Assembly (NCBI GenBank): GCA_963839215.1
Contig: CAWITZ010000006.1
Span: 46,482-110,481, forward strand
Length of the DNA stretch: 64,000 bases
Source: an uncultured Acidobacteriaceae bacterium
GTDB lineage: Bacteria; Acidobacteriota; Terriglobia; Terriglobales; Acidobacteriaceae
Reading direction: 5' to 3'
Shown here: positions 1-64,000 of the stretch, piece by piece
Numbering within the stretch: the stretch's first letter is position 1
Layout of the letters: the number at the start of each line of letters is the position of its first letter
Position numbers and translations under genes: made by a program
Notes under the pieces: model-generated
The model's database searches: none
Told to the model about the DNA's origin: nothing
What the model saw: the letters and a program-made list of their open reading frames with translations, nothing else

Positions 1-162
1 ATGCTGCTGGTGCACCACACGGACGCCGACCGAGAGTACGCGTATGATCGCACGTCGTCTTTTGGCAAGCTCGATAAGGCCCTGGATGAAGCGAACGCGA
101 AGGGCTGGACAGTGGTGGACATGAAGACGGACTGGAAGGTGATTTTTCCGCCGGCACAATGA
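1..162 (+). CDS. 3' end of a HAD-like hydrolase (partial, runs in from left edge)
   Basis: Frame 1 reads ...LLVHHTDADREYAYDRTSSFGKLDKALDEANAKGWTVVDMKTDWKVIFPPAQ, stop at 160-162. The HHTDAxREYAYD...GWTVVDMKxDW tail is typical of secreted HAD/acid-phosphatase-like hydrolases. Confidence 0.7.
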   Translation: MLLVHHTDADREYAYDRTSSFGKLDKALDEANAKGWTVVDMKTDWKVIFPPAQ

Positions 163-183
163 GGGCGAAAGCATGCGGCGCGG

Positions 184-1005
184 TCAGGTGCGGGCGGGCG
201 GCTTGAGACCGAGCTCCTTCATTGCGATCTGCAGATCAGCCCAGGCCTCCTTTTTCTGCCGCGGATCGCGAAGCAGAAATGCGGGATGATAGGTGACGAT
301 GAGCCTTGCGCCGCGCAGAGAATGCACGCGCCCTCGGAGGCCGGCGAGAGGCTGGCGCTGGCCGAGCAGGTAGGTGGCCGCAGTGGCGCCGAGCGCGACG
401 ATCACCTCGGGATGCACGACGTCAATCTGACGGAAGAGGAATTGCGAGCAGGTGTTTGCCTCTTCCGGCTCGGGAGCGCGGTTGCCTGGAGGGCGGCACT
501 TGACGACGTTGGCGATGTAGACCTCTTCGCGCTTGATGCCCATTGCCGAAATCATGTTGTTGAGCAACTGCCCGGCACGGCCGACGAAGGGAATGCCCTG
601 CGCGTCTTCGTCTGCTCCGGGGCCTTCACCCACAAAAAACAGGCGGGCATGCGGATCGCCATCGCCGAAGACAATCTGGTTGCGGCCTTTGTGGAGCGCG
701 CAGCGCGTGCAATCGCCGATGTCTTCGCGGATGAGGCGCAGCGCGGTTTCACGGTCGGCGGCAGGAACAAGGGCGGCAGGTTGCGGAGGCGGCGGAGCGA
801 TGGGCTTGCGGGGCGGAATGGGATTTGTCTCCTCGGGTTCCGATGCGGAAAAGGCTGTGGGCGTGGCTGTCACCCGGTCTGCAAGCGCGGCGGCGAGTGC
901 TGGGTCGACGGGGCGGCGGTAAAGCTCAGTAAGGCCAAGGTCACGGTAGAAGCGCAGGCGTGCGGCAAGGGCCTGCTGTGTTGCGGGATCGAGCGAGGAC
1001 GGCAC
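184..1005 (-). CDS. udg: Uracil-DNA glycosylase, family 4 (4Fe-4S)
   Basis: CTRCALH cluster motif, VGEGPGADED motif A, KCRPPGNR, TYHPAFLLR motif B. Confidence 0.95.
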   Translation of the reverse strand: MPSSLDPATQQALAARLRFYRDLGLTELYRRPVDPALAAALADRVTATPTAFSASEPEETNPIPPRKPIAPPPPQPAALVPAADRETALRLIREDIGDCTRCALHKGRNQIVFGDGDPHARLFFVGEGPGADEDAQGIPFVGRAGQLLNNMISAMGIKREEVYIANVVKCRPPGNRAPEPEEANTCSQFLFRQIDVVHPEVIVALGATAATYLLGQRQPLAGLRGRVHSLRGARLIVTYHPAFLLRDPRQKKEAWADLQIAMKELGLKPPART

Positions 1006-1011
1006 CAGGAG

Positions 1012-2334
1012 CTACTCCACGACGAGCTGGCGGCGCGGAGGGAGCGCGGCGTCGGTTTGGTTCGATGACTGGCTGAGCCCATTGTGCGGCGAAGAGCCTG
1101 CTTCGCCGTGAGCGTCGGTTTCAACGAGCAGGGTACGCGGGCGACGGAGGGTGAGAATCTCGTCGAAGATGCGGTCGGCGAGCTTGCGCTTGGGCATTTC
1201 GTGGAGTTCGATGGCGGTGGAACTGGTGAGGAAGGTGGCGGCATTGGCGTCGGAGTCAAAGCCGGTGCGATCGCTGGAGACGTCGTTGACGACGATGGCG
1301 TCTGCGCCTTTGCGCAGAAGCTTGGCGCGGCCATTTTCCATGCGATTTTCAGTCTCGGCGGCAAAGCCGACGATGAGCTGGGCCGGTTTGCGGCGGCGTA
1401 CGACCTCGGCGAGGATGTCCTCAGTAGGCGCGAGCTCAATGGTGAGCGGGCCGCTGCGCCGAAGCTTGTGATCGGAGACGTTGACTGGGCGGTAGTCTGC
1501 CACGGCGGCGGCCTTGATGACCATCGTGGCCTCGCCCATCCGGTCGAGGACGGCGGCGCGCATCTGGTCCGCGGTGATGACCTTGACCACCTCGACGTGC
1601 GATGGCGGGTGCAGTGCGGATGGGCCGCTGATGAGGATGACGCGCGCGCCGCGGCTCTGCGCGGCTTCAGCAAGGGCGTAGCCCATTTTGCCGCTGGAGC
1701 GGTTGCCGAGGAAGCGCACAGGATCAAGAGCTTCGCGGGTGCCAGCGGCGGTGACGAGAACGATTTCGCCGGCGAGATCGTGACGGCGCCCGAGGGCGTT
1801 GAGGACGACGTCGGCTATGGCGTCAGGCTCGGCCATGCGGCCGGCGCCGACCATGCCGCAGGCGAGATCACCTGTGCCGGGGTCGATAACGCGCACATCC
1901 CGCTCGCGCAGGATGGCCAGATTGGCCTGGGTTGCAGGGTGATCCCACATGTTGACGTTCATTGCGGGTGCAACGAGGACCGGGGCGCGGGTGGCAAGGT
2001 AGGTCGTGGTGAGGAAGTCGTCGGCAATGCCATGTGCGAACTTGGCGAGGATGTTGGCAGTGGCCGGAGCGACAACGAGGGCGTCGGGCCAGAGAGCTTC
2101 GTCAATGTGCTCAATCGATGAATCACGCGCGCCTTCGCTGGTGGAAGCATCGTCCCATAGGCTTGTGATGACCTGGTGGCCGGTGAGCGCGGAAAAGGTG
2201 AGCGGCTGCACAAAGCGAGTGGCGGCCGTGGTCATGATGACGCGGACTTCAATGGCCTGCCGCTGCAAGGCCCGCACGAGCTCCGCTGCCTTGTAGGCGG
2301 CAATGCCGCCGGATACGCCAACCGTGACCTTCAT
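1012..2334 (-). CDS. coaBC: Bifunctional phosphopantothenoylcysteine decarboxylase/synthase
   Basis: MKVTVGVSGGIAAYKA, PAMNVNMW, ACGMVGAGRM, DPVRFLGNRSSGKMG, AAVADYRP, VGFAAET. ATG at 2334 preferred over the ORF-track start. Confidence 0.97.
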   Translation of the reverse strand: MKVTVGVSGGIAAYKAAELVRALQRQAIEVRVIMTTAATRFVQPLTFSALTGHQVITSLWDDASTSEGARDSSIEHIDEALWPDALVVAPATANILAKFAHGIADDFLTTTYLATRAPVLVAPAMNVNMWDHPATQANLAILRERDVRVIDPGTGDLACGMVGAGRMAEPDAIADVVLNALGRRHDLAGEIVLVTAAGTREALDPVRFLGNRSSGKMGYALAEAAQSRGARVILISGPSALHPPSHVEVVKVITADQMRAAVLDRMGEATMVIKAAAVADYRPVNVSDHKLRRSGPLTIELAPTEDILAEVVRRRKPAQLIVGFAAETENRMENGRAKLLRKGADAIVVNDVSSDRTGFDSDANAATFLTSSTAIELHEMPKRKLADRIFDEILTLRRPRTLLVETDAHGEAGSSPHNGLSQSSNQTDAALPPRRQLVVE

Positions 2335-2450
2335 AGAAGAATTGTAGAACGCCAACAAGAGAATGAGGCGGTGAACGCGACAAAGGCACAGCGGGCCTGC
2401 CGCCACAGCGCGATCAAGTGCGGCCTGAGCGCGAGCGAAACCCTCTAGAT

Positions 2451-2687
2451 TCAGGGAAGGATGGGAATGCCGCGGTCTTCAATCAGCGGCTTCGTCACGG
2501 GCACATCCTTCTTGACGTAAGCGATTTTGCCGGCATCGATTTCATCCTGAGCGACGCGGCAGGCCTTGGTGGACTGGCTGGCAATGAGCGCCGAAGAGCC
2601 ACTCTGGAGCTGGCGGGCACGTCGGGCGGCGACAAGGACCCTGCGGTAGTTCGAATCAAAGTCGGTTTCAATCATCATCGCTGTCAT
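2451..2687 (-). CDS. rpoZ: RNA polymerase omega subunit
   Basis: SNYRRVLVAARRARQLQSG...KACRVAQDEIDAGKI. GGAG RBS before ATG 2687. Conserved gmk-rpoZ-coaBC order. Confidence 0.85.
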   Translation of the reverse strand: MTAMMIETDFDSNYRRVLVAARRARQLQSGSSALIASQSTKACRVAQDEIDAGKIAYVKKDVPVTKPLIEDRGIPILP

Positions 2688-3410
2688 CTCCAAAAGGGAG
2701 TTGTTGCTGGCCGGAGGAGCCATTGATGCCAAAGGCCTCCAGCACCGGTTTAAGCCGCTCCCGTGAGTTCGCAATACGGCAGGCCGCGGCCACCTCTAAC
2801 ACCCTGCTGGACCGGTAGGCAATGGGTTCGCCGTTCCGGTAGAAGCGTTCGGCCAGGACGATGGCTTCGAGCTGCGCCACCGCCCTGTCGAGGATGTCGT
2901 TGACCAGAATATAGCCGTAATCGGCATAATTCTCAATTTCCTTGCTGGCCTCGCTGAGGCGGCGGTAAAGCTCGGACTCATTGACCACGCCCTCGGCGCG
3001 GCTGCGGTTGCGCAGACGGGTGCGGAGCACCTTGGGCGTGGGCGGCAGAACGAAGATGCTGACCGCTTCCGGCATGGCTTTGCGCACCTGGGCAGCACCC
3101 TGCACATCGATATCAAGCAGCAGGTCGTGGCCAAGCCGGCGCGCTTCGTCGAGCGAGTGGCGGGCGGTGCCGTAGTAGTTTTGCCGAAGACCTCGGCATG
3201 CTCAAGAAACATGCCTGCGTCGCGCATGCGCTCGAACTCTTCACGCGAGGTGAAGTAGTACTCACGGCCATTTTCTTCAGAGCCGCGCGGAGGCCTGGTT
3301 GTCCAGGAAATTGAGAAGTCGACACCGATGACCTGCTTGCGCAGCTCGCTGACCAGCGTGCTTTTGCCCGATCCAGAGGGTGCGGAAATGATGAATAGAA
3401 TTCCTGCCAC
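2668..3410 (-). CDS. gmk: Guanylate kinase (one frameshift near 3180, probable sequencing indel)
   Basis: N-half SAPSGSGKST...TTRPPRGSEENGREYYF...EHAEVFG (ORF 2796..3410) and C-half IDVQGAAQVR...IFVLPP...YILVND (ORF 2668..3105). Frame changes in the A run of GGCAAAACTACTAC. Confidence 0.93.
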
Positions 3411-3455
3411 TGTTCTCCAGTTCCCTTTCGTGGTCTTTTTGATCTGCTTCTATTG

Positions 3456-4355
3456 TTACTCAACGTTCTGAATTTGCTCGCGCGCTTTTTCGATTTCAGC
3501 TTTCATCGCGAGGCCCAGCTCGGTAATCTTCGTGCCCTTGCCGCCCACTCCGCCGGTTTTTGAAAGCAGGGTGTTGGCCTCGCGGTTCATTTCCTGGAGC
3601 AGGAAGTCGAGCTTCTTGCCTGCATCGCCGCCGGCGGCAAGCAACTCGCGGAAGTGGGCGATGTGGGTGACCATGCGGGCGAGCTCTTCGGAGATGTCGC
3701 TGCGGTCGACAAGAATGGCGACCTCTTCGAGGAGACGCTGGCGATTGAACTCGTTGCCAGTGGCGGCGGTGAGGCGCTGGGTGAGCCGCTCCTGGTAGCG
3801 CTGCTCGATCTCGGGCCGCAAGGCCGTAACGCCGGCGGTGGCTTCAGCGAGACGGTCAAGAGAGGCGGAGAGAATGGCTTCAAGGGCATCGCCTTCGCGA
3901 GACCGCATGATCTTGAGATCACGCAGGAGGGGCCCGATGTGCTGCAGGACGCTCTCGGCTAGCAGAGCGGTGTCGTCGTCACTGTTGCTTCGATTGTCGC
4001 CCTGCAGGGCGGCGGGCATACGGAGAATGGCATTGAGATCGGGCTCACCGAGGATGTTGAACTCATCGCGTGCAGCTTTAAAGGCCTCAAGGTAGCTGCC
4101 AACCAGTTCGCGATTGTAACCGGCCTTCTGCTGGGCAGAGCGTTCGACGGAGAGCATGAGCTCGACGTGGCCACGAATGAGGTTTTCCTTGAGAACGCGG
4201 CGCAGCTCCATTTCGAGGGCATCCATGTTCTGCGGTATGCGCAACTGAAGATCGAGGAAGCGATGATTCACGCTTTTGAGGCTGAGCGTGTAAAGGAGCT
4301 GATCGTGCACGCGAACCTGGGTGCGGGCAAACCCTGTCATCGAAGAGATCGGCAT
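3456..4355 (-). CDS. yicC: YicC/YloC family endoribonuclease
   Basis: SMTGFAR, KSVNHRFLDL, DISEELARM, GKKLDFLLQEMNREANT, KAREQIQNVE. Sits upstream of gmk. Confidence 0.95.
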   Translation of the reverse strand: MPISSMTGFARTQVRVHDQLLYTLSLKSVNHRFLDLQLRIPQNMDALEMELRRVLKENLIRGHVELMLSVERSAQQKAGYNRELVGSYLEAFKAARDEFNILGEPDLNAILRMPAALQGDNRSNSDDDTALLAESVLQHIGPLLRDLKIMRSREGDALEAILSASLDRLAEATAGVTALRPEIEQRYQERLTQRLTAATGNEFNRQRLLEEVAILVDRSDISEELARMVTHIAHFRELLAAGGDAGKKLDFLLQEMNREANTLLSKTGGVGGKGTKITELGLAMKAEIEKAREQIQNVE

Positions 4356-4360
4356 TCGTC

Positions 4361-6268
4361 TTATTCCCCTGCTCTGGTGGAAAGCTCCTGTTCAAGCGGC
4401 TGGTATTGCGCGAGCGGATCGAGCGCCGCGATGTCTGCGGGCGTATCGGGCGTATCCATGAACTGCAACTGGTAAAGGCGCTGGTAGGTGGGCGACGTGG
4501 TCAGCAACTCTTCATGCGGTCCGAGAGCGGTGACGCGGCCATCTTCAAGAACGGCAATTCGATTGGCGCGGCGAACGGTGCCGAGGCGATGCGCGATGAC
4601 GACGACAGTTCGGTTTTGCATGAGGTTGGCGAGCGCGGTCTGCACCAGCGATTCGCTTTCAGCATCGAGCGCAGAGGTGGCTTCGTCGAGGATGAGGATG
4701 GGCGAATCCTTGACCAGCGCGCGGGCAATGGCGATGCGCTGGCGCTCACCGCCGGAGAGCCGAAAGCCCTTTTCCCCGATGACGGTTTCGTAGCCCTGGG
4801 GCATGCGCAGGATGAAGTCGTGGGCGAGGGCGTTGCGCGCGGCCTTCTCGACGATTTCCTGGCTGATGTCCGGCTGGCCGTACGCGATGTTGTTGCGCAC
4901 GGTGTCGTTGAAGAGGATGGTTTCCTGCGTGACCTGGGCGATCTGACGGCGCAGCGAACTGAGAGTGAGGTCGCGGATGTCGTGGCCATCGATGAGAATG
5001 CGGCCGGAGGTGACGTCGAAGAAGCGAGGAATGAGATTGACGAGAGTGGTTTTGCCGGCGCCGCTGGGGCCAACGAGCGCGAGCACTTCGCCGGTGCCGA
5101 CGGTGAGATCGACGTTGTGCAGGATCTGGTGCTCGCCTTCTTCAGTGGAGTAGGAAAAGCCGACATCGTCGAAACGGATGTCCTGCTGGAAGCCCTTGAG
5201 AACCTGGGCGTGGGCTTTTTCTTTCACGTCGTCGCGAGCGTCAAGGAAGCCAAAGATGGAGCCAGAGGCGCCCATCGCCTGCTGAAAGCTGTTGTAGAAA
5301 CCGGCGAACTTGCGAACCGGGTTGTAGAGATTGAAGAGCGCGATGATGAAAGTGATGAAAACCTCGACGGTCATGCGGCCGTGGTTGATTTCATTGCGGC
5401 CGATCCAGAGCAAAAGCGCCATGGCAACGGAGCCGATGGTGTCCATGAGCGGAGAACTGATGGACTGGATGCGGACGCTGCGCAGGTTGGCGCGGAAGAG
5501 GCGCCGGGCAGCGGATTTGAAGCGGAGCGATTCCCAGATCTCCGTGCTGAAGGCCTTGACGATGCGGTTGCCAGTGATGGTTTCGTGGAGGATGTTCTGG
5601 ATTTCGGCGAGCTTGTCCTGGCCGGTGCGGGTGCGGGTGCGCACGGAGCGGCCGATGCGCCGCGAAGAGGTAATGACAACGGGGACGAAGAGCAGCAGGG
5701 CCCAGCTAAGCTGGCCGCCGAGCTTGACCACGAGAGCGGTGGTGAAGATGAAGGTGAAGGACTGCTGAAGGAATTCGCCCAGGACGGTGCTGACGGCCGA
5801 TTGCACGCGGTCAACATCATTGATGAGCGTGGAGAGGATGGTGCCGGTGGGATGGCGATGGAAGAAGCTGGAGGAGCGGCGCAGAATGACTTCGTAAAGA
5901 TGATTACGCAGGTCGGTGATCATGCCCAGGCCGGCGTAATTGACCAGATAGGTGCCAGCGTAGTCGCAGATGCCCTTGATGATGGTGGAACCAACGAGCG
6001 CAATGGCCACGACGGTAAGCGGATTGTGCACATGGAAGGACGGCGGAATGAAGCGGTGCACGTCGAACTGCCACCGCGGTGAAGCCGCGGGAAAAAGGGC
6101 AAGCGAGCTGGAAGGATTGTCGGGCTTGAGCACGACCGCGAGGATGGGGACGAAAAGCGCCATGCGCAGCGCGTCAAGCAGGCCCACGATCGCAAGAAGG
6201 AGCACCCCAGGCAGCCACTCAATCGAGTAGGGCAGCCCATACCGCAGAAGGGGAAAGAATTGCTTCAT
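4361..6268 (-). CDS. msbA: MsbA-like ABC exporter (TM domain + NBD)
   Basis: Multiple TM segments, Walker A GPSGAGKT, LSGGERQRIAIARA, ILDEATSALD, IAHRL. ATG 6268. Substrate (lipid A) is inferred. Confidence 0.85.
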   Translation of the reverse strand: MKQFFPLLRYGLPYSIEWLPGVLLLAIVGLLDALRMALFVPILAVVLKPDNPSSSLALFPAASPRWQFDVHRFIPPSFHVHNPLTVVAIALVGSTIIKGICDYAGTYLVNYAGLGMITDLRNHLYEVILRRSSSFFHRHPTGTILSTLINDVDRVQSAVSTVLGEFLQQSFTFIFTTALVVKLGGQLSWALLLFVPVVITSSRRIGRSVRTRTRTGQDKLAEIQNILHETITGNRIVKAFSTEIWESLRFKSAARRLFRANLRSVRIQSISSPLMDTIGSVAMALLLWIGRNEINHGRMTVEVFITFIIALFNLYNPVRKFAGFYNSFQQAMGASGSIFGFLDARDDVKEKAHAQVLKGFQQDIRFDDVGFSYSTEEGEHQILHNVDLTVGTGEVLALVGPSGAGKTTLVNLIPRFFDVTSGRILIDGHDIRDLTLSSLRRQIAQVTQETILFNDTVRNNIAYGQPDISQEIVEKAARNALAHDFILRMPQGYETVIGEKGFRLSGGERQRIAIARALVKDSPILILDEATSALDAESESLVQTALANLMQNRTVVVIAHRLGTVRRANRIAVLEDGRVTALGPHEELLTTSPTYQRLYQLQFMDTPDTPADIAALDPLAQYQPLEQELSTRAGE

Positions 6269-6372
6269 GCCGACCGGCCCGCCGTTGGTAAACAAAGCCC
6301 GGCCCGGGGCCACAGGTGGGAAGAAAGCTCCATGCCAGTATTGTAGCCGGGCGCGGAAACGGAAGAACGCGA

Positions 6373-7839
6373 CTAGCGGCCCGCACCTTTTTCGATAAGC
6401 CGGGTGGTGGAGAAGCCGTCGACGAGGGGAACGATGCGGACCTCGCCGCCCCAGGAAGCAAGTTCCTTTGCGCCAACGACCGAATCAGCCTGGTAGTCGC
6501 CACCCTTAACCAGGACGTCAGGCCGGGCGGCAACGATGAGATCGAGCGGCGTGGGTTCGTCGAAGACGACAACGGCATCGACAGCCGAGAGGGCAGCCAG
6601 GACACGCGCGCGATCCCGCTGGCTGACGATGGGCCGGGTGGGACCCTTGAGGCTGCTGACAGAAGCGTCGCTGTTAATGGCGACGATGAGGCGGTCACCG
6701 AAGCGGCGAGCCTGCTCAAGCACGGTGATGTGGCCGATGTGCAGCAGGTCGAAGCATCCGTTGGTAAAGACGACACGCTCGCCGTTGGCTTTCCAGAGCT
6801 GGATGCGCTGTACGAGCTCGTCGCGGGTGAGCACCTGATCTTCGGCGTGCAACGCGATCTGAGGACCGAGCGCTGCGAGAAGCTCGTGCTTTTCGACCGG
6901 GACGGTGCCGACCTTGCCAACGACGATGCCGGCGGCGACGTTGGCAAGCTGCACGGCGGTTTCCGGCTGCAGTCCAGAGGCAAGACAGAGCGCGAGAACA
7001 GCGATGACGGTGTCGCCCGCGCCAGAGACATCGAAGACCTGACGAGCTTGCGCGGGGGCCACGAAACGGTTGCCGGGGCGCAGGACAGCGATACCCTTCT
7101 CGCTCATGGTCGCGGTAAAAAACTCAATGTCGAGGTCGCTGACCATGGCCTCGGCCGCGGCGAGCAGCGGCTCGAGATCACCTGCGCTGAGGCGGGTGGC
7201 AGCAGCGAGCTCAGTTAGGTTGGGGCAGATGGTCGTTGCGCCGCGGTAGCGCGAGTAGTCCGGACTTTTGGGATCGACGAGAACGGGAATACCGCGCTTG
7301 CGGGCAGCCGAGATGAATGCCTGGCAAGCGGCTGGATTGAGAGAACCTTTTGCGTAGTCAGAGAGAACGAGAGCATCGCAGTTGGAGAGCCGGGCGAGAG
7401 CTGCTTCGATCAAGCGATCGTGAGTGGATTGCGCGACCGTGCCAGGACCCTCGAAGTCGAGACGGAGCATCTGCTGGCTGCCGCCAAGGATGCGGGTCTT
7501 GGTGATGGTGGGGAAATCCTCGCAGGAAATCAGACAGGGCTCAACACCGGCTGCGCGAAGGGTGGAGGCAAGGAGCTTTTCATCGTTATCGCCGCCGGTG
7601 ATGCCCACGACGACTGCCTGGGCGCCAAGGCCGGCGAGGTTGGCGGCAACGTTTGCGGCGCCCCCGGGCTTGGCCTCCTGGCGGTTGCCGCGAACAACGG
7701 GAACAGGAGCTTCGGGCGAGATGCGTCCCACGTCACCCCAAATATACTTGTCGAGCATGACGTCGCCGACCACAAGAAGACGCTTGCCTGCCCACTCGCG
7801 TTCAATTTCCTGAATTACCCGGTGCAGCTGGCCGATCAT
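6373..7839 (-). CDS. hldE: Bifunctional heptose-7-phosphate kinase / heptose-1-phosphate adenylyltransferase
   Basis: GDVMLDKY...RISPEAPVPV, PGGAANVA, DVSGAGDTV (PfkB-type kinase) plus TNGCFDLLHIGH, KGGDY (cytidylyltransferase-like). Confidence 0.96.
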   Translation of the reverse strand: MIGQLHRVIQEIEREWAGKRLLVVGDVMLDKYIWGDVGRISPEAPVPVVRGNRQEAKPGGAANVAANLAGLGAQAVVVGITGGDNDEKLLASTLRAAGVEPCLISCEDFPTITKTRILGGSQQMLRLDFEGPGTVAQSTHDRLIEAALARLSNCDALVLSDYAKGSLNPAACQAFISAARKRGIPVLVDPKSPDYSRYRGATTICPNLTELAAATRLSAGDLEPLLAAAEAMVSDLDIEFFTATMSEKGIAVLRPGNRFVAPAQARQVFDVSGAGDTVIAVLALCLASGLQPETAVQLANVAAGIVVGKVGTVPVEKHELLAALGPQIALHAEDQVLTRDELVQRIQLWKANGERVVFTNGCFDLLHIGHITVLEQARRFGDRLIVAINSDASVSSLKGPTRPIVSQRDRARVLAALSAVDAVVVFDEPTPLDLIVAARPDVLVKGGDYQADSVVGAKELASWGGEVRIVPLVDGFSTTRLIEKGAGR

Positions 7840-7912
7840 CGCGGCTCCCTTTCCTCACCCCGGCACACTTCCGGCGAACAGGTGGGCGGATCGTTGTTGT
7901 TATCATAACGGG

Positions 7913-8503
7913 GTGCCGGCCCAGCCAGACAGTGCATTGAAAGGCAACCTTCGCACGATCTTTCTGGATCGCGACGGGGTTGTGAACGAAAAAATGCCTG
8001 AAGGGCGCTATGTGACGAGCTGGCAGGAGTTCCGCCTGCTGCCGGGCGTGGCAGAAGCGATTGCGCGGCTGAATGGGGCGGGGCTGCGGGTGATCGTAGT
8101 CTCAAACCAGCGTGGAGTTGCGCTGGGGAAGTATGCGGCGAGCGATGTCGAGGCTATCCATGCCGAGTTGCAGAAGGTGCTTGCGGCGAGCGGTGCGCAT
8201 GTGGATGCCTTCTACTTTTGCCCCCACGACAAGCAGAGATGCAACTGCCGAAAGCCTTTGCCGGGAATGTTTGAGCAGGCGCAGCAGGCGTTTCCTGAAA
8301 TTCGCGCTGGAGAAAGCGCGATGATCGGCGACTCGCTTTCGGACATGGAATTTGGGCGCAGGCTGGGTATGGCGACGGTGTTCATCGAGGGCAATGTGGA
8401 GCGGCGGAAGCCCGGTGGGGAGACCGCGGCAGAGCTTGCCGACCAGCGATTCCCTGCCCTGCCTCAGGCAGTGGATGCAATTCTCAACAACCTCAAAGTT
8501 TAG
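7913..8503 (+). CDS. gmhB: D-glycero-D-manno-heptose-1,7-bisphosphate phosphatase (HAD-IIIA)
   Basis: [21 protein letters not shown]...[18 protein letters not shown]. Divergent from hldE. Confidence 0.9.
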
Positions 8504-10709
8504 TAAGCGCGCAGATCGCGAATGGCCCTGAGAATGGTTTCGGGCTGCGGCAGAATTGCGTCTTCGAGCAGGGGCTGATAGGCAACGAAGGTGTCCATTG
8601 AGCCGATGCGGCGGACGGGCGCGTCGAGATCGCCGAAAAGCTCGTCGGCGATGCGGGCGGCGATTTCAGCGCCGTAACCCCAGCTGAGCATGTCTTCGTG
8701 CGCGACGATTACGCGACTGGTTTTGCGGACCGAGGTCGCGATGGCTTCCCAGTCGTAGGGATTGAGCGTGCGCAGGTCGATGATCTCGACCTCAATGCCG
8801 CTTTCGCGACTGGCCTTTTCAGCCGCCTGCAGCGCGCGGGGCACAATGGCGCCATAAGTGACAAGGGTGATATGCGTGCCAGGCCGGACGATCGAGGCCT
8901 TGCCGAAAGGGAATGGTGTAGTCGGGGCCGGGATAGGGCGCGCGACCATAAGTTTCGCGATAGAGCCGCTTGTGCTCAAGGAAAAGCACGGGGTCGTCGC
9001 AGCGGATGGCAGTGCGCAACAGGCCGTTGGCGTCGAGGGCGTTCGATGGAAAGACGACGCGCAGGCCGGGGAAATGGGTGAAGATGCTTTCGCCCGATTG
9101 CGAGTGATAGATGGCGCCGCCGGTCAGGTATCCGCCGATGGGCACACGCATAACGATTGGCGCGGCCCACGTCGCCATTGGAGCGCCAGCGCATGAGCGG
9201 CAGCTCATTGCGCATCTGGTGCATGGCGGGCCAGATGTAGTCGAAGAATTGGATTTCAACGACGGGCTTCATGCCGCGCACGGCGTAACCGATGGCGCGA
9301 CCGACGATGTTGGCCTCGGCGAGCGGGGAGTTGAAGACGCGCTCGGAACCGAACTCGGTCTGCAGGCCGGCGGTGAGCTTGAAAACGCCGCCCTTGCCTT
9401 TTACCTCGGAGAGGGCGGCTGCGCGGCTGGCATCGGCAACGTCTTCGCCGTAGACGACGATGCGGGGATCGCGGCGCATCTCGTCGTGCAGGCAGAGCGT
9501 TGATGAGGTCGGCCATGGTGCGGGGCGCCGCGCCTTCTTGCCGCATCTGGAGCTTGCGGCCGGCTTCGGCTGCTCGGTAGCAAACGCAGCGCTGGTGGGG
9601 TCCAGGTCTTCGGAGTAGACGTGCCTGGGAATGCTTGCAATCTCAGGCAATGGCGCCTGCAGGGCGCGGTCGGCGGCCTCGGCAACCTCGCGATCGAGAC
9701 GCTGCTCAAGCGCGTTGATTTCCTCTGCGCTGAGGATGCCTTCACGCAGCAGACGCATCTGCATCTTGGCGATCGGATCGCGCAGGGCATCGGCTTCGCG
9801 CTCGGCAGCCGAACGATAGAGCTTGTCATCGTCGGAGAGGGAGTGGGAGTACGGCCGGATGCCGTGGCCATGGATGAAGGCAGGGCCGTTGCCCGGCGCG
9901 GCAATGTTCGGCGGCAGCCTGAAAGGCGCGCAGGCAGAGCTCGGCGATCGGTGCCGTCAATCTCCGCGAAGTGGAAGTTGGGGAAATTGGCGACGAGCCG
10001 GGAGATGTTTCCGCCGGGCGTGTTGACCTCGACGGGCACGCTGATGGCGTAGCCGTTGTCTTCGACGCAGAAGATGACGGGCAGCTTCTGATTGGAGGCG
10101 GTGTTGAGCGCCTCCCAGAATTCGCCCTGCGAAGTGGAGCCTTCGCCGAGGCAGGTGAGGACGACTTCATCGCCGTGAAATTCAACGTCGCGGAAGGCGC
10201 GGTAATCGCCCTCGCGCTTTTGCAGCGGCCTCGGGATGCCGAGCATAATAGCGGCCAGCCTCAGCGCAGCCAACTGCGTGGAGCACTTGCGTGGCGGTCG
10301 AGGACGAGGTGCTGACGATGTGCAGCGGGCGGCTGCTCCAGTGGGTAGGCATCTGGCGGCCGCCGCTGGCAGGATCGGTAGCCGCGCCGACCGCCTGCAG
10401 GAACATCTCGTCAGGCGAGACACCCAGGGCCAGGCAGAGGGCGCGATCGCGATAGTAGGGGAAGAACCAGTCGTAGCCGGGGCGCAAGTGCGAGGCCGCG
10501 CCGACCTGAAGGGCCTCATGCCCGGCGCCGGAGATCTGGAAGAAGATTTTCTGCTGCCGCTTGAGCAGGATCTCGCGGTCGTCGATGCGACGGGAGAGAA
10601 ACATGAGCCGGTAGATCTCGACCAGTTGCTGAGGAGTAAGGCTTCCAGAACCGGCATCGCCGGGTTGCTTGCGAGCAGTCATTGAAACTGCAACTCCCAT
10701 TCCAGTCAC
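8500..10709 (-). CDS. Fused E1 alpha/beta 2-oxoacid (branched-chain/pyruvate) dehydrogenase, about 7 frameshifts
   Basis: Consecutive fragments in changing frames: [34 protein letters not shown] (TPP motif), [16 protein letters not shown]...[58 protein letters not shown]. Shifts near 10220, 9950, 9890, 9540, 9495, 9170, 8905. Confidence 0.9.
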
Positions 10710-10760
10710 TCCGGGATTCCAGATCTACCTGCGTCAACCCATTCCCGATTGTAACAACCA

Positions 10761-11294
10761 TCACCATGCAGGAATAGTGCTATTCCATACCCAAAGGCAT
10801 ACCGTAACCGTCCCGGGAGTAACCGGATAGATTTGCTGTCCCACCCTACGCAGCGGCTGCAACGGATCGTGCATCAGGCTCGGGCTGACGTAGGATTCGC
10901 TCATTTTTTCCTTGACGTTATGCGCCAGTTTTTCAATGCTGGCAAGTTTCCGAAGCTGCTGCGAGGTCAATGACGAGGGAGCGCTCGAAGAGATTTCGGC
11001 ATTGAGTTCCTGGGTAAGCTTGAGGAGCTTCTTGGTGTCGGAAACCAGGGCCTTTTGCCGTGCTTCGTTGAGGGCTTTCAACTGCTTTTCAGCAAAGACG
11101 GAGTCCTGCTCTCCGAAGGGCGAATCCGTTGAGCCGCGTCCCCGGGCCTGGCTAAGCACGTGAGCCGCGCGTTCGTTGCCACCCGGCGGTTTGCTGCCCC
11201 GGAGACACAACGAAGGCGAACCCCAGCACCGCAGCAAGCAATGGCAATGCCACGCGGCCTGCGCGACGACCCTGCATTTGAAGAAACTACGCAT
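10761..11294 (-). CDS. Small secreted helical hypothetical protein, paralog B (N-terminus probably frameshifted)
   Basis: Core RQKALVSDTKKLLKLTQELNAEISS...LRKLASIEKLAHNVKEKM. An alternative frame near the 5' end gives a signal-peptide-like AGRVALPLLAAVLGFAFVVSPG. Confidence 0.6.
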   Translation of the reverse strand: MRSFFKCRVVAQAAWHCHCLLRCWGSPSLCLRGSKPPGGNERAAHVLSQARGRGSTDSPFGEQDSVFAEKQLKALNEARQKALVSDTKKLLKLTQELNAEISSSAPSSLTSQQLRKLASIEKLAHNVKEKMSESYVSPSLMHDPLQPLRRVGQQIYPVTPGTVTVCLWVWNSTIPAW

Positions 11295-11358
11295 TTCGTT
11301 CTTCCCCGAAGGCCGGATAAGGCTCAAAAGAAACGCAGCCTCGGACGGCAATGAACGG

Positions 11359-11754
11359 CTATTCGCGCATCTTGTCCTTGACGCGCGCGCAAGCTCTCGA
11401 TTTCACCGGCCTTGCGAATTACGCCGAGCGAGAGCATGTCCTTGTTTGTTTTATCCACTTCAGCTTTAGGGACTCGGCAAGAGTCAGCAGCCTCGCGGTG
11501 TCCTCTGATATTTCCTGCCGGCGCTCGGCAACCAGGGGATCGACCAGAGCCGGCGCGCCCGCAAGCAGGCTGCTGTGCCGAACCCCGGACTCGGCAGGAG
11601 TAAGCGCATGCTGGCCGGACTGCGCCGCGCCGGCAAGAAGCACAATCGACGCCAGCGATACGAAGCCCAGGGAAGCTGAAACCGTAAGATGTGATTGCGG
11701 ACGGATTGCCGCCCGGATGGGAAGGCTTTGGTTTGACTGCCGGTTCGAATCCAC
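11359..11754 (-). CDS. Small secreted helical hypothetical protein, paralog A (about 2 frameshifts)
   Basis: GAGGAGG RBS then GTG 11754. Hydrophobic LGFVSLASIVLLAGAA. Core RRQEISEDTARLLTLAESLK continues in a shifted frame as AEVDKTNKDMLSLGVIRKAGEIES...VKDKMRE, stop 11359-11361. Confidence 0.6.
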
Positions 11755-11915
11755 GGAACCCTCCTCGTTGGCGTCCTGGTTGGCTTCCTGAACCCCTAAA
11801 CCGTTGAGATGCGCGATTTTCGTTGCCGGACGGAGCCTTGGGTCTTTCGAACGGCGTCTTGGGGTCCTACAGACCGCTCATGCGCACAGTATAGATAGAA
11901 AGAGGAGATCTTTGC

Positions 11916-12944
11916 ATGCCACCATTTTGGTTAGCGGCCCTCGCAAGTTTGATAACACCACACCAGTTCATGGATAAGGTGACGGACGAATGGATGGTCG
12001 ACATCCAGGAATTTGTCCGGCTGAAGCTGCCGCATTTGATCGGCGTTGCAATCATCGCCATTATTCTCAACTGGTTGCTTCGGCTCATCTCGTCGCGCAC
12101 GATCAAGGTGGCCGAAGCGCACGCGGCAACGCGGGGGCGCGCGGCACAGGTAAAAACGCTGGTCCAGGTGATCCGCACCACGGGGCTGGCAATCATCGGG
12201 GCGATCGTTGGTCTGCAGTTTCTGGATGCGCTCGGTGTGGATCTGGGCCCGCTGCTGGCTTCTGCAGGCATTGCAGGTGTCGCGATTGGCCTGGCTGCAC
12301 AGAACCTGGTGAAAGATATGCTGAACGGCACGCTGATCCTGATTGAGGCACAGTTCAGCGTGGGCGACACGGTAACGATTGCGGGCATTACCGGCAAGGT
12401 GGAGTGGATGACGCTGCGCAAGACGACGGTGCGCGGCGGCGACGGAACGCTGTACGTGGTGCCCAACTCGCAGATCACGACGGTGGCGAACCAGAGTGCG
12501 GACTTCTCAGTGGCAACAGTCAACGTGAGCGTGGATTACTCTGTGGACCCGGAGAAAGCGATCGCGCTGCTGAAGAAAGTTGCAATGGATGTCCGGACCA
12601 GTCCGCAGTTCAAGGAGGACTTTGTCGACGATCCTGTGATTCTTGGCGTGGATTCGATTCGCGGTTCGCAGATGATTATCCCAGTGCAACTGAAGACGAT
12701 TGCGACCAAACAGTTCGCACCGATGCGCGAGTTTCAGCGGCAGGTGCGGAATGCCCTCGAAGACAATCACATGCTGCCGGGAGATCCGAATCGCGTTTTC
12801 AATTCATTTTTCGATCCGGCGACCGGCGCGCAGATCGTTGCGCACACGACGGCGCCCGTGCGGCAAGTGAGCGCGGGAGTCGCGCCGGAGAAAGACCCTA
12901 CGACGATCAAGCCCGAGGAATCGAACCCCTTCAGCGGGAGTTAA
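11916..12944 (+). CDS. mscS: Small-conductance mechanosensitive channel (MscS family)
   Basis: LLASAGIAGVAIGLAAQNLVKD, QFSVGDTVTI, GKVEWMTLRKT, VPNSQIT. AGAGGAG RBS. Confidence 0.92.
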   Translation: MPPFWLAALASLITPHQFMDKVTDEWMVDIQEFVRLKLPHLIGVAIIAIILNWLLRLISSRTIKVAEAHAATRGRAAQVKTLVQVIRTTGLAIIGAIVGLQFLDALGVDLGPLLASAGIAGVAIGLAAQNLVKDMLNGTLILIEAQFSVGDTVTIAGITGKVEWMTLRKTTVRGGDGTLYVVPNSQITTVANQSADFSVATVNVSVDYSVDPEKAIALLKKVAMDVRTSPQFKEDFVDDPVILGVDSIRGSQMIIPVQLKTIATKQFAPMREFQRQVRNALEDNHMLPGDPNRVFNSFFDPATGAQIVAHTTAPVRQVSAGVAPEKDPTTIKPEESNPFSGS

Positions 12945-12952
12945 CGCGGCCC

Positions 12953-15107
12953 TCAGGCAGGAGAGTTGAGGTCGTGCAGAAGAACGTCGGCATCGGTTAT
13001 CGGCGGCAGACAGGTGCGGCCGCGGCAGAGCATGGCCCAGGCGGATGCGCCTTCAGGAGCGGGCATGCTCAACAAGGTCTCGGCGAGAGCAGGCGGAAGT
13101 CCATCCGCGGTAAGCTGCGACGGCGCGAGACGGATGACTGTCTTGTTGACCGCGAAGCCGGAGAGCGCGGTGGCTTCAAGACGGTCAGCTCCGGGGTCAG
13201 CGTGGGGGCCATCGCCGACGATAACGACCTGGATTGGATCGAGCAGCAGCCGCTCGAGCGCGAGGCCGTAACTGCCTGCGTAGAGGCCGAAGTGCTCAAC
13301 GATGCCGGCGAAGGATTCAAGGGTGTCTTCGGCTATGTCGCGATATTCTGCCCGGCCCGAGAGCGATTCAAGACGCAGGAGCGCGGAGGTGGCGGTGGGA
13401 TTTCCGGCAGGCGTTGGAGAATCCTGCAGAGGCTTGCGCCGAGCGCCAAGCGCGCCAAGAACGGGGGCACCGTCCGATGGCTCGGCGGCATCGTAGAAAG
13501 CTCCCGCAGTGCGATCGTAGAAGCGGGAGATCATGGCATCGGCGAGTTTGATGGCCGCGTGGTAGAAGCGCATCTCACCCCCGGCCAGCCACCCATCGAT
13601 GCAGGCATGCACTGTGAAGGCGTAGTCATCGAGCGTGCCGGGAATACGCTGCGGCGGCGGCGCCCCCTGGGGATAGGCGATGACGTGGTAGAGGCTGCTG
13701 TTGCCGTCCCACGCTTCATTGAGGAGACGATTCAGGGTGAGCAGAGCGAAGTTTTGCGTGGTTGCGGTACGGAGAACGCGCGCGGTCTCGAGATAAGCGG
13801 TAACGGCCATCGCGTTCCAGCCTGTGTAAAGCGTCTGATCAATAAATGGCGTAGGCCGCGTGATGCGTGAGGTGAGCAGCTTGCGATGCGCGGAACCGAT
13901 AAGAGAGCGCGCTTCTTCAAGAGGCTTGCCGGTCCGTGCCGCAACTTCGTCGAGGGAGTGGTTGCGATGGAGAACATTGCGCGCGGGATTGTGGTGCATG
14001 TCGCCGAGCTCGCCGATGTCCCAGTAGAGCGAGGCGATGGCGAGTTCATCGGCGGTGAGCAGCGGCCTGGCCTCATCGAGGGTCCAGGTGAAATAGTCTC
14101 CGTCGTCATCGAGGTTGATGTCGGCATCCTGCGAGGCGTAGAAGCCACCGCGTTCGCGATCGGTCATTACTGCATCGAGCCATGCAACGATTTCGAGCGC
14201 AGTCTGCCGGAAGTCCTCACGCACGAAGCTCTGGAAGCCGTGCACGTAGTTGCGCAGTAGCTCGGTATTGTCATAGAGCATCTTTTCAAAGTGCGGCACG
14301 ACCCAGCGTTCATCGACGCTGTAGCGATGGAAACCGCCGGCGAGCTGATCGTAGACTCCGCCGCGCGCCATTTTTTCGAGCGTCACAGTGAAGGCGGTTC
14401 GGGCTTCATTGTTGCCGCGATTCATGGCGATCTCAAGAAGCAGATCAAGGGCTGCGGGATGGGGAAACTTGGGCTGCGAGCCGAAGCCGCCGTTGCGTGC
14501 GTCGAATTGCGCAAGACGCAGATGCGACGATCTTATCGACGAGGCTTAAAGTAAGTTCACCGCCGCGGCCTGAAAAGCTTTCATTGTGCTCAATAGCGCC
14601 CATGACGCTGGCGGCGGACTCAAGAGCTTCTTCGCGGCGTTCGCGCCAGACCTGCGCCATGGTAAGCAGCACTCGCCCAAAGCCGGGGCGGCCGTAGCGA
14701 TCGTCGCGCGGGAAGTAAGTTCCGCCGAAGTAAGGGCGGCCATCGGGTGTGAGAAATGCAGTGAGAGGCCAACCGCCCTGTCCGCTGATCGCCGAAACGG
14801 CAGCCTGGTAGCGCACATCCACGTCGGGGCGTTCATCGCGATCGACCTTGATGGCAATGTAGTGCTCATTGATGACGCGGGCCAACTCGGCATCCTCGTA
14901 GGATTCGCGATCCATGACGTGGCACCAGTGGCACCAGACGGCACCGATGTCGAGCAGAATTGGCTTGTTTTGAGACTGTGCCCGTTCAAAGGCCTCACTG
15001 CCCCATGGGTGCCACTGCACCGGCTGATGGCCCGCCGAGCGAAGGTAGGACGACGCTGCGTTTTCAAGCTGATTGGCGGTACCGGCAGGCGAAGAGTGAG
15101 ACGACAT
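12953..15107 (-). CDS. YyaL/SPATA20-like thioredoxin-domain + (alpha/alpha)6 protein (frameshift near 14520)
   Basis: NQLENAASSYLRSAGHQPVQWHPWG, WCHWCHVMDRESYE, KVDRDERPDVD, GGWPLTAFL. After the shift: GGFGSQPKFP, GGFHRYSVDERWVVPHFEKMLYDN, GGFYASQDAD. Confidence 0.92.
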
Positions 15108-15180
15108 GGGCTGAGGATACATGGGGAGTGCGGAGAGTTGCCAGTTTCCAGGTGCTATCTGATTGATGCGGCGAGGAAAT

Positions 15181-15246
15181 GCAGGTCCTTCGCTTACCAC
15201 CCCCAGGCTGAAGAAAGCGCCTGGGGCCCCGTTCGCTCAGGATGAC
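15181..15246. repeat. REP-like nested palindromic element
   Basis: gcaggtccttcgcttaccac-ccccaggc(15201-15208)...gcctgggg(15219-15226)-ccccgttcgctcaggatgaca. Perfect 8-bp inner stem; the cgctcaggatgaca end is typical of bacterial REP-type repeats (recalled). Confidence 0.65.
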
Positions 15247-15274
15247 ACACGAGGTTGGTTGAGGTTCGTGCTTT

Positions 15275-15306
15275 CCCTGGTCTCAGAAGCGAGACCAGGG
15301 GCACCC
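15275..15306. repeat. Acidobacterial-type palindromic intergenic repeat
   Basis: CCCTGGTCTC-agaagc-GAGACCAGGG followed by GCACCC. Perfect 10-bp stem. Resembles the 'ggtctcagaagcgagacc..ggcaccc' repeats I recall from Acidobacteriaceae. Confidence 0.7.
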
Positions 15307-15331
15307 GTTTCGCACGGGTTGATGCGGGGCT

Positions 15332-15886
15332 TCAGCTTTTTGCGAGCTCTGCCTCGATGGCGGCAACGAGCTCAGGCGCGTCTGGAGAAGTATCCGGCGA
15401 AAAACGCTTGACGATTTCACCGGAGCGGCTCACGAGAAATTTCTCGAAGTTCCAAAGAATCTCGGGCGCGGGCAGCGTCTCAATGCCGTAGCCCTTGAGC
15501 TTTTCAGCGAACGGGACCTCGGCGGAGCTTGCGGCCACGGGCTGCGCTGCGATGAGCTTCGCGTAGAGGGGATGCTTCTGCGGGCCAACAACGGTGATCT
15601 TGCTGAAGATGGGAAACTGCACGCCGTAGTTGGTTGTGCAGAATTCCATGATCTCGGCTTCGCTGCCCGGCTCCTGGCTGCGAAAGTCGTTGGCGGGAAA
15701 GGCGGCGATGACGAGGCCCTGACCGCGGAATTGCTCGTAGACCTTCTCAAGGGTTTCGTACTGGGGAGTGAGGCCGCACTTTGAAGCAACGTTGACGACG
15801 AGAATCACTTTCTGCCTGAACTGGCCGAGAGATGCGGGTTCGCCGCTGATTGTGTGGAGGGGAATGTCGTAGATCGATGCAGTCAT
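15332..15886 (-). CDS. gpx: Glutathione peroxidase family protein
   Basis: VVNVASKCGLTPQYETLE, FPANDFRSQEPG, WNFEKFLV. Confidence 0.95.
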   Translation of the reverse strand: MTASIYDIPLHTISGEPASLGQFRQKVILVVNVASKCGLTPQYETLEKVYEQFRGQGLVIAAFPANDFRSQEPGSEAEIMEFCTTNYGVQFPIFSKITVVGPQKHPLYAKLIAAQPVAASSAEVPFAEKLKGYGIETLPAPEILWNFEKFLVSRSGEIVKRFSPDTSPDAPELVAAIEAELAKS

Positions 15887-15915
15887 GAAGTCTCCATGGA
15901 TGGTGAGGGGGATGT

Positions 15916-16950
15916 TCAGGCGAGAAGTTGGCGAGCCACTTTGATGTACAACTCGACGGCGTCGAGCAGCTCTTTTTTTGCGAGTTTCTCAAAAGGGGTG
16001 TGGGCTACGTGGATGGAACCCGGACCGAGCAAAAGCGGCTCGCCCCAGTTGGAAAGCTGGGGAATGTCGGTGGTGAATTTGGCGATCATGGTGGGCAGGC
16101 CCTCGACGGCACGCATGCGGACGAAGGGAATGTCGAGGGTGAAGTTGACGTCTGCAAGGCCTTCGGCTGCGTTAAGCACTGCCGCACGGACGGGTGCGGA
16201 ATCGCCGACCAGACGAATGAGTACCTGCGCCTCGGCTTTGTCTGCAATGACATTGGGTGCGTGGCCGCCACGGATCTGGCCAATGTTGAGCGTGCCCGGG
16301 CCAACATCTTCGGCGACCGGCAGATCGAGCGCGAGCAGCTTGCCGAGCACCTGCACGAGTTTGTGCACGGCGCTGTCGCCAAGCTCGGGATACGCAGAAT
16401 GGGCCATCTTTCCGGAAGCGGTGAGCACGGTGCGCAGGGCGCCCTTGGAAGCGAGGGCGAGGCGATTGTCAGTGGGCTCGCCGTTGATGAGGAAGCGGCT
16501 GCCTTTGGGGGATTCGTTGGCCACCTTCGCGCCGGCTGAGTCACGCTCTTCTCCGCTGACGAAGAGCAGGCCTACGCGAAAGCCCTCGGCCCGCAGGGCC
16601 TCGGCTGCGGCCACCTGCGCGGCGATGATGCCTTTGGCATCGCTGACGCCGCGGCCGTACATGAAGTCGGCGTCTTCGCGGAAAGGGATGTAGGGCGGCA
16701 CCGTGTCCATGTGCGTGGAGAAGACAAGGTCAGGGGTCTGGCCGGGAATGCAGCCATAGACGTTCCAGCGCGCACCGGCAGAGTCGCTGTCCGGCGGCTG
16801 GGGAACCGGCGTTTTCTCCACCGCCCAGGCTCGGCTGGCCAGAGTCTCGGCGAGGAAATCGCCGACGGCGCCTTCGTGGTAGGTGGTGGATTCGATTTCA
16901 ACCAGCTGCCGCGTAAACCGGATGGGATCAATGGGCTGCAGTTCGAACAT
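15916..16950 (-). CDS. M20/M25/M40 metallo-hydrolase (ArgE/DapE-like)
   Basis: STHMDTVPP, YGRGVSDAKG, VSGEERDSAGA, INGEPT, GKMAHSAYPELG, GPGSIHVAHT. Confidence 0.9.
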   Translation of the reverse strand: MFELQPIDPIRFTRQLVEIESTTYHEGAVGDFLAETLASRAWAVEKTPVPQPPDSDSAGARWNVYGCIPGQTPDLVFSTHMDTVPPYIPFREDADFMYGRGVSDAKGIIAAQVAAAEALRAEGFRVGLLFVSGEERDSAGAKVANESPKGSRFLINGEPTDNRLALASKGALRTVLTASGKMAHSAYPELGDSAVHKLVQVLGKLLALDLPVAEDVGPGTLNIGQIRGGHAPNVIADKAEAQVLIRLVGDSAPVRAAVLNAAEGLADVNFTLDIPFVRMRAVEGLPTMIAKFTTDIPQLSNWGEPLLLGPGSIHVAHTPFEKLAKKELLDAVELYIKVARQLLA

Positions 16951-17102
16951 GATGCTGCCAGAATACCTTACGGGTTGCTCTCGCCGACCCTGCGCCGAAG
17001 CGGGATGGTTCGCGGATGGATGGAAAGCGATCCTAGAGCGATTTACTTCAGGTCAATTCTGCGTTCATGCGGCGTTAAAGTTTGCGTAGAATAGACCGTG
17101 GA

Positions 17103-17819
17103 ATGATCTCCACACCCGCACCCGTTCAGCCGGTTTCAGAAGCCAGGCACTCAATGCTGCGCAGCGTTGAGTTGACCGGACACGCGGGACGGCTGGAAGC
17201 GCTTCTTAACGAGGGAGCTGCGGATGCCCCGTACGCTGCGCTGGTTTGTCATCCCCACCCAAAGGGCGGGGGCACCATGCACAACAAGGTGGTGTACCAC
17301 GCGATGAAGGCGCTGAACGCGCCGGAATTCGGGCTGGGTTGGCCGGTGCTGCGATTCAACTTTCGCGGCACGGGCCTGAGCGCGGGCACGCACGACGGGC
17401 ACGCGGAGAGTGAAGACGTTCTGGCTGCGATTGACTGGCTAAGGCGCGAGTACTCGCGCCCGGTCGTTGTTGTGGGGTTCAGCTTCGGAGCCGCCATGGC
17501 ATTACAGGCCTGTTGCAGCAAACACAAAGCCGATGACGCCAACCCAGAAGTGCGCGCCATGATTGCCCTTGGATTGCCGCTACAAGCCGAAGGGCGACAG
17601 TATCAATACTCCTTTCTTCATTGCTGTTTTCTCCCTAAACTGTTTCTCAGCGGGGACTGCGACCAGTACGCTCCTGCTGCGGATTTAAGACGTGTGGCCG
17701 CCACCACGGCCGAACCCAAAAAGTTGGTGCTCCTACCCGGCGCCGATCACTTTTTTGCCGGCCAGCTCACGGCGATGCAGAACACAATCGCCGACTGGCT
17801 TCTGGAGCAACTTAGATGA
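17103..17819 (+). CDS. Alpha/beta-fold hydrolase
   Basis: CHPHPKGGGTMHNKVV, LRFNFRGTGLSAG, GFSFGA nucleophile elbow, GDCDQY, ADHFF. Confidence 0.9.
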   Translation: MISTPAPVQPVSEARHSMLRSVELTGHAGRLEALLNEGAADAPYAALVCHPHPKGGGTMHNKVVYHAMKALNAPEFGLGWPVLRFNFRGTGLSAGTHDGHAESEDVLAAIDWLRREYSRPVVVVGFSFGAAMALQACCSKHKADDANPEVRAMIALGLPLQAEGRQYQYSFLHCCFLPKLFLSGDCDQYAPAADLRRVAATTAEPKKLVLLPGADHFFAGQLTAMQNTIADWLLEQLR

Positions 17820-19270
17820 CCCCAGTGAGCGGCGACACTGCTCTGGACTCCCTGCACGCCGAGGCAACCGAAATCTTTACGGGAGCGCTTGAGGCATGCA
17901 ACATCGAATCGGCCTTTGACCGGCGAATTCGCTTCGAGAACAGCACGATGCATCGCCTGCTAGCGGACGGCAGCGGGCCGGAGTCCATCAACCTGCTGGC
18001 CTACCGGCGCGTTTTTGTGATTGCGCTGGGCAAGGCCGCAGGCCCGATGCTCGATGTGCTGCTGGACCGGATGAAACGGCGCAAGGGACTGCGCGGCATC
18101 TGTTGTACCAAATATCCGCCGAAGAAACGCAACTGGCGCATCCGCTACTTTGAAGGCGGCCACCCGCTGCCGAATGAGGACTCGTTTGCCGCAGCGAAGG
18201 CCACGCTGGCACTGCTCAAAAAGGCGCGCAAAGACACGATTGTCTTCTTCCTGATTTCAGGCGGGGGCTCGGCGATGTTTGATCTGCCGATCGATCCGCA
18301 GATTTCTCTGGCGGAGACAATTGCGTTTCACGAAGCGCTGCTGGCCTCAGGCGCGCCGATTAACGAAGTCAACACGCTGCGCAAGCACTTCTCCGCGGTG
18401 AAGGGCGGACGGCTGGCGATGGCGGCGCCGGATGCAATGAAGGTGTCGTTGCTACTGCCGGATGTGCCGTTGCGCTCGCTCGATGCGCTGTCTTCGGGAC
18501 CAAGCACGCCGGACCACTCCACCGTTGCGGATGCGCGGGCGGTGCTGGCGAAGTACAACCTGAAACCGAAGCTGCCGAAGAAGGTGACAACCTTTTTTGA
18601 GCGCGAGGATCTGCCGGAATCCCCCGGGAACAAGAGCCGCAGGCCAGCATTTCTGCCGCGCCTGACGCGACCAGGACAAGCCCGCACGATAACGACGGCG
18701 GTTGCGCTCTCCGGGGAGAATGAAGCCTTTCGCGATTCAGTTTTCGAGGTGCTGCTTTCGACCCACGACCTAGTGGAGAATGCGCGCACGCTCGCGCAGA
18801 ATGCCGGATTTTTTGTGGCGGTGGACAATAGCTGCGATGACTGGGATTACGCAGCGGCAGCGCGCTACCTGATGGAGCGGTTCCGCGAACTGCGCACTCA
18901 TCACGCCCGGGTGTGCCTGATCTCCGTGGGCGAGGTAACGGTGACGATTGACCGGACACCAGGCGCCGGGGGCCGCAACCAGCAGTTTGCGCTGGCGTGC
19001 GCGGCAGAGTTGGCGCAGCACAACGGAAAGCGACTGACGGTGCTGAGCGCAGGCACCGATGGCATTGACGGAAATACAAAGAATGCTGGGGCCATTGCCG
19101 ATCCCACGACGATTGAACGGGCGCGCGCCTTCGGCTTCGATCCGGAAGAAGCGATGCGAGCCTTCAGTACCTGCCCGCTGTTTACCGCGCTGGGAGATGC
19201 GGTGGTGACGGGACCAACGGGCCACAACCTGCGTGATATGCGGCTGCTGATGGCCGATAAGGATGCTTAA
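17816..19270 (+). CDS. Glycerate kinase type 2 (DUF4147 + MOFRL)
   Basis: IALGKAA, GGHPLP, LISGGGSAM, NTLRKHFSAVKGGRLA, GGRNQQFALA, AGTDGIDG, TGPTGHNLRD. ATGA overlap with the upstream hydrolase. Confidence 0.92.
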   Translation: MTPVSGDTALDSLHAEATEIFTGALEACNIESAFDRRIRFENSTMHRLLADGSGPESINLLAYRRVFVIALGKAAGPMLDVLLDRMKRRKGLRGICCTKYPPKKRNWRIRYFEGGHPLPNEDSFAAAKATLALLKKARKDTIVFFLISGGGSAMFDLPIDPQISLAETIAFHEALLASGAPINEVNTLRKHFSAVKGGRLAMAAPDAMKVSLLLPDVPLRSLDALSSGPSTPDHSTVADARAVLAKYNLKPKLPKKVTTFFEREDLPESPGNKSRRPAFLPRLTRPGQARTITTAVALSGENEAFRDSVFEVLLSTHDLVENARTLAQNAGFFVAVDNSCDDWDYAAAARYLMERFRELRTHHARVCLISVGEVTVTIDRTPGAGGRNQQFALACAAELAQHNGKRLTVLSAGTDGIDGNTKNAGAIADPTTIERARAFGFDPEEAMRAFSTCPLFTALGDAVVTGPTGHNLRDMRLLMADKDA

Positions 19271-19348
19271 CTAAGGGGCCTCTCCGAGCACGGAAGAGGC
19301 CAGCGCGTGGATTCTTGTTCAGGCTCCGCCCGGGCTCGGGAAGTTGCC

Positions 19349-22009
19349 TCAGCAGGGCGGTCTGATCTCGCTCGATGTGCCTCCGGCCGCGGGGATGTAG
19401 CACTTCTGGGTGTAGTCCATCACCATGCGGTCGGCGTTGAAGCGCCAGCCCAGCGTCTTGATTGTGCGCTTCATGCGCCGGATCCAGCCGCGGGGCAAGC
19501 CGTCGCGGTCGCGCTGGTAGTAGAGCGGAATCACATCGTCGCGGAGAACGCGATAGAGATCTTCGCCGTCGCGCATATCGTGCAGATCCATGTTGGAGTG
19601 GGTTCTGCCGGCACCGATTGCGAATCCGTTAAGGCCGTCGTAGGCTTCAGCCCACCAGCCGTCGAGCACTGAAAGATTCAAGCCGCCATTGAGCACAACC
19701 TTCTGCCCGCTGGTGCCGGATGCCTCAAGCGGACGGCGCGGGTTGTTGAGCCAGACGTCGACGCCCTGCACGAGAAAGCGGCCCACGTTGATGTCGTAGT
19801 CCTCAATGAAAACAAACTTGTCGGTAAATTCGGAGTCGCGCATCATCTCCGCAATCTGCTGCAGGACACGCTTGCCGGGTTCGTCGTGTGGGTGCGCCTT
19901 GCCGGCGAAGACGAATTGCACGGGACGCTTGGGATCGTTGACCATCTGCGCGAGGCGCTGGATATCGGCGAGGACGAGGTTGGCGCGCTTGTAGGTGGCG
20001 AAGCGGCGCGCGAAGCCGATCGTGAGCGCATCGGGTGAAAGAATGCGGCTGAGCTTCTGGAGCTGCGCCTGGTGCTCGGAGCGGCGCGTAGCCTGTTCGA
20101 CGGCGCGATAGCGAATGAAGTCGAGGAGGCGCGCCTTGAGGGACAGGTGCGTCTCCCAGAGCTCGCCGTCGTCGACGCTCTCAATGCCTTCCAAGGTGCG
20201 GGCGGCCCCGCTTCTTCCCTGCCAGCCGACGCCGAGGTGGCGGTCATAGAGACGCGCCATCTGCGGAGCCAGCCACGAGGGCACATGGACGCCGTTGGTG
20301 ATGTGGCCGATGGGCACCGCATCCTGCGGCTTGCCGGGATGGAGACCCCACCACATGGCGCGGGAGACCTCGCCGTGCAGCGACGAAACGGCGTTGGCGC
20401 GGCGCGAAAGCTTGAGGCCGAGCACGGTCATGCAGAAGGTTTCCTGCGTGTCTGAAGGCTGCACACGGCCAAAGCCCATGAGGTTTTCAAGCGAGATGCC
20501 GAGCTGGTCGCGCAGGGGCCCGAGGTGCTCTTCGATGAGGTCGACACTGAAGCGGTCGTGGCCGGCGGGAACGGGCGTGTGCGTGGTGAAGATGACTTCG
20601 CGGGGAATCATCTGCGCGGCGGTGATGAAGTCAATTCCCTCTTCGACCATGCGGGTGCGAATGGCCTCAAGCACCACGAAAACGCTATGGCCCTCGTTGA
20701 GGTGGAGCACGCCGGGCGCGATGCCCATCTTGCGCAGGGCGCGGTAACCGCCGACGCCGAGAAGCAGCTCCTGGCGGATGCGGGTGCGTCCGTCGCCGCC
20801 ATAGAGGCGCGAGGTGAGCTCTCGATCTTCCGGCGCGTTGCCTTCAACGTTCGAGTCAAGCAAAAGCAGGTCGCAACGGCCCACCTTAACGCGCCAGACC
20901 TTGGCGCGGATTATGCCGCCGCGGGTCTGGATTTCAACCTGCACGGGTTCGCCGGATTCACCGAGGGCCGGCTGCATTGCGCACTTGCTCACGTCGGTCT
21001 GCAGATACTCTTCCTGCTGCCAGCCGCTGCTGTCGAGGCGCTGCAGAAAGTAGCCCTGGCCGTAGAAGAGGCCGACGCCGACGAGGGGAATGTCGAGATC
21101 GGAGGCGCTTTTGATGTGATCGCCGGCCAGGATGCCGAGGCCGCCGGAGTAGATGGGCAGCGACTCGTGCAAGCCGAACTCCGCAGAGAAATAGGCGACC
21201 GGACGCGGACGCAGCACGCCGGCGTGCTCGGCGCCCCAGGTGTTGTCGGCGTTGAGGTACTCCTGCTGGCGGCGGAAACAGTAATTGATGCGGCTATGCA
21301 GCGAAAGCTCAGCGGCGCGACGTTCGATTTCGCCGAGAGGCAGCTCGTTGAGCAGAGCAATGGGATTCTGGTTCAATTCGCGCCAGCGTTTGGGATTGAG
21401 ATCACGGAAGAGCGCAACGCACTCCTGGTCCCAGCACCAGAGCAGATTGCGGGCAAGCGACCAGAGGCGTTCCTGCGCGGGCGCAATGAAGCGGTCGAGG
21501 GTGCGGGCTTCGCTGACGATAGGCCCAAGCTGATTGGCGGCTTCAACAAGCATGCGGATCTCGGAGTCGCGGAAGACGCGGGTCTCCTTGGTCTGGACGA
21601 CGAGAACGCCCTGCAGTATGCCGCGGTCAACCAGCGGAACGCCGAGGAAGGAGTGGTATTCCTCTTCGCCCGAGTCCTTGAAGAATTTGAAGCGGGGATG
21701 ATTGCGCGCATCATCGACGGCGACAGGCGTGACCTGCTCGGCGACAAGGCCCACGAGGCCTTCATTGAGCGGCATACGCAGTGTGCCGATGCTGCGAGGG
21801 TGCAGGCCGAGGGTGGCAGCGAGCACGAGGTTTGAGCGATCGGGCTCGAGCAGATAGGCAGAGCAGACATCGGTCCTGAAGCGCGATGCGATCAGGGCGA
21901 CGACGTTCATCAGCGTGTCGGCAGGTTTACCGCCCTCTTCAGTGAGATGCGTAACCTCATCGAGGGTGAGAACACGGCTGGCTTCGGTGTCTTCATAGGA
22001 CTGAGTCAT
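19349..22009 (-). CDS. glgP: Alpha-glucan (glycogen) phosphorylase with N-terminal GAF domain
   Basis: aa ~1-170 form a GAF domain. Then AYFSAEFGL, YSGGLGILAGDHIKSASDL, HLNEGH, FTTHTPVPAGHD, ITNGVH, FARRFATYKR, EASGTSGQK (PLP lysine), LSVLDGWW. Confidence 0.96.
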   Translation of the reverse strand: MTQSYEDTEASRVLTLDEVTHLTEEGGKPADTLMNVVALIASRFRTDVCSAYLLEPDRSNLVLAATLGLHPRSIGTLRMPLNEGLVGLVAEQVTPVAVDDARNHPRFKFFKDSGEEEYHSFLGVPLVDRGILQGVLVVQTKETRVFRDSEIRMLVEAANQLGPIVSEARTLDRFIAPAQERLWSLARNLLWCWDQECVALFRDLNPKRWRELNQNPIALLNELPLGEIERRAAELSLHSRINYCFRRQQEYLNADNTWGAEHAGVLRPRPVAYFSAEFGLHESLPIYSGGLGILAGDHIKSASDLDIPLVGVGLFYGQGYFLQRLDSSGWQQEEYLQTDVSKCAMQPALGESGEPVQVEIQTRGGIIRAKVWRVKVGRCDLLLLDSNVEGNAPEDRELTSRLYGGDGRTRIRQELLLGVGGYRALRKMGIAPGVLHLNEGHSVFVVLEAIRTRMVEEGIDFITAAQMIPREVIFTTHTPVPAGHDRFSVDLIEEHLGPLRDQLGISLENLMGFGRVQPSDTQETFCMTVLGLKLSRRANAVSSLHGEVSRAMWWGLHPGKPQDAVPIGHITNGVHVPSWLAPQMARLYDRHLGVGWQGRSGAARTLEGIESVDDGELWETHLSLKARLLDFIRYRAVEQATRRSEHQAQLQKLSRILSPDALTIGFARRFATYKRANLVLADIQRLAQMVNDPKRPVQFVFAGKAHPHDEPGKRVLQQIAEMMRDSEFTDKFVFIEDYDINVGRFLVQGVDVWLNNPRRPLEASGTSGQKVVLNGGLNLSVLDGWWAEAYDGLNGFAIGAGRTHSNMDLHDMRDGEDLYRVLRDDVIPLYYQRDRDGLPRGWIRRMKRTIKTLGWRFNADRMVMDYTQKCYIPAAGGTSSEIRPPC

Positions 22010-22232
22010 CGGCGTTCCCTCGCGTTAAGAGCAACTTAGGTGCTGCATGGTTCAGCGTGTGCAATGGCTTCTGAATAGATGCAACAATGCAACCGGCTTA
22101 ACCGGGAAAAAAGATTGCTGGATTTCTGGAGTGGCGCTCCCGTTTGTCAGACTTGTTTGCGGGATAGTTAAAACATTACACCACGGCCGCCCGGAAGCGA
22201 ACCGGCAATCCGCGGTGCGGCGTAGATTGGCG

Positions 22233-22964
22233 CTATTGGCGAACGCGCATTGCGGAAATTTCGCTGTGCGTGTGGCGCGCTGCGGTGCGCCGGTCGCGGA
22301 AGAGCTCGCCGTCGCCAAAGTGGACCTCGGCGGTGAATCCGGCGACGCCGAGAGTGCGCCAAAGATGGGGTAGAAAAGGCTCATCACCGAACCAGCAGAG
22401 ATCGCGCTCCCGGCTGGCGCCGGCAAACACGTAGCGCAATACTGCCGGCGTTACAGGAGCGCCGGCACGAACCGCAGGCTCAAAAAGCCACGAGTGGAAG
22501 CGGAGCACTGAGCTGCCGTCGGTGCTGGTTCCTTCCGGAAAGAAGAGAACCGGAACAGAGAGAGTGAGACGTTGCGCAATGAGGTCAGCAACTTCAGCGG
22601 CACTGGCCCGGCTGTTGCGATTGAGGAAAAGCGTTCCACCAGAACGCGCAGCCCAACCGAAGTAGGGCCATCGGCTGATCTCCTTTTTTGAGACAAAGAA
22701 GCAGGGGGTGGCAGCGGAGAGGATGAGGATGTCGAGGTAACTGAGGTGATTGGACACGATGATGCCACGATGCGGTGGTTGACCGGCAACGCGACGATAA
22801 CCGATGCCGAGACTGCGCAGAACAAGCCTGCATGAGTGATGGAGCCAGAGAGCCCGGCGCTCAAGCGTGAGCGGGCCCCGTGCACGGACCAGACCGTAGC
22901 GAAGAACGATGATCGCCAGAGCCGCACCCAGTGCGACAGTGCGCCAGGCCTTACGAAAGATCAT
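22233..22964 (-). CDS. Lysophospholipid/lyso-ornithine-lipid acyltransferase (OlsA/PlsC-like)
   Basis: VSNHLSYLD (HxxxxD), FVSKKEISRWP, FFPEGTSTDG. ATGA overlap with the upstream GNAT gene. Confidence 0.88.
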   Translation of the reverse strand: MIFRKAWRTVALGAALAIIVLRYGLVRARGPLTLERRALWLHHSCRLVLRSLGIGYRRVAGQPPHRGIIVSNHLSYLDILILSAATPCFFVSKKEISRWPYFGWAARSGGTLFLNRNSRASAAEVADLIAQRLTLSVPVLFFPEGTSTDGSSVLRFHSWLFEPAVRAGAPVTPAVLRYVFAGASRERDLCWFGDEPFLPHLWRTLGVAGFTAEVHFGDGELFRDRRTAARHTHSEISAMRVRQ

Positions 22965-23791
22965 GATGAGAGCGGGGCCAGGAAATGATTGCGCGCCGAA
23001 GCGGAGAGCATCTTGAGATCGAGCAAAGTAAGGAAATCGATGGTGCCGAAGTCTCGGTCCAAAGCTGGAGGAGCGCAGATGCGGGCGCCGATTGCCAGGT
23101 AGGTCTTGAGCAGCCGCGGTATGCGGGGCGACGGCGACGGCGAATCGCCGGCGATGTGTGACGGCCGTGCGTCACGCTCCGCTTGATCCAGCGGGCAGGC
23201 AAATGCTGCGGTTGGCTCGGTTGCAAACTCCGGCGAGACTCTGAATTGCTTCAACTGGCGATAGAGCTGCCAGCCCTCGGAAGGATCCTGTGAGTCGAGC
23301 GATGAGCAGCCCATGAGATAACGCAACCCCATGTCGTTCGCGTACTGTGCTATTCCGCGCCAGAGGAGGGTCAATACTTCAGGCGTACGATGTTCGCGGT
23401 CGATCGATGCCCGGCCCAACTCGAGGATGCCGGCACGAAGCGCTTCATAGGGAGCGAAATGGAATTCTTGCTCTGAATAGTAGCCAAGATTGCGCGCCGC
23501 AGTCTCGCCGGACTGCATGCGGTAGGTACCGACGACGCGCTGCGTGAGTTTTTCTTCGACGAGCAGATGCGCGCAAAAGAGGTCAAATTGATCGGTGTCG
23601 AGTCCGGTTTCATAGGAGCTTTCGAGGCCTTCACCCATCTCGACATTGAAGACGCGGAAACGCAGGCGGCAGGCTGCATCGCGATCTTCAACCGTCTGCG
23701 CCAGACGCAGACGGTACTTGACCACCTCGGCATGGATCGAAGGGCGTGCAGAAAGCGTCGGCAGAGACAAGGGAAAGGCCGGAGCGCGCAC
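22961..23791 (-). CDS. GNAT N-acyltransferase, OlsB-like (ornithine acyl-ACP N-acyltransferase); start uncertain
   Basis: RLRFRVFNVEMGEGL, DTDQFDLFCAHLLV, VVGTYRM, YYSEQEF, LELGRASIDREHR, YLMGCSSL, YLAIGARIC...DRDFGTIDF. The ORF extends to 23989; true start probably ~23790-23840. Confidence 0.82.
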   Translation of the reverse strand: MRAPAFPLSLPTLSARPSIHAEVVKYRLRLAQTVEDRDAACRLRFRVFNVEMGEGLESSYETGLDTDQFDLFCAHLLVEEKLTQRVVGTYRMQSGETAARNLGYYSEQEFHFAPYEALRAGILELGRASIDREHRTPEVLTLLWRGIAQYANDMGLRYLMGCSSLDSQDPSEGWQLYRQLKQFRVSPEFATEPTAAFACPLDQAERDARPSHIAGDSPSPSPRIPRLLKTYLAIGARICAPPALDRDFGTIDFLTLLDLKMLSASARNHFLAPLSS

Positions 23792-24001
23792 CGCCGATAC
23801 GGATGAAGAGGGACCGGTGGGATGAACCGGGGAAGCACCATAGCCTGTGTGTGCGATCACGGCAGCAGTATGCGCTGGAGATTGTAAGAGGACGGTGAAC
23901 CTGCTGCGAATTCGCTGCAAAAACAGAGCGCAAATTGTAACCCTGCTGCAACAAGAAGGCCCTCCAAAGTGGAGGGCCATGAGGAGCAAAGTAATTGCGG
24001 C

Positions 24002-24283
24002 TCAGCAGCAGCCGCCGGCGATTGATGGAATGACGAGGACTTCGTCGCCTTCCTGGAAGGTGTACTTCTCGTTGCCGAGGAAGCGGATGTCTTCTTCATT
24101 GACATAGAAGTTGATGAAGCGGCGGACCTGGCCGTCTTCTCCGCGAAGATGCTGACGCAGCGCCGGGAAGCGGCCTTCGATGTCAGTGACGAGTTCGGGA
24201 AGATTTGCCGCCGTGCTGGCGATTTCGCGTACGTTGTTGGTGTGCTTCTGAAATGCGTTGGGTAACAGGACTCTAACGGACAT
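24002..24283 (-). CDS. MoaD/ThiS-family ubiquitin-like sulfur carrier ending in GG-CC
   Basis: RRFINFYVNEEDIRFL...GDEVLVIPSIAGGCC stop. 11-bp overlap with the thrC-like gene. Confidence 0.9.
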   Translation of the reverse strand: MSVRVLLPNAFQKHTNNVREIASTAANLPELVTDIEGRFPALRQHLRGEDGQVRRFINFYVNEEDIRFLGNEKYTFQEGDEVLVIPSIAGGCC

Positions 24284-25550
24284 GGGACTCCCCTGCCAGG
24301 CTCAATTCACGATTGGCCGCAGTGTTTTCTTCCACGAAGGATTCAAAATCGGTGAGGCGCGGACGAATGGTCTTGCTCTCGCCGTAGACGCCGTTAAGCG
24401 CGTCGGTGGTCTTGAGGCCGTTGCCTGTGATGCAGGCCACGGTGAGCTCATCGGGGTGAATGCGGCCGTGCGCGTAGAGGCGCGCCGTGACTGCGGTGGT
24501 GACGCCGCCGGCTGTCTCAGTGAAGATGCCCTCTGTCTCGGCCAGCTCCTGGATTGCGGAAACGATCTCGACGTCGGAGACATCTTCAGCCCATCCGCCG
24601 GACTCACGAATGGCACGCGAGGCGTAAGGGCCGTCGGCAGGATTGCCGATGGCGAGCGAGCGGGCGATGGTGTTGGGCCGCTGGGGCTCAATGGTATCGG
24701 TATTGTTCTTGACAGCCTGTGCGATAGGCGAGCAGCCGGTGGCCTGCGCGCCAAAGAAGCGCACCTGCTTGTTTTCAACCAGGCCGAGTTCGATGAGCTC
24801 GTTGAAGGCTTTGCGGATCTTGGTAATGAGCGAACCGCCGGCCATGGGCACGACGACGTTGTCAGGCAGGCGCCAGCCAAGCTGCTCGGCGATTTCAAAG
24901 CCGACGGTCTTGGAGCCTTCTGCGTAGTAGGGGCGGAGGTTGACGTTGACGAAGCCCCAGTTGAAGCGGTCGGCGATCTGCGAGCAGAGACGGTTGACGT
25001 GGTCGTAGTTGCCATCGACGCGAACGAGCGTGGCTCCGTAGACCTGGGTGTTGAGAATCTTGGCGGGCTCAAGGTCGGCGGGCACGAGGATGTAGGTCTT
25101 GAGGCCGAGGCGCGCAGCATGCGCGGCCACCGCGTTGGCAAGATTGCCGGTGGAGGAGCAGCCGACGGTGTCGAAGCCGAAGGCCTGCGCGTTGGCGAGA
25201 GCAACGGCGACGACGCGGTCTTTGAAACTGAGCGTAGGCATGCAGACGGCGTCATTCTTGACGTAGAGATTGGTGGCGCCAATGCGCGCGCCGAGGCGCG
25301 GAGCCTGCAACAGCGGCGTGAAGCCGGAGGGCGTCTGCGGAACGTAGCTGTCGGCGACCGGAAGGAGAGCACGGTAGCGCCACATGTTCAGCGGTCCGGC
25401 GGCAATGGATTCACGGGTAAAGCGGGAACGGGCATACTCGAGGTCGAAACTCACTTCGAGCGGGGAGAAACATTCGTCACAGATGGAAAGCGGCTGGAGG
25501 CCATAGGCCTTGCCGCATTCCCGACATCGTAACTCGTACGCAGTCGTCAC
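24273..25550 (-). CDS. thrC: Threonine-synthase-like PLP enzyme
   Basis: CRECG...CDECF zinc ribbon, GFTPL, PTLSFKDRVV (PLP Lys), SSTGNLANA, RPYYAEGSKT, TGNGLKT. True substrate uncertain (see findings). Confidence 0.85.
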   Translation of the reverse strand: MTTAYELRCRECGKAYGLQPLSICDECFSPLEVSFDLEYARSRFTRESIAAGPLNMWRYRALLPVADSYVPQTPSGFTPLLQAPRLGARIGATNLYVKNDAVCMPTLSFKDRVVAVALANAQAFGFDTVGCSSTGNLANAVAAHAARLGLKTYILVPADLEPAKILNTQVYGATLVRVDGNYDHVNRLCSQIADRFNWGFVNVNLRPYYAEGSKTVGFEIAEQLGWRLPDNVVVPMAGGSLITKIRKAFNELIELGLVENKQVRFFGAQATGCSPIAQAVKNNTDTIEPQRPNTIARSLAIGNPADGPYASRAIRESGGWAEDVSDVEIVSAIQELAETEGIFTETAGGVTTAVTARLYAHGRIHPDELTVACITGNGLKTTDALNGVYGESKTIRPRLTDFESFVEENTAANRELSLAGESHVR

Positions 25551-25676
25551 AGGGTCCCTCGCAGTTGCACGAGTGCACTGATGCGGGCGCGTGACCGGCT
25601 CAAATGAATGAGCGAACTGAATAGACTCGATGAAAAACCTGCGAGATGCTCAGCCTGATTGCTTTGCATCCCCGAA

Positions 25677-25787
25677 TCTCATGTTCCCCGCACTTAAGCG
25701 AGCGAGAGTTGACACCATACTCCTGGTTTGCCCAGGCAGGTTGTCGTGGCGTCACAGGGCCCGTCCCTCAGCCACTCTGCATGAAAT
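25677..25787 (-). ncRNA. SAM-I (S-box) riboswitch
   Basis: Minus strand reads TTTCATGCAGAGTGGCTGAGGGACGGGCCCTGTGACGCCACGACAACCTGCC...GGTGTCAACTC...GGGGAACATGAGA. P1 UUUCAUG/CAUGAGA, AGAG joining strand, GAGGGA.GGCCC kink-turn/pseudoknot loop, P3 GACAACC/GGTGTC (compensated form of GGCAACC/GGTGCC). About 125 nt upstream of the thrC-like start. Confidence 0.85.
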
Positions 25788-25877
25788 CCAGGCTTGCCCT
25801 TTGGGGGCAAACTTGAATGATTTGTTTTTAGCACAGTGGCCGGACTGGTGCAAGGGCCATTGCAGCGAAAGGCATTA

Positions 25878-25910
25878 CCGGTGTCCTGGATGGTTATTTC
25901 CGGGACGCGG
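25878..25910 (-). terminator. Hairpin downstream of the GH97 gene (possible terminator)
   Basis: gtcctgga-tggttatt-tccgggac imperfect stem ~50 nt after the GH97 stop. No clear U tract. Confidence 0.35.
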
Positions 25911-25960
25911 GTGGCTGCGTCTAAGGGGCGGCGCTTGAAGCGCAATGGAGAAGAAACCAG

Positions 25961-27991
25961 CTACTCCGGGTGAATCCAGATGGCGTTGCCGCCGCCGCCG
26001 ACCATGTGCACATCGAGAACGGTGGTGCGATCGACTGACTGTCTGGTGAAGGTGGTGTGCGTGGCGTCGATGGCGGCGTCGGGAGCGTCGGCGTAGATTT
26101 CGGCGGTGTACTTTCCTTCGCCGAGGAAGCTGAGCGGAACCTTCTTATCGCGGGCGTCCCAGTTGGTGATGGAGCCGATGTACCAGTCTTTGCCGCTGCG
26201 GCGTGCGAGGGTGATGTTCTGCATGGGCAGACCGTCGAGGACGCGCACTTCGTCCCAGGAGGTGGGCACCTGTTTGATGAAGTCGAAGTCGCGCTGCCCG
26301 GCGTAGTGCTCGGGATAGTCGGAGACCATTTGCAGCGGGCTCTCAAGGATGACGTAAAGAGCGAGCTCATGTGCGCGGGTGTTGGGCGTCATGGGCATGT
26401 TGTTGCGCGGGACGAAGCCGGCGCGGGTGGCATTGCCGAAGGCGCCGGGTGTGTAGTCCATGGGGCCGGCGAGCATGCGGGTAAAGGGCAACGTGCTGTT
26501 GTGCACGGGCGTGGTGCGCGCAGACCACTTGAGATATTCCTTGCCCATGACGCCTTCGCGGGTCACGAGGTTGGGCCAGGTGCGGCGCAGACCATCGGGT
26601 TTGAAAGCGCCGTGGAAGTCGAGCATGAGGTGGTGCGCAGCGGCATCGGCAGCGACGCGGCGATACCAGTTGACCATCCACTGATCGTCGCGATTCATGA
26701 AGTCGATTTTGACGCCGGCGATGCCCCACTTCTCGAAGAGCGGGAAAGCCTGGTCCATGTACTTGTCGACCGAGGTCCAGTGGGCCCAGAGCCAGATGCG
26801 CACGTTTTTCTCTTTGGCATACCGCAGCAGCTCGGGCATGTCGATTTCGGGCGTGACCTGGGTGATGTCGGCGAGGGCGGCGTAGTCCTGGGGGCCATTG
26901 CGCACGGCTTTAGCCCAACCCGCGTCGATGAGCATGTAGCGGAAGCCGGATGCCGACGCGAAATCGATGTAGTGCTTCATGGTGGCGGTGTTCATGCCGG
27001 GCTTCACGCTGAGGGTGGGCGCGGCTTCGCCGGACCACCAGTCCCATGCAGATTTGCCGGGGAGAATCCACGAAGTGTCGGCAATTTTTGAAGGCGGATT
27101 GAGATTGAGGACGATGTTGGATTCGACGAGGCGGCCGGGCGCGTCGCCGATCATGAGCACGCGCCATGGAGTGGTGAGGGGCGCATCGGATTCAACGGCG
27201 ATGGATGGCTGGTCAGGATGCGGCGAGAGTTCGGCATGGAGCGCGAAGGGGCCCCTGGCTTTGCGCAGGTACATGCCGGCGTAGTTGTCGATGTCGGCCT
27301 CGGTGACGGCAACCCATCCGGCGCCGGGCACGTAGCCGAGCAGCGGTAGCGCGACGAGCCAGTCAGGGTGAATGCCGCTGACCTGGCGCGCCTGGTACTC
27401 GTCTTCGTAAGAGGACTGGAAGCCATCGACGATCAGCGGATAAAGCGTGGCGTCTTTGGCGTAGTTGAATTGCGTGAGCTCGTGCTCAATGCGGATCTTC
27501 TGAAACGCGGGCTGCGCGGGCAGGATGTAGCGGAAAGCGACGCCGTCGTCGTAGGCGCGTATTTCCAGAGAGAGCCTGCGCCCTCGCTCGTCCTCAAGAT
27601 CGACCAGCGCGGAGTTGTAGTGATCGCGCACGGAGCTGGTCTTGCCTACGGGGATGGTGTAGGTGTCGTCGGTTTGCCCGGTGTGGACGCTGACCTGACG
27701 CATACCTGGGCCGAGGGCCGGCTGGCCTTCGAGCTGGAGGCCGAGGATCGCTTCATCCATGAGCCATTTGCCGTGGAAGTCAACGGAGTAATGCATTCCG
27801 CTCACGGCGGGCTGAAGGGTCTGCGTGATGCTGGCATCGCCGAAGATAAAAGTGATTTGGCCGTCAGGCGAGGTAACGCGGAGGCGATTGTCGGCGGGCG
27901 CGGCGAGCGCGGTGGCGGCGGTGACGAGCGCAAGCGAGAGAGCGAGAGAACGAAACGAAGGCATGATTCCTCGAAGGGAGAAGCGACGCAT
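25961..27991 (-). CDS. Glycoside hydrolase family 97 (SusB-like), secreted
   Basis: Signal peptide, SPDGQI, RAYDDGVAFRY, PWRVLMIG, PGKSAWDWW, YMLIDAGW, GVKIDFM, DFHGAFKPDG, TREGVMGKE, GPMDYTPG, VPTSWDE. Confidence 0.95.
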   Translation of the reverse strand: MRRFSLRGIMPSFRSLALSLALVTAATALAAPADNRLRVTSPDGQITFIFGDASITQTLQPAVSGMHYSVDFHGKWLMDEAILGLQLEGQPALGPGMRQVSVHTGQTDDTYTIPVGKTSSVRDHYNSALVDLEDERGRRLSLEIRAYDDGVAFRYILPAQPAFQKIRIEHELTQFNYAKDATLYPLIVDGFQSSYEDEYQARQVSGIHPDWLVALPLLGYVPGAGWVAVTEADIDNYAGMYLRKARGPFALHAELSPHPDQPSIAVESDAPLTTPWRVLMIGDAPGRLVESNIVLNLNPPSKIADTSWILPGKSAWDWWSGEAAPTLSVKPGMNTATMKHYIDFASASGFRYMLIDAGWAKAVRNGPQDYAALADITQVTPEIDMPELLRYAKEKNVRIWLWAHWTSVDKYMDQAFPLFEKWGIAGVKIDFMNRDDQWMVNWYRRVAADAAAHHLMLDFHGAFKPDGLRRTWPNLVTREGVMGKEYLKWSARTTPVHNSTLPFTRMLAGPMDYTPGAFGNATRAGFVPRNNMPMTPNTRAHELALYVILESPLQMVSDYPEHYAGQRDFDFIKQVPTSWDEVRVLDGLPMQNITLARRSGKDWYIGSITNWDARDKKVPLSFLGEGKYTAEIYADAPDAAIDATHTTFTRQSVDRTTVLDVHMVGGGGNAIWIHPE

Positions 27992-29121
27992 CAGTTGGTG
28001 TAGACGCGCACGTAATTGACGAGCATTTCAACAGGAAAGGGCGTGGTGGCATTGGGTGGACCGGGCCAGTCGCCACCGATAGCGAGGTTGAGCAGGATGA
28101 AGTTGCTCTGGCCGGCGTCGAAGGGCCAGACGGCACCGGGAAGGCTCTTCATGTTGTCGGTTGTGTAGGTCGCGTAGGGATGCGCGGGATCATCGACGTA
28201 GTAGGCGACGCTGCCTTTGGACCAGATCATGCCGTAGGTATGCCACTGCGCGGCAGTTTGTCCCGCGGGGAAATGAAAAACGGTGCCGAGGCCGGTATTG
28301 CCGGTGAAGCCGGTGCCGTGAACGGAGCCTTCGTTCCAGTCCGGTGTGGCGGCGGCGTTGACGCGCTCAAGCACGTCCTGTTCGCCGGAGGCGGGCCAGT
28401 CGACGGTCGCAATGTTGTTGCCCAGAAGCCACGCCGCGGGCCAGAATCCCTGCGCCTCGGGAACCTGCGCGCGCACTTCAAAGCGACCGTACTGAAAGCT
28501 GAAGAGGCCCTGCGTCTTGAGCCGCGCCGAGGTGTAGACACCGGCGGAGGGCCGCTGGGCAACGATGTGCAGGAGTCCATCGGCACCGACGAAGACGCTG
28601 GGGCTGGTTGCGGAACAGGGTGCGGAATTGGAGCCCCAGGCGCAGTAGGTTTCGAGCTCGTGATTGCCAAAGCCGCTGTTGCCGGTGTCGTAGGTCCAGA
28701 TCGCGGGGTCGGGCGCAGCGTTCGAGCTGGTGGAGTTGGCGAACTCATCGGCCCAGACGAGCGTGCCGGAGGGAATGTTGAGCGTAAAGGTCTGGCTGGT
28801 GACCGAGCTGGGCGCGCCGCCGGATTTTGCTGCGATGGCCTTGACGGTGAGATTGCCAGCAACGAGAAAAGGCGCCTGATAGATCTGCGATGCGGTGGTG
28901 GGCTCGGAGCCATCGACCGTGTAGTAGATGACAGCGCCGGAGGTCCTGGTGGTGAGCGTAACGGTGACGGCGCCATTGAGCGCGGCTTTGGACGACATAG
29001 CTGGCGAGCCGGGCTGCGCAGGCGGCGATGAGCTTTCGGCAGTCGCTGTTGATGCAGCGCCGCAACCACCGCAGAGCAGGACTGCAGAGAAAAAGAAAAC
29101 CGCGAGCATCGTCTTTCTCAC
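27991..29121 (-). CDS. GH16 beta-glucanase lipoprotein with Fn3-associated/CHB_HEX_C-like domain
   Basis: Lipobox-like LLCGGC, IYYTVDGSEPT...Y..PF domain, WADEF, GNHELETY, YTSARLKT, GFWPAAWLLG, catalytic EQDVLE (ExDxxE), LNLAIGGDWPG. TGATG overlap with GH97. Confidence 0.9.
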   Translation of the reverse strand: MRKTMLAVFFFSAVLLCGGCGAASTATAESSSPPAQPGSPAMSSKAALNGAVTVTLTTRTSGAVIYYTVDGSEPTTASQIYQAPFLVAGNLTVKAIAAKSGGAPSSVTSQTFTLNIPSGTLVWADEFANSTSSNAAPDPAIWTYDTGNSGFGNHELETYCAWGSNSAPCSATSPSVFVGADGLLHIVAQRPSAGVYTSARLKTQGLFSFQYGRFEVRAQVPEAQGFWPAAWLLGNNIATVDWPASGEQDVLERVNAAATPDWNEGSVHGTGFTGNTGLGTVFHFPAGQTAAQWHTYGMIWSKGSVAYYVDDPAHPYATYTTDNMKSLPGAVWPFDAGQSNFILLNLAIGGDWPGPPNATTPFPVEMLVNYVRVYTN

Positions 29122-29276
29122 GTTTTGACCCTTTGAGCCAGGTTCAGATGTGCGTTGAGCCGCCGTCCAATCTAAACACCGCGTCTTTTGCCCCGTCAAT
29201 CACGGTGGACCGATTCACACCTGGGCGAATCTCAATCACTCCGGACCGAATCGGGCGGCGCGGCCATCTGCCGGTT

Positions 29277-31987
<2,711 letters not shown>

Positions 31988-31991
<4 letters not shown>

Positions 31992-33112
31992 GCGCTGACC
32001 TCGGCTTCAGAAGCGGCCGCCGGTTCGGGTTGCCACCTGCGGGGCGGCTTGTCTTCGAGAGCTTTGGCGATGGCCGCGATGTGGTCTGGCGTATTGCCGC
32101 AGCAACCGCCGGCGATGTTGATGAGACCCGCGCCAGCGAAATCGCCGAGGAAGCGGGCCATATCCTGCGGGCCAAGATCGAAGCCGGTGGCAGCGAGAGG
32201 GTTGGGCAGACCGGCATTGGGATAGCAGGAGACGGCGACATCTGCTTTCTCAGCCAGTTCGGAAAGAAACGGGTACATGAGGTCTGGCCCGAGCGAGCAG
32301 TTGAGGCCAATCGAGAGCGGCTTGACGTGGCTGACCGCGTTCCAGAAAGCTTCGGTAGTTTGCGCGGAGATGAGGGTTTCGCCGCCGCGACCGACTGCGG
32401 CGGAAATCATGACGGGCACTTCCCTGCCGTCCTGATCGAAAACTTCGCGGATAGCGACGAGCGCGGCCTTGGCGTTGAGCGAGTCGAAGATGGTTTCGAC
32501 AAGCAGTGTATCGACGCCGCCGGCAATGAGCGCGCGTACCTGGTGGGCATAGGCGGATTTGACCTGGTCAAAGGTGACGACGCGGAAGCCTGGGTCGTCA
32601 GCGTCGGGCGAGTTGGAGAGCGAAACGGTGAGGGGCCCGATTGACCCGGCGACAAAGCGAGGACGGCCAGTGTCCGCGGTGAAGCGGTCGGCCCACTCGC
32701 GGCACTGGCGCGCCGACTGCTCGTTGATTTCCCATGCAAGATCGTTGAGAAACGGCGTCTCAAGTATCTGCTGATAAAACGCGGGATCTTTGCGGCCGCC
32801 GTGCTCGCGGGGATCGTCTACGAAGAATTCGCTCTGCGAAATGGAGGTTGCACCAAAGGTGTTGGTTTCGATGATGTCGGCGCCAGCCTCGAGAAAGCGG
32901 CGGTGAATGTCGCCGATCATTTTCGGCTGTGTGAGCGAGAAGAGATCGCCGTTGTTAAGCAGGTCCTTCTTCGCGTCTTTGAAGCGCAGGCCGCGCATGT
33001 CGGCTTCTTTCATGCCGTAGGTGCGGATGGTGGTGCCCATGGCGCCATCGATGATGGCGATGCGTTGCTCGAGGATCTTCTGAAGAGGATGCTGCTGATG
33101 CGCGTTAGCCAT
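31988..33112 (-). CDS. metH: Methionine synthase, N-terminal homocysteine-binding domain (split metH)
   Basis: [70 protein letters not shown] overlap with the C-terminal part. Confidence 0.95.
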
Positions 33113-33237
33113 TGGTATCTGTCGCCTCAACGTTGAATCGCGTTGACTGCCTCGGACCACTCTGCCCACCTTTCAGCATAGACGGAAGGCAGGCGGGCGC
33201 CCAGAAATTGCGTGGGTTGAAGGGGAAAGCCGGTGGA

Positions 33238-33708
33238 CTATTTCGCCGCGGTGAGCGCCGCCACCGGCACAAGCATGTCCTCTTTACGCATGACCAGATT
33301 GGTGGCGTTAAGGGTGGCGAGCTCAAATCCGTGGCCGTGGGTGATGGCGTCGGTGGGGCAGGCTTCAACACAGTAGCCGCAGAAGATGCAGCGGTTGTAG
33401 TCGATGTTGTAGACCTTGGCGTAGCGCTCGGAGGAGGAGATGCGCTCGGTTTCAGTGTTCTCAGCCGCCTCGATGTAAATGCAATTGGCCGGGCATGCGG
33501 CCGCGCATAGATAGCAGGCCACACACTTTTCGAGGCCATCCTCATCGCGCTGCAGCACGTGCGCGCCGCGAAAGCGCTGCTCGAAAACCGCACCGCGCAG
33601 AGGACCGTCGCCGTCAGGGTAATTCTCCACCTGAGTAGGCTCGAACATCTCCCGAAGAGTGATGCTCATGCCCTTGGCGATGCCGGCGAGATTGCGCACG
33701 ATCGACAT
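33238..33708 (-). CDS. nuoI: NADH-quinone oxidoreductase subunit I (outside a nuo operon)
   Basis: RFRGAHVL, CVACYLCAAACP, IDYNRCIFCGYCVEACPTDAI. Confidence 0.93.
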   Translation of the reverse strand: MSIVRNLAGIAKGMSITLREMFEPTQVENYPDGDGPLRGAVFEQRFRGAHVLQRDEDGLEKCVACYLCAAACPANCIYIEAAENTETERISSSERYAKVYNIDYNRCIFCGYCVEACPTDAITHGHGFELATLNATNLVMRKEDMLVPVAALTAAK

Positions 33709-33737
33709 GGAGTAAGTATACGATGCCGGCGCAGTAG

Positions 33738-34565
33738 CTATCGGTAACGGCGGCGCGGCAGCTTGCCGCTGAGCAGCTGCCTGCAGAGATCCGAGTCCTG
33801 CCCCTTGGCGAGGCCCGAGACGACGCCGGTGGCCGAGCAGAGACGGTGTTGCATGGCATCGTATGCCTTGCCGGTGAGGAGCTGCGTGCTGTCGAGGCCG
33901 CTGAACGAATCGACGCCGTACTGATAGACGTAGTCTTCGGCGGGTTTAGCTTTGCCGTAGTCGAAGTGGCTCCATGTACCTACCAGCTCATGCCCGTTGG
34001 GGTCGGCGAGAAGCGCATAGACCTGCGTGACCGCGACGCCCTGGGGAGCATTGGCGCTTTCAAGCGGAACAGCCTGCGTGCCGCGCAGCCAGCGGGCCGC
34101 CCAACTGTGCTGACGCCGGTCATAGTAGAACGCCGTGAAGTAGAGCGTGGCATTGCATTCCTGGCAATCGTTGTAAAGCGCGCCGAGTTCGCGTGGCGAT
34201 CCGAGCGAGAAAAGCATCCAGTCGAGCAGGCGAAGGTTCACGCCCTTGATGAGCGCGGTGACAAGGTGATTGGTGAGCGAGACGCTCCACACGCTGAACG
34301 TGTCAGAAGCGGGCGAAGCCTGGGGACTGGAACGCGCGGTGGTGACGACGAGGGCCGCATCGTATTGCACCCCGATCTCGCGGATTGTGGTCCACTTCTC
34401 CGTTTCGAGCGCCTTGGTAACCCAGAGGACGACGTCCTGATCTTTTGGAGAGTGGAAATCGACCCAGCGAAAAGTCTCGGGGGTCTCCTGCGCGAAGAGG
34501 GGAAAAGAGGAGAGAAAGAACGCTGCGGCGAGAGCGATCAGCGTTCCGCGGATCACACCATGCAT
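33738..34565 (-). CDS. Secreted hypothetical protein
   Basis: Signal peptide MHGVIRGTLIALAAAFFLSSFPLFA, then a soluble region with a DCQEC motif. No family recognised. Confidence 0.65.
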   Translation of the reverse strand: MHGVIRGTLIALAAAFFLSSFPLFAQETPETFRWVDFHSPKDQDVVLWVTKALETEKWTTIREIGVQYDAALVVTTARSSPQASPASDTFSVWSVSLTNHLVTALIKGVNLRLLDWMLFSLGSPRELGALYNDCQECNATLYFTAFYYDRRQHSWAARWLRGTQAVPLESANAPQGVAVTQVYALLADPNGHELVGTWSHFDYGKAKPAEDYVYQYGVDSFSGLDSTQLLTGKAYDAMQHRLCSATGVVSGLAKGQDSDLCRQLLSGKLPRRRYR

Positions 34566-34600
34566 GTCTTCAGGTATATCAGACGGCCACGGCGGCGGGT

Positions 34601-36236
34601 CTAGAGGCCGAGCTTGTCCCATATGGCGTCGATTTTCGCTTTGGTGGCCTTGTCCATCTCGATCATTGCGGGCCAGGGGCGCTCGAAGCCTTCCGCCTTC
34701 CACTTGCGCGTGGCGTCGATGCCCATTTTGGAGCCGTAGTTGGGCAGGCGCGAGGCGTGATCGAGGGAGTCGATGGGGCCGAGGGTGAACTGGATATCGC
34801 GCTCGGGATCGATGTTGTTGGTGACACGCAAAACGACATCGGAAATATTCTGCACGTCGCAGTCTTCATCGACGACGATGATGCACTTGGTAAACATAGC
34901 CTGGCCGAGAGACCAGATGGCGTTCATGACCTTGCGTGCCTGCCCGGGGTAGCTCTTGCGGATAGAGACGATCATGAGGTTGTGGAAGACGGCTTCGACG
35001 GGCAGATGGATATCGACGAGCTCGGGAATGGTGAGCTTCATCGCGGGGAGAAAGATGCGCTCGACTGCCTTGCCCATCCATGCGTCTTCCATGGGCGGCT
35101 TGCCCACGATGGTGGCGGCGTAGATGGGGTCTTTGCGATGGGTGATGCAGGTGAGGTGGAAGACCGGGTAGTCGTCGGTAAGCGTGTAGAAACCGGTGTG
35201 ATCGCCGAAGGGGCCCTCGCTGCGCAGCTCGCCGAGCTCGACATAGCCCTCGAGGATGATTTCGGCGTGCGCAGGCACTTCGAGATCGACGGTTTCGCAT
35301 TTCACGATCTCTACAGGCTTGCCGCGGAGGAAGCCGGCGATCATGAACTCCTCGACCTCGGGCGGCGCGGGCACGATGGCGGAGAAGGTGGTGACGGGAT
35401 CGGTGCCGATGGCGACAGCGACTTCGAGGCGCGAGCCTTTGAGCTTGCTGAGCGGCAATTTGAGGGAGGCCGCCCGTGGGACCGTCGGGAACGTTGACGG
35501 CTCCGCCGGCGGAGTCGGCCATGATGGCAACGCGCGCGGCTTTCACGTTCTCCGCACCGGCGGAAGCTGCGTTGCGAAGAGCTTCGCGGTAGTGTTCCGC
35601 GGCGACTTTCTGGCGCTGCCAGTGCATGCCGGTTGTTTTGCCGTCGTAAACCTGCATGCGGTACATGCCGATGTTGCGCCTGCCGGAGCGCGGGTCGCGG
35701 GTGTGCACGCAGGGCAACGTGATGAAGCGGCCGCCATCGTGCGGCCAGCACTTGAGAATGGGAAAGATGTTGAGGTCGAAGTTGTCGCGCAGGATGACCT
35801 GCTTACACGGTGCGTCTTTGGCAGCAACGGTCTTGGGGAAGGCGCTGGTGAGCGCGCCGAGCTGCGGCAGCATTTTGAGCTTGTCGAAGAGGCCCTCGGG
35901 CGCCTTGATGTTCATCAAGCCGACGATGCGCTCCGCGATTTCGTCGAGGCGCTCGACACCGAGCGCGAGAGCCATGCGGCGCTCGCTGCCGAACTGGTTG
36001 ATGAGGACAGTGTGGCCGGGATGACCCTTGACGTTTTCAAAAAGCAGCGCCGGGCCACCGGGAGCATAATGGGCGCCTTTGCCTGGCGCGGGCGCGCTGC
36101 CCCGGGCACCGATCTTGCTGACGCGATCGGTTATCTCGGTGATCTCAAGCTCGGGGGAAACCTCTTCGCGGATGCGCTTGAGCTCGCCGTGCTTTTCGAG
36201 GGTTCGGATCCAGTCGCGCAGATCGTCGTAAGCCAA
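34601..36236 (-). CDS. ubiD: UbiD-family decarboxylase (one frameshift near 35465)
   Basis: YDDLRDWI...ELEITEI, ALLFEN, NQFGSERRM, WPHDGGRFIT, NIGMYRMQ. After the shift: EGPFGDHTGFY, TIVGKPPMED, PIDSLDHAS, KMGIDATRK. TTG start 36236. Confidence 0.92.
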
Positions 36237-36323
36237 GGGATTGCTCCGGAAGGGGTATGTGGTCCACACCCATAGTAGAGCCTGCGCTTCGCCGGCGCAT
36301 GGATACGGCGGGCTGGATAGTGC

Positions 36324-37301
36324 TTAGCTTGTGGGCGCCGGTTCGACCTGCACGAGCGGCATGACGGGCGTGATGGCGTCGAGAGGATAGCCGAGCCGCT
36401 TCCACTCCTCGTAGCCGCCGCGCAGCGGGCGCACGCGCTCGATGCCGAGCCTGTGCAGGGTGAGCGCGGTTTTGGCGGCGGTGGCTTCGCTTGGGCAGGT
36501 GCAGTAGAGTACGACGTCGCGATCGCGGGGAATCTCATGCACGCGCAAGGTGAGCGCATCGGGTGACAGATGCAGCGCTCCGGGCAGCGTGAAGGGATCG
36601 GGGATGAGCTCGAGCGGGTGGCGCAGATCGACGATGAAAACCTTTTCACCGGAATCAAGCTGGCGCTTGAGTTCGTCGGGCTCGAGGCGGGACTCCACCA
36701 GCGTGCGGAGGAAACTTCTGCGGCGCCAGAGGCGAGCGAGGAAGAACCCGACAATGGCGAGGACGACGAGCGCGACGGAAAAGCGTCCGAACCAGTTGAG
36801 CAGCATTGGATTTCGCTTGAGCGCGTCGCCGAAGATGCGACCGGCGCCGAGCAAGGCGCCAACCCAGAGAAAAGAGCCAATGGTGTCGTAGAAGAGGAAA
36901 CGGCCGAGCGGCATGCCGTTCTGGCCTGCAACGGGTGGGGCGAGAGTGGCGAGACCAGGCACGAATTTGGCAATCACCAGCGTTGCATCGCCGGTGCGGC
37001 CGTAGGAGTCCTGCGTTTTGCGCACGCAGACCGTAGGCTCGAGCGAGAGCTTGCAGAGGATGCGCAGCACGTGGTGACCATAGCGGCGCCCGATGACGAA
37101 CCAGGCAACATCGGCCACGATGCAGGCAACAACGGCAGCAACCAGGCAGAAAAGAAAGCTGATCTTGTGTTCGGCCGAGAGCACCCCCGCAGCCACCAGC
37201 ATCGGAGTGGCGGGTAGGGGAATCCCGAACTGCTCGAGGAGAACCCACACGAAGAGCAGGATGTACCCGTACATGAGAAGAATGTGTGTCGGCAACGCCA
37301 T
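36324..37301 (-). CDS. DedA/VTT membrane protein fused to rhodanese domain
   Basis: LEQFGIPLPA, DVAWFVIGRRYG, AKFVPGL..APPVAG, FLFYDTIG (DedA). IVDLRHP, LPGALHL, YCTCPSEATAA, RPLRGGYEEW (rhodanese). Confidence 0.9.
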   Translation of the reverse strand: MALPTHILLMYGYILLFVWVLLEQFGIPLPATPMLVAAGVLSAEHKISFLFCLVAAVVACIVADVAWFVIGRRYGHHVLRILCKLSLEPTVCVRKTQDSYGRTGDATLVIAKFVPGLATLAPPVAGQNGMPLGRFLFYDTIGSFLWVGALLGAGRIFGDALKRNPMLLNWFGRFSVALVVLAIVGFFLARLWRRRSFLRTLVESRLEPDELKRQLDSGEKVFIVDLRHPLELIPDPFTLPGALHLSPDALTLRVHEIPRDRDVVLYCTCPSEATAAKTALTLHRLGIERVRPLRGGYEEWKRLGYPLDAITPVMPLVQVEPAPTS

Positions 37302-37517
37302 AGAAGAATTCCTGTTACCTGCTCGGGTTTGTGCCCCGTATCCACCAGAGCACCGTTCGCGGAGAAGCGTGTGGAATCCGATTATAAGATCTTTTGCTTC
37401 GCTCTTTATAAGATGAGCGCCGCACGCTTTTGCTTCAGGAATGGAAGGCAAGCGAGCCCAGGCAAAAGCGCAAAGGCCGCCCGCAGGCGGCCCCAATGAT
37501 GCGCAATGTTGCTAAGT

Positions 37518-38772
37518 TTACTGGACGGTTTGGGAGACGGGCACGGCAACAGCGGTGGTTGCCTGGCCTTTCTCAGCAAAGTAATTGCGATCCCAGAGAT
37601 TCTTGTAGAACTCGCCGGTTAGCTCCGCGGCGCGGGGGCCGAAGGTGGGGCGGCCGCCTTCAAGGAAGAAGACCGTGACCAGGCTGCCCTGCGGCGTATC
37701 GGAGTATGAAACAAACCAGCCGAAGCGGGTTCCTTTGTCCGAGCAGGTGCCGGTTTTGCCGAAGACAGGCAAACCCTTGAAGTTGGCGCGAAGGCGGCGG
37801 GCGGTTCCGTACTCGACCGCGCCAGCCATGCCATCCTGAAGATCCGGCAGGAATTTCGCGATGTTGAGGGTGCGCTTGACGCGCGGCTCAAAGGCGGCAA
37901 CTTCAGCCTTCGATGTGGGGTGCTGCAGGTAGTAGAGCGTTCCGCCGTTGGCGATGGCTGCCGCAAAGGCGCCGAGCTGCAGGGGGGTCATGGAAACGCC
38001 CTGGCCGAAGCTGCACATGCGGCCTACGCCGCCTTCAGCGGCGGCCAGCGGCTGATCGGGATAAATGCCGAGTTGCTCACCCTCGATGTTGTAGCCGGCA
38101 AGCTGGCCCAGGCCGAACTCGTTCGCGTAGTGGTGCACGCGCTCAAAACCAAGCTCGCGGCCAAGCTCCTCAAAATAAAGGTTATTGCTATGCGCAAGAG
38201 CTTCCGTCATGTTCATGCGGAAGCCGGGGAGGCGGACCATGGTATCGCGGGTGACCAGCCCCTCGGAAAGCGCTGCCAGCGCTACGGAAAGCTTGATGGT
38301 GGAGCAGGGCTCGGCTCCCGGCGACAGTGCCAGCTTCTGGTTAACCATGGCGAGAACGCGGCCGTTGGAGGGGTCGATGACGACAGCGGTGCCGTTCATG
38401 TCTCCCAGAGCGTCAATGGCTGCCTGGCGGACAACCGGATCTTCGCCCGCAGTGTTGTCGGCGGCGAAGATGTCTCCTGCGGCAAAGGAACTGGCAGTGA
38501 AGCGCTCGTAGTAGCGATGGCGGCGGGTATGCAGGGAAGTCCTATGCAGGGTTGCCGAGGCGCCGGCGGCGGCGGCGAGTACGGCTGCGACGGACGGATT
38601 TGGTCACGGCCGAGGCGCGATGCGCGGAACTGTGATGCGTGACGGAGAGGTGCTGGGAAGTGGATTTCGAACGATGAAGGGTGTGAGGTGTATCCAAAGC
38701 CGCGGCCCGTGCAGCGCCTATCCCAAGCCCAACCAAAGCCACCGCGCTCGCAAAAACGCAAGTCAATCTCAT
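37518..38772 (-). CDS. Stand-alone penicillin-binding transpeptidase-domain protein (frameshift near 38560)
   Basis: Signal peptide MRLTCVFASAVALVGLGIGAARAAA and a His/Ser/Arg-rich linker, then (shifted) RYYERFTASSFA...AVVIDPSNGRVLAM, CSTIK (SxxK), HSNN (SxN), FGQG..MTPLQL, GKTGT (KTG). Confidence 0.85.
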
Positions 38773-38968
38773 GCCCGCGAAGTTCCTATCAAAAAAAGAA
38801 GTTCTTGCCGTGCGCCGCCCTCATGGGCAACTGCACTTGGTACTAACCCTAATTCGCAGTCTTTGCTGCGATCAGAAAGCAATATATCGGCGACAGATCG
38901 CCGGGATAGATGAAAACTGCCTGAAGCCAGTTGTTTCTTTCTACAGTAAATGATCGGCTGGTGCTGCT

Positions 38969-38998
38969 GGACCGGTTTCCTTCGGGGGAGACCGGTCC
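38969..38998 (-). terminator. Strong hairpin ~100 nt after ftsZ
   Basis: ggaccggtttcc-ttcg-ggggagaccggtcc stem-loop between ftsZ and the transpeptidase gene. No adjacent U tract. Confidence 0.45.
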
Positions 38999-39099
38999 GC
39001 CTGGATATGCATCACTATAGGGCCGATTTGGACTTAACAACAACAAATTGTGTGGTAACCAAGGTCATTTAGTAATAAATGGCCTGTTTGTGAAAGCGG

Positions 39100-40544
39100 C
39101 TAGTATTTGCCCCGACGCATGAATGCCGGGACGTCGAGATCGCGCTCAGCTGGCTCGGTTGCGTCGGTGAAACGGGGCGCGGGGGGCGGGAAACCTGCTC
39201 TTCAGGGGCGGCAGAAGCCCGCGTCGCGCCGGAAAACTCGGGGGCAAAGTCGCGGGGCAGCGGGGTGTAGCCGGGGTTTCAGCCAGCTCAGCGAAGCGCG
39301 GGCGCGCCGGAACACCGACCAGTTCGCCTTCGTCCTCTTCTTCATGGTGGCTTTGCGTGGAGGCACCCACGAAAACGGGTTCTTGCTCTTCGCGCGCAGG
39401 CTCATCTTCACTGAGGAAGCGCGGGCGCGGCGGCGCGGCCGGAGCGGCGGCTACCGGGGCGGGATCGCGCATCCAGTTTTCGGCGCCAATTACGGGAACG
39501 GAAATGACCGGCGCTTCTTCGACATTGAGCATGCGGGCGCGGCGCTCGGGCATCTGATCGCGGAAGCCGGTAGCGATGACGGTGATTTTCACCTCTTCGC
39601 CCATGCGCTCGTCCTGCACGGCTCCGAAAATGATGTTGGCATCTTCATGCGCGGCCGACTGGATGAGCGTGGAGGCCTGGTTGACCTCAGAAAGCTTGAG
39701 GGAGCTGGAGCCGGTGATGTTGATGAGGATGCCGCGGGCACCGTCGATGGCGCCGGCGTCGAGCAAGCGGCGATGCCATGGCGGCCTGCGCGGCCTCGAT
39801 GGCGCGGTTTTCTCCGGCGCGGACCGCAGTACCCATAACGGCGTGACCCATTCCTGCCATGGTGGTCTTTACGTCGGCGAAGTCGCGGTTGATGATGCCG
39901 GGGATGGTGATGATGTCGGAGATGCCCTGCACGCCCTGGCGAAGCACGTCATCTGCGATGCGGAAACTCTCAAAGAAGCCCGTGTCTTTGGCCACGGCGA
40001 GCAGCTTCTCGTTGGGGATGACGATCATGGTGTCGACGCTCTCAAGCAGTTCTTTGAGACCGCGCTCAGCCTGCTGCAGGCGGCGCTTGCCTTCAAAAGC
40101 GAAAGGCCGCGTGATGACAGCCACGGTGAGGATGCCCATTTCGCTGGCAAGCGAGGCGATGACCGGAGCCGCACCGGTGCCGGTGCCTCCGCCGAGTCCG
40201 GCGGTGACGAAGACCATGTCTGCCCCTTCGAGGGCTTCAATGATTTTCTCGGAGTCTTCAAGAGCCGCGCGACGGCCCACGTCAGGATTTGCGCCGGCGC
40301 CGAGGCCCGAGGTGAGGCGCACGCCAAGCTGCAGCTTCACGGGAGCATGGGAGAGCTTGAGCGCCTGGACGTCGGTGTTGGCTGCGATGAACTCGACGCC
40401 CTCAAGTCCGGCCTGGATCATGCGGTTGACGGCATTGCCACCGCCACCGCCGACGCCGATGACTTTAATGCGGGCGCCGCGTACGCTCTCGTCGTGAAAC
40501 TGAATGCGCATCTCTCCGGCTTCGTTGTTTGGCTGGTGGTTCAT
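39100..40544 (-). CDS. ftsZ: Cell division protein FtsZ (about 3 frameshifts, probable sequencing indels)
   Basis: [32 protein letters not shown]. The shift near 39770 restores [19 protein letters not shown]. The conserved tail [13 protein letters not shown] (stop TAG at 39100-39102) is in a different frame, reached through shifts in GC runs at ~39270 and ~39185. Confidence 0.95.
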
Positions 40545-40582
40545 GGCGGCTCAGGCCTCCTTTGGCGTCTGGGTTAAATTCT

Positions 40583-41791
40583 CTAGAAGCTTGCGGCGAA
40601 TATAGAACGCAAGCGGGCACGCAGGCTATTGTTTTCTGCCGCGCGTGTGACGCGCGTGCGGTGAGCGTATAAAAGCATGCCGATGGGCGTGGCAAAAGCA
40701 GGCGTAACGAGCTCTCCCGGCATATTGGAGAGGCGTACCGGCATGCCGATGCGCGCCGGCACACGAAGCTGGCTTTCAGTGACGTCAAGCATGCCCGGCA
40801 GCAGCGCTCCACCACCGGTAAGCACGCAACCGGCACCCAGAGCGTCAATTACGCCGCCATTGCGCAGGCTCTCGCGCACGAAGTGCATCAGCTCGCAGGC
40901 GCGCGGCTCAAGAATCTCGGCAAGACTGCGCAGGGCGATGCGCTGCGGCTGCGGGTTGGCGATTTCAATTTCGGCTTCAAGCGGAACGGCGGTGACGACC
41001 GAGTGGCCGAACTGGCGCTTGAGATCTTCGGCCTGCGCGGTGGGCATCTGCATGCCGACGGCCAGGTCATTGGTGAAATGCGCTCCGCCGACGGGGACGG
41101 AAGCGGTGTGCGCGACCGCACCCTCAAAGAAAACAACGAGGTCGCTTGAATGCGCGCCGATATCAAGCAGGCAGACGCCGAGCTCGCGCTCATCTGCCGA
41201 AAGCGTTGCCTCGGCAGCGGCGATGGACTCAAGAACCGCTTCAGTCACTTCGAGTCCGGCTCGGTTGGCGCAGGTGACGGTGCTTTGCAGCGCGCTGCCC
41301 GAGCAGGTGGCGATGTGCAGGTCAACCTCAAGGCGAGCGCCGATCATGCCCACGGGATCGAAAATTCCCGGCTGATCGTCGAGGATGAACTGGCGCGGCA
41401 GCAGGTGCAGAATTTCGCGATCGGGCGGGCGCTCAACGGCGCGTGCGCGCTCAATGGCTGTGCGGACATCTTCCCGCGTAATCTCACGCATGCGGCTGCC
41501 GAGATCGAAGCCGCCGTTGGTGTTGATTCCGCGAATGTGCGGACCGCCGACGCCGACGACGCACTCGTCGATGTTGACTCGTGCAACCCACTCGGTGCGT
41601 TCGTTGGCCGCCTTCACTGCCTTGGCTGCCGGGCCCAGGTCGGAGATCAGCCCCTTGCGCATGCCGGCCGATTCCACTATGCCGTGACCCCGATAACGCA
41701 GCGCACCCTCGTTAAGATCGGCGGCAAGCACGCGGGTGCAGGCGCTGCCTACATCGAGAACGACGATCAGGTTTTCCTGCGTCTGGTTCAT
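40583..41791 (-). CDS. ftsA: Cell division protein FtsA
   Basis: VVLDVGS, GVGGPHIRG, ILHLLPRQFILD, LLDIGAHSS, VGGAHFTNDLA, LTGGGALLPGM. ATG 41791. Confidence 0.95.
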   Translation of the reverse strand: MNQTQENLIVVLDVGSACTRVLAADLNEGALRYRGHGIVESAGMRKGLISDLGPAAKAVKAANERTEWVARVNIDECVVGVGGPHIRGINTNGGFDLGSRMREITREDVRTAIERARAVERPPDREILHLLPRQFILDDQPGIFDPVGMIGARLEVDLHIATCSGSALQSTVTCANRAGLEVTEAVLESIAAAEATLSADERELGVCLLDIGAHSSDLVVFFEGAVAHTASVPVGGAHFTNDLAVGMQMPTAQAEDLKRQFGHSVVTAVPLEAEIEIANPQPQRIALRSLAEILEPRACELMHFVRESLRNGGVIDALGAGCVLTGGGALLPGMLDVTESQLRVPARIGMPVRLSNMPGELVTPAFATPIGMLLYAHRTRVTRAAENNSLRARLRSIFAASF

Positions 41792-41801
41792 CGCGTGATT
41801 C

Positions 41802-43200
41802 TCACCGGCCCTGTCCCGCGGAAGAAGCATGGGCTTTGGCAGAGGGTTTGGGCTTCTTGTGGTTGAGCGCGGCACGTTTGGTCTCCGCGCGCTTCTTCTC
41901 TTTCTGTTTCGCGGCGAGCAGCTTCGCGGCACGGGCCTTCTCTGCCGCCGTGCTCGCATGCGCGGTGCTTTTGTGCGCCGTGCTGATGTGTGCCGTGCTG
42001 GCGTGAGATGTGACGGCATGCGGAGCGGCAGGCTTTGTGGCGTGAGCCTTTTCAACTACGCTGGCATGCTTCGGCGCGACTGACTTTGCGGTCTCGACCG
42101 GTTTGGCCACAGTAAGTTTAGAGGCGACCGGTTTAGTGGCGGCAGGCTTGCCCGCGGCGGGCTTGCTCTCCTCCAGTTTGGGTCGCGGCTCGGGCTTGAG
42201 GGCGAGGGCCTGCTCGGTCGCGGCGCCGCGCTGCATCTCAAGGACGACCTGCTGGTCATAGCGCAGATCGACGTTGGAGAGCTTGGGATATTGCTGACGC
42301 CACTCCGCGATGTGATTCTTGTAGCGCTGATAGCGATCGAGGAAATGATCTTCGCCGAAGTGGGCGAGGATGTCAGTTCCCTGCTCGGGCATGAGCACGC
42401 GCGCGTCCTCGGGATCGGTGAGATCAATCTCAGAGAGCTGGTCGGAGAGGTGCTGGCCGCCGGCGTCGAGCTCGCCGATGAGACGCTGATAGAGCGCGAC
42501 GCGCGCCTTGCGCGAAGGCAGCGGGTCGGCTGCGTCAATGCCGGTGAGCACCGGGAAAGAGTAGTGATGCTGCGCCATCATGGCGACGGGCATGGTCAAC
42601 AGCACTCCGTTTGCGTCAACAAGGCCGATCTGCTGACCGTGACGCACGAAGGCGACGGGCTTGCGCTCGACGAGGGTGACGCGAATCTGATCAGGCAGCA
42701 GGCGCATAACCGTGGCGTGCTCGACCCACGGAATCTGCTCAAGCTGTTTTCTGCGCTCAGCGAGGGGAACGAAGAAGATGTTGCGGCCGATGTCTTCGCC
42801 AAAAACGGGAAGCATCTCAGCGCGGCTCACCTGGCCAAGGCCGGTGGCCTGAATGTTGCTGGTGCCGGCGATTCGGAAGCGCGCATCGTGCTCGAAGAAG
42901 CCGCGGCAAACGTTGACTGCATAGGCGGCGGTGGAGACGGCTACGAGCGCAGCGAAGGCAAGAAGAGCGCGTCCCCAGGTGCCTGCAGGGCGCCACCAGG
43001 GCCGGGTGGGTGCGGCGAAGCGCTTGCGCGGTGGAGCTGAGTCGTCGCCATCCGCGTCATCTATTTCAAGCGGCATGCCGGGCAGGCCGCGACCGGACGC
43101 AGGCATGGCCGGTTGCACGCGGCGGAATCGAGACTCCACCGGCGCTTCATCTTTTTCCCATACAAGGGACCGGGTTCGGTTGCTTCCTTGAGTCGCCACG
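41802..43200 (-). CDS. ftsQ: Cell division protein FtsQ with long Ala/Lys/Pro-rich C-terminal tail; start uncertain
   Basis: Single TM (ALLAFAALVAVSTAAYAV), POTRA FGEDIGRNIFFVPL...IPWVEHATVMRLLPDQIRV..VERKPVAF, VDLRYDQQVV. Upstream of ftsA. Confidence 0.88.
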
Positions 43201-43328
43201 CTTGATATTGGGTCGCGAGAGTCGCCACTCAAATATAGCCCGCGCTTCCATGGCTTTTGTCCGCGCCCGCATGGAGGGGAACCCGCTGCGTTACGGGCAT
43301 CTTCCGCAGCGTAAATTAAGCTATCCGG

Positions 43329-44330
43329 ATGAGAGATTTGCAGCTTCTGCGCGTGGGAGCGCTGCTGGCATTTTTTTGGTCTGCGCTTCCCTGCCCGGCA
43401 CAGACGCCGGCCTACCACTACTACCGCGTGGGAAATGCTGCAAATGCGGCAGGCGCGCCGAAACCGGGATTTGCTTTGATGGGCGGCGGAACGGATCTGG
43501 ACGAGGCCTTTGGATGGCTCTGCGCTCATGCCGGCGGCGGTGACCTGGTGGTGCTGCGCGCGACGGACGACGACGATTACAACCCGTATATCCAGAAGCT
43601 ATGCAAGTTGAATTCAGTGGCGACAATCGTGCTGCCCAGCCGCGCGGCCGCAAACGACCCATTTGTCGCGAAGGCGATTCGCGAGGCGAGCGCAATTTTT
43701 ATCTCAGGGGGCGACCAGGCCAATTACATCAACTTCTGGATGAACACGCCGGTGCAGCAGGAAGTGAACGAGGCGATTGCGCGCGGCGTGCCGATCGGCG
43801 GCACGAGCGCAGGGCTCGCTGTGCTCGGCGAGTACGCCTACACCGCGCAGGGCGACAAGCCCGACGATCCTAATCTCGATGGAAAGATTGCAATGGCCGA
43901 TCCCTTTGGGCGGCAGATCACCGTTGTGCATGGGTTCCTCGAAATTCCGACTCTCACGAGTGTGATCACGGACACGCATTTTGCGACACGCAATCGCATG
44001 GGCAGACTGCTGGTGTTTCTTGCGCGTTTGAATGCGGATGGAAAAAAGGTGCGCGGCATCGGCATAGAACAACGCGCCGCCGTGCTACTGGAGCTGGATG
44101 GCGCAGCACGCGTTGTGGGCCATGGCGCCGCGTATTTTGTTACGCCGCAGAAGCAGGCCGACGTTCTGGCAGCAGGCAAGCCGCTGACGCTGCGCGATGT
44201 GGAAGTGCTGAAGGTCGCCGCAGGCCACGCCTTCAACGTGAAGACGTGGACGGGCGATTCGAGGCGATATACGCTGAACGTCGACGCCGGCGTGCTGACG
44301 TCAACACAGCCCGGTGGGAATGTGTACTAG
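43329..44330 (+). CDS. Secreted cyanophycinase-like peptidase (S51)
   Basis: Signal peptide, ALMGGG, IFISGGDQANY, IGGTSAGLAVLG (GxSAG Ser), ITDTHFATRNRMGRL, GIGIEQ. Confidence 0.85.
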   Translation: MRDLQLLRVGALLAFFWSALPCPAQTPAYHYYRVGNAANAAGAPKPGFALMGGGTDLDEAFGWLCAHAGGGDLVVLRATDDDDYNPYIQKLCKLNSVATIVLPSRAAANDPFVAKAIREASAIFISGGDQANYINFWMNTPVQQEVNEAIARGVPIGGTSAGLAVLGEYAYTAQGDKPDDPNLDGKIAMADPFGRQITVVHGFLEIPTLTSVITDTHFATRNRMGRLLVFLARLNADGKKVRGIGIEQRAAVLLELDGAARVVGHGAAYFVTPQKQADVLAAGKPLTLRDVEVLKVAAGHAFNVKTWTGDSRRYTLNVDAGVLTSTQPGGNVY

Positions 44331-44336
44331 CTTCAG

Positions 44337-44390
44337 CTAAGACCACACCTTTGAGCTAAGCCCACACCTTTCACCCTAAGACCACACTAG
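44337..44390. repeat. Three short tandem copies of ctaag(a/c)ccacac
   Basis: Copies start at 44337, 44356 and 44376 (period 19-20). The third copy is the GH30 terminal V-W-S-stop (gtgtggtcttag on minus). Confidence 0.75.
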
Positions 44391-45827
44391 CGTGTGAACG
44401 GAATCGGCGGGCAGCTCGACGTCGAGCGCGCTGCCGGCCAGGACAAGCTGCACGCGCCGCTGCTGGCCGGTATTGGCGATGACCACGACGTAGCTGCCAT
44501 CGGGATTGCGGAAGCCGGCGTGTGAGACCGGTCCGGCCGCGCCCTCGGAGCCGAGGCCATTGGTCGCGAAAACATGCGCGCCGCGCTTCACGTGACGCGA
44601 GTAGTGCGCGAAGCCCCAGTACTGTCCGCTGCGTGTGACCTTGTTTGTCCCGCTATGCAGGGTGATTACACCGCCGCAGGAGAAGGGACCTACGTTGGGC
44701 TTGCCGTTTTCGTCGAGAACGAGATTCCACGCAGTGATGGAGCGGGCCCAGTTATTGAGGACGCCGTTGTAGGTATCGGCCCACTTGGTGTAATCGGTCT
44801 CGTAGTCGGGCTGATTGATGTCAGGGCCGCCCTCGGTCCAGTAGGCATTCTTCTGCGGGAATGCTTCATGCACGCGAGTCATCGCAGTGGGTTCGCCAAC
44901 GTAGCCATGCCATGCGATGCCGTCGATGTATTCATAGGCCTCCGGGTTGCTGAGCTCTCCAATGGCGCGGCCCCAGAGATTGTAGTTGTGATCGAGCACC
45001 CAGATTTTGGTCGGGCTGCCTGCCTGGCGCAGCGCGGGTCCAAGATGCTTGCCCGCAAATTCAATCTCGGCCTCCTGCGCCCAGACACAGGCGGACATGT
45101 GGCCTTCCTGTTCGGCGTCGACTTCATTCTGCACGGTGACGGCATCGATGTTGACGCCCTCGGCCTTGTAGCCGTCGAGGAATTTCATGAAGTACTTCGC
45201 GTAGGGCACAAGATTGGTTTTGCGCATCACGCCGCCGAGCATGGATTTGTTGGGCTTCATCCATGCGGGCGGGCTCCAGGGCGAGGAGAAGAGAAAGAGT
45301 TCGGGATTAATCTTGCGCGCTTCGCGCAGCATGGGCAGGATGTAGGCCTTGTCGTGATCGATGGAGAAGTTCTTCAACTCGGGATCAGGCTCGATACCTT
45401 CACTGAAGCTGTAGACGGAACGGGAGTAGTCGCTGGAACCGATTGCGGTGCGACAGACATTGAGCGCCATTTCGTCGGGCGAAAAAAAGTCGTGCATGAT
45501 GGGCGCACGCTCGGCATCACTGAGCTGGCTGAGCAGATAGCAGGAAGAATCGGTCATGGCGGCGCCAAAGCCGAGGATGGATTGCTTCACGGTTGCGGGG
45601 TCGAGCATGATGGCTTCGGCTCCGACCAACCCTGCAGGCTTCCATGTGAGCGGTTCTCCGGCGGTGTGACGGCGATCGCGCCAGGTGCTCCACACCTTAA
45701 CGGAACCGGTAGGGACGGGGCCCGCAGGCGATGCTTCGCCCCATGCAGGCATGCGGCCTGCGAGTGCGGTTACGGCGGCGGTGCCGGAAGCTGCCTTCAA
45801 AAATCCCCTGCGAGAACTCTGCGCCAT
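44376..45827 (-). CDS. Glycoside hydrolase family 30, Tat-exported (beta-1,6-glucanase/glucosylceramidase-like)
   Basis: Tat signal SRRGFLK, GFGAAMTDSS, RTAIGSSDYS, SSPWSPPAWMK, TVQNEV (acid/base), WHGY, YWTEG (nucleophile), WNLVLDENGKPN. Confidence 0.93.
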   Translation of the reverse strand: MAQSSRRGFLKAASGTAAVTALAGRMPAWGEASPAGPVPTGSVKVWSTWRDRRHTAGEPLTWKPAGLVGAEAIMLDPATVKQSILGFGAAMTDSSCYLLSQLSDAERAPIMHDFFSPDEMALNVCRTAIGSSDYSRSVYSFSEGIEPDPELKNFSIDHDKAYILPMLREARKINPELFLFSSPWSPPAWMKPNKSMLGGVMRKTNLVPYAKYFMKFLDGYKAEGVNIDAVTVQNEVDAEQEGHMSACVWAQEAEIEFAGKHLGPALRQAGSPTKIWVLDHNYNLWGRAIGELSNPEAYEYIDGIAWHGYVGEPTAMTRVHEAFPQKNAYWTEGGPDINQPDYETDYTKWADTYNGVLNNWARSITAWNLVLDENGKPNVGPFSCGGVITLHSGTNKVTRSGQYWGFAHYSRHVKRGAHVFATNGLGSEGAAGPVSHAGFRNPDGSYVVVIANTGQQRRVQLVLAGSALDVELPADSVHTLVWS

Positions 45828-45942
45828 GCCTGCTCCTTCAATCTTTTGAAAGTAGATGATTGCCCGCGGCATCATAGCAGGCGCGTCTTTGCTGGGTAAA
45901 CCGCAAGGTATATGTGCGATCTGAGCGCCGAGCGAGATGCCG

Positions 45943-47310
45943 TTACTTCTTTTCGAGCGCGGTGAGAATCTGAGGGCCGAGCTGGCTCACGCTGCCTGCG
46001 CCGAGCGTCAGGATGAGGTCACCATCCCGCGCAGAGGCGGTAACCGCAGCGATGGCGTGGGCGAAATCGGAAGCGTATTGAACACGTGGGCCCTTGATAC
46101 GTTCTGCCAGCAGCTCTGCCGTGATGCCGGGCAGCGGCTCTTCGCTGGCTGCATAGATGGGCAGCACGACAACGGTATCCGCATCGGAAAACGCCGCACC
46201 AAACTCATCGAGCAGATCGCGCGTGCGTGAGTAGCGGTGTGGCTGAAAGACAACGTGGATGCGGCCCCCGGTGAATTCGCGGGCTGCGGCCAGCGTGGCG
46301 CGAATCTCGGTGGGATGGTGGCCGTAGTCATCAACAACCGTAACGCCATGCACCGTGCCGCGCGTGTGAAAGCGCCGATCGACACCACGGAAAGAGTTGA
46401 GGCCGGCGGCAATTTTTTCAGACGAGACGAGAAGCTGATCCGCGACGGCAATGGCAGCAGTGGCGTTGAGCACATTGTGGCGTCCGGGCACGTGCAAGTC
46501 AAAAGGACCAAGCGGGCCTTTGGCCGTGACCACCTGGAAGCGCGAGAAGCACCCCGGGACGGGATCGAGAAACTCCAGATAGTAGTCGGCCTCAGGCGCG
46601 AGTCCGTAGGTGAAAACACGACGGTGGACCTGGGGAAGAATTGCCGCCAACTGTGGATTGTCGAGACATGCAATCACCGATCCGTAAAACGGAACCTTGC
46701 CCATGAAGGTGAGGAAAGCCTGCTCAACGTCGGTCATGTCGCTGTAGCAGTCCATGTGCTCGCGATCGAGGTTGGTGACGACGGCGAGGATCGGCGAGAG
46801 CTTGAGGAAAGAACGATCGCTCTCATCGGCTTCGGCAACAAGATACTGGCTGGCGCCGAGGCGAGCATTGGAGCCGAGTGCATCAACGCGGCCGCCGACC
46901 ACAACCGTGGGATCGAGACCGCCTGCGGCGAGCACGGACGCGACCATGGAGGTGGTGGTTGTCTTTCCGTGCATGCCGGCAATCGCGATGCCGTACCTGA
47001 GGCGCATAAGCTCGGCGAGCATTTCAGCGCGCTGAATGACCTGGATTTTGCGCGTGCGCGCCGCAACAACTTCAGGATTTGCAGGCGAGACAGCGGAGCT
47101 GGTGACAACGACGGTTGCGCCATCAATGTAGGCGGCGTTGTGGCCCTCATAGATAGTCGCGCCAAGCGAGGCGAGTCGATCGGTGACAGCGCTGCGGCGC
47201 AGGTCGGAGCCGGAAACTTTCATGCCCAGGCTCAGCAGAATTTCGGCGATGCCGCTCATGCCGATTCCGCCGATACCGATGAAGTGCGCGTGCTGTGAAG
47301 TAGCAAACAT
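45943..47310 (-). CDS. murC: UDP-N-acetylmuramate--L-alanine ligase
   Basis: HFIGIGGIGMSGIAE, AGMHGKTTTT, VAEADESDRSF, DDYGHHPTE, FQPHRYSRT. Confidence 0.97.
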   Translation of the reverse strand: MFATSQHAHFIGIGGIGMSGIAEILLSLGMKVSGSDLRRSAVTDRLASLGATIYEGHNAAYIDGATVVVTSSAVSPANPEVVAARTRKIQVIQRAEMLAELMRLRYGIAIAGMHGKTTTTSMVASVLAAGGLDPTVVVGGRVDALGSNARLGASQYLVAEADESDRSFLKLSPILAVVTNLDREHMDCYSDMTDVEQAFLTFMGKVPFYGSVIACLDNPQLAAILPQVHRRVFTYGLAPEADYYLEFLDPVPGCFSRFQVVTAKGPLGPFDLHVPGRHNVLNATAAIAVADQLLVSSEKIAAGLNSFRGVDRRFHTRGTVHGVTVVDDYGHHPTEIRATLAAAREFTGGRIHVVFQPHRYSRTRDLLDEFGAAFSDADTVVVLPIYAASEEPLPGITAELLAERIKGPRVQYASDFAHAIAAVTASARDGDLILTLGAGSVSQLGPQILTALEKK

Positions 47311-47528
47311 GATGAGGACGAAGGTTCAGGGTACCACTCGCGGCAGGGCTGATTTCAGCGTGCGTTTGACCCAGCGCCGGCGCGAAAGTCTCGGCGATTT
47401 ATTTCAGGGTGCCCGCCGCAACCTTTGGCACAGCCTGTGTTTGCACCATACATAACCGGGCAGAAGGCGAAAGGAACAAAGCCAGATGCGAGCCGGAACC
47501 AGCAAGAGCTGGATGGGATGGAGGAGAT

Positions 47529-47825
47529 ATGGTGAGCATGCGGAAGATGATGCTTGGTGCAGCACTGGTGGCCGGCGCGCTGGGTCTGGGAGCAAACAAG
47601 GCACAGGCGGCTGAGTTTGAAGTGCACATGCGCGGCCCGGCAGTCGTTGTTCCCCCCTGCCCAGGTGACGGATATGCGTGGGTGAATGGCTACTGGGAAG
47701 GACGCCGATGGTTCCCGGGCCGGTGGAATTTTGTTGGCCGCCGGGCCCCGGTGATGGACTACGGCTATCATCGTGGATTTGGCAATCGCGAATTTGCCCC
47801 GCGCTATGAACGGTTTCGCAGGTAA
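47529..47825 (+). CDS. Small secreted YXWGXW-repeat-like protein
   Basis: GAGGAG RBS, signal peptide MRKMMLGAALVAGALGLG..AQA, PPCPGDGYAWVNGYWEGRRWFPGRW. Confidence 0.75.
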   Translation: MVSMRKMMLGAALVAGALGLGANKAQAAEFEVHMRGPAVVVPPCPGDGYAWVNGYWEGRRWFPGRWNFVGRRAPVMDYGYHRGFGNREFAPRYERFRR

Positions 47826-47850
47826 GCCTCATGAAAGCCTGCGGCAAGGA

Positions 47851-47883
47851 GCGGCCTCTCTATTCGGGGAGAGGCCGTTTTTT
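47851..47883 (+). terminator. Rho-independent terminator
   Basis: gcggcctctct-attc-ggggagaggccg stem followed by tttttt, 25 nt after the stop at 47825. Confidence 0.85.
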
Positions 47884-48097
47884 GTTGATGTTGCGGCATC
47901 TGCGGCGCCGGAGGATAATCGCCCTCGATTCCGCAGCTTTCCTCGCAGAATTCCTTCGATCAAACCGCAACTAAATTGCAGAATTGTGTTTGAGTAAAGT
48001 AGACGGTTTGAGAGTGAATCCGAGCCGGATTGTGCTGAGAGTTTCGGGCCTGACAATTGGGCGGACGGCAACTGGGCTTATAGCACTTGGGAGGGGA

Positions 48098-48715
48098 ATG
48101 ATGAAGAGTTTGCGGCTTGTTCTAATGGCGACGCTGCTTGCTCTGCCTTTTGCGGCGAGTGCGAAAGCAAATGCGCAGGTGTCTGTGGGAATTGGCATCG
48201 GCCCGGCGGTTGTGGCGTCTCCGGGATTTTATGGCCCTCCGGCTTGCGCGTGGGGCTACTACTCTTTTTATCCTTATGCCTGTGCTCCTTATGGGTTTTA
48301 CGGACCTAGCTGGTTCGCGGGTGGACTGTTTATCGGTGCGGGTCCCTGGTACCACTGGGGCTGGTACGGGCACCCCGGATGGGGCTATCGCTCCGGCTAT
48401 CGCCCGTGGAACGGCGGTGGCGGATGGCATGGCGGCGGTAACGGATGGCATGGCGGTTCGCGTCCCCCGTACGGTGGGGGCGGATGGCACGGCACCCCGA
48501 ACGGCGGTGGTGGCTGGCATGGCGGTCCCGTGCAGGGTGGCAATGCCTACCGCGGCTATAGCGGCGGAGCTGGACGCCCGAGTGGCGGCTTCGGCGGCGG
48601 CGGTCGCGTGAGCGGCGGCTTTGGCGGAGGCTTCCACGGTGGTGGTTTTGGTGGAGGCGGCTTCCATGGCGGAGGCGGTGGTGGCTTCCACGGCGGTGGC
48701 GGCGGTCACCGGTAA
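48098..48715 (+). CDS. Secreted Gly/Trp/Tyr-rich low-complexity protein
   Basis: GGGAGGGG RBS, signal peptide ending ANA-QVSVGIGIGP, CAWGYYSFYPYACAPYGFYGPSWF, then repeated GGWHGG/GGFHGG units. Confidence 0.75.
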   Translation: MMKSLRLVLMATLLALPFAASAKANAQVSVGIGIGPAVVASPGFYGPPACAWGYYSFYPYACAPYGFYGPSWFAGGLFIGAGPWYHWGWYGHPGWGYRSGYRPWNGGGGWHGGGNGWHGGSRPPYGGGGWHGTPNGGGGWHGGPVQGGNAYRGYSGGAGRPSGGFGGGGRVSGGFGGGFHGGGFGGGGFHGGGGGGFHGGGGGHR

Positions 48716-48758
48716 AGCTTGAATTCCCGGTCGACACTGGACCGGTATCCTGGAAGGG

Positions 48759-48790
48759 GCCCGTCTGCTTCGGCAGACGGGCATTTTTTT
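48759..48790 (+). terminator. Rho-independent terminator
   Basis: gcccgtctgc-ttcg-gcagacgggc perfect stem followed by attttttt. Confidence 0.9.
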
Positions 48791-48800
48791 GTGACGTGCG

Positions 48801-49877
48801 TTAGCGGGTGAAGCCAGCGAGGCGGTCTGCGATGCGTTCGGCAGCGCCGGGGTGGGCCTGTGTGCGCGCGGCGGCAGACATGGCGGCGAGCTGCGGGCCA
48901 TCGGATAGCAGTGCGATCAATGCCTGCAGCAGTTTTTGCGGTGTGGCAAGATCGGATTCGGTGAGCATGACAGCGGCGCCGGCTTTGACCATTTCTTCTG
49001 CGTTGCGCTTTTGATGGTCGTCGGCCGCGGCGGCAAAGGGGACCAGCAGCGAAGGTTTGCCGGCGGCCGCCAGCTCTGCAACGGTTGAGGCTCCGCTGCG
49101 GGCCATCACGAGACTGGCATTGGCAAAGCGCGCTGGCATGTCATCGAGGAATGCGCTTACTTTCCAGCGTGAAGGATCGGCTCCGCTGGCTGCGAAGGCA
49201 GCTTGCGCGGCTTCGGCATGACGCGCTCCGCACTGGTGGAGAACGGTGAGGCTGGGAACTGCATCGAGAAGCGCGCCGAGAATCTGAGGCACGGTGTTGT
49301 TGAAGAGACGCGCACCCTGCGATCCACCAAAGATGAGAAGGTGCGGATTGCCCCGATACGGCTCGATGGCGAAGAAGCCGGGGCGCACGGGGATTCCGGT
49401 AACCTCGGCATTGTTGAACCACTTTGCGGCGGCGGGAAAATTGATAGCCGCGGCCCGCACGCGCTTACCGATCAGGCGATTGGCAAGGCCGGGCATCGCG
49501 TTCGGTTCGAAGGCCATGGTCGGCACCCCGAGCATCAACGCAGCAGCCATGCCGGGACCTGAGGCATAGCCGCCAATTCCGAAGACGACGTGCGGCTTGA
49601 AGTCGCGAATGAGCCGGCGACAGGCGAAGACACTGCGTGGCAGATCGGTAAAGGTGCGAAGGCGTGTGAGAAGCGAAACGTTTTTGAGCGGGCCGACCTC
49701 GATGAGTTGAAGGGGAAAACCGGCGTCGGGAACGAGCCGTGTCTCAAGGCCGCGCGCCGTGCCGACGAAGAGCACTTCAGCCGAGTGGCGCGCAACCAGC
49801 TCGCGCGCGACGGCGAGCGCCGGGATGATGTGTCCGCCTGTGCCGCCGCCGGCGATGAGTACACGTAACGATGCCAA
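48801..49877 (-). CDS. murG: MurG glycosyltransferase
   Basis: LIAGGGTGGHIIPA, GIGGYASGP, FEPNAMPGLAN, TGIPVR, GGSQGAR, ARSGASTVAE. TTG start 49877 inferred. Confidence 0.96.
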   Translation of the reverse strand: MASLRVLIAGGGTGGHIIPALAVARELVARHSAEVLFVGTARGLETRLVPDAGFPLQLIEVGPLKNVSLLTRLRTFTDLPRSVFACRRLIRDFKPHVVFGIGGYASGPGMAAALMLGVPTMAFEPNAMPGLANRLIGKRVRAAAINFPAAAKWFNNAEVTGIPVRPGFFAIEPYRGNPHLLIFGGSQGARLFNNTVPQILGALLDAVPSLTVLHQCGARHAEAAQAAFAASGADPSRWKVSAFLDDMPARFANASLVMARSGASTVAELAAAGKPSLLVPFAAAADDHQKRNAEEMVKAGAAVMLTESDLATPQKLLQALIALLSDGPQLAAMSAAARTQAHPGAAERIADRLAGFTR

Positions 49878-49984
49878 TCTTTGCCTTCCAGATAGATCTA
49901 ACCCAGTTTCGCAGATTCGCAGATTCTGAGAGCCACAGGCGGAAGGATCTGAACCTTTCTGTTGACGGGCGCTTGGCTTTGTCA

Positions 49985-50002
49985 TATCCTATGCATCGGA
50001 TA
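49985..50002. promoter_or_regulatory. Candidate PadR operator (inverted repeat)
   Basis: TATCC-tatgcatc-GGATA ends 9 nt before the padR ATG (50012), in the divergent murG/padR gap. Function inferred. Confidence 0.35.
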
Positions 50003-50011
50003 GCGAGGTAT

Positions 50012-50323
50012 ATGAATTTCAAAGGCACACTCCCGACTTTGATCCTCGAGGCTTTGGCACGCGAGGCGAGCCATGGCTATCGCATCGCGCAAAGAATCAA
50101 AGAGCGCTCTGAAGGGGTGCTGGATTTCAAGGAAGGCACGCTCTACCCCGCCCTGCACAAGCTTGAGAACGAGGGACTGGTCGAGTCCTATGAGGGCGCG
50201 GAGAAGGGCAGGCCGCGGCGCTACTATCGCATCACTCCGCCGGGACGCAAGGCTTTGAGCCGGGACCGTGCTGAGTGGCGTCAACTTTCGAAAGCTGTGA
50301 GTGTGATTCTCGGGGAGGCTTAG
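50012..50323 (+). CDS. PadR-family transcriptional regulator
   Basis: LILEAL..EASHGYRIAQRI, KEGTLYPALHKLENEGLV, GRPRRYYRITPPGR..L....AEW. Confidence 0.93.
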   Translation: MNFKGTLPTLILEALAREASHGYRIAQRIKERSEGVLDFKEGTLYPALHKLENEGLVESYEGAEKGRPRRYYRITPPGRKALSRDRAEWRQLSKAVSVILGEA

Positions 50324-50325
50324 CT

Positions 50326-50961
50326 ATGAATGAGCTAAACGACTGGTTGAAAAATGCAACGCGTTGCCTCTCGAAGGATTCGGCATCGAAGGTTCGGGCT
50401 GAGATCGAAGAGCACTACGAGCTGGCGAGGGAGACTGCGATCGAATGTGGGGCTAGTGCTGAGGAGGCAAGCTTGATCGCTTTGCGAGAGTTGGGAGACG
50501 CCAGCGAGGCGAACTGCGCGTATCGCAAAGTGATGCTTACCTCAACGGAAGCCAGGCTGCTGCGTGAGTCGAACCTTGAAGCGCGTGCGATCTGCGCGAG
50601 ACCGTGGCTGAAATGGACCGCTCTTTCGCTCCCCGGAGTGCTGCTGCTGGCATCGGTTGCCGCGCTGCTGCTGCATCAGCCAGGTGTTGCGACGGGATCG
50701 CTTTTGGCGGGACTGCTGATGGCGCTCACCTTTATCGTGCCGTTCATGCCGGTGTACACGCGCAAGCGTGGGCGCATTGTGCGAGGCCTGCGTTGGGCAC
50801 TGCTGGTGTTCGCTCTGGGGCTGCTCTTCGGCAAGGATGCGCGGCACTGGGCGTGGCTGCTCTCAACATGCTTCTGGCCGATGATCTGGAGCGAGTTGAA
50901 GCGCATCTCGATCCGGCGCAAGTTGCCGGTCGCGGAGTGGCCAAAGCAACTGTATCTCTAG
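50326..50961 (+). CDS. PadR-associated membrane protein (permease-prefix-domain-like N-terminus)
   Basis: KVRAEIEEHYELA...G.SAEEA..IALRELGDASE N-terminus followed by ~4 hydrophobic segments. Starts 2 nt after padR. Confidence 0.7.
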   Translation: MNELNDWLKNATRCLSKDSASKVRAEIEEHYELARETAIECGASAEEASLIALRELGDASEANCAYRKVMLTSTEARLLRESNLEARAICARPWLKWTALSLPGVLLLASVAALLLHQPGVATGSLLAGLLMALTFIVPFMPVYTRKRGRIVRGLRWALLVFALGLLFGKDARHWAWLLSTCFWPMIWSELKRISIRRKLPVAEWPKQLYL

Positions 50962-51005
50962 GAACCTTGTTTGCTATGCAATTCGCGCGATCTGGCCAGT
51001 AGCGC

Positions 51006-51680
51006 TTAACGGCTTGGCTTGTACTCCACGAAGAGATCGGGAAAATTCTTGCGCAGTGTCTCGATTTTGGGGCGGTCGCAGACGAGGATGTAGGGATTAT
51101 TGGGATTGTAGTAAGCGTAATCCTGGTGGTAGTCCTCGCCGCGGTAGAAGGCTTTGAGCGGCGTCACCTCGGTGACGATTGGTTTGGGAAATGCTCCGGC
51201 GGCCTGAAGTTGCGCGATGTAGGCGGTTGCGATGCGCTTCTGGTCGTCGCTGGTATAGAAGATTGCAGAGCGATAGGACGTGCCGACATCGGGACCCTGG
51301 CGGTTGAGTTGTGTAGGGTCATGCACCGAAAAGAAGATGCGCAGCAGCTCGCCATAGGTGATTTTCGAAGGGTCATAAACCACCTCAACTGATTCAGCGT
51401 GGCCCGTGGTTTCCGTGGTGACCTGGTCATAGGTTGCCGTGGCAGCAGAGCCGCCGGCATAGCCTGCCGTAGTCCTCACAACACCCTTGACGCGTTCAAA
51501 GACTGATTGCGTTCCCCAGAAGCATCCACCGGCAAAGACCGCAGTTTGTTTGCCGGGTTTCGGGGCGAGTGCGATATCGGATGCGGGCGCGGGAATAACG
51601 CCAGAGGGCGACGCGTAGAGCGCGAAGCCGGCAAGCACGATGAGGGCGACGAGGAAAAACGAGCAGATACGCCAAGCCAT
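51006..51680 (-). CDS. msrA: Peptide-methionine (S)-S-oxide reductase with export signal
   Basis: FAGGCFWG, GYAGG, TGHAESVEVVYDP, HDPTQLNRQGPDVGTSYRSAIF, EDYHQDY. Hydrophobic N-terminal signal. Confidence 0.95.
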   Translation of the reverse strand: MAWRICSFFLVALIVLAGFALYASPSGVIPAPASDIALAPKPGKQTAVFAGGCFWGTQSVFERVKGVVRTTAGYAGGSAATATYDQVTTETTGHAESVEVVYDPSKITYGELLRIFFSVHDPTQLNRQGPDVGTSYRSAIFYTSDDQKRIATAYIAQLQAAGAFPKPIVTEVTPLKAFYRGEDYHQDYAYYNPNNPYILVCDRPKIETLRKNFPDLFVEYKPSR

Positions 51681-51834
51681 GGGTTGGAACTCCTCCGGGG
51701 TCAGGCTGCAGCCGGCAGCCCTATACAAGGAACGCGGCAGCAGCCCGCCTGGATTCAGAATTCCGGATTTCGGCGGCGATCCGGTCAGGCTCGCGGGTCT
51801 GGCTCAAGCGAAGGTCAGGCTCAAGCGCGGGCGA

Positions 51835-52893
51835 TCAGGCCAGGGTTTGATCAGGCCAGGGTTTGAACCGAAGCCTCGGCTGGGGCATGATCTCCTCCGG
51901 CACCTCGAAGATACCGTTGCAGCGGGCGAACAACTGCAGGGCAGACCCTGTGGGAGTCACGCTGATTGTGCCTTCAGACGCGCCGCCATCCGTAATCTCA
52001 ATCAGCCCGAAAGAAGCGAGCTTCTCGAGATCGCGCTCGATCTGCGTTTCGCGTACCCCGGTGATGGTAACCATTTCGTCGATGCTGCAGGTGACGGAGC
52101 TGATCGCCGAGCCGGGGCCGGCGTGAAATCTTGCCGCTTTGCAGACGACCGTGAGGATGCGGAGGGGAATGTTTGTGAGCTCAGCAAAGAGGTCGACGTA
52201 TTCGCGATTTGACTCGTCTTTACCGTCGGCCGAGCACGAGGTAACGAGGAGGCCGGCCCAGAAATCGCGCAGCCATGACTCTTCAGCAGAGGCGCCGATC
52301 TCAAGGATGCGTCCAACCAGATACGCATTGCCGCGCAGTTCGCTGCCCTCAGGATGCGCGCTGAGAAAATCCTGCGCCTTGAGGGCGATATCCACCGCAT
52401 TGGCGAGACGTGGACTGCTGAGTCTTCCGCGTACGAGGTCGGCTATCGACGCTGATCCGGCGGGGCAGAGCTGGCCGAGAAACTTGAGGGCTTCGGCCAG
52501 GCGCACGAGGCCGGCCATGTCTTTGAGCTTTGCCTGCTCCACCAGGGTTTCGACGAGACCATCCCAGGTGCGTCCGTCATGATCGGAGGCGACGATGAAG
52601 GCCAGGCCTACGCCGTCCTCGCCGGTCCGCACAGCCCGCGCACGGGTCGTGATCCTGCGGCCTTTGTGGCGCTCGAGAACACCCTGCCGCTGCAATGTCA
52701 GCGACACAATGGTGCCGGGAGCCCAGCGCTCGTTGGTGATGATATAGACGCCGGTCGAGCTGACATCCTTGACTGCGTCTTCCTTGAGCGTGGAGTTGCT
52801 CCAATAGTAGGCAATGAAATCGTCCGGCTTACGGCGTTCCGCTCTGCCGGTCTGCTGCGGCCCTATTAACTTGTCAAGCCAGTTGAACTTCAT
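51835..52893 (-). CDS. PilZ-domain protein with C-terminal Abi-alpha/DUF4393-like helical-wHTH region
   Basis: RAERR (RxxxR) and DVSSTG (DxSxxG) PilZ motifs in aa ~15-100. C-terminal WLRDFWAGLLVTS...YVDLFAELT..PLRIL...LEKLASFGLI...VTPTG..LQLFARC. Confidence 0.65.
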   Translation of the reverse strand: MKFNWLDKLIGPQQTGRAERRKPDDFIAYYWSNSTLKEDAVKDVSSTGVYIITNERWAPGTIVSLTLQRQGVLERHKGRRITTRARAVRTGEDGVGLAFIVASDHDGRTWDGLVETLVEQAKLKDMAGLVRLAEALKFLGQLCPAGSASIADLVRGRLSSPRLANAVDIALKAQDFLSAHPEGSELRGNAYLVGRILEIGASAEESWLRDFWAGLLVTSCSADGKDESNREYVDLFAELTNIPLRILTVVCKAARFHAGPGSAISSVTCSIDEMVTITGVRETQIERDLEKLASFGLIEITDGGASEGTISVTPTGSALQLFARCNGIFEVPEEIMPQPRLRFKPWPDQTLA

Positions 52894-53018
52894 GCTCTCT
52901 CCGCTTTTATGGGTATCCCTTTATATAGGGCGGATTCGAACCAATTTTACCTAGTATTGGTGCACTTCTGAACATAGGTCGATCACCTTTGGTAACGAGT
53001 GCCGGTTTTGGCAGGCGG

Positions 53019-54110
53019 TCAGTCGACCTTTTTCGAGATATTGAGCAGGATTCCGATGGAGGCAAGGGTGAAGAAGAGGGAGGTGCCGCCCGAGGAGATG
53101 AACGGCAGCGGGATTCCCTTGGTAGGCAGGAGCGAGAGGACGACGCTGATATTGAAGAAGGCCTGCAGGAGGATGGCAGTCGTGATGCCAAAGGCGGTGA
53201 GGCGGGCGAATGGATCCTGTGATCGGTACGCAGTACGAAGCCCCCGGTAACCGAGGACGAGGAAGAGGCCGACGATGGCGATCGCCCCAATAAATCCGAG
53301 TTCCTCGGCGACGTTAGCGAAGATGAAGTCGGTGGAGGCTTCGGGCAGGTAAAAGAGCTTCTGCATGCCCTCCATGAATCCGCGGCCGGTGAGGCCACCC
53401 GTGCCGACGGCGATGAGCGACTGATTGATGTGAAAGCCGGCGCCCTGCGGGTCCGAGTCCGGATGCAGAAAGACGAGCATTCGCTGGCGACGCCATGAAA
53501 CCCAGAAGAGCAGGACGGCCAGAGGCGGCAGCGCGGCAGCGAACCCCATGGCCAGATACTTCCACTCCATACCGGCAAGGACAAGCATCATCGCCGTGAC
53601 GCCTGCGAGAACCAGCGCAGTGCCGAGATCGGGCTGCTTAACGATCAGCAGGATGAAGACCACGGGCATGATCGCGGCGCGCAACAGCGTGTGCTTCCAG
53701 TCGCTGATGGCGTCGAGACGATTGTGCAGGAACCATGCCAGGAAAAGGATAAGGACCGGTTTCGCGATTTCGGATGGCTGAAAGGAGAATCCGCCGATGA
53801 GGATCCAGCGATGGGCGTGCTGGGCGTTGCGGAAGAAAAAGACGAGGACGAGCAGGACAGTGGTGACAGCAACCGCGGGAAAGATGAAACGCGGGGAGTT
53901 ATAGCGGGTGTAGTCCACTCTCATGAGGAAGACCATGAGCAGGATGCCAGCAAGAGCCCAGGATGCCTGGCGGGAGAGCAATGCATAGGGGGTGTGGAAG
54001 TGCTCCTGCGCGATGATGGCGGATGCGGAGAAAACCATTGCCAGCCCGACGACGACAAGCAGCAGCGTGGTGAAGAAGATCCACTTGTCGACGCCTACGC
54101 GTTTTGCCAT
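53019..54110 (-). CDS. ftsW: SEDS peptidoglycan polymerase FtsW
   Basis: GLAMVFSAS, HRWILIGGFSFQPSEIAK, KQPDLGT, LPEASTDFIFANVAEELG, LPTKGIPLPFISSGGTS. Confidence 0.96.
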   Translation of the reverse strand: MAKRVGVDKWIFFTTLLLVVVGLAMVFSASAIIAQEHFHTPYALLSRQASWALAGILLMVFLMRVDYTRYNSPRFIFPAVAVTTVLLVLVFFFRNAQHAHRWILIGGFSFQPSEIAKPVLILFLAWFLHNRLDAISDWKHTLLRAAIMPVVFILLIVKQPDLGTALVLAGVTAMMLVLAGMEWKYLAMGFAAALPPLAVLLFWVSWRRQRMLVFLHPDSDPQGAGFHINQSLIAVGTGGLTGRGFMEGMQKLFYLPEASTDFIFANVAEELGFIGAIAIVGLFLVLGYRGLRTAYRSQDPFARLTAFGITTAILLQAFFNISVVLSLLPTKGIPLPFISSGGTSLFFTLASIGILLNISKKVD

Positions 54111-55477
54111 ACCTTCCACCCTCGCCATTCATTGACGAGTTCCTTGAAGACGCGTCCGCGATGCTCGTAGCTCTGGAACTGGTCGAAGCTCGAGCAGGCG
54201 GGCGCAAGCAGGACGACTTCTCCGGGGTGCGCTGCCGCAGCCGCGGCGCTGACGGCGCGATCAAGAGTTTCACAGGACTGGATGGAGACCACCCCGCGCA
54301 ACTGAGATTCGATTTTGGCCGCAGCCGATCCGATGGTGTAGACGGCACGCACACGTTCGCGAAGGAGCTGCGCAAGCTGCGTGTAGTCTGAGTTCTTATC
54401 TTTGCCGCCGAGAATGAGGTGAATGCCGTTTGAAAACGAAGCGACAGCCTTGGCGGTGGCATCGACGTTGGTGGCCTTCGAGTCGTTGTAGAATTCGATG
54501 CCGTTGACCGTGGCAACGTATTCAAGCCGGTGCTCCACGGCCTTGAATTTCTCGATAGCGCTGCGGACGGCCTCTGCCGGCGCACCTGCGAGGCGGCAGG
54601 CGCAGACCGCGGCCAGCACGTTTTCAACGTTGTGTTCGCCCTTGAGAGGAATGGCAGAGAGGGGAAGAATCTTCTCGACTGGCGCATCTTTTGACGGTCG
54701 GAATGCGACATAGCCGGACTCAACCCACGCGCCCTGCGGCACCGTGCGCTCCAGCGAAAACCAGTAGACGGGAGCCGTGGACCGCTTGGCCGCGGCGGCG
54801 GCGCGGATGTTCTCGGCATTCAGTACGACGAAGTCCTCAGGCGTCTGCGCGTTAAAGATGCGCTCCTTGGCGAGGGCGTAATTTTCAAAGGTGCCGTGAC
54901 GATCAAGATGATCGGGAGTGATATTGAGGATAACGGCGATCTTCGGGTGGAACTGTTCAGTGCTTTCAAGCTGAAAGCTCGATACCTCGAGCACCGACCA
55001 GGTCTCATCTGTGCTTTCGTCGATAAGCGAAACCACCGGCGTGCCAATGTTGCCTCCGACCAGAGTGGAAAAGCCTGCTTCCTTGAGAATTTCTCCCGCG
55101 AGCGAGGTGGTGGTGGTCTTTCCGTTGGAGCCGGTGATGGCCAGCGTGCTGCCTTTGAGGAAGCGCGCGGCCAGTTCAAGCTCGCCGATGACGGGCAGGC
55201 CGAAGCTTTTCACCTGCGCAATTTCAGGTGTATCGAGGGGAACGCCGGGGCTAACGACAATGAGGTCCTGCCGCCGGAAAGTGAGCAGGCCATGCCCACC
55301 GGCTTCGACCATGATTCCCTCGTCGAGAAGGGCGGGAATGTCTTTGGCGAGGGCTTCGGCGCTGCGTACGTCTGAGACTGTGACCTGCGCGCCGTGGCGA
55401 CGCAAAAACAAGGCGGCAGCCAGGCCGGATTTGCCGAGGCCGACGACGAGGACCTTTTTGCCTTTGAGTTCCATCAT
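54095..55477 (-). CDS. murD: UDP-N-acetylmuramoyl-L-alanine--D-glutamate ligase
   Basis: VVGLGKSG, VSPGVP, ITGSNGKTTTT, EVSSFQL, NITPDHLDRH, YNDSKATN, LAPACSSFDQF. Confidence 0.97.
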   Translation of the reverse strand: MMELKGKKVLVVGLGKSGLAAALFLRRHGAQVTVSDVRSAEALAKDIPALLDEGIMVEAGGHGLLTFRRQDLIVVSPGVPLDTPEIAQVKSFGLPVIGELELAARFLKGSTLAITGSNGKTTTTSLAGEILKEAGFSTLVGGNIGTPVVSLIDESTDETWSVLEVSSFQLESTEQFHPKIAVILNITPDHLDRHGTFENYALAKERIFNAQTPEDFVVLNAENIRAAAAAKRSTAPVYWFSLERTVPQGAWVESGYVAFRPSKDAPVEKILPLSAIPLKGEHNVENVLAAVCACRLAGAPAEAVRSAIEKFKAVEHRLEYVATVNGIEFYNDSKATNVDATAKAVASFSNGIHLILGGKDKNSDYTQLAQLLRERVRAVYTIGSAAAKIESQLRGVVSIQSCETLDRAVSAAAAAAHPGEVVLLAPACSSFDQFQSYEHRGRVFKELVNEWRGWKVWQNA

Positions 55478-55578
55478 GAGAGCTTTTCCGCGACTCCTTT
55501 ATTGTGCACTACGGCAGCCTGCGCGGACGCGGTGTGGAATCTTTTCCCAAGGCATGGGGGCGCTGAACCGTAAACGTA

Positions 55579-56715
55579 CTAGCGAAGCTTGAGCGTGGTG
55601 AGAGCGAAGAGTGCAAAAACAAGCGCGCCGATCCAGAAACGGGCGATGACCTTGGACTCGTTCCAGCCAACCTGCTCAAAATGATGATGCAGCGGCGCCA
55701 TCTTGAAGATGCGCTTTTTGTTCCGCAGCTTGTAGCTGCCAACCTGCAGCATGACCGAAAGCGCCTCAATGATGAAGATGCCGCCAATGAACGGGAGCAG
55801 CAGCTCCTGGCGGATGATGACGGCGACCGTTCCGATGGCGCCGCCGAGGCCGAGCGAACCGACATCGCCCATGAAGACTTCGGCGGGATGGGCGTTATAC
55901 CAGAGAAAGCCGATGGAGGCGCCAACCATGGCGCCGCAGAAGATGGTGAGCTCGCCGACGGTGGGCACACGCTGGATGTCGAGGTAGTCGGCCAGGACAA
56001 CGTTGCCGGTGACGTAGGTGAGCACGGTGAGCGCGCCGGCCGCAATGATCGTGCAGCCGATCGCAAGGCCATCGAGGCCATCGGTCAGGTTGACGGCGTT
56101 GCTCGAGCCCATGAGCACGAAGATGACGAAGGCGACGAAGGGCAGAAAGACAAGAAAGGCGAGATGCGGAATCGAGGCGAACCAGTGCCACTGCATATCC
56201 GGCCTGAGACTCTTGATGAACGGTACGGAAATCTGCGTCGAGAACATCTTGAACTGAGACAGCAGAGCCAGCGCCACCGCGACTGCGCCTGCGGCGAGCA
56301 CCTGCCAGAAGAGCTTGGCGCGCGCAGTGAGCCCCAGGTTGCGCTTCTTGATCACCTTGATGTAGTCGTCAGCAAAGCCGATGGCGGCGAAGGCGAGCGT
56401 CGAGAGCACGGTGATCCAGACAAAGGGGTTGGAAAGATCGGACCACAGCAGCGTGGGCAGAATGATGGCGATGACGATCAGCACGCCGCCCATGGTGGGC
56501 GTGCCGGATTTCTTCTGGTGCGACTTGGGGCCCTCTTCACGGATGTACTGGCCGATCTGAAACTCGCGCAGCTTCTGGATCACGTAGGGCCCGATGAGCA
56601 GAGCGATGAGCAGGGCGGTGAGGGAGGCGAAGGCGGTGCGAAACGTGAGATAGCGAAAGATGCGGAAAGGATGAAAGAACGGGAAAAGCTTTTCGTAGAG
56701 CAGCCAGTAAAGCAA
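55579..56715 (-). CDS. mraY: Phospho-N-acetylmuramoyl-pentapeptide transferase
   Basis: [49 protein letters not shown]. Confidence 0.97.
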
Positions 56716-56780
56716 GTGGCCTCCGAAGCCGGTGTGGAACGGGATTCAGCTTGATTTTACAGGCATCCCGGCCACACGGG

Positions 56781-57662
56781 TTATCGAAGCGGATTCCCTT
56801 GCGATTGCTTTTTCAATTCGGCCTCGAAGGCCTCTTCGCGGTCAGCAACATACGCCTTGTACCCGGCGGGATCGATGAAGGCGTCGTGGTCTCCGGCCTT
56901 CCAGCGCGCATATTTTTCCTTCATGCCAAAGTAGCTGCCGTGCGCGCCGAGAAAGATGTCGCATGGCAGACTGCCGAGCACCTGAAACTGGTGGCGGAAG
57001 TCGCTGGCGATCTGAGGATATTGCTTGTTGCCGACAAGCTTGTAGCCGGGATTAACGTTGGGGCTGCCGACGATGACGACGTGCAGAGTGCGGCCGTGAT
57101 CCGGCTCGCCAAGTGTCCAGGTGGTTGTCCCCTTGGTGTGGCCCGCGGTGAGATGCGCCGTAAGCGTGGTGCCGCCGAGGCTGACCGTATCGCCGTCGTG
57201 CAGGATACGGTCAACGTGCGAAGGAGGAAAGTGCATAGACGTATCGGCAGCGTAATTGAAATCAGTTTTGCCGCCGGACTGGACGACGGAAACATCCTGG
57301 GCCATGACGTAATATTTTGCCCCGGTCAAGCGCAGCATCTGAGCGCTGCCCGCGCAGTGATCGTAGTGCCCATGGCTGATAAGCAGAATTTTGATGTCGC
57401 TCACGTGGAAGCCGAGGGCTTCGACGCTCTTTCTGATCAGCGGCGGTGAGGACTCGAGGTTGCTGTTGATGAGAATGTCGCCCTTTGGGGTGACGATGAG
57501 GTAAGCCGCAAGGTCTTCACTGCCCACGTAATAAAGATTGCCCGCGATGCGGAAGGGCGGGAAGGCATTTGTCCATGCAGAGGGCGTTGCGGCGTGGCCG
57601 TTACGAGCCAAAGCGGAAAGAGCAACGAACAAAATGAGCGTGAACAGCGATTTCACTTTCAA
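56781..57662 (-). CDS. Subclass B3 metallo-beta-lactamase (FEZ/GOB/L1-like), secreted
   Basis: Signal peptide, PPFRIAGNLYYVG..DLAAYLI.TPKGDILI, SHGHYDH (H116/H118/D120/H121), AGHTKGTTTW (H196), FLGAH (H263). Start overlaps the murF stop. Confidence 0.9.
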   Translation of the reverse strand: MKVKSLFTLILFVALSALARNGHAATPSAWTNAFPPFRIAGNLYYVGSEDLAAYLIVTPKGDILINSNLESSPPLIRKSVEALGFHVSDIKILLISHGHYDHCAGSAQMLRLTGAKYYVMAQDVSVVQSGGKTDFNYAADTSMHFPPSHVDRILHDGDTVSLGGTTLTAHLTAGHTKGTTTWTLGEPDHGRTLHVVIVGSPNVNPGYKLVGNKQYPQIASDFRHQFQVLGSLPCDIFLGAHGSYFGMKEKYARWKAGDHDAFIDPAGYKAYVADREEAFEAELKKQSQGNPLR

Positions 57663-59071
57663 TGGGCACCGTTGGAGGAGGATTGGCCTGTGAGCGCTTC
57701 GATGGCGCGCTCAAGATGGACGCCGCGCGAGCCCTTGACGAGCACCAGGTCACCCGCAGCGAGATTCTGTTTGAGCCACTCCCCTGCAGCTTCAGCATCG
57801 GGCAGGAAGATGGAGGAGACTCCACCGGCGCAGGCCGCGGTGGCGATGTGGGTCGCGTTACCGCGCACACCAACTACGACGTCAATACCCGCCTCGGCAG
57901 CGGCCTTGCCACAATCTGCGTGCAGCGCAGGCGCATGCTCACCCAGCTCAAGCATTTCGCCTGCGACGAGAATGCGGCGTGTGGCCGTGCGCGCGGCGAG
58001 GGTGCGGATCATGGAGCGCAGCGCCTCGGGGTTCGAGTTATAGCTGTCGTTGAGCAGAGTGGCGCCGTTGAACTCGATAACTTCGCCGCGCTTGTCGCCA
58101 GCGGTGAGGGATTCAAGCGCGTTGACTGCGGCAGCAAGATCGACGCCTGCCTCAAGGGCAACGGCGAGGCCAGCCATGGCATTTGCGCCGTTGTGGCGGC
58201 CGAGGAGATGCAGGGTGAACGAGCCTTCCTGATCGCGGGCGCGAAAGTGAACATGCAACCCGGCCGCATCTTCGCTCTGCGCAATAATCTGCGGATCGGC
58301 GCACGGGCCCTCACCGAAGTAGACGACGCGGCCACAGAAATCGCGACCGAACTGCGAGACATAGGGGTCGCAGCAGTTGAGAAAAGCGATGCCCCCGGAC
58401 GGGAGAGCAGCAACGAGCTCAAATTTGGCGCGAGCGATACCGGCCTGGCCCTCGGCGAAGTTCTCGATGTGCGCCGTGCCCACGTTGGTGACAACGCCCC
58501 AGTCTGGCGCGGCGATGCGCGCAAGGGCTGCGATTTCGCCAAGGTGGTTCATGCCCATTTCGATGACCGCGAATTCATGCTCGGGCTCAAGACGCAGCAG
58601 TTGCAGTGGAAGGCCGAAGGCGTTATTCAGATTGCCCTTCGACTTGAGCACATTGAATTTTGCGCCGAGAGCCGCAGCAATCGCTTCCTTGGTTGTGGTT
58701 TTGCCTGCCGAACCCGTAACGGCAACGATACGCCTGCCCCACTGGCGGCGCAGATGCGCGGCAAGCGCCTGCATGGCTGCCAGGGGATCTTCTGTAATAA
58801 GGAGCGGGACAGCCAGGGCAGCATCGGGCAGAGTGGCAACCCTGGCCCGTGAAACGACGGCGGCAACGGCGCCACGCTCGACAGCCGAGGCAACGTAATC
58901 GTGGCCATCAAGCCGATCGCCGCGCACGGCAAAGAAAAGTTCGCCAGGAGCGACCGTACGCGAATCGATGGAGTAGCCGGTTGCAACCAGGGCACCCGGA
59001 CGCGCAATACTCTCCGGCGCTTCAAGCACTGCACCAGAACCGACGGCCGCCTCTGCCAACGTAAGCTTCAT
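57659..59071 (-). CDS. murF: UDP-N-acetylmuramoyl-tripeptide--D-Ala-D-Ala ligase
   Basis: SIDSR, GDRLDGHDY, VTGSAGKTTTKE, GNLNNAFGLP, EMGMNHLGEI, NDSYNSNP, GEMLELG, VKGSRG. Confidence 0.97.
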   Translation of the reverse strand: MKLTLAEAAVGSGAVLEAPESIARPGALVATGYSIDSRTVAPGELFFAVRGDRLDGHDYVASAVERGAVAAVVSRARVATLPDAALAVPLLITEDPLAAMQALAAHLRRQWGRRIVAVTGSAGKTTTKEAIAAALGAKFNVLKSKGNLNNAFGLPLQLLRLEPEHEFAVIEMGMNHLGEIAALARIAAPDWGVVTNVGTAHIENFAEGQAGIARAKFELVAALPSGGIAFLNCCDPYVSQFGRDFCGRVVYFGEGPCADPQIIAQSEDAAGLHVHFRARDQEGSFTLHLLGRHNGANAMAGLAVALEAGVDLAAAVNALESLTAGDKRGEVIEFNGATLLNDSYNSNPEALRSMIRTLAARTATRRILVAGEMLELGEHAPALHADCGKAAAEAGIDVVVGVRGNATHIATAACAGGVSSIFLPDAEAAGEWLKQNLAAGDLVLVKGSRGVHLERAIEALTGQSSSNGAH

Positions 59072-60579
59072 CGCTTTCCAACGTATCCCAGTTCGGCCAA
59101 AGCGGAAAGAGCAACCTGCGCGTCGTCGAAAGGAATCGTGCCCGAAGCGAGAATCTGCTCCTTCTCATGGCCCTTGCCGGCGATCAGAACGATGTCATGC
59201 TCTTTGGCCATCTGGAGCGCAAGCCGGATCGCGGCGGCGCGGTCGGGCTCGATGCTGTAGGGCGTGCCCGTGGCTTTGAGGCCGGGCTCGATTTCGGCAA
59301 GAATCGCCAGCGGATCTTCGCTGCGTGGGTTGTCGCTGGTGGCGACAACGAAGTCGCTTCCCTCGCCTGCGGCGCGGCCCATACGCGGGCGTTTGGTGCG
59401 GTCGCGGTCGCCGCCACAGCCGAAGAGGGTGAGGACGTGGCCGCCGGTTTGCGCAGTCATCTGGCGGGCAAGGGCGGTGAGATTGCGCAGCGCATCGTCG
59501 GTATGCGCGTAGTCCACAACCACGGTGAAGGGCTGGCCCGCATCCACCGGCTGAAAGCGACCAGGGACCGGGTGAAGCAGGGGAACCGAAGCAACAAGCT
59601 CGTCGAAAGAGAGGCCCCGCGCATGCGCCGCAGTGAAAGCGGCGAGAAGATTGAGCACGTTGACTTCACCGGCGAGATGCGAGGTGAGCTTCGCGCTGCC
59701 GGCGGGCGTTTCAAGTTCGATAGACGCGCCACCCGGCGTGAGCGCGACGCTGGCCGCGCGCCATTCTCCGCAACCGATGCCGTAGGTGCGAACTTCTGCG
59801 CCGGCGTTGCGCGCGGCGGCAGCGAGTTGCTCGCTGTAGGGATCGTGGGCGTTGAGTACGGCGACGCGCGGAGCGGGATAGATGCTGCCATCAAAGAGCA
59901 GGCGCTTGGCGGCGAAATACTTCTCCATCGTCTGGTGGTAGTCGAGGTGATCGCGGGTGAGATTGGTGAAGACGGCCACATCGAAGGCGATGCCGAAGGC
60001 GCGGCCCTGGTCGAGTGCGTGGCTGGAGACTTCAGTGACAAGTTCCGTAGCGCCGCGCTGCGCGCCCTCGGCCATCAGTTCGAAGAGATCGCGCGACTCC
60101 GGGGTGGTGTGCAGCGACGGGCGCACTTCGCCTGCGACATGGTACTCGATTGTGCCGATGAGGACAGATTTGCGACCTGCGGCGTTGAGCAGGGCTTCGG
60201 TCAGGAACGACGTAGTGGTTTTGCCGTTGGTGCCGGTGATGCCGATGGCGGCGAGCTTGCGCTCGGGATGATCGAAGAACGCAGCCGAAGCTTCGGCAAG
60301 TGCGCGGCGGCCATGCTCAACTTCGAGGACAGGAAGGCCGGCCTGGTAGACGAGGAGATGGTCGAAGGTCGGCGCCGAGTCCGTGATAATGCCGAGCGCA
60401 CCCGCGGTGACCGCCTTTTCGACGAAGCGGTTGCCGTCCGTCGAACCGCCCTTCATCGCGACGAAGACGGCGCCGGGACGTACGCGGCGCGAGTCGTATT
60501 CAATGCCGATGATGGGCTGGTCGGAATCGCCTGCGGACTCGACGGAGGTGACTTGTTGAGCTAGATCGCGCCACTTCAT
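59068..60579 (-). CDS. murE: UDP-N-acetylmuramoyl-dipeptide--meso-DAP ligase
   Basis: YDSRRV, ITGTNGKTTT, TTPES, EVSSHALDQGR, TNLTRDHLDYH, VDYAHTDD, GCGGDRDRTKR, TSDNPRSE (DNPR indicates DAP), GKGHE. Confidence 0.97.
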   Translation of the reverse strand: MKWRDLAQQVTSVESAGDSDQPIIGIEYDSRRVRPGAVFVAMKGGSTDGNRFVEKAVTAGALGIITDSAPTFDHLLVYQAGLPVLEVEHGRRALAEASAAFFDHPERKLAAIGITGTNGKTTTSFLTEALLNAAGRKSVLIGTIEYHVAGEVRPSLHTTPESRDLFELMAEGAQRGATELVTEVSSHALDQGRAFGIAFDVAVFTNLTRDHLDYHQTMEKYFAAKRLLFDGSIYPAPRVAVLNAHDPYSEQLAAAARNAGAEVRTYGIGCGEWRAASVALTPGGASIELETPAGSAKLTSHLAGEVNVLNLLAAFTAAHARGLSFDELVASVPLLHPVPGRFQPVDAGQPFTVVVDYAHTDDALRNLTALARQMTAQTGGHVLTLFGCGGDRDRTKRPRMGRAAGEGSDFVVATSDNPRSEDPLAILAEIEPGLKATGTPYSIEPDRAAAIRLALQMAKEHDIVLIAGKGHEKEQILASGTIPFDDAQVALSALAELGYVGKR

Positions 60580-60624
60580 GACTGGGTTGATTGTAGATGG
60601 ATCTGCTGCGGCGGCGAGGCAAAC

Positions 60625-62946
60625 TCACTGCCCGCAATGCACCACGATCTTTGTACCGGTGGGAACCTGCGTGCCGGGAGCAGGCGCCTGTTCTCGCGCG
60701 GTGCCGTTGCCGACAATCTGCACATCGAGGCCGACACTGGCAGCAGTCTCAAGCACCTTGCGCAGGGGCAGACCGACAAGAGTTGGCACGGTGAGGTTCT
60801 TGCCGTCGCTAATGGTGACCACGCTCGAAGTTGACTTTGCCGGCGGCGATGCGACCGCTGCTGTTGCCGAAGTCGAGACGGGAGCCGTCGCAGGCTGCGT
60901 GGCAGCGCCAGAATCGGAGGGCGTTGCGTTCATGCCGGAAGCAGCAGATGCTGCAGCGGCGGGCGGTGCAGGTGGCGAGCGCAGCGGATCGTCGGCGGGC
61001 AGGTCATTCACCGCGGCGAAGAGTTCGTTAACGTTCTGCTGATCCGTGGTTGAATCGTCTTCGGTCACGGGGAGATCGTTCTTGCCATTCTTCGCAGTCG
61101 TTCTGGGTTGCTGCACCTCGATATCATGCGGCACGCCGAGATACTCAAGCACCTGCTGCGCTACCTCGGCGAAAACCGGCGCGGAGACAGCGGTTCCGTA
61201 GTACGAGGCGCCTTTGGGATTGTCGATCACTACGGCAACGGCGATGGCAGGATTGTTGACCGGCGCAATGCCTGCAAAGGAAGCGATGTGCATTGTCTTC
61301 GAATAAAGGTGTGTGGCCGGATCGATCTTCTGCGCGGTGCCGGTTTTGCCGCCGGAGGAGTAACCATTAAGCTGCGCGGGCTTGCCGGTGCCGTAGAGCA
61401 CCACGCCTTCCATCATCTTGCGCATCTGCGCCGCCGCCATTTCTGAGATGACGCGATGCCCGCCCGGAGGCAGCGGATTGGGCAGCTCTTCATTTACCTT
61501 GAACGCCTGCGGCACCTGCGGTGCGGCTGAGCCCTGCGGCGTGATCAATTGATTCGGAATCAGCACGCGCGGAGGCAAGTAGGTGCCGCCATTGGCGATC
61601 GTCGAAACCATGGAGACAAGCTGCAGCGGCGTCACGCCCACTTCCTGCCCGATGGCAAGCGAGCCGATGGATGAGCCATTCCACTTGCTGGTGGGACGCA
61701 ACAGACCGCGGGTTTCGCCGGGCAGCTCCATGCCGCTGCGGCTGCCGAAGCCGAAGTCGCGCATGTAATGGTAGAAACGGTCCTGGCCCACTTTGAGCGC
61801 GAGCTTGACGGCGGCAACGTCGCTCGATTTGGCGAGCGCGGTTGCAACGGTGACCGTACCCATGCCGCGATCGCTTTTATCGTCGTGAATCACGCGGCCC
61901 GCAAGGGTGATCTGTCCACCCTGGCAGTCGATCATGTCGTCGGGTTTGGCCACGTTCGAATCAAGAGCCGCCGAGTAGGTTACCAGCTTGAAAACCGAGC
62001 CGGGCTCATAGACATCGCTGACGGCGTGGTCTTTGAGCAGCGCAGGCGTAGTGCGCCGGAAATCATTGGGATCGAAGGTAGGCCGGATGGCCAGCGCGAG
62101 AATCTGACCGGTGTGCACGTCCTGCACAACCACGGTGCCGTTATCGGCGTGAGTCTTCTCCATCACGTGGTCGAGAGCCTGCTCGGCCATGTACTGAATG
62201 TTCTCGTCGATGGTGAGCTGCAGGTTCTGGCCGGGCTCGGGCTCGTGCTCGATGGAGCCGAGAACGTGGCGGCGCGCGTCAACGGCGGTGAGCACGCGAC
62301 CCGGAGCGCCGTGCAGCCGCGTGTCGAATTTCTGCTCGAGGCCGCCGAGGCCGTTATCGTCGAGTCCCACATATCCAAGCACCTGAGCGGCAATCTGACT
62401 GTTGGGGTAGAAGCGCTGAAACTCCTTTTGAAAATAGATGCCCTTGATATTGCGCGCGCGGACTTGGGTGGCGACTTCAGGCTTGACGCGGCGGGCGATC
62501 CAGGCAAAACCGTGGCCGTCTTCGAGGCGCTTTTGAATCGCAGGCTCGGTGGTTCGCAGATCTTCGGCATTCACGTGAACGATTTTGGCCAGAGTGCGTG
62601 CGACGGCTTCTTTGTCGTCAATTTCGGTGGGCACGGCGTAGATGGAGTCGACCTGCACGGTCATGGCCAGTTCGCGCATGTTGCGGTCATAGAGAACGCC
62701 ACGACGCGGCGCGACCTCAAAGGTGCGCTGCTGCTGTTTCTGCGCGCGTTCCATGTATTCCGAGTGGTGCACGATCTGCAGCCAGAAGAGACGCGCAGTG
62801 ATCGCGAGAGCCCAGAGAAGAAAAAAGAGGCACACAACCCAGAAGCGCGCCTTCCGCATGGGCATGGCGCGCGACGTGGAGCTGCGGGGCCGGTTGGCCC
62901 GGATGGTTGCCTGCATGGCGGGTACTCGGGTGAGAGGGCTCGCCAT
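60625..62946 (-). CDS. ftsI: Class B PBP FtsI (PBP3) with PASTA domain
   Basis: RGVLYDRN, YEPGSVFK (SxxK), KSSDV, SLAIGQEVGVTPLQ, GKTGTAQK, C-terminal VPTLVGL...QAPAPG PASTA. Confidence 0.95.
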   Translation of the reverse strand: MASPLTRVPAMQATIRANRPRSSTSRAMPMRKARFWVVCLFFLLWALAITARLFWLQIVHHSEYMERAQKQQQRTFEVAPRRGVLYDRNMRELAMTVQVDSIYAVPTEIDDKEAVARTLAKIVHVNAEDLRTTEPAIQKRLEDGHGFAWIARRVKPEVATQVRARNIKGIYFQKEFQRFYPNSQIAAQVLGYVGLDDNGLGGLEQKFDTRLHGAPGRVLTAVDARRHVLGSIEHEPEPGQNLQLTIDENIQYMAEQALDHVMEKTHADNGTVVVQDVHTGQILALAIRPTFDPNDFRRTTPALLKDHAVSDVYEPGSVFKLVTYSAALDSNVAKPDDMIDCQGGQITLAGRVIHDDKSDRGMGTVTVATALAKSSDVAAVKLALKVGQDRFYHYMRDFGFGSRSGMELPGETRGLLRPTSKWNGSSIGSLAIGQEVGVTPLQLVSMVSTIANGGTYLPPRVLIPNQLITPQGSAAPQVPQAFKVNEELPNPLPPGGHRVISEMAAAQMRKMMEGVVLYGTGKPAQLNGYSSGGKTGTAQKIDPATHLYSKTMHIASFAGIAPVNNPAIAVAVVIDNPKGASYYGTAVSAPVFAEVAQQVLEYLGVPHDIEVQQPRTTAKNGKNDLPVTEDDSTTDQQNVNELFAAVNDLPADDPLRSPPAPPAAAASAASGMNATPSDSGAATQPATAPVSTSATAAVASPPAKSTSSVVTISDGKNLTVPTLVGLPLRKVLETAASVGLDVQIVGNGTAREQAPAPGTQVPTGTKIVVHCGQ

Positions 62947-62951
62947 TCAGT

Positions 62952-63455
62952 TTATCTGGTGGGTGGGGGAGGGGGTGTGAATTGCGCCAGAACAGGAGCG
63001 CTGGTCTCAGGCCGCGCGGTGGAGCGAACCACCTGGCCGGGCTGAGGCGCAGCCAATCCCATCTGACGGGCAAGGCCATCGATGCGCCCAGGGCGTGAAA
63101 GCTGTGCTTCTTTCAAACGTAGCTGGCGATTGTCTTCGCGCAACTGGTCGAGCGTCTGCTTTTCCGACTCCACGCGATAGGAGCCCTCGATGGCGCTGAA
63201 GTGCTGCAAGCCGTAGATCATTACGAGCGAGAACAAGACGGTGACGGCCGCCGCGAAGATCCGCATCTGGCGAACGCGTACCGGATCAGAAGCCTTGATG
63301 AGGCGCGAGTTGTCAAAGTGCCGGGTGAAAGAGACCTCAGGAGTGCGCACACCACGGCGGCGCATAGGCTGCTGAGCCAGCAGGGCAGCGTTGCGCTCGA
63401 CGATGCGGGCGTCCCAGCCGTGGCCGGTGTCGAAATAGGTTGTGCATGCCGCCAT
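62952..63455 (-). CDS. ftsL: Cell division protein FtsL-like
   Basis: Between rsmH and ftsI. One TM followed by a coiled coil LDQLREDNRQLRLKEAQLSRPGRI..LARQMGL..P..GQV. Confidence 0.75.
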   Translation of the reverse strand: MAACTTYFDTGHGWDARIVERNAALLAQQPMRRRGVRTPEVSFTRHFDNSRLIKASDPVRVRQMRIFAAAVTVLFSLVMIYGLQHFSAIEGSYRVESEKQTLDQLREDNRQLRLKEAQLSRPGRIDGLARQMGLAAPQPGQVVRSTARPETSAPVLAQFTPPPPPTR

Positions 63456-63479
63456 CTCGGTGTCTCCTTGCTCTGTTGC

Positions 63480-64000
63480 CTACTGCCTTTGTGCTGCTCT
63501 CAACTTTGCGCTGCGCGAACGCGGGTTGCGTTCGGTCTCGTCGTCGCCGGCTGTTACCGGCTTCCTTGTCAGAATTTCCCAGGTGCCGAGCCTTGCGCCT
63601 TCGCGCAGGCTGTCTTTTGCAATGCGATCTTCAAGCGAATGAAAACTGATGACGACCAGTCGTCCTGAGGGCTTAAGCAACTTAGGTGCGGCCTCGAAGA
63701 GTGCTTTGATTTCGTCAAGCTCGCGGTTTACGAAAATACGAAGACCCTGAAAGGTCCTTGTTGCGGGATGAATCCGATCCTGTTTCATTGGTGGGGCGGC
63801 TGAGGCCACAATCCGGGCAAGTTGCCCCGTGGTTGTAACCGGCCGCCCGCGCACAATGGCTCTGGCGATTCTCCGCGACCTCCTTTCCTCTCCGTATTCG
63901 TAAATGAGGTTTGCCAGCTCGCGCTCGCTCGCCTCATTCACCACTTGTTCGGCAGTCGGCCCGCTGCGCGTGTCCATGCGCATATCAAGGTTGCCGTCTG
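63480..64000 (-). CDS. rsmH: 16S rRNA m4C1402 methyltransferase (5' part outside window)
   Basis: [64 protein letters not shown]. Confidence 0.96.

What the first reader, a model, noticed from the sequence alone, without database searches (positions are those of the whole stretch)
19349..22009. Glycogen phosphorylase with a PtsP/EI-Ntr-type GAF sensor: possible direct nitrogen-status control of glycogen breakdown
Seen: an uninterrupted 886-aa ORF with ~170 extra N-terminal residues (nt ~21500-22009) ahead of an intact phosphorylase (PLP motif EASGTSGQK). The extension contains TDVCSAYL, LAATLGL, EGLVGLV, DARNHPRFKF, EEEYHSFLGVP and GVLVVQ. Known: as I recall it, the E. coli PtsP (EI-Ntr) GAF has TEVCSVYL, LMATRGL, EGIVGLV, DAQKHPSFKY, FLGVP and GVLVVQ, and EI-Ntr activity responds to glutamine/2-oxoglutarate through this GAF. 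Inference: this is a one-component C/N-sensing glycogen phosphorylase that bypasses the PTS/HPr regulation described for enteric GlgP. The fusion may exist in other genomes, but I know of no characterisation.
Basis: partly seen in the sequence, partly recalled or inferred. Interest (0 to 1): 0.7.

Follow-up and report, generated by a model that had tools for sequence, protein, structure and literature searches.

The report
Glycogen phosphorylase with PtsP-derived GAF sensor
A soil acidobacterium that has no phosphotransferase system carries a glycogen-degrading enzyme fused to the sensor domain that other bacteria use on their nitrogen-PTS enzyme, which suggests, but does not prove, that a small metabolite directly switches glycogen breakdown.

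Summary
Window 19349-22009 (-) is one 886-aa ORF: N-terminal helix plus GAF (aa ~12-170), a 12-residue linker, an alpha-helical domain (DUF3417, 180-284) and an intact GT35 core (TIGR02094, 825 bits; PLP Lys770).

The GAF is of the PtsP/EI-Ntr type:
- It hits the PtsP model at E 1.4e-34.
- It is 40% identical to E. coli PtsP without gaps.
- Its best PDB hits are PtsP GAF crystal structures.
- In a rooted tree the phosphorylase GAFs form a 99/97 clade nested inside a grade of PtsP GAFs. The nearest are from Planctomycetota.

The catalytic part is a 'clade 2' phosphorylase like Segatella copri GP, whose helical domain drives oligomerisation.

The genome (Terracidiphilus-like, 96.9% complete) has no EI, HPr/NPr or EIIA-Ntr.

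The fusion is patchy. It occurs in 6 of 201 sampled Acidobacteriota genomes. It is also full-length (aa 1-300, 72-85% identity) in all 80 genome loci kept from the species-representative genome collection, which include cultured Occallatibacter savannae AB23.

GAF dN/dS (0.11) is close to that of the catalytic core (0.09), and the linker is nearly invariant.

Ligand identity (Gln/2-OG) and any effect on activity remain untested inference.

I found no paper describing this fusion. The scan noted it six times before on other genomes, none followed up. I rate it a new variant of a known kind, of moderate interest.

The parts
19349..22009 (-). Whole gene: GAF-DUF3417-GT35 alpha-glucan (glycogen) phosphorylase, 886 aa plus stop
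   Evidence: Single ORF. Full-length homologues of 885-887 aa occur in many genomes. A GAGGGA Shine-Dalgarno-like motif lies 6 nt before the ATG, and a 223-nt intergenic gap lies upstream.
21500..21976 (-). PtsP/EI-Ntr-type N-terminal sensor module (aa 12-170): leading helix plus GAF domain (Pfam GAF 31-162)
   Evidence: Pfam GAF/GAF_2/GAF_3. NF008283 PtsP positions 20-175, E 1.4e-34. PDB 3ci6 and 3trc PtsP GAFs, E 1.6e-27 and 1.5e-26. E. coli PtsP 40% identical. Tree. 31 signature positions shared with PtsP GAFs. dN/dS 0.108.
21464..21499 (-). Linker aa 171-182 (LDRFIAPAQERL) joining the last GAF helix to the first helix of the alpha-helical domain
   Evidence: 83-100% identical across fusions that are only 72-83% identical in the flanking domains. 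Similarity to PtsP runs through it, up to aa ~186. It has low pLDDT in the AF2 model.
21158..21472 (-). Alpha-helical domain (DUF3417, aa 180-284)
   Evidence: PF11897, 88 bits. It aligns to the alpha-helical domain of Segatella copri GP, which builds that enzyme's pentamer. GAF-less homologues start here.
19394..21199 (-). GT35 catalytic core (TIGR02094, aa 271-872)
   Evidence: TIGR02094, 824.7 bits. ScGP 9L6I, E 1.2e-166. Catalytic residues are conserved: H477, R668, R669, K674, K770 (invariant).
19700..19726 (-). PLP-lysine motif EASGTSGQK (aa 762-770; K770 = ScGP K609)
   Evidence: Alignment to 9L6I. Invariant in 32 fusions.

Best explanation
The gene encodes a 'clade 2' (DUF3417/TIGR02094-type) glycogen/alpha-glucan phosphorylase. 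It has acquired, as one block, the whole N-terminal sensor module (leading helix, GAF and linker) of the nitrogen-PTS enzyme EI-Ntr (PtsP).

Shown:
- the domain architecture and an intact catalytic site;
- descent of the GAF from PtsP-type GAFs;
- strong purifying selection on the GAF, and even stronger conservation of the linker;
- absence of any PTS in the genome.

Inferred:
- The GAF acts as a built-in allosteric sensor.
- Binding of a small metabolite is passed through the conserved linker into the alpha-helical domain, which in the solved relative ScGP sets the oligomeric state and so substrate access. This would switch glycogen phosphorolysis.
- By homology with EI-Ntr, the leading candidate ligands are glutamine and/or 2-oxoglutarate, which would couple glycogen mobilisation to nitrogen status.

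My odds are about 0.55-0.6 that the GAF is a ligand-responsive regulator of the enzyme, and about 0.35 that the ligand is Gln/2-OG.
For: Architecture and intact enzyme.

PtsP origin of the GAF:
- NF008283 E 1.4e-34.
- PDB PtsP GAFs 3ci6 and 3trc are the best hits.
- E. coli PtsP is 40% identical, E 2e-29.
- Full PtsP proteins carry GAFs 50-54% identical to this one.
- In the IQ-TREE tree the fusion GAFs form a 99/97 clade nested within PtsP GAFs.
- 31 shared signature positions.

Functional constraint: dN/dS is 0.108 for the GAF against 0.086 for the catalytic core; the linker is 83-100% identical; protein length is fixed at 885-887 aa in most loci.

GAF-dependent glutamine control of EI-Ntr in E. 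coli, S. meliloti and Caulobacter: PMC4848567.

Oligomer-based allostery through the helical domain in the closest solved relative: PMC12912991.

The genome has no EI, HPr or EIIA-Ntr, so the GAF cannot be feeding a phosphorelay. glgC is present.
Against: - No ligand-binding or activity data exist for this protein or any fusion relative.
- No pocket residues are defined for PtsP GAFs, so conservation of a 'Gln/2-OG pocket' cannot be scored.
- The Caulobacter L83Q position could not be mapped, because the alignment is only an image.
- GAFs of the same clade also sit on a hybrid histidine kinase (P0272), so the module is a portable sensor whose ligand may differ between hosts.
- The AF2 model was too poor (pLDDT 62.5) to show a GAF-catalytic interface.
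- The gene neighbourhood is not conserved and gives no nitrogen link.
- The ScGP distal AMP-site arginine is conserved (R744), so AMP may be the main effector regardless of the GAF.
Confidence: 0.55

Rival explanations
1. The GAF is a real allosteric sensor, but for a ligand unrelated to nitrogen status. The ligand could be a carbon or energy metabolite, a nucleotide or a second messenger. The PtsP ancestry would then say nothing about the present ligand.
For: GAF domains bind very diverse ligands (established knowledge). The same GAF clade is found on a hybrid histidine kinase and on proteins of unknown architecture. Six positions are fixed in the fusions but rare in PtsP GAFs: N60, A64, D128, R129, T170, F174. 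Weak but significant similarity to a cGMP-PDE GAF (5w10, E 7e-6).
Against: 31 signature positions, including all the conserved PtsP blocks, are retained. The nearest relatives outside the fusion clade are true PtsP proteins at 50-54% identity. cNMP-type GAFs are only distant hits.
Confidence: 0.28
2. The GAF is a ligand-independent structural module. [quoted passage not shown]
For: GAF domains often dimerise (for example PDE2A GAF-A; established knowledge). This protein and its nearest GAF-less relatives lack the ~140-aa C-terminal domain seen in ScGP and in many acidobacterial homologues. Oligomeric state governs activity in clade 2 phosphorylases.
Against: The nearest GAF-less homologues (52% identical, ~715 aa) also lack the C-terminal domain and manage without a GAF. 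Conservation of the PtsP signature blocks, including positions not expected to matter for a simple dimer interface, and a dN/dS equal to that of the catalytic core suggest more than a scaffold.
Confidence: 0.14
3. The fusion is an artefact: a mis-assembly, a mis-called start or a decaying gene, and not a functional protein.
For: None beyond the general caution that the window probably comes from a metagenome-assembled genome. Many fragmentary or frameshifted copies exist in metagenome protein sets.
Against: The same uninterrupted architecture occurs in more than 120 protein clusters, in all 80 genome loci kept from the species-representative collection, including a cultured isolate, and in 6 independent genomes of the phylum sample. 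Length is fixed at ~886 aa and dN/dS is ~0.1 throughout.
Confidence: 0.01

Closest known systems
Segatella copri glycogen phosphorylase ScGP, 'clade 2 GP' (PDB 9L6I, 9U3A, 9UTG; Shobu et al. PNAS 2026, PMC12912991)
   Same: Our aa 184-874 align to ScGP 31-713 at E 1.2e-166. The alpha-helical domain (DUF3417) and the GT35 core are shared. Catalytic residues are conserved: H316, R507, R508, K513 and PLP K609 correspond to H477, R668, R669, K674 and K770. The distal AMP-site R583 corresponds to R744.
   Different: ScGP has only a 23-residue N-terminal loop where this protein has a 178-aa PtsP-type GAF module. ScGP has a C-terminal beta-sheet domain that this protein lacks. ScGP regulation (AMP-driven pentamer to decamer) is experimentally shown; nothing is shown here.
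EI-Ntr / PtsP (E. coli b2829; GAF crystal structures 3ci6, 3trc)
   Same: The N-terminal helix, GAF and linker (our aa ~12-186) are homologous to PtsP 1-175: 40% identity to E. coli and 50-54% to planctomycete PtsP. All conserved sequence blocks are shared. In PtsP this GAF mediates glutamine (and, in E. coli, 2-oxoglutarate) control of the attached enzyme (PMC4848567).
   Different: The output domain is a glycogen phosphorylase, not a PEP-dependent phosphotransferase. There are no PEP-utiliser domains, and the genome has no NPr or EIIA-Ntr partners. The whole protein scores 119 bits against a PtsP cut-off of 583.
E. coli GlgP regulated by HPr (clade 1 GP)
   Same: Same reaction class (GT35, PLP-dependent phosphorolysis of alpha-1,4-glucan). 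It is an example of PTS-linked control of glycogen breakdown through oligomeric state (PMC11046441).
   Different: Only distant homology (TIGR02093 82 bits against a cut-off of 553; PRK14986 54 bits). Regulation in E. coli works in trans through a PTS protein. Here a PTS-derived sensor domain is fused in cis, in a PTS-less genome.
Chlamydomonas alpha-amylase AMA2 with N-terminal ACT domain activated by glutamine (PMC11190351)
   Same: Conceptual precedent: a small amino-acid-sensing domain fused to the N-terminus of a glucan-degrading enzyme, giving direct nitrogen-metabolite control of storage-glucan breakdown. That paper's domain list also includes ACT-phosphorylase fusions.
   Different: The sensor fold (ACT, not GAF), the enzyme class (GH13 amylase) and the kingdom all differ. 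There is experimental proof there and none here.

Membership tests
GT35 alpha-glucan phosphorylase, TIGR02094 subfamily ('clade 2 GP', ScGP-like) | Whole-protein score above the curated TIGR02094 cut-off | tested here: met
   824.7 bits against a cut-off of 191.7, aa 271-872 covering model positions 1-599 of 600.
GT35 alpha-glucan phosphorylase, TIGR02094 subfamily ('clade 2 GP', ScGP-like) | PLP-binding lysine and phosphate/substrate residues (ScGP K609, H316, R507, R508, K513) | tested here: met
   K770, H477, R668, R669 and K674 align to these residues and are invariant in 32 fusion proteins.
GT35 alpha-glucan phosphorylase, TIGR02094 subfamily ('clade 2 GP', ScGP-like) | N-terminal alpha-helical domain (DUF3417) preceding the core | tested here: met
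   PF11897, 88.1 bits against a cut-off of 25, aa 180-284.
GT35 alpha-glucan phosphorylase, TIGR02094 subfamily ('clade 2 GP', ScGP-like) | C-terminal beta-sheet domain as in ScGP (residues ~714-852) | tested here: not met
   The protein ends 12 aa after the end of the alignment to ScGP 713. About half of the acidobacterial homologues have a ~140-aa C-terminal extension and this lineage does not. This feature is not universal in the subfamily.
GT35 alpha-glucan phosphorylase, TIGR02094 subfamily ('clade 2 GP', ScGP-like) | Phosphorolytic activity on glycogen/maltodextrin | not testable with these tools
   Needs an enzyme assay.
GAF domain (Pfam PF01590 / PF13185) | Score above the gathering threshold, and GAF secondary-structure topology | tested here: met
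   PF01590 56.2 bits (cut-off 22.4) and PF13185 49.7 bits (cut-off 28.6). The AF2 model shows a helix / beta-sheet / C-terminal long helix pattern with pLDDT 75-88 over aa 30-165.
PtsP / EI-Ntr (NF008283) | N-terminal GAF of the PtsP lineage | tested here: met
   Model positions 20-175, E 1.4e-34. Tree nesting within PtsP GAFs, with supports 98/94, 95/85, 98/95 and 99/97.
PtsP / EI-Ntr (NF008283) | PEP-utilising N, mobile and C domains; whole-protein score of at least 583 bits | tested here: not met
   No PEP-utiliser domains. 119.4 bits against a cut-off of 583. The protein is not a PtsP; it only shares the sensor module.
PtsP / EI-Ntr (NF008283) | GAF binds glutamine / 2-oxoglutarate | not testable with these tools
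   No defined pocket residues. The Caulobacter L83Q position could not be mapped.
Cyclic-nucleotide-binding GAF (PDE / cyclase type) | Close similarity to cNMP-binding GAFs | tested here: not met
   The best cNMP-type hit, 5w10, has E 7e-6 over 80 aa. PDE2A and PDE5 have E 0.2-0.7, against 1e-27 for PtsP GAFs. The NKFDE motif was not formally scored.

The most novel reading that the evidence does not exclude
The PtsP GAF is a portable glutamine/2-oxoglutarate sensor. In a PTS-less lineage of Terriglobia it has been rewired from a phosphorelay onto the oligomerisation (alpha-helical) domain of a clade 2 glycogen phosphorylase. The result would be a one-protein C/N integrator in which nitrogen status directly gates glycogen mobilisation by changing the enzyme's oligomeric state. 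It would also give a simple enzymatic read-out for solving how PtsP-type GAFs recognise their ligands.
Probability: 0.3. Interest if true: 0.7.

Novelty: new variant of a known kind. Interest (0 to 1): 0.55.

Why it matters
Bacterial glycogen control is usually placed at synthesis (GlgC allostery). Control of degradation is poorly understood, and a 2026 structural study has only just shown that non-canonical phosphorylases are regulated through oligomeric state.

A phosphorylase carrying a sensor domain derived from the nitrogen-PTS would be a direct, testable link between nitrogen status and carbon-reserve use. It occurs in abundant soil and peat Acidobacteriota, which live under chronic C/N imbalance.

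It would also offer a tractable system for finding what PtsP-type GAFs bind and how the signal leaves the domain, because it has one soluble enzyme and a colorimetric assay. That question is still structurally unresolved for EI-Ntr.

If the GAF proves to be only a scaffold, the finding reduces to an ordinary domain-architecture variant.

Tried and rejected
1. AlphaFold2 of the full protein with a 32-sequence alignment gave mean pLDDT 62.5 and pTM 0.56. Only the GAF and parts of the core were confident, so I drew no conclusion on GAF-core contacts and ran no fold search.
2. Alignment A1 of 50%-cluster representatives was unusable, because many metagenome fragments are frameshifted. I rebuilt from genome loci (A2, A3).
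3. I tried to map the Caulobacter EI-Ntr L83Q glutamine-blind mutation onto this GAF. The paper's alignment is an image and I held no Caulobacter sequence.
4. Gene-neighbourhood analysis found no conserved partners. The OlsA/OlsB-like genes upstream are shared by only 2 of 70 loci, and no cluster occurs in more than 9 of 70.
Proteobacterial PtsP sampling in the tree is therefore thin: E. coli plus two PDB sequences.
6. I considered a strict 'either fusion or PtsP' complementarity and rejected it. Four of the 6 fusion genomes lack EI and two (G179, G028) have a GAF-less EI-like enzyme. A further bin outside that sample (G201) has both the fusion and a GAF-PtsP.
7. I considered mis-assembly or pseudogene and rejected it.
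Full report
**Observation.** Window 19349-22009 on the minus strand is one uninterrupted ORF of 886 aa. Pfam finds GAF (31-162, E 7e-15), DUF3417 (180-284) and Phosphorylase. NCBIfam places aa 271-872 in TIGR02094 'alpha-glucan family phosphorylase' at 824.7 bits (cut-off 191.7). It also matches aa 31-186 to positions 20-175 of the PtsP model NF008283 at E 1.4e-34. A GAGGGA Shine-Dalgarno-like motif precedes the ATG, and a 223-nt gap separates the gene from the upstream one.

**Is the GAF of the PtsP type?**
The two proteins align at 40% identity over 140 residues without a gap, E 2e-29.
- The best solved-structure hits of aa 1-182 are two PtsP GAF domains (3ci6 at 1.6e-27, 3trc at 1.5e-26). 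cNMP-type GAFs are far weaker, at 7e-6 or worse.
- In a search of 1.84 billion cluster representatives with aa 1-290, the closest non-fusion GAFs (about 50% identity) sit in proteins with the full PtsP architecture (P0292, P0299, P0254, P0330). One sits in a hybrid histidine kinase, P0272.
- The PtsP clade nearest to our GAF (P0254 and relatives, about 54% identical) is named Gemmataceae, Isosphaeraceae or Planctomycetaceae where a name exists.
- I built an IQ-TREE (LG+C20) tree of 40 GAF domains rooted on distant GAFs. All phosphorylase GAFs, the kinase GAFs and four fragments form one clade with support 99/97. That clade is nested inside successive PtsP lineages with supports 98/95, 95/85, 97/82 and 98/94. 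The gammaproteobacterial PtsP GAFs (E. coli, 3ci6, 3trc) branch deepest.
- Thirty-one positions are identical in at least 90% of fusion GAFs and at least 85% of PtsP GAFs, covering every conserved PtsP block. Similarity also covers the helix before the GAF and the linker after it. The whole PtsP sensor module was therefore transferred.

**What the enzyme part is.** Aa 184-874 align to Segatella copri glycogen phosphorylase (PDB 9L6I and others) at E 1.2e-166. Classical GlgP, MalP and muscle phosphorylases reach only about 1e-14. ScGP is the type example of 'clade 2' phosphorylases (PMC12912991). It lacks the tower helix. Its alpha-helical domain assembles a pentamer, and AMP at a distal site drives decamer formation that blocks access of glycogen. 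In our protein the catalytic residues and the PLP lysine are conserved: H477, R668, R669, K674 and K770. So is the distal AMP-site arginine, R744 = ScGP R583. The ScGP C-terminal beta-sheet domain is absent. The GAF is joined by a 12-residue linker directly to the alpha-helical (DUF3417) domain.

**Genome context.**
- The window lies in a 4.12-Mb, 96.9%-complete genome. Close homologues are named Terracidiphilus or Acidobacteriaceae.
- No EI/PtsP was found. The best hit of the PtsP model in the genome is the phosphorylase GAF itself. No HPr/NPr (PF00381) and no EIIA-Ntr (PF00359) were found either.
- No other GAF of this subfamily exists in the genome; the next best is at E ~1e-6.
- A second, short (587-aa) TIGR02094 phosphorylase without GAF or DUF3417 lies on another contig.
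- glgC is present at 469 bits. Canonical glgA and glgB models do not reach their cut-offs.
- The neighbours are unrelated to glycogen or nitrogen signalling and are not conserved among related loci: a glycerate-kinase-like gene, an OlsA/OlsB-like acyltransferase pair, a PLP enzyme and GH97.

**Distribution.**
- In an even sample of 201 Acidobacteriota genomes, 105 have a long-form homologue but only 6 carry the GAF. Five are in the window's family, in 3 genera, and one is in another family at 64% identity.
- Two of the four sampled genomes of the window's own genus lack the fusion.
- The nearest GAF-less homologues are 52% identical and begin at the DUF3417 domain.
- In the same sample most genomes have a GAF-less EI and none has a GAF-bearing PtsP.
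- A scan of GTDB species-representative genomes kept its best 80 loci. All 80 encode the fusion N-terminus over aa 1-300 at 72-85% identity. Nearly all are labelled Acidobacteriaceae, Terracidiphilus, Terriglobia or Bryobacterales, and one is the cultured Occallatibacter savannae AB23.
- One bin labelled Thermodesulfobacteriota carries both the fusion and a true GAF-PtsP.
- The large protein collection holds more than 120 clusters of full-length fusions at 84-94% identity.

The fusion is therefore real, lineage-restricted and patchy.

**Selection.** Across 12 full-length orthologues aligned codon by codon, median dN/dS is 0.108 for the GAF, 0.092 for the helical domain and 0.086 for the core. 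dS is about 1.5, near saturation, so these values are rough. The linker (171-182) is 83-100% identical where the flanking domains are 72-83%. Protein length is 885-887 aa in most loci. A domain that only came along for the ride would not be kept this way.

**Mechanism.** The architecture, the ancestry, the constraint and the absence of a PTS are shown. The following is inferred. The GAF binds a small metabolite. The change passes through the conserved linker to the alpha-helical domain, which in ScGP sets the oligomer, and this alters substrate access or catalysis. In EI-Ntr of E. coli, S. meliloti and Caulobacter the GAF is needed for glutamine control of the attached enzyme (PMC4848567). Glutamine and 2-oxoglutarate are therefore the first ligands to test. 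I put about 0.55-0.6 on ligand-responsive regulation and about 0.35 on Gln/2-OG specifically.

The rivals are:
- a different ligand (0.28), supported by the same GAF clade on a histidine kinase and by six fusion-specific fixed positions;
- a ligand-independent oligomerisation or scaffold role (0.14);
- an artefact (0.01).

**Comparison with what is known.** The protein is a member of the TIGR02094/clade 2 phosphorylases and carries a bona fide GAF. It is not a PtsP: it scores 119 bits against a cut-off of 583 and has no PEP-utiliser domains. The E. coli HPr-GlgP interaction (PMC11046441) concerns a distantly related clade 1 enzyme. A conceptual precedent is the glutamine-activated, ACT-domain alpha-amylase of Chlamydomonas (PMC11190351).

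**Novelty.** Full-text searches for GAF together with glucan or glycogen phosphorylase, and for DUF3417, found no description of this fusion. A 2024 review of prokaryotic alpha-glucan enzymes does not mention GAF in the 300,000 characters held. Public annotation calls these proteins only 'alpha-glucan family phosphorylase' or 'starch phosphorylase'. First readers of this scan noted the same fusion six times on other genomes, with no follow-up on record.

**Verdict.** This is a new variant of a known kind, of moderate interest (0.55). Simple biochemical tests would be decisive.

Noticed in passing
G000 contig C9:89733-91385 (outside the window; L009:1450-3210:-): A second, short (587-aa) TIGR02094 phosphorylase without GAF or DUF3417, next to a galactokinase. 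In 8 of 70 related loci the equivalent short paralogue lies convergently just downstream of the GAF-phosphorylase (for example L053 5683-6900).
   Followed up: partly
whole genome G000: No EI/PtsP, HPr/NPr or EIIA-Ntr was detected in a 96.9%-complete genome. Most sampled Acidobacteriota have a GAF-less EI, and most of the window's own family lacks EI. None of the 201 sampled genomes has a GAF-bearing PtsP.
   Followed up: partly
proteins P0272 / P0354 (metagenome): A hybrid histidine kinase (GAF-HisKA-HATPase-REC) carries a GAF that falls inside the phosphorylase-GAF clade. The same sensor module has therefore been reused on a two-component kinase.
   Followed up: partly
L118 / G201 (MAG labelled Thermodesulfobacteriota); L137:1-2028:-: This bin holds an acidobacterial-type GAF-phosphorylase (74% identity over aa 2-300 to ours) and also a true GAF-PtsP. 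Either the label is wrong, the bin is mixed, or this is a genuine co-occurrence.
   Followed up: no
window 21464-21499 (-), aa 171-182: The linker between the GAF and the helical domain (LDRFIAPAQERL) is more conserved (83-100%) than either flanking domain (72-83%).
   Followed up: partly
window 19778-19780 (-), R744: The arginine that binds AMP at the distal, decamer-inducing site of Segatella copri GP (R583) is conserved and invariant in the fusions. AMP regulation may therefore coexist with the GAF.
   Followed up: no
window 22233-23989 (-): An overlapping pair of genes directly upstream: an Acyltransferase (PF01553) and a GNAT-like Acetyltransf_5. It resembles an OlsA/OlsB ornithine-lipid synthesis pair and is shared by only 2 of 70 related loci.
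   Followed up: no
window 25961-29199 (-): A GH97 alpha-glucosidase-like gene followed by a GH16 protein with chitobiase/Fn3-associated domains. These are extracellular glycan-degradation genes near the phosphorylase but probably unrelated to it.
   Followed up: no
window 29280-33169 (-): Methionine synthase appears split into two adjacent ORFs: a homocysteine S-methyltransferase domain (31991-33169), then pterin-binding, B12-binding and activation domains (29280-31991).
   Followed up: no
G000 C5:98550-99671; C9:242974-243903; C6:358967-359917: glgC is clearly present (469 bits). The glgA and glgB models only give sub-threshold hits, so glycogen synthesis here may use non-canonical synthase and branching enzymes.
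   Followed up: no

What the first reader, a model, noticed from the sequence alone, without database searches (positions are those of the whole stretch)
24002..25787. SAM-I riboswitch controlling a ThrC-like enzyme plus ubiquitin-like sulfur carrier: candidate protein-thiocarboxylate route to homocysteine
Seen: a SAM-I aptamer with compensated P1/P3 (25677-25787, minus strand) directly upstream of a ThrC-like gene (PTLSFKDRVV) that overlaps a MoaD/ThiS gene by 11 bp. Known: SAM-I riboswitches regulate Met/Cys/sulfur genes, not threonine synthesis. Thiocarboxylated carriers donate sulfur in CysO/CysM and HcyS-type pathways. I recall a Streptomyces route (MetM/MetO) in which a ThrC-like enzyme makes homocysteine from O-phosphohomoserine with a sulfur carrier. 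Inference: this 'thrC' is a gamma-replacement homocysteine synthase in an Acidobacterium-like host, feeding the split MetH 4 kb away.
Basis: partly seen in the sequence, partly recalled or inferred. Interest (0 to 1): 0.68.

Follow-up and report, generated by a model that had tools for sequence, protein, structure and literature searches.

The report
SAM-repressed MetM/MetO homocysteine operon
A soil acidobacterium carries a two-gene operon, switched off by S-adenosylmethionine through an RNA switch, that most likely makes the methionine precursor homocysteine with a small sulfur-carrier protein. The route was described in Streptomyces in 2024, so the "threonine synthase" label is probably wrong but the pathway is not new.

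Summary
A full-length SAM-I aptamer (Rfam RF00162, 76.5 bits) lies at 25676-25787(-). It precedes a ThrC-family gene (24273-25550) that overlaps a ThiS/MoaD-like gene (24002-24283, ends GG-CC) by 11 bp, and a terminator follows.

The interpretation (MetM/MetO-type homocysteine synthesis) is supported:
- The gene groups with riboswitch-linked homologues from Acidobacteria and Actinomycetota, apart from the genome's canonical thrC-thrB operon.
- In 61 related genomes the riboswitch and this gene are present or absent together.
- ThrC phosphate-pocket residues are replaced.

A metY-metX operon exists, so this is a second, accessory route, found in only 11 of 36 genomes of the genus.

JAMM/Mec, ThrB and split MetH are present. 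The only E1 (MoeZ) gene carries four indels. These are probably assembly errors, because about one in nine long genes tested here is frameshifted.

The pathway is published (Hasebe 2024; GapMind 2026). This scan has already reported the same operon on other DNA more than 200 times, including eight acidobacterial look-alikes. The S. albulus MetM sequence could not be compared directly. Verdict: a new member of a known kind, of low interest.

The parts
25676..25787 (-). SAM-I riboswitch aptamer (P1 5' strand 25787-25780, P1 3' strand 25683-25676)
   Evidence: Rfam RF00162, 76.5 bits, E 3.4e-16, full model. It is the only SAM-I hit in the genome.
25633..25673 (-). Terminator-like hairpin (25673-25643, about -14.8 kcal/mol) followed 5 nt later by UUUUU (25637-25633). 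It is a weak, degenerate intrinsic terminator.
   Evidence: In the sister family the same position holds clear GC-rich hairpins followed by U6-7.
25561..25596 (-). Switching strand. It can pair either with the 5' half of the aptamer (25779-25748, -36 kcal/mol) or with the Shine-Dalgarno/start-codon region (-16.8 kcal/mol).
   Evidence: RNAfold and duplexfold. In all 8 genus members the duplex with the aptamer is -34.6 to -39.3 kcal/mol, z -1.8 to -3.9 against shuffles. This is an inference, not a demonstration.
25545..25560 (-). Shine-Dalgarno GAGGGA (25560-25555) plus the GTG start (25550-25548). This stretch repeats the aptamer's GAGGGAC...CCCUGUGACG (25769-25750).
   Evidence: Read directly from the sequence. 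It is conserved in the genus alignment.
24273..25550 (-). metM-like gene: a ThrC-family PLP enzyme of 425 aa with an N-terminal 4-Cys zinc ribbon
24002..24283 (-). metO-like gene: a ThiS/MoaD-fold sulfur carrier of 93 aa, ending ...IPSIAGG-CC
23958..23978 (-). Intrinsic terminator closing the operon (9-bp stem, 7 GC pairs, then TTCTTGTT)
29277..33169 (-). Context only: split cobalamin-dependent methionine synthase. 31988-33169 is the Hcy-binding domain and 29277-31991 holds the pterin, B12 and activation domains. It would consume the homocysteine produced.

Best explanation
The locus is a two-gene operon, metM-metO, under a SAM-I riboswitch that acts as an OFF switch.

Inferred pathway:
- ThrB, encoded elsewhere in the genome, supplies O-phosphohomoserine.
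- MetO is made with a short tail (Cys-Cys) after its Gly-Gly end. A JAMM peptidase (Mec-like) removes the tail.
- A MoeZ-type E1-rhodanese adenylates the exposed glycine and converts it to a thiocarboxylate.
- MetM, a ThrC-fold PLP enzyme, eliminates phosphate from O-phosphohomoserine and adds the MetO thiocarboxylate sulfur at C-gamma.
- After acyl shift and release this gives homocysteine, which the nearby split MetH methylates to methionine.

When SAM is high the aptamer folds and expression falls. In this genus the control is probably mainly sequestration of the ribosome-binding site and start codon, with a weak terminator in addition. In the sister family it is a classical terminator.

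What is shown here: the RNA, the two genes, their phylogenetic placement, their co-inheritance with the riboswitch, and the presence of the helper genes. What is inferred from the published Streptomyces albulus system: the chemistry, the order of steps and the mode of switching.

The organism also has MetX-MetY, so this is a second, dispensable route to homocysteine.
For: - One search finds a full SAM-I aptamer. One search shows it is the only one in the genome.
- In 61 related genomes, 34 have exactly one SAM-I riboswitch. All 30 riboswitch loci fetched lie directly upstream of an orthologue of this gene at 58-88% identity.
- The set of genomes with the orthologue equals the set with the riboswitch, apart from G021, whose copy is frameshifted.
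- Of 20 relatives examined, 20 have metO directly after metM. The IPSIAGG end is invariant and is followed by 0-3 variable residues, often Cys. That is the pattern of a cleaved pro-tail.
- Actinomycete homologues are 50-57% identical to this gene, and 20 of 20 tested carry a SAM-I riboswitch.
- In the tree, all riboswitch-linked sequences fall in one clade (SH-aLRT 100). This clade is separate from the thrB-linked ThrC and from a third paralogue.
- The genome has thrC-thrB (TIGR00260 262 bits; TIGR00191 234 bits), so threonine synthesis is covered and O-phosphohomoserine is available.
- A JAMM/Mec gene sits next to cysM. A MoeZ-type E1 sits next to a second carrier gene.
- ThrC residues T88, S155, R160 and N188 (T. 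thermophilus numbering) are L137, N204, Y209 and G238 here. L137, N204 and Y209 are conserved (97-100%) across the riboswitch-linked clade; G238 was not among its conserved positions.
- Literature: MetM, MetO, Mec and MoeZ are listed in PMC13759103. PMC12172450 states that S. albulus metM has an upstream SAM riboswitch.
Against: - I could not compare the protein directly with S. albulus MetM. The sequence and the Hasebe paper are not held, and no Streptomyces locus was among the 80 returned.
- There is no biochemistry for any acidobacterial member.
- A cyanobacterial homologue that is 51.6% identical to MetM behaved as a threonine synthase/deaminase in vitro and did not raise methionine (PMC12172450).
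- A metY-metX operon is present, and the module was not found in 25 of 36 genomes of the genus. It is therefore not needed for prototrophy.
- The only ThiF-family gene in this assembly has four single-base indels. If these are real, MetO could not be activated.
- The expression platform in this genome has no convincing terminator, and the translational model rests on folding predictions only.
Confidence: 0.8

Rival explanations
1. The enzyme uses free sulfide rather than a protein thiocarboxylate, acting as an O-phosphohomoserine sulfhydrylase. MetO would then be dispensable or serve another role.
For: In 78 of 80 actinomycete loci no metO-like gene is detectable next to metM. The only E1 gene looks broken in this assembly.
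Against: metO follows metM in 20 of 20 acidobacterial relatives, often with overlapping or near-abutting coding regions. The GG end is invariant and has a cleavable tail. A JAMM peptidase and intact MoeZ genes are present in relatives. The E1 indels are probably assembly errors.
Confidence: 0.08
2. It is a genuine second threonine synthase whose expression is tied to SAM, echoing the SAM-threonine synthase link in plants.
For: TIGR00260 scores 292 bits, above its cut-off of 167. The closest solved structures are threonine synthases. A cyanobacterial homologue showed ThrC and deaminase activity in vitro (PMC12172450).
Against: A canonical thrC-thrB operon exists elsewhere. An OFF riboswitch would lower ThrC when SAM is high, the opposite of the plant logic. 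A sulfur carrier is translationally coupled to the gene. Phosphate-pocket residues T88, R160 and N188 are replaced. The gene forms a clade apart from thrB-linked ThrC.
Confidence: 0.05
3. The pair makes a different sulfur compound, for example cysteine from O-phosphoserine as CysM/CysO does, or a thio-cofactor precursor, rather than homocysteine.
For: ThiS-fold carriers serve many pathways. The carrier scores weakly to SAMP1/MoaD models.
Against: Control is by SAM, not by a cysteine signal. The genome has a separate cysM-mec pair and a separate CysO-like carrier next to moeZ. No MoaE or ThiG partner lies at this locus. The enzyme is of the ThrC type, not the CysM type.
Confidence: 0.04

Closest known systems
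MetM/MetO (with Mec and MoeZ) O-phosphohomoserine route to homocysteine, Streptomyces albulus (Hasebe, Adachi, Maruyama, Hamano 2024, Appl Environ Microbiol 90:e01247-24; listed in GapMind 2026, PMC13759103)
   Same: A ThrC-homologous enzyme commonly misannotated as threonine synthase; a ThiS-fold carrier; an upstream SAM riboswitch (stated for S. albulus in PMC12172450); a JAMM peptidase and an E1-rhodanese encoded elsewhere in the genome.
   Different: The host is an acidobacterium. The carrier tail is Cys-Cys. The helper genes sit with cysM and with a second carrier. In this genus the expression platform looks translational. There is no direct sequence comparison with the characterised protein and no assay.
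CysO/CysM/Mec/MoeZ cysteine synthesis of Mycobacterium tuberculosis
   Same: Protein-thiocarboxylate sulfur donor, JAMM hydrolase and MoeZ-type activator. This genome also has a cysM-mec pair and a CysO-like carrier beside moeZ.
   Different: There the PLP enzyme is a CysM-type O-phosphoserine sulfhydrylase and the product is cysteine. Here the enzyme has the ThrC fold and is controlled by SAM.
HcyS/HcyD/HcyF/MetY thiocarboxylate-dependent homocysteine synthesis of Wolinella succinogenes (Krishnamoorthy and Begley 2011, cited in PMC5764234)
   Same: A carrier with a C-terminal extension removed by a metalloprotease. The thiocarboxylate sulfur ends up in homocysteine.
   Different: There the PLP enzyme is MetY (Cys_Met_Meta_PP fold) acting on O-acetylhomoserine. 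Here it is a ThrC-fold enzyme, presumably acting on O-phosphohomoserine.
Canonical threonine synthase (ThrC; PDB 1UIM/1V7C, 6CGQ, 2ZSJ, 2D1F)
   Same: Same fold, the same PLP lysine motif (SFKDR), and 156-177 bits to solved ThrCs.
   Different: Positions T88, S155, R160 and N188 are changed to L, N, Y and G. I recall these as the phosphate-binding positions of T. thermophilus ThrC. The gene is not linked to thrB and forms a separate clade.

Membership tests
MetM/MetO pathway (Hasebe 2024) | A ThrC-homologous PLP enzyme that is distinct from the organism's threonine synthase | tested here: met
   There are three ThrC-family genes in the genome. The thrB-linked one is canonical. This gene lies in a separate SH-aLRT 100 clade.
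MetM/MetO pathway (Hasebe 2024) | A partner ThiS/MoaD-fold carrier with a C-terminal Gly-Gly, with or without a removable tail | tested here: met
   PF02597 at 40.7 bits; ends GG-CC; 20 of 20 relatives have GG plus 0-3 variable residues.
MetM/MetO pathway (Hasebe 2024) | SAM riboswitch upstream of metM (reported for S. albulus in PMC12172450) | tested here: met
   The feature is conserved in 30 of 30 acidobacterial loci and 20 of 20 actinomycete loci.
MetM/MetO pathway (Hasebe 2024) | A Mec-type JAMM hydrolase in the genome | tested here: met
   PF14464 at 78.4 bits at G000:C4:510361-510801, adjacent to cysM. That it acts on MetO is inferred.
MetM/MetO pathway (Hasebe 2024) | A MoeZ-type E1-rhodanese to thiocarboxylate the carrier | tested here: inconclusive
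   There is a single ThiF-family locus, at C4:141837-143030. It has four 1-nt indels relative to intact 392-aa orthologues. The assembly is frameshift-prone.
MetM/MetO pathway (Hasebe 2024) | Close sequence relationship to the characterised S. albulus MetM (UniProt A0A059WBP2) | not testable with these tools
   The sequence and the paper are not held. The evidence is indirect only: 50-57% identity to riboswitch-linked actinomycete homologues.
MetM/MetO pathway (Hasebe 2024) | Catalysis: O-phosphohomoserine plus MetO-COSH gives homocysteine | not testable with these tools
   This needs an enzyme assay. The substrate supply is present (thrB, TIGR00191 at 234 bits).
SAM-I riboswitch (RF00162) | Full aptamer scoring above the curated threshold | tested here: met
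   76.5 bits against 44.4, model positions 1-108 of 108.
SAM-I riboswitch (RF00162) | An expression platform that couples P1 formation to gene expression | tested here: inconclusive
   There is a weak hairpin with a U5 run, and a predicted alternative pairing of a strand with either the aptamer or the SD/start region. Clear terminators occur only in the sister family.
Threonine synthase (TIGR00260 equivalog) | HMM score above the cut-off | tested here: met
   292 bits against 167. This is why annotation pipelines call it threonine synthase.
Threonine synthase (TIGR00260 equivalog) | Conserved substrate-phosphate pocket (T88, S155, R160, N188 of T. thermophilus ThrC; the residue roles are recalled from the literature) | tested here: not met
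   The positions are L137, N204, Y209 and G238. The genome's thrB-linked ThrC and the four solved ThrCs keep the ThrC residues.
CysO/CysM (M. tuberculosis) | The carrier's partner enzyme is a CysM-type O-phosphoserine sulfhydrylase | tested here: not met
   The partner here is of the ThrC type. cysM is elsewhere, at C4:510802-511794.
HcyS/MetY (W. succinogenes) | The carrier's partner enzyme is a MetY-type (PF01053) enzyme | tested here: not met
   The PF01053 genes are at C8:36972-38219 (with metX) and C8:889065-890186, not at this locus.

The most novel reading that the evidence does not exclude
In this acidobacterial genus the SAM-I riboswitch has replaced its ancestral terminator, which the sister family keeps, with a translational platform. 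In that platform the ribosome-binding site and start codon copy the aptamer's own P2 strand (GAGGGAC...CCCUGUGACG). One intervening strand then chooses between unfolding the aptamer (ON) and masking the start site (OFF). In addition, the MetM/MetO module is an accessory, frequently lost back-up to MetX/MetY. It may be useful when free sulfide or acetyl-CoA is limiting.
Probability: 0.3. Interest if true: 0.35.

Novelty: new member of a known kind. Interest (0 to 1): 0.2.

Why it matters
The practical value is for annotation and metabolic reconstruction. NCBIfam, Pfam and the source databases all call this protein threonine synthase, so pathway tools would miss a route to homocysteine in Acidobacteria. 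The exact co-inheritance of riboswitch and gene across 61 genomes gives a cheap rule for telling MetM from ThrC. So do the diagnostic replacements STGN-LA for STGN-TS and RPxY for NPxR. Biologically it shows that the 2024 Streptomyces pathway is an optional module in a dominant soil phylum and coexists with MetX/MetY. It does not open a new question.

Tried and rejected
- The Hasebe 2024 paper is not held. GapMind 2026 has no supplements held as text.
- I tried to obtain a named Streptomyces MetM. The genome-contig scan with a Micromonosporaceae homologue returned 80 actinomycete loci but no Streptomyces. Cluster look-ups gave only "threonine synthase" names. One representative (P0291, 45% identity) turned out to follow leuS in a metagenome contig, with no carrier gene in its neighbourhood (its DNA was not scanned for a riboswitch), so it was not informative.
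- I checked whether the broken MoeZ gene means a dead pathway and rejected that as the likelier reading. Seven of 61 long orthologous genes are also frameshifted in this assembly.
- I looked for a NIL-domain partner, reported by earlier notes for other phyla. There is none in the operon or the genome.
- I looked for another riboswitch in front of metY-metX, thrC-thrB, cysM-mec, the CysO-like carrier and moeZ. There is none at E <= 0.01.
- NF006050 (PRK08197) is not a MetM model. The genome's third paralogue scores 520 bits to it, while this gene scores 297.
- The N-terminal zinc ribbon is not specific to MetM. All three paralogues have it.
- Three actinomycete rows in the tree (L100, L125, L131) were mis-extracted ORFs with very long branches and should be ignored.
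- The literature search for earlier SAM-riboswitch/thrC reports found nothing relevant.

Full report
**What is there**

A scan of the whole window against Rfam gives a single hit over threshold. It is a complete SAM-I aptamer at 25676-25787 on the minus strand (76.5 bits, gathering score 44.4, E 3.4e-16, model positions 1-108).

- 125 nt downstream, a 425-aa ORF begins with GTG at 25550. It has a GAGGGA ribosome-binding site six bases upstream.
- The ORF is a PLP enzyme of the threonine-synthase family: PF00291 at 232 bits, TIGR00260 at 292 bits, NF006050 at 297 bits (just under its cut-off of 303). It has an N-terminal CxxC...CxxC zinc ribbon.
- Its last 11 nt overlap a 93-aa ORF at 24002-24283. 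That ORF is a ThiS/MoaD-fold protein (PF02597 at 40.7 bits) ending ...IPSIAGG-CC.
- A 9-bp GC-rich hairpin followed by a T-run at 23978-23958 closes the unit.
- The next genes downstream are ornithine-lipid acyltransferases. Upstream lie GH97 and GH16 glycosidases. The operon therefore has two genes.
It occupies 31988-33169 plus 29277-31991. Unrelated genes separate it from the operon.

**Genome context**

The window is C6:46482-110481 of a 4.12-Mb, 10-contig assembly (96.9% complete). Protein neighbours name it as a Terracidiphilus-like member of the Acidobacteriota.

- This riboswitch is the only SAM-I element in the genome.
- The genome has two more ThrC-family genes. One is translationally coupled to homoserine kinase (TIGR00260 at 262 bits; TIGR00191 at 234 bits), so it is the real threonine synthase and O-phosphohomoserine is made. 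The other is a PRK08197-type paralogue of unknown role.
A metY-metX operon scores NF006096 at 745 bits and NF001209 at 367 bits. No HTS-type metA was found.
- No Rfam family matched near metY-metX or the other loci examined.

**Helper genes**

- A JAMM/Mec-type peptidase lies next to cysM.
- The only ThiF-family gene encodes a MoeZ-type E1-rhodanese. It lies next to a second carrier that is 34% identical to the first.
- In this assembly the E1 gene carries four single-base indels relative to eight intact 392-aa orthologues.
- I tested whether that is special to this gene. I mapped 61 long ORFs of a complete same-genus genome onto this assembly. Seven other genes are also split across reading frames, and one of them has four frame changes.
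- The assembly is therefore indel-prone, and the broken E1 is most likely an artefact.

**Comparative evidence**

- Among 61 related genomes, 34 have a SAM-I riboswitch, and each has exactly one. All 30 loci fetched lie directly upstream of an orthologue of this gene.
- Searching the same genomes with the protein finds the same set. The one exception is a genome whose copy is frameshifted.
- The module is present in 11 of 36 genomes of the genus and in 22 of 24 genomes of a sister family. It is therefore accessory, which fits its redundancy with MetX/MetY.
- In 20 of 20 relatives the carrier gene follows directly. It ends in an invariant IPSIAGG followed by nothing, or by C, CC, CA, CR, CE, CQA, R, RT, RA, TA, GD, W, SR or A. 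Variable residues after an invariant Gly-Gly are the signature of a tail removed before activation.
- Homologues from Micromonospora, Actinoplanes, Frankia, Blastococcus and other Actinomycetota are 50-57% identical. They carry a SAM-I riboswitch in 20 of 20 cases tested, although a carrier gene is adjacent in only 2 of 80.
- In a maximum-likelihood tree, all riboswitch-linked sequences fall in one clade with SH-aLRT 100. This clade is separate from thrB-linked ThrC, from which it is split by a branch of length 1.24 with support 100, and from the third paralogue. Three mis-extracted rows should be ignored.

**Active site**

I aligned the protein to solved threonine synthases and to the genome's own ThrC. 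The PLP lysine (K110, equivalent to K61 of T. thermophilus ThrC) and the STGN loop are kept. Four other positions differ:

| T. thermophilus ThrC | This protein |
|---|---|
| T88 | L137 |
| S155 | N204 |
| R160 | Y209 |
| N188 | G238 |

L137, N204 and Y209 are conserved (97-100%) across the riboswitch-linked clade; G238 was not among its conserved positions. From memory of the T. thermophilus structural papers, these four positions hold the substrate phosphate. ThrC retains that phosphate to help add water at C-beta. Their loss fits an enzyme that does gamma-replacement instead. The residue roles are recalled, not tested here.

**The switch**

- In the sister family the aptamer is followed by textbook terminators.
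- In this genus the corresponding hairpin is weak. Here it is 25673-25643 at -14.8 kcal/mol, with its U5 run five bases away.
- Instead, the ribosome-binding site and start codon (25560-25545) repeat the aptamer's own GAGGGAC...CCCUGUGACG.
- The strand at 25596-25561 can pair either with them (-16.8 kcal/mol) or with the 5' half of the aptamer (-36 kcal/mol).
- The aptamer pairing is strong in all eight genus members: -34.6 to -39.3 kcal/mol, z -1.8 to -3.9 against shuffles. This holds although the strand's sequence varies between them.
- I read this as probable translational control. It rests on folding predictions only.

**What is known**

- The MetM/MetO/Mec/MoeZ route from O-phosphohomoserine to homocysteine was described in Streptomyces albulus by Hasebe et al. 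in 2024. I cite it through PMC12172450 and PMC13759103.
- GapMind 2026 already includes the route and notes the misannotation as threonine synthase.
- PMC12172450 states that S. albulus metM has an upstream SAM riboswitch. It also reports that a cyanobacterial homologue behaved as a threonine synthase/deaminase in vitro. This cautions against assuming that the family has a uniform function.
- This scan has already logged 230 notes with the same reading on other genomes, including eight acidobacterial look-alikes of this very stretch.
- I checked two leads from those notes here. There is no NIL-domain partner in this genome. The frameshifted-assembly explanation applies.

**Verdict**

This is a new member of a known kind and of low interest. 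The untested points are the direct comparison with the characterised protein, the enzymology, the state of the E1 gene, and the mode of riboswitch action.

Noticed in passing
window 8503-10709 (-) = G000:C6:54984-57190: The orthologue of a 735-aa ORF of a same-genus genome is split over four frame changes here. Six other long genes elsewhere in the assembly are also frameshifted (7 of 61 tested). This points to indel errors in the assembly.
   Followed up: partly
G000:C4:141837-143030 (-), loci L019/L133: The only ThiF/MoeZ-type E1 gene of the genome has four single-base indels (C4:142692, 142169, 142120, 142107) relative to intact 392-aa orthologues. It lies next to a CysO-like carrier ending GG plus LSASLPQS.
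   Followed up: partly
G000:C4:587164-588372 (+), locus L003:1312-2520: A third ThrC-family paralogue (402 aa, NF006050 at 520 bits) lies between an ARPP-1 protein (PF20208) and a sodium:dicarboxylate symporter. Its function is unknown, and it forms its own clade with two representatives.
   Followed up: partly
L028:230-1396 (-), L039:1770-2951 (+) and other sister-family loci: In the sister family the canonical ThrC orthologue (62% identical to this genome's thrB-linked ThrC) lies next to the riboswitch-metM unit and is transcribed divergently.
   Followed up: no
window 25794-25810 (-): An inverted repeat TTGCCC-N5-GGGCAA lies just upstream of the aptamer and is conserved across the genus alignment. 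Its role (promoter element, operator or upstream terminator remnant) is unknown.
   Followed up: no
L053-L132 (Actinomycetota): 20 of 20 tested loci have a SAM-I riboswitch before the metM homologue, but only 2 of 80 have a detectable metO-like gene adjacent. In most actinomycetes sampled the carrier must be encoded elsewhere or shared.
   Followed up: partly
window 22233-23989 (-): An OlsB-like and OlsA-like acyltransferase pair (ornithine lipid synthesis) lies directly downstream of the operon terminator.
   Followed up: no
L037 (G021:C9:128800-131909): The metM orthologue of one genus member is split into three tblastn pieces (a frameshifted copy) although its riboswitch is intact.
   Followed up: no
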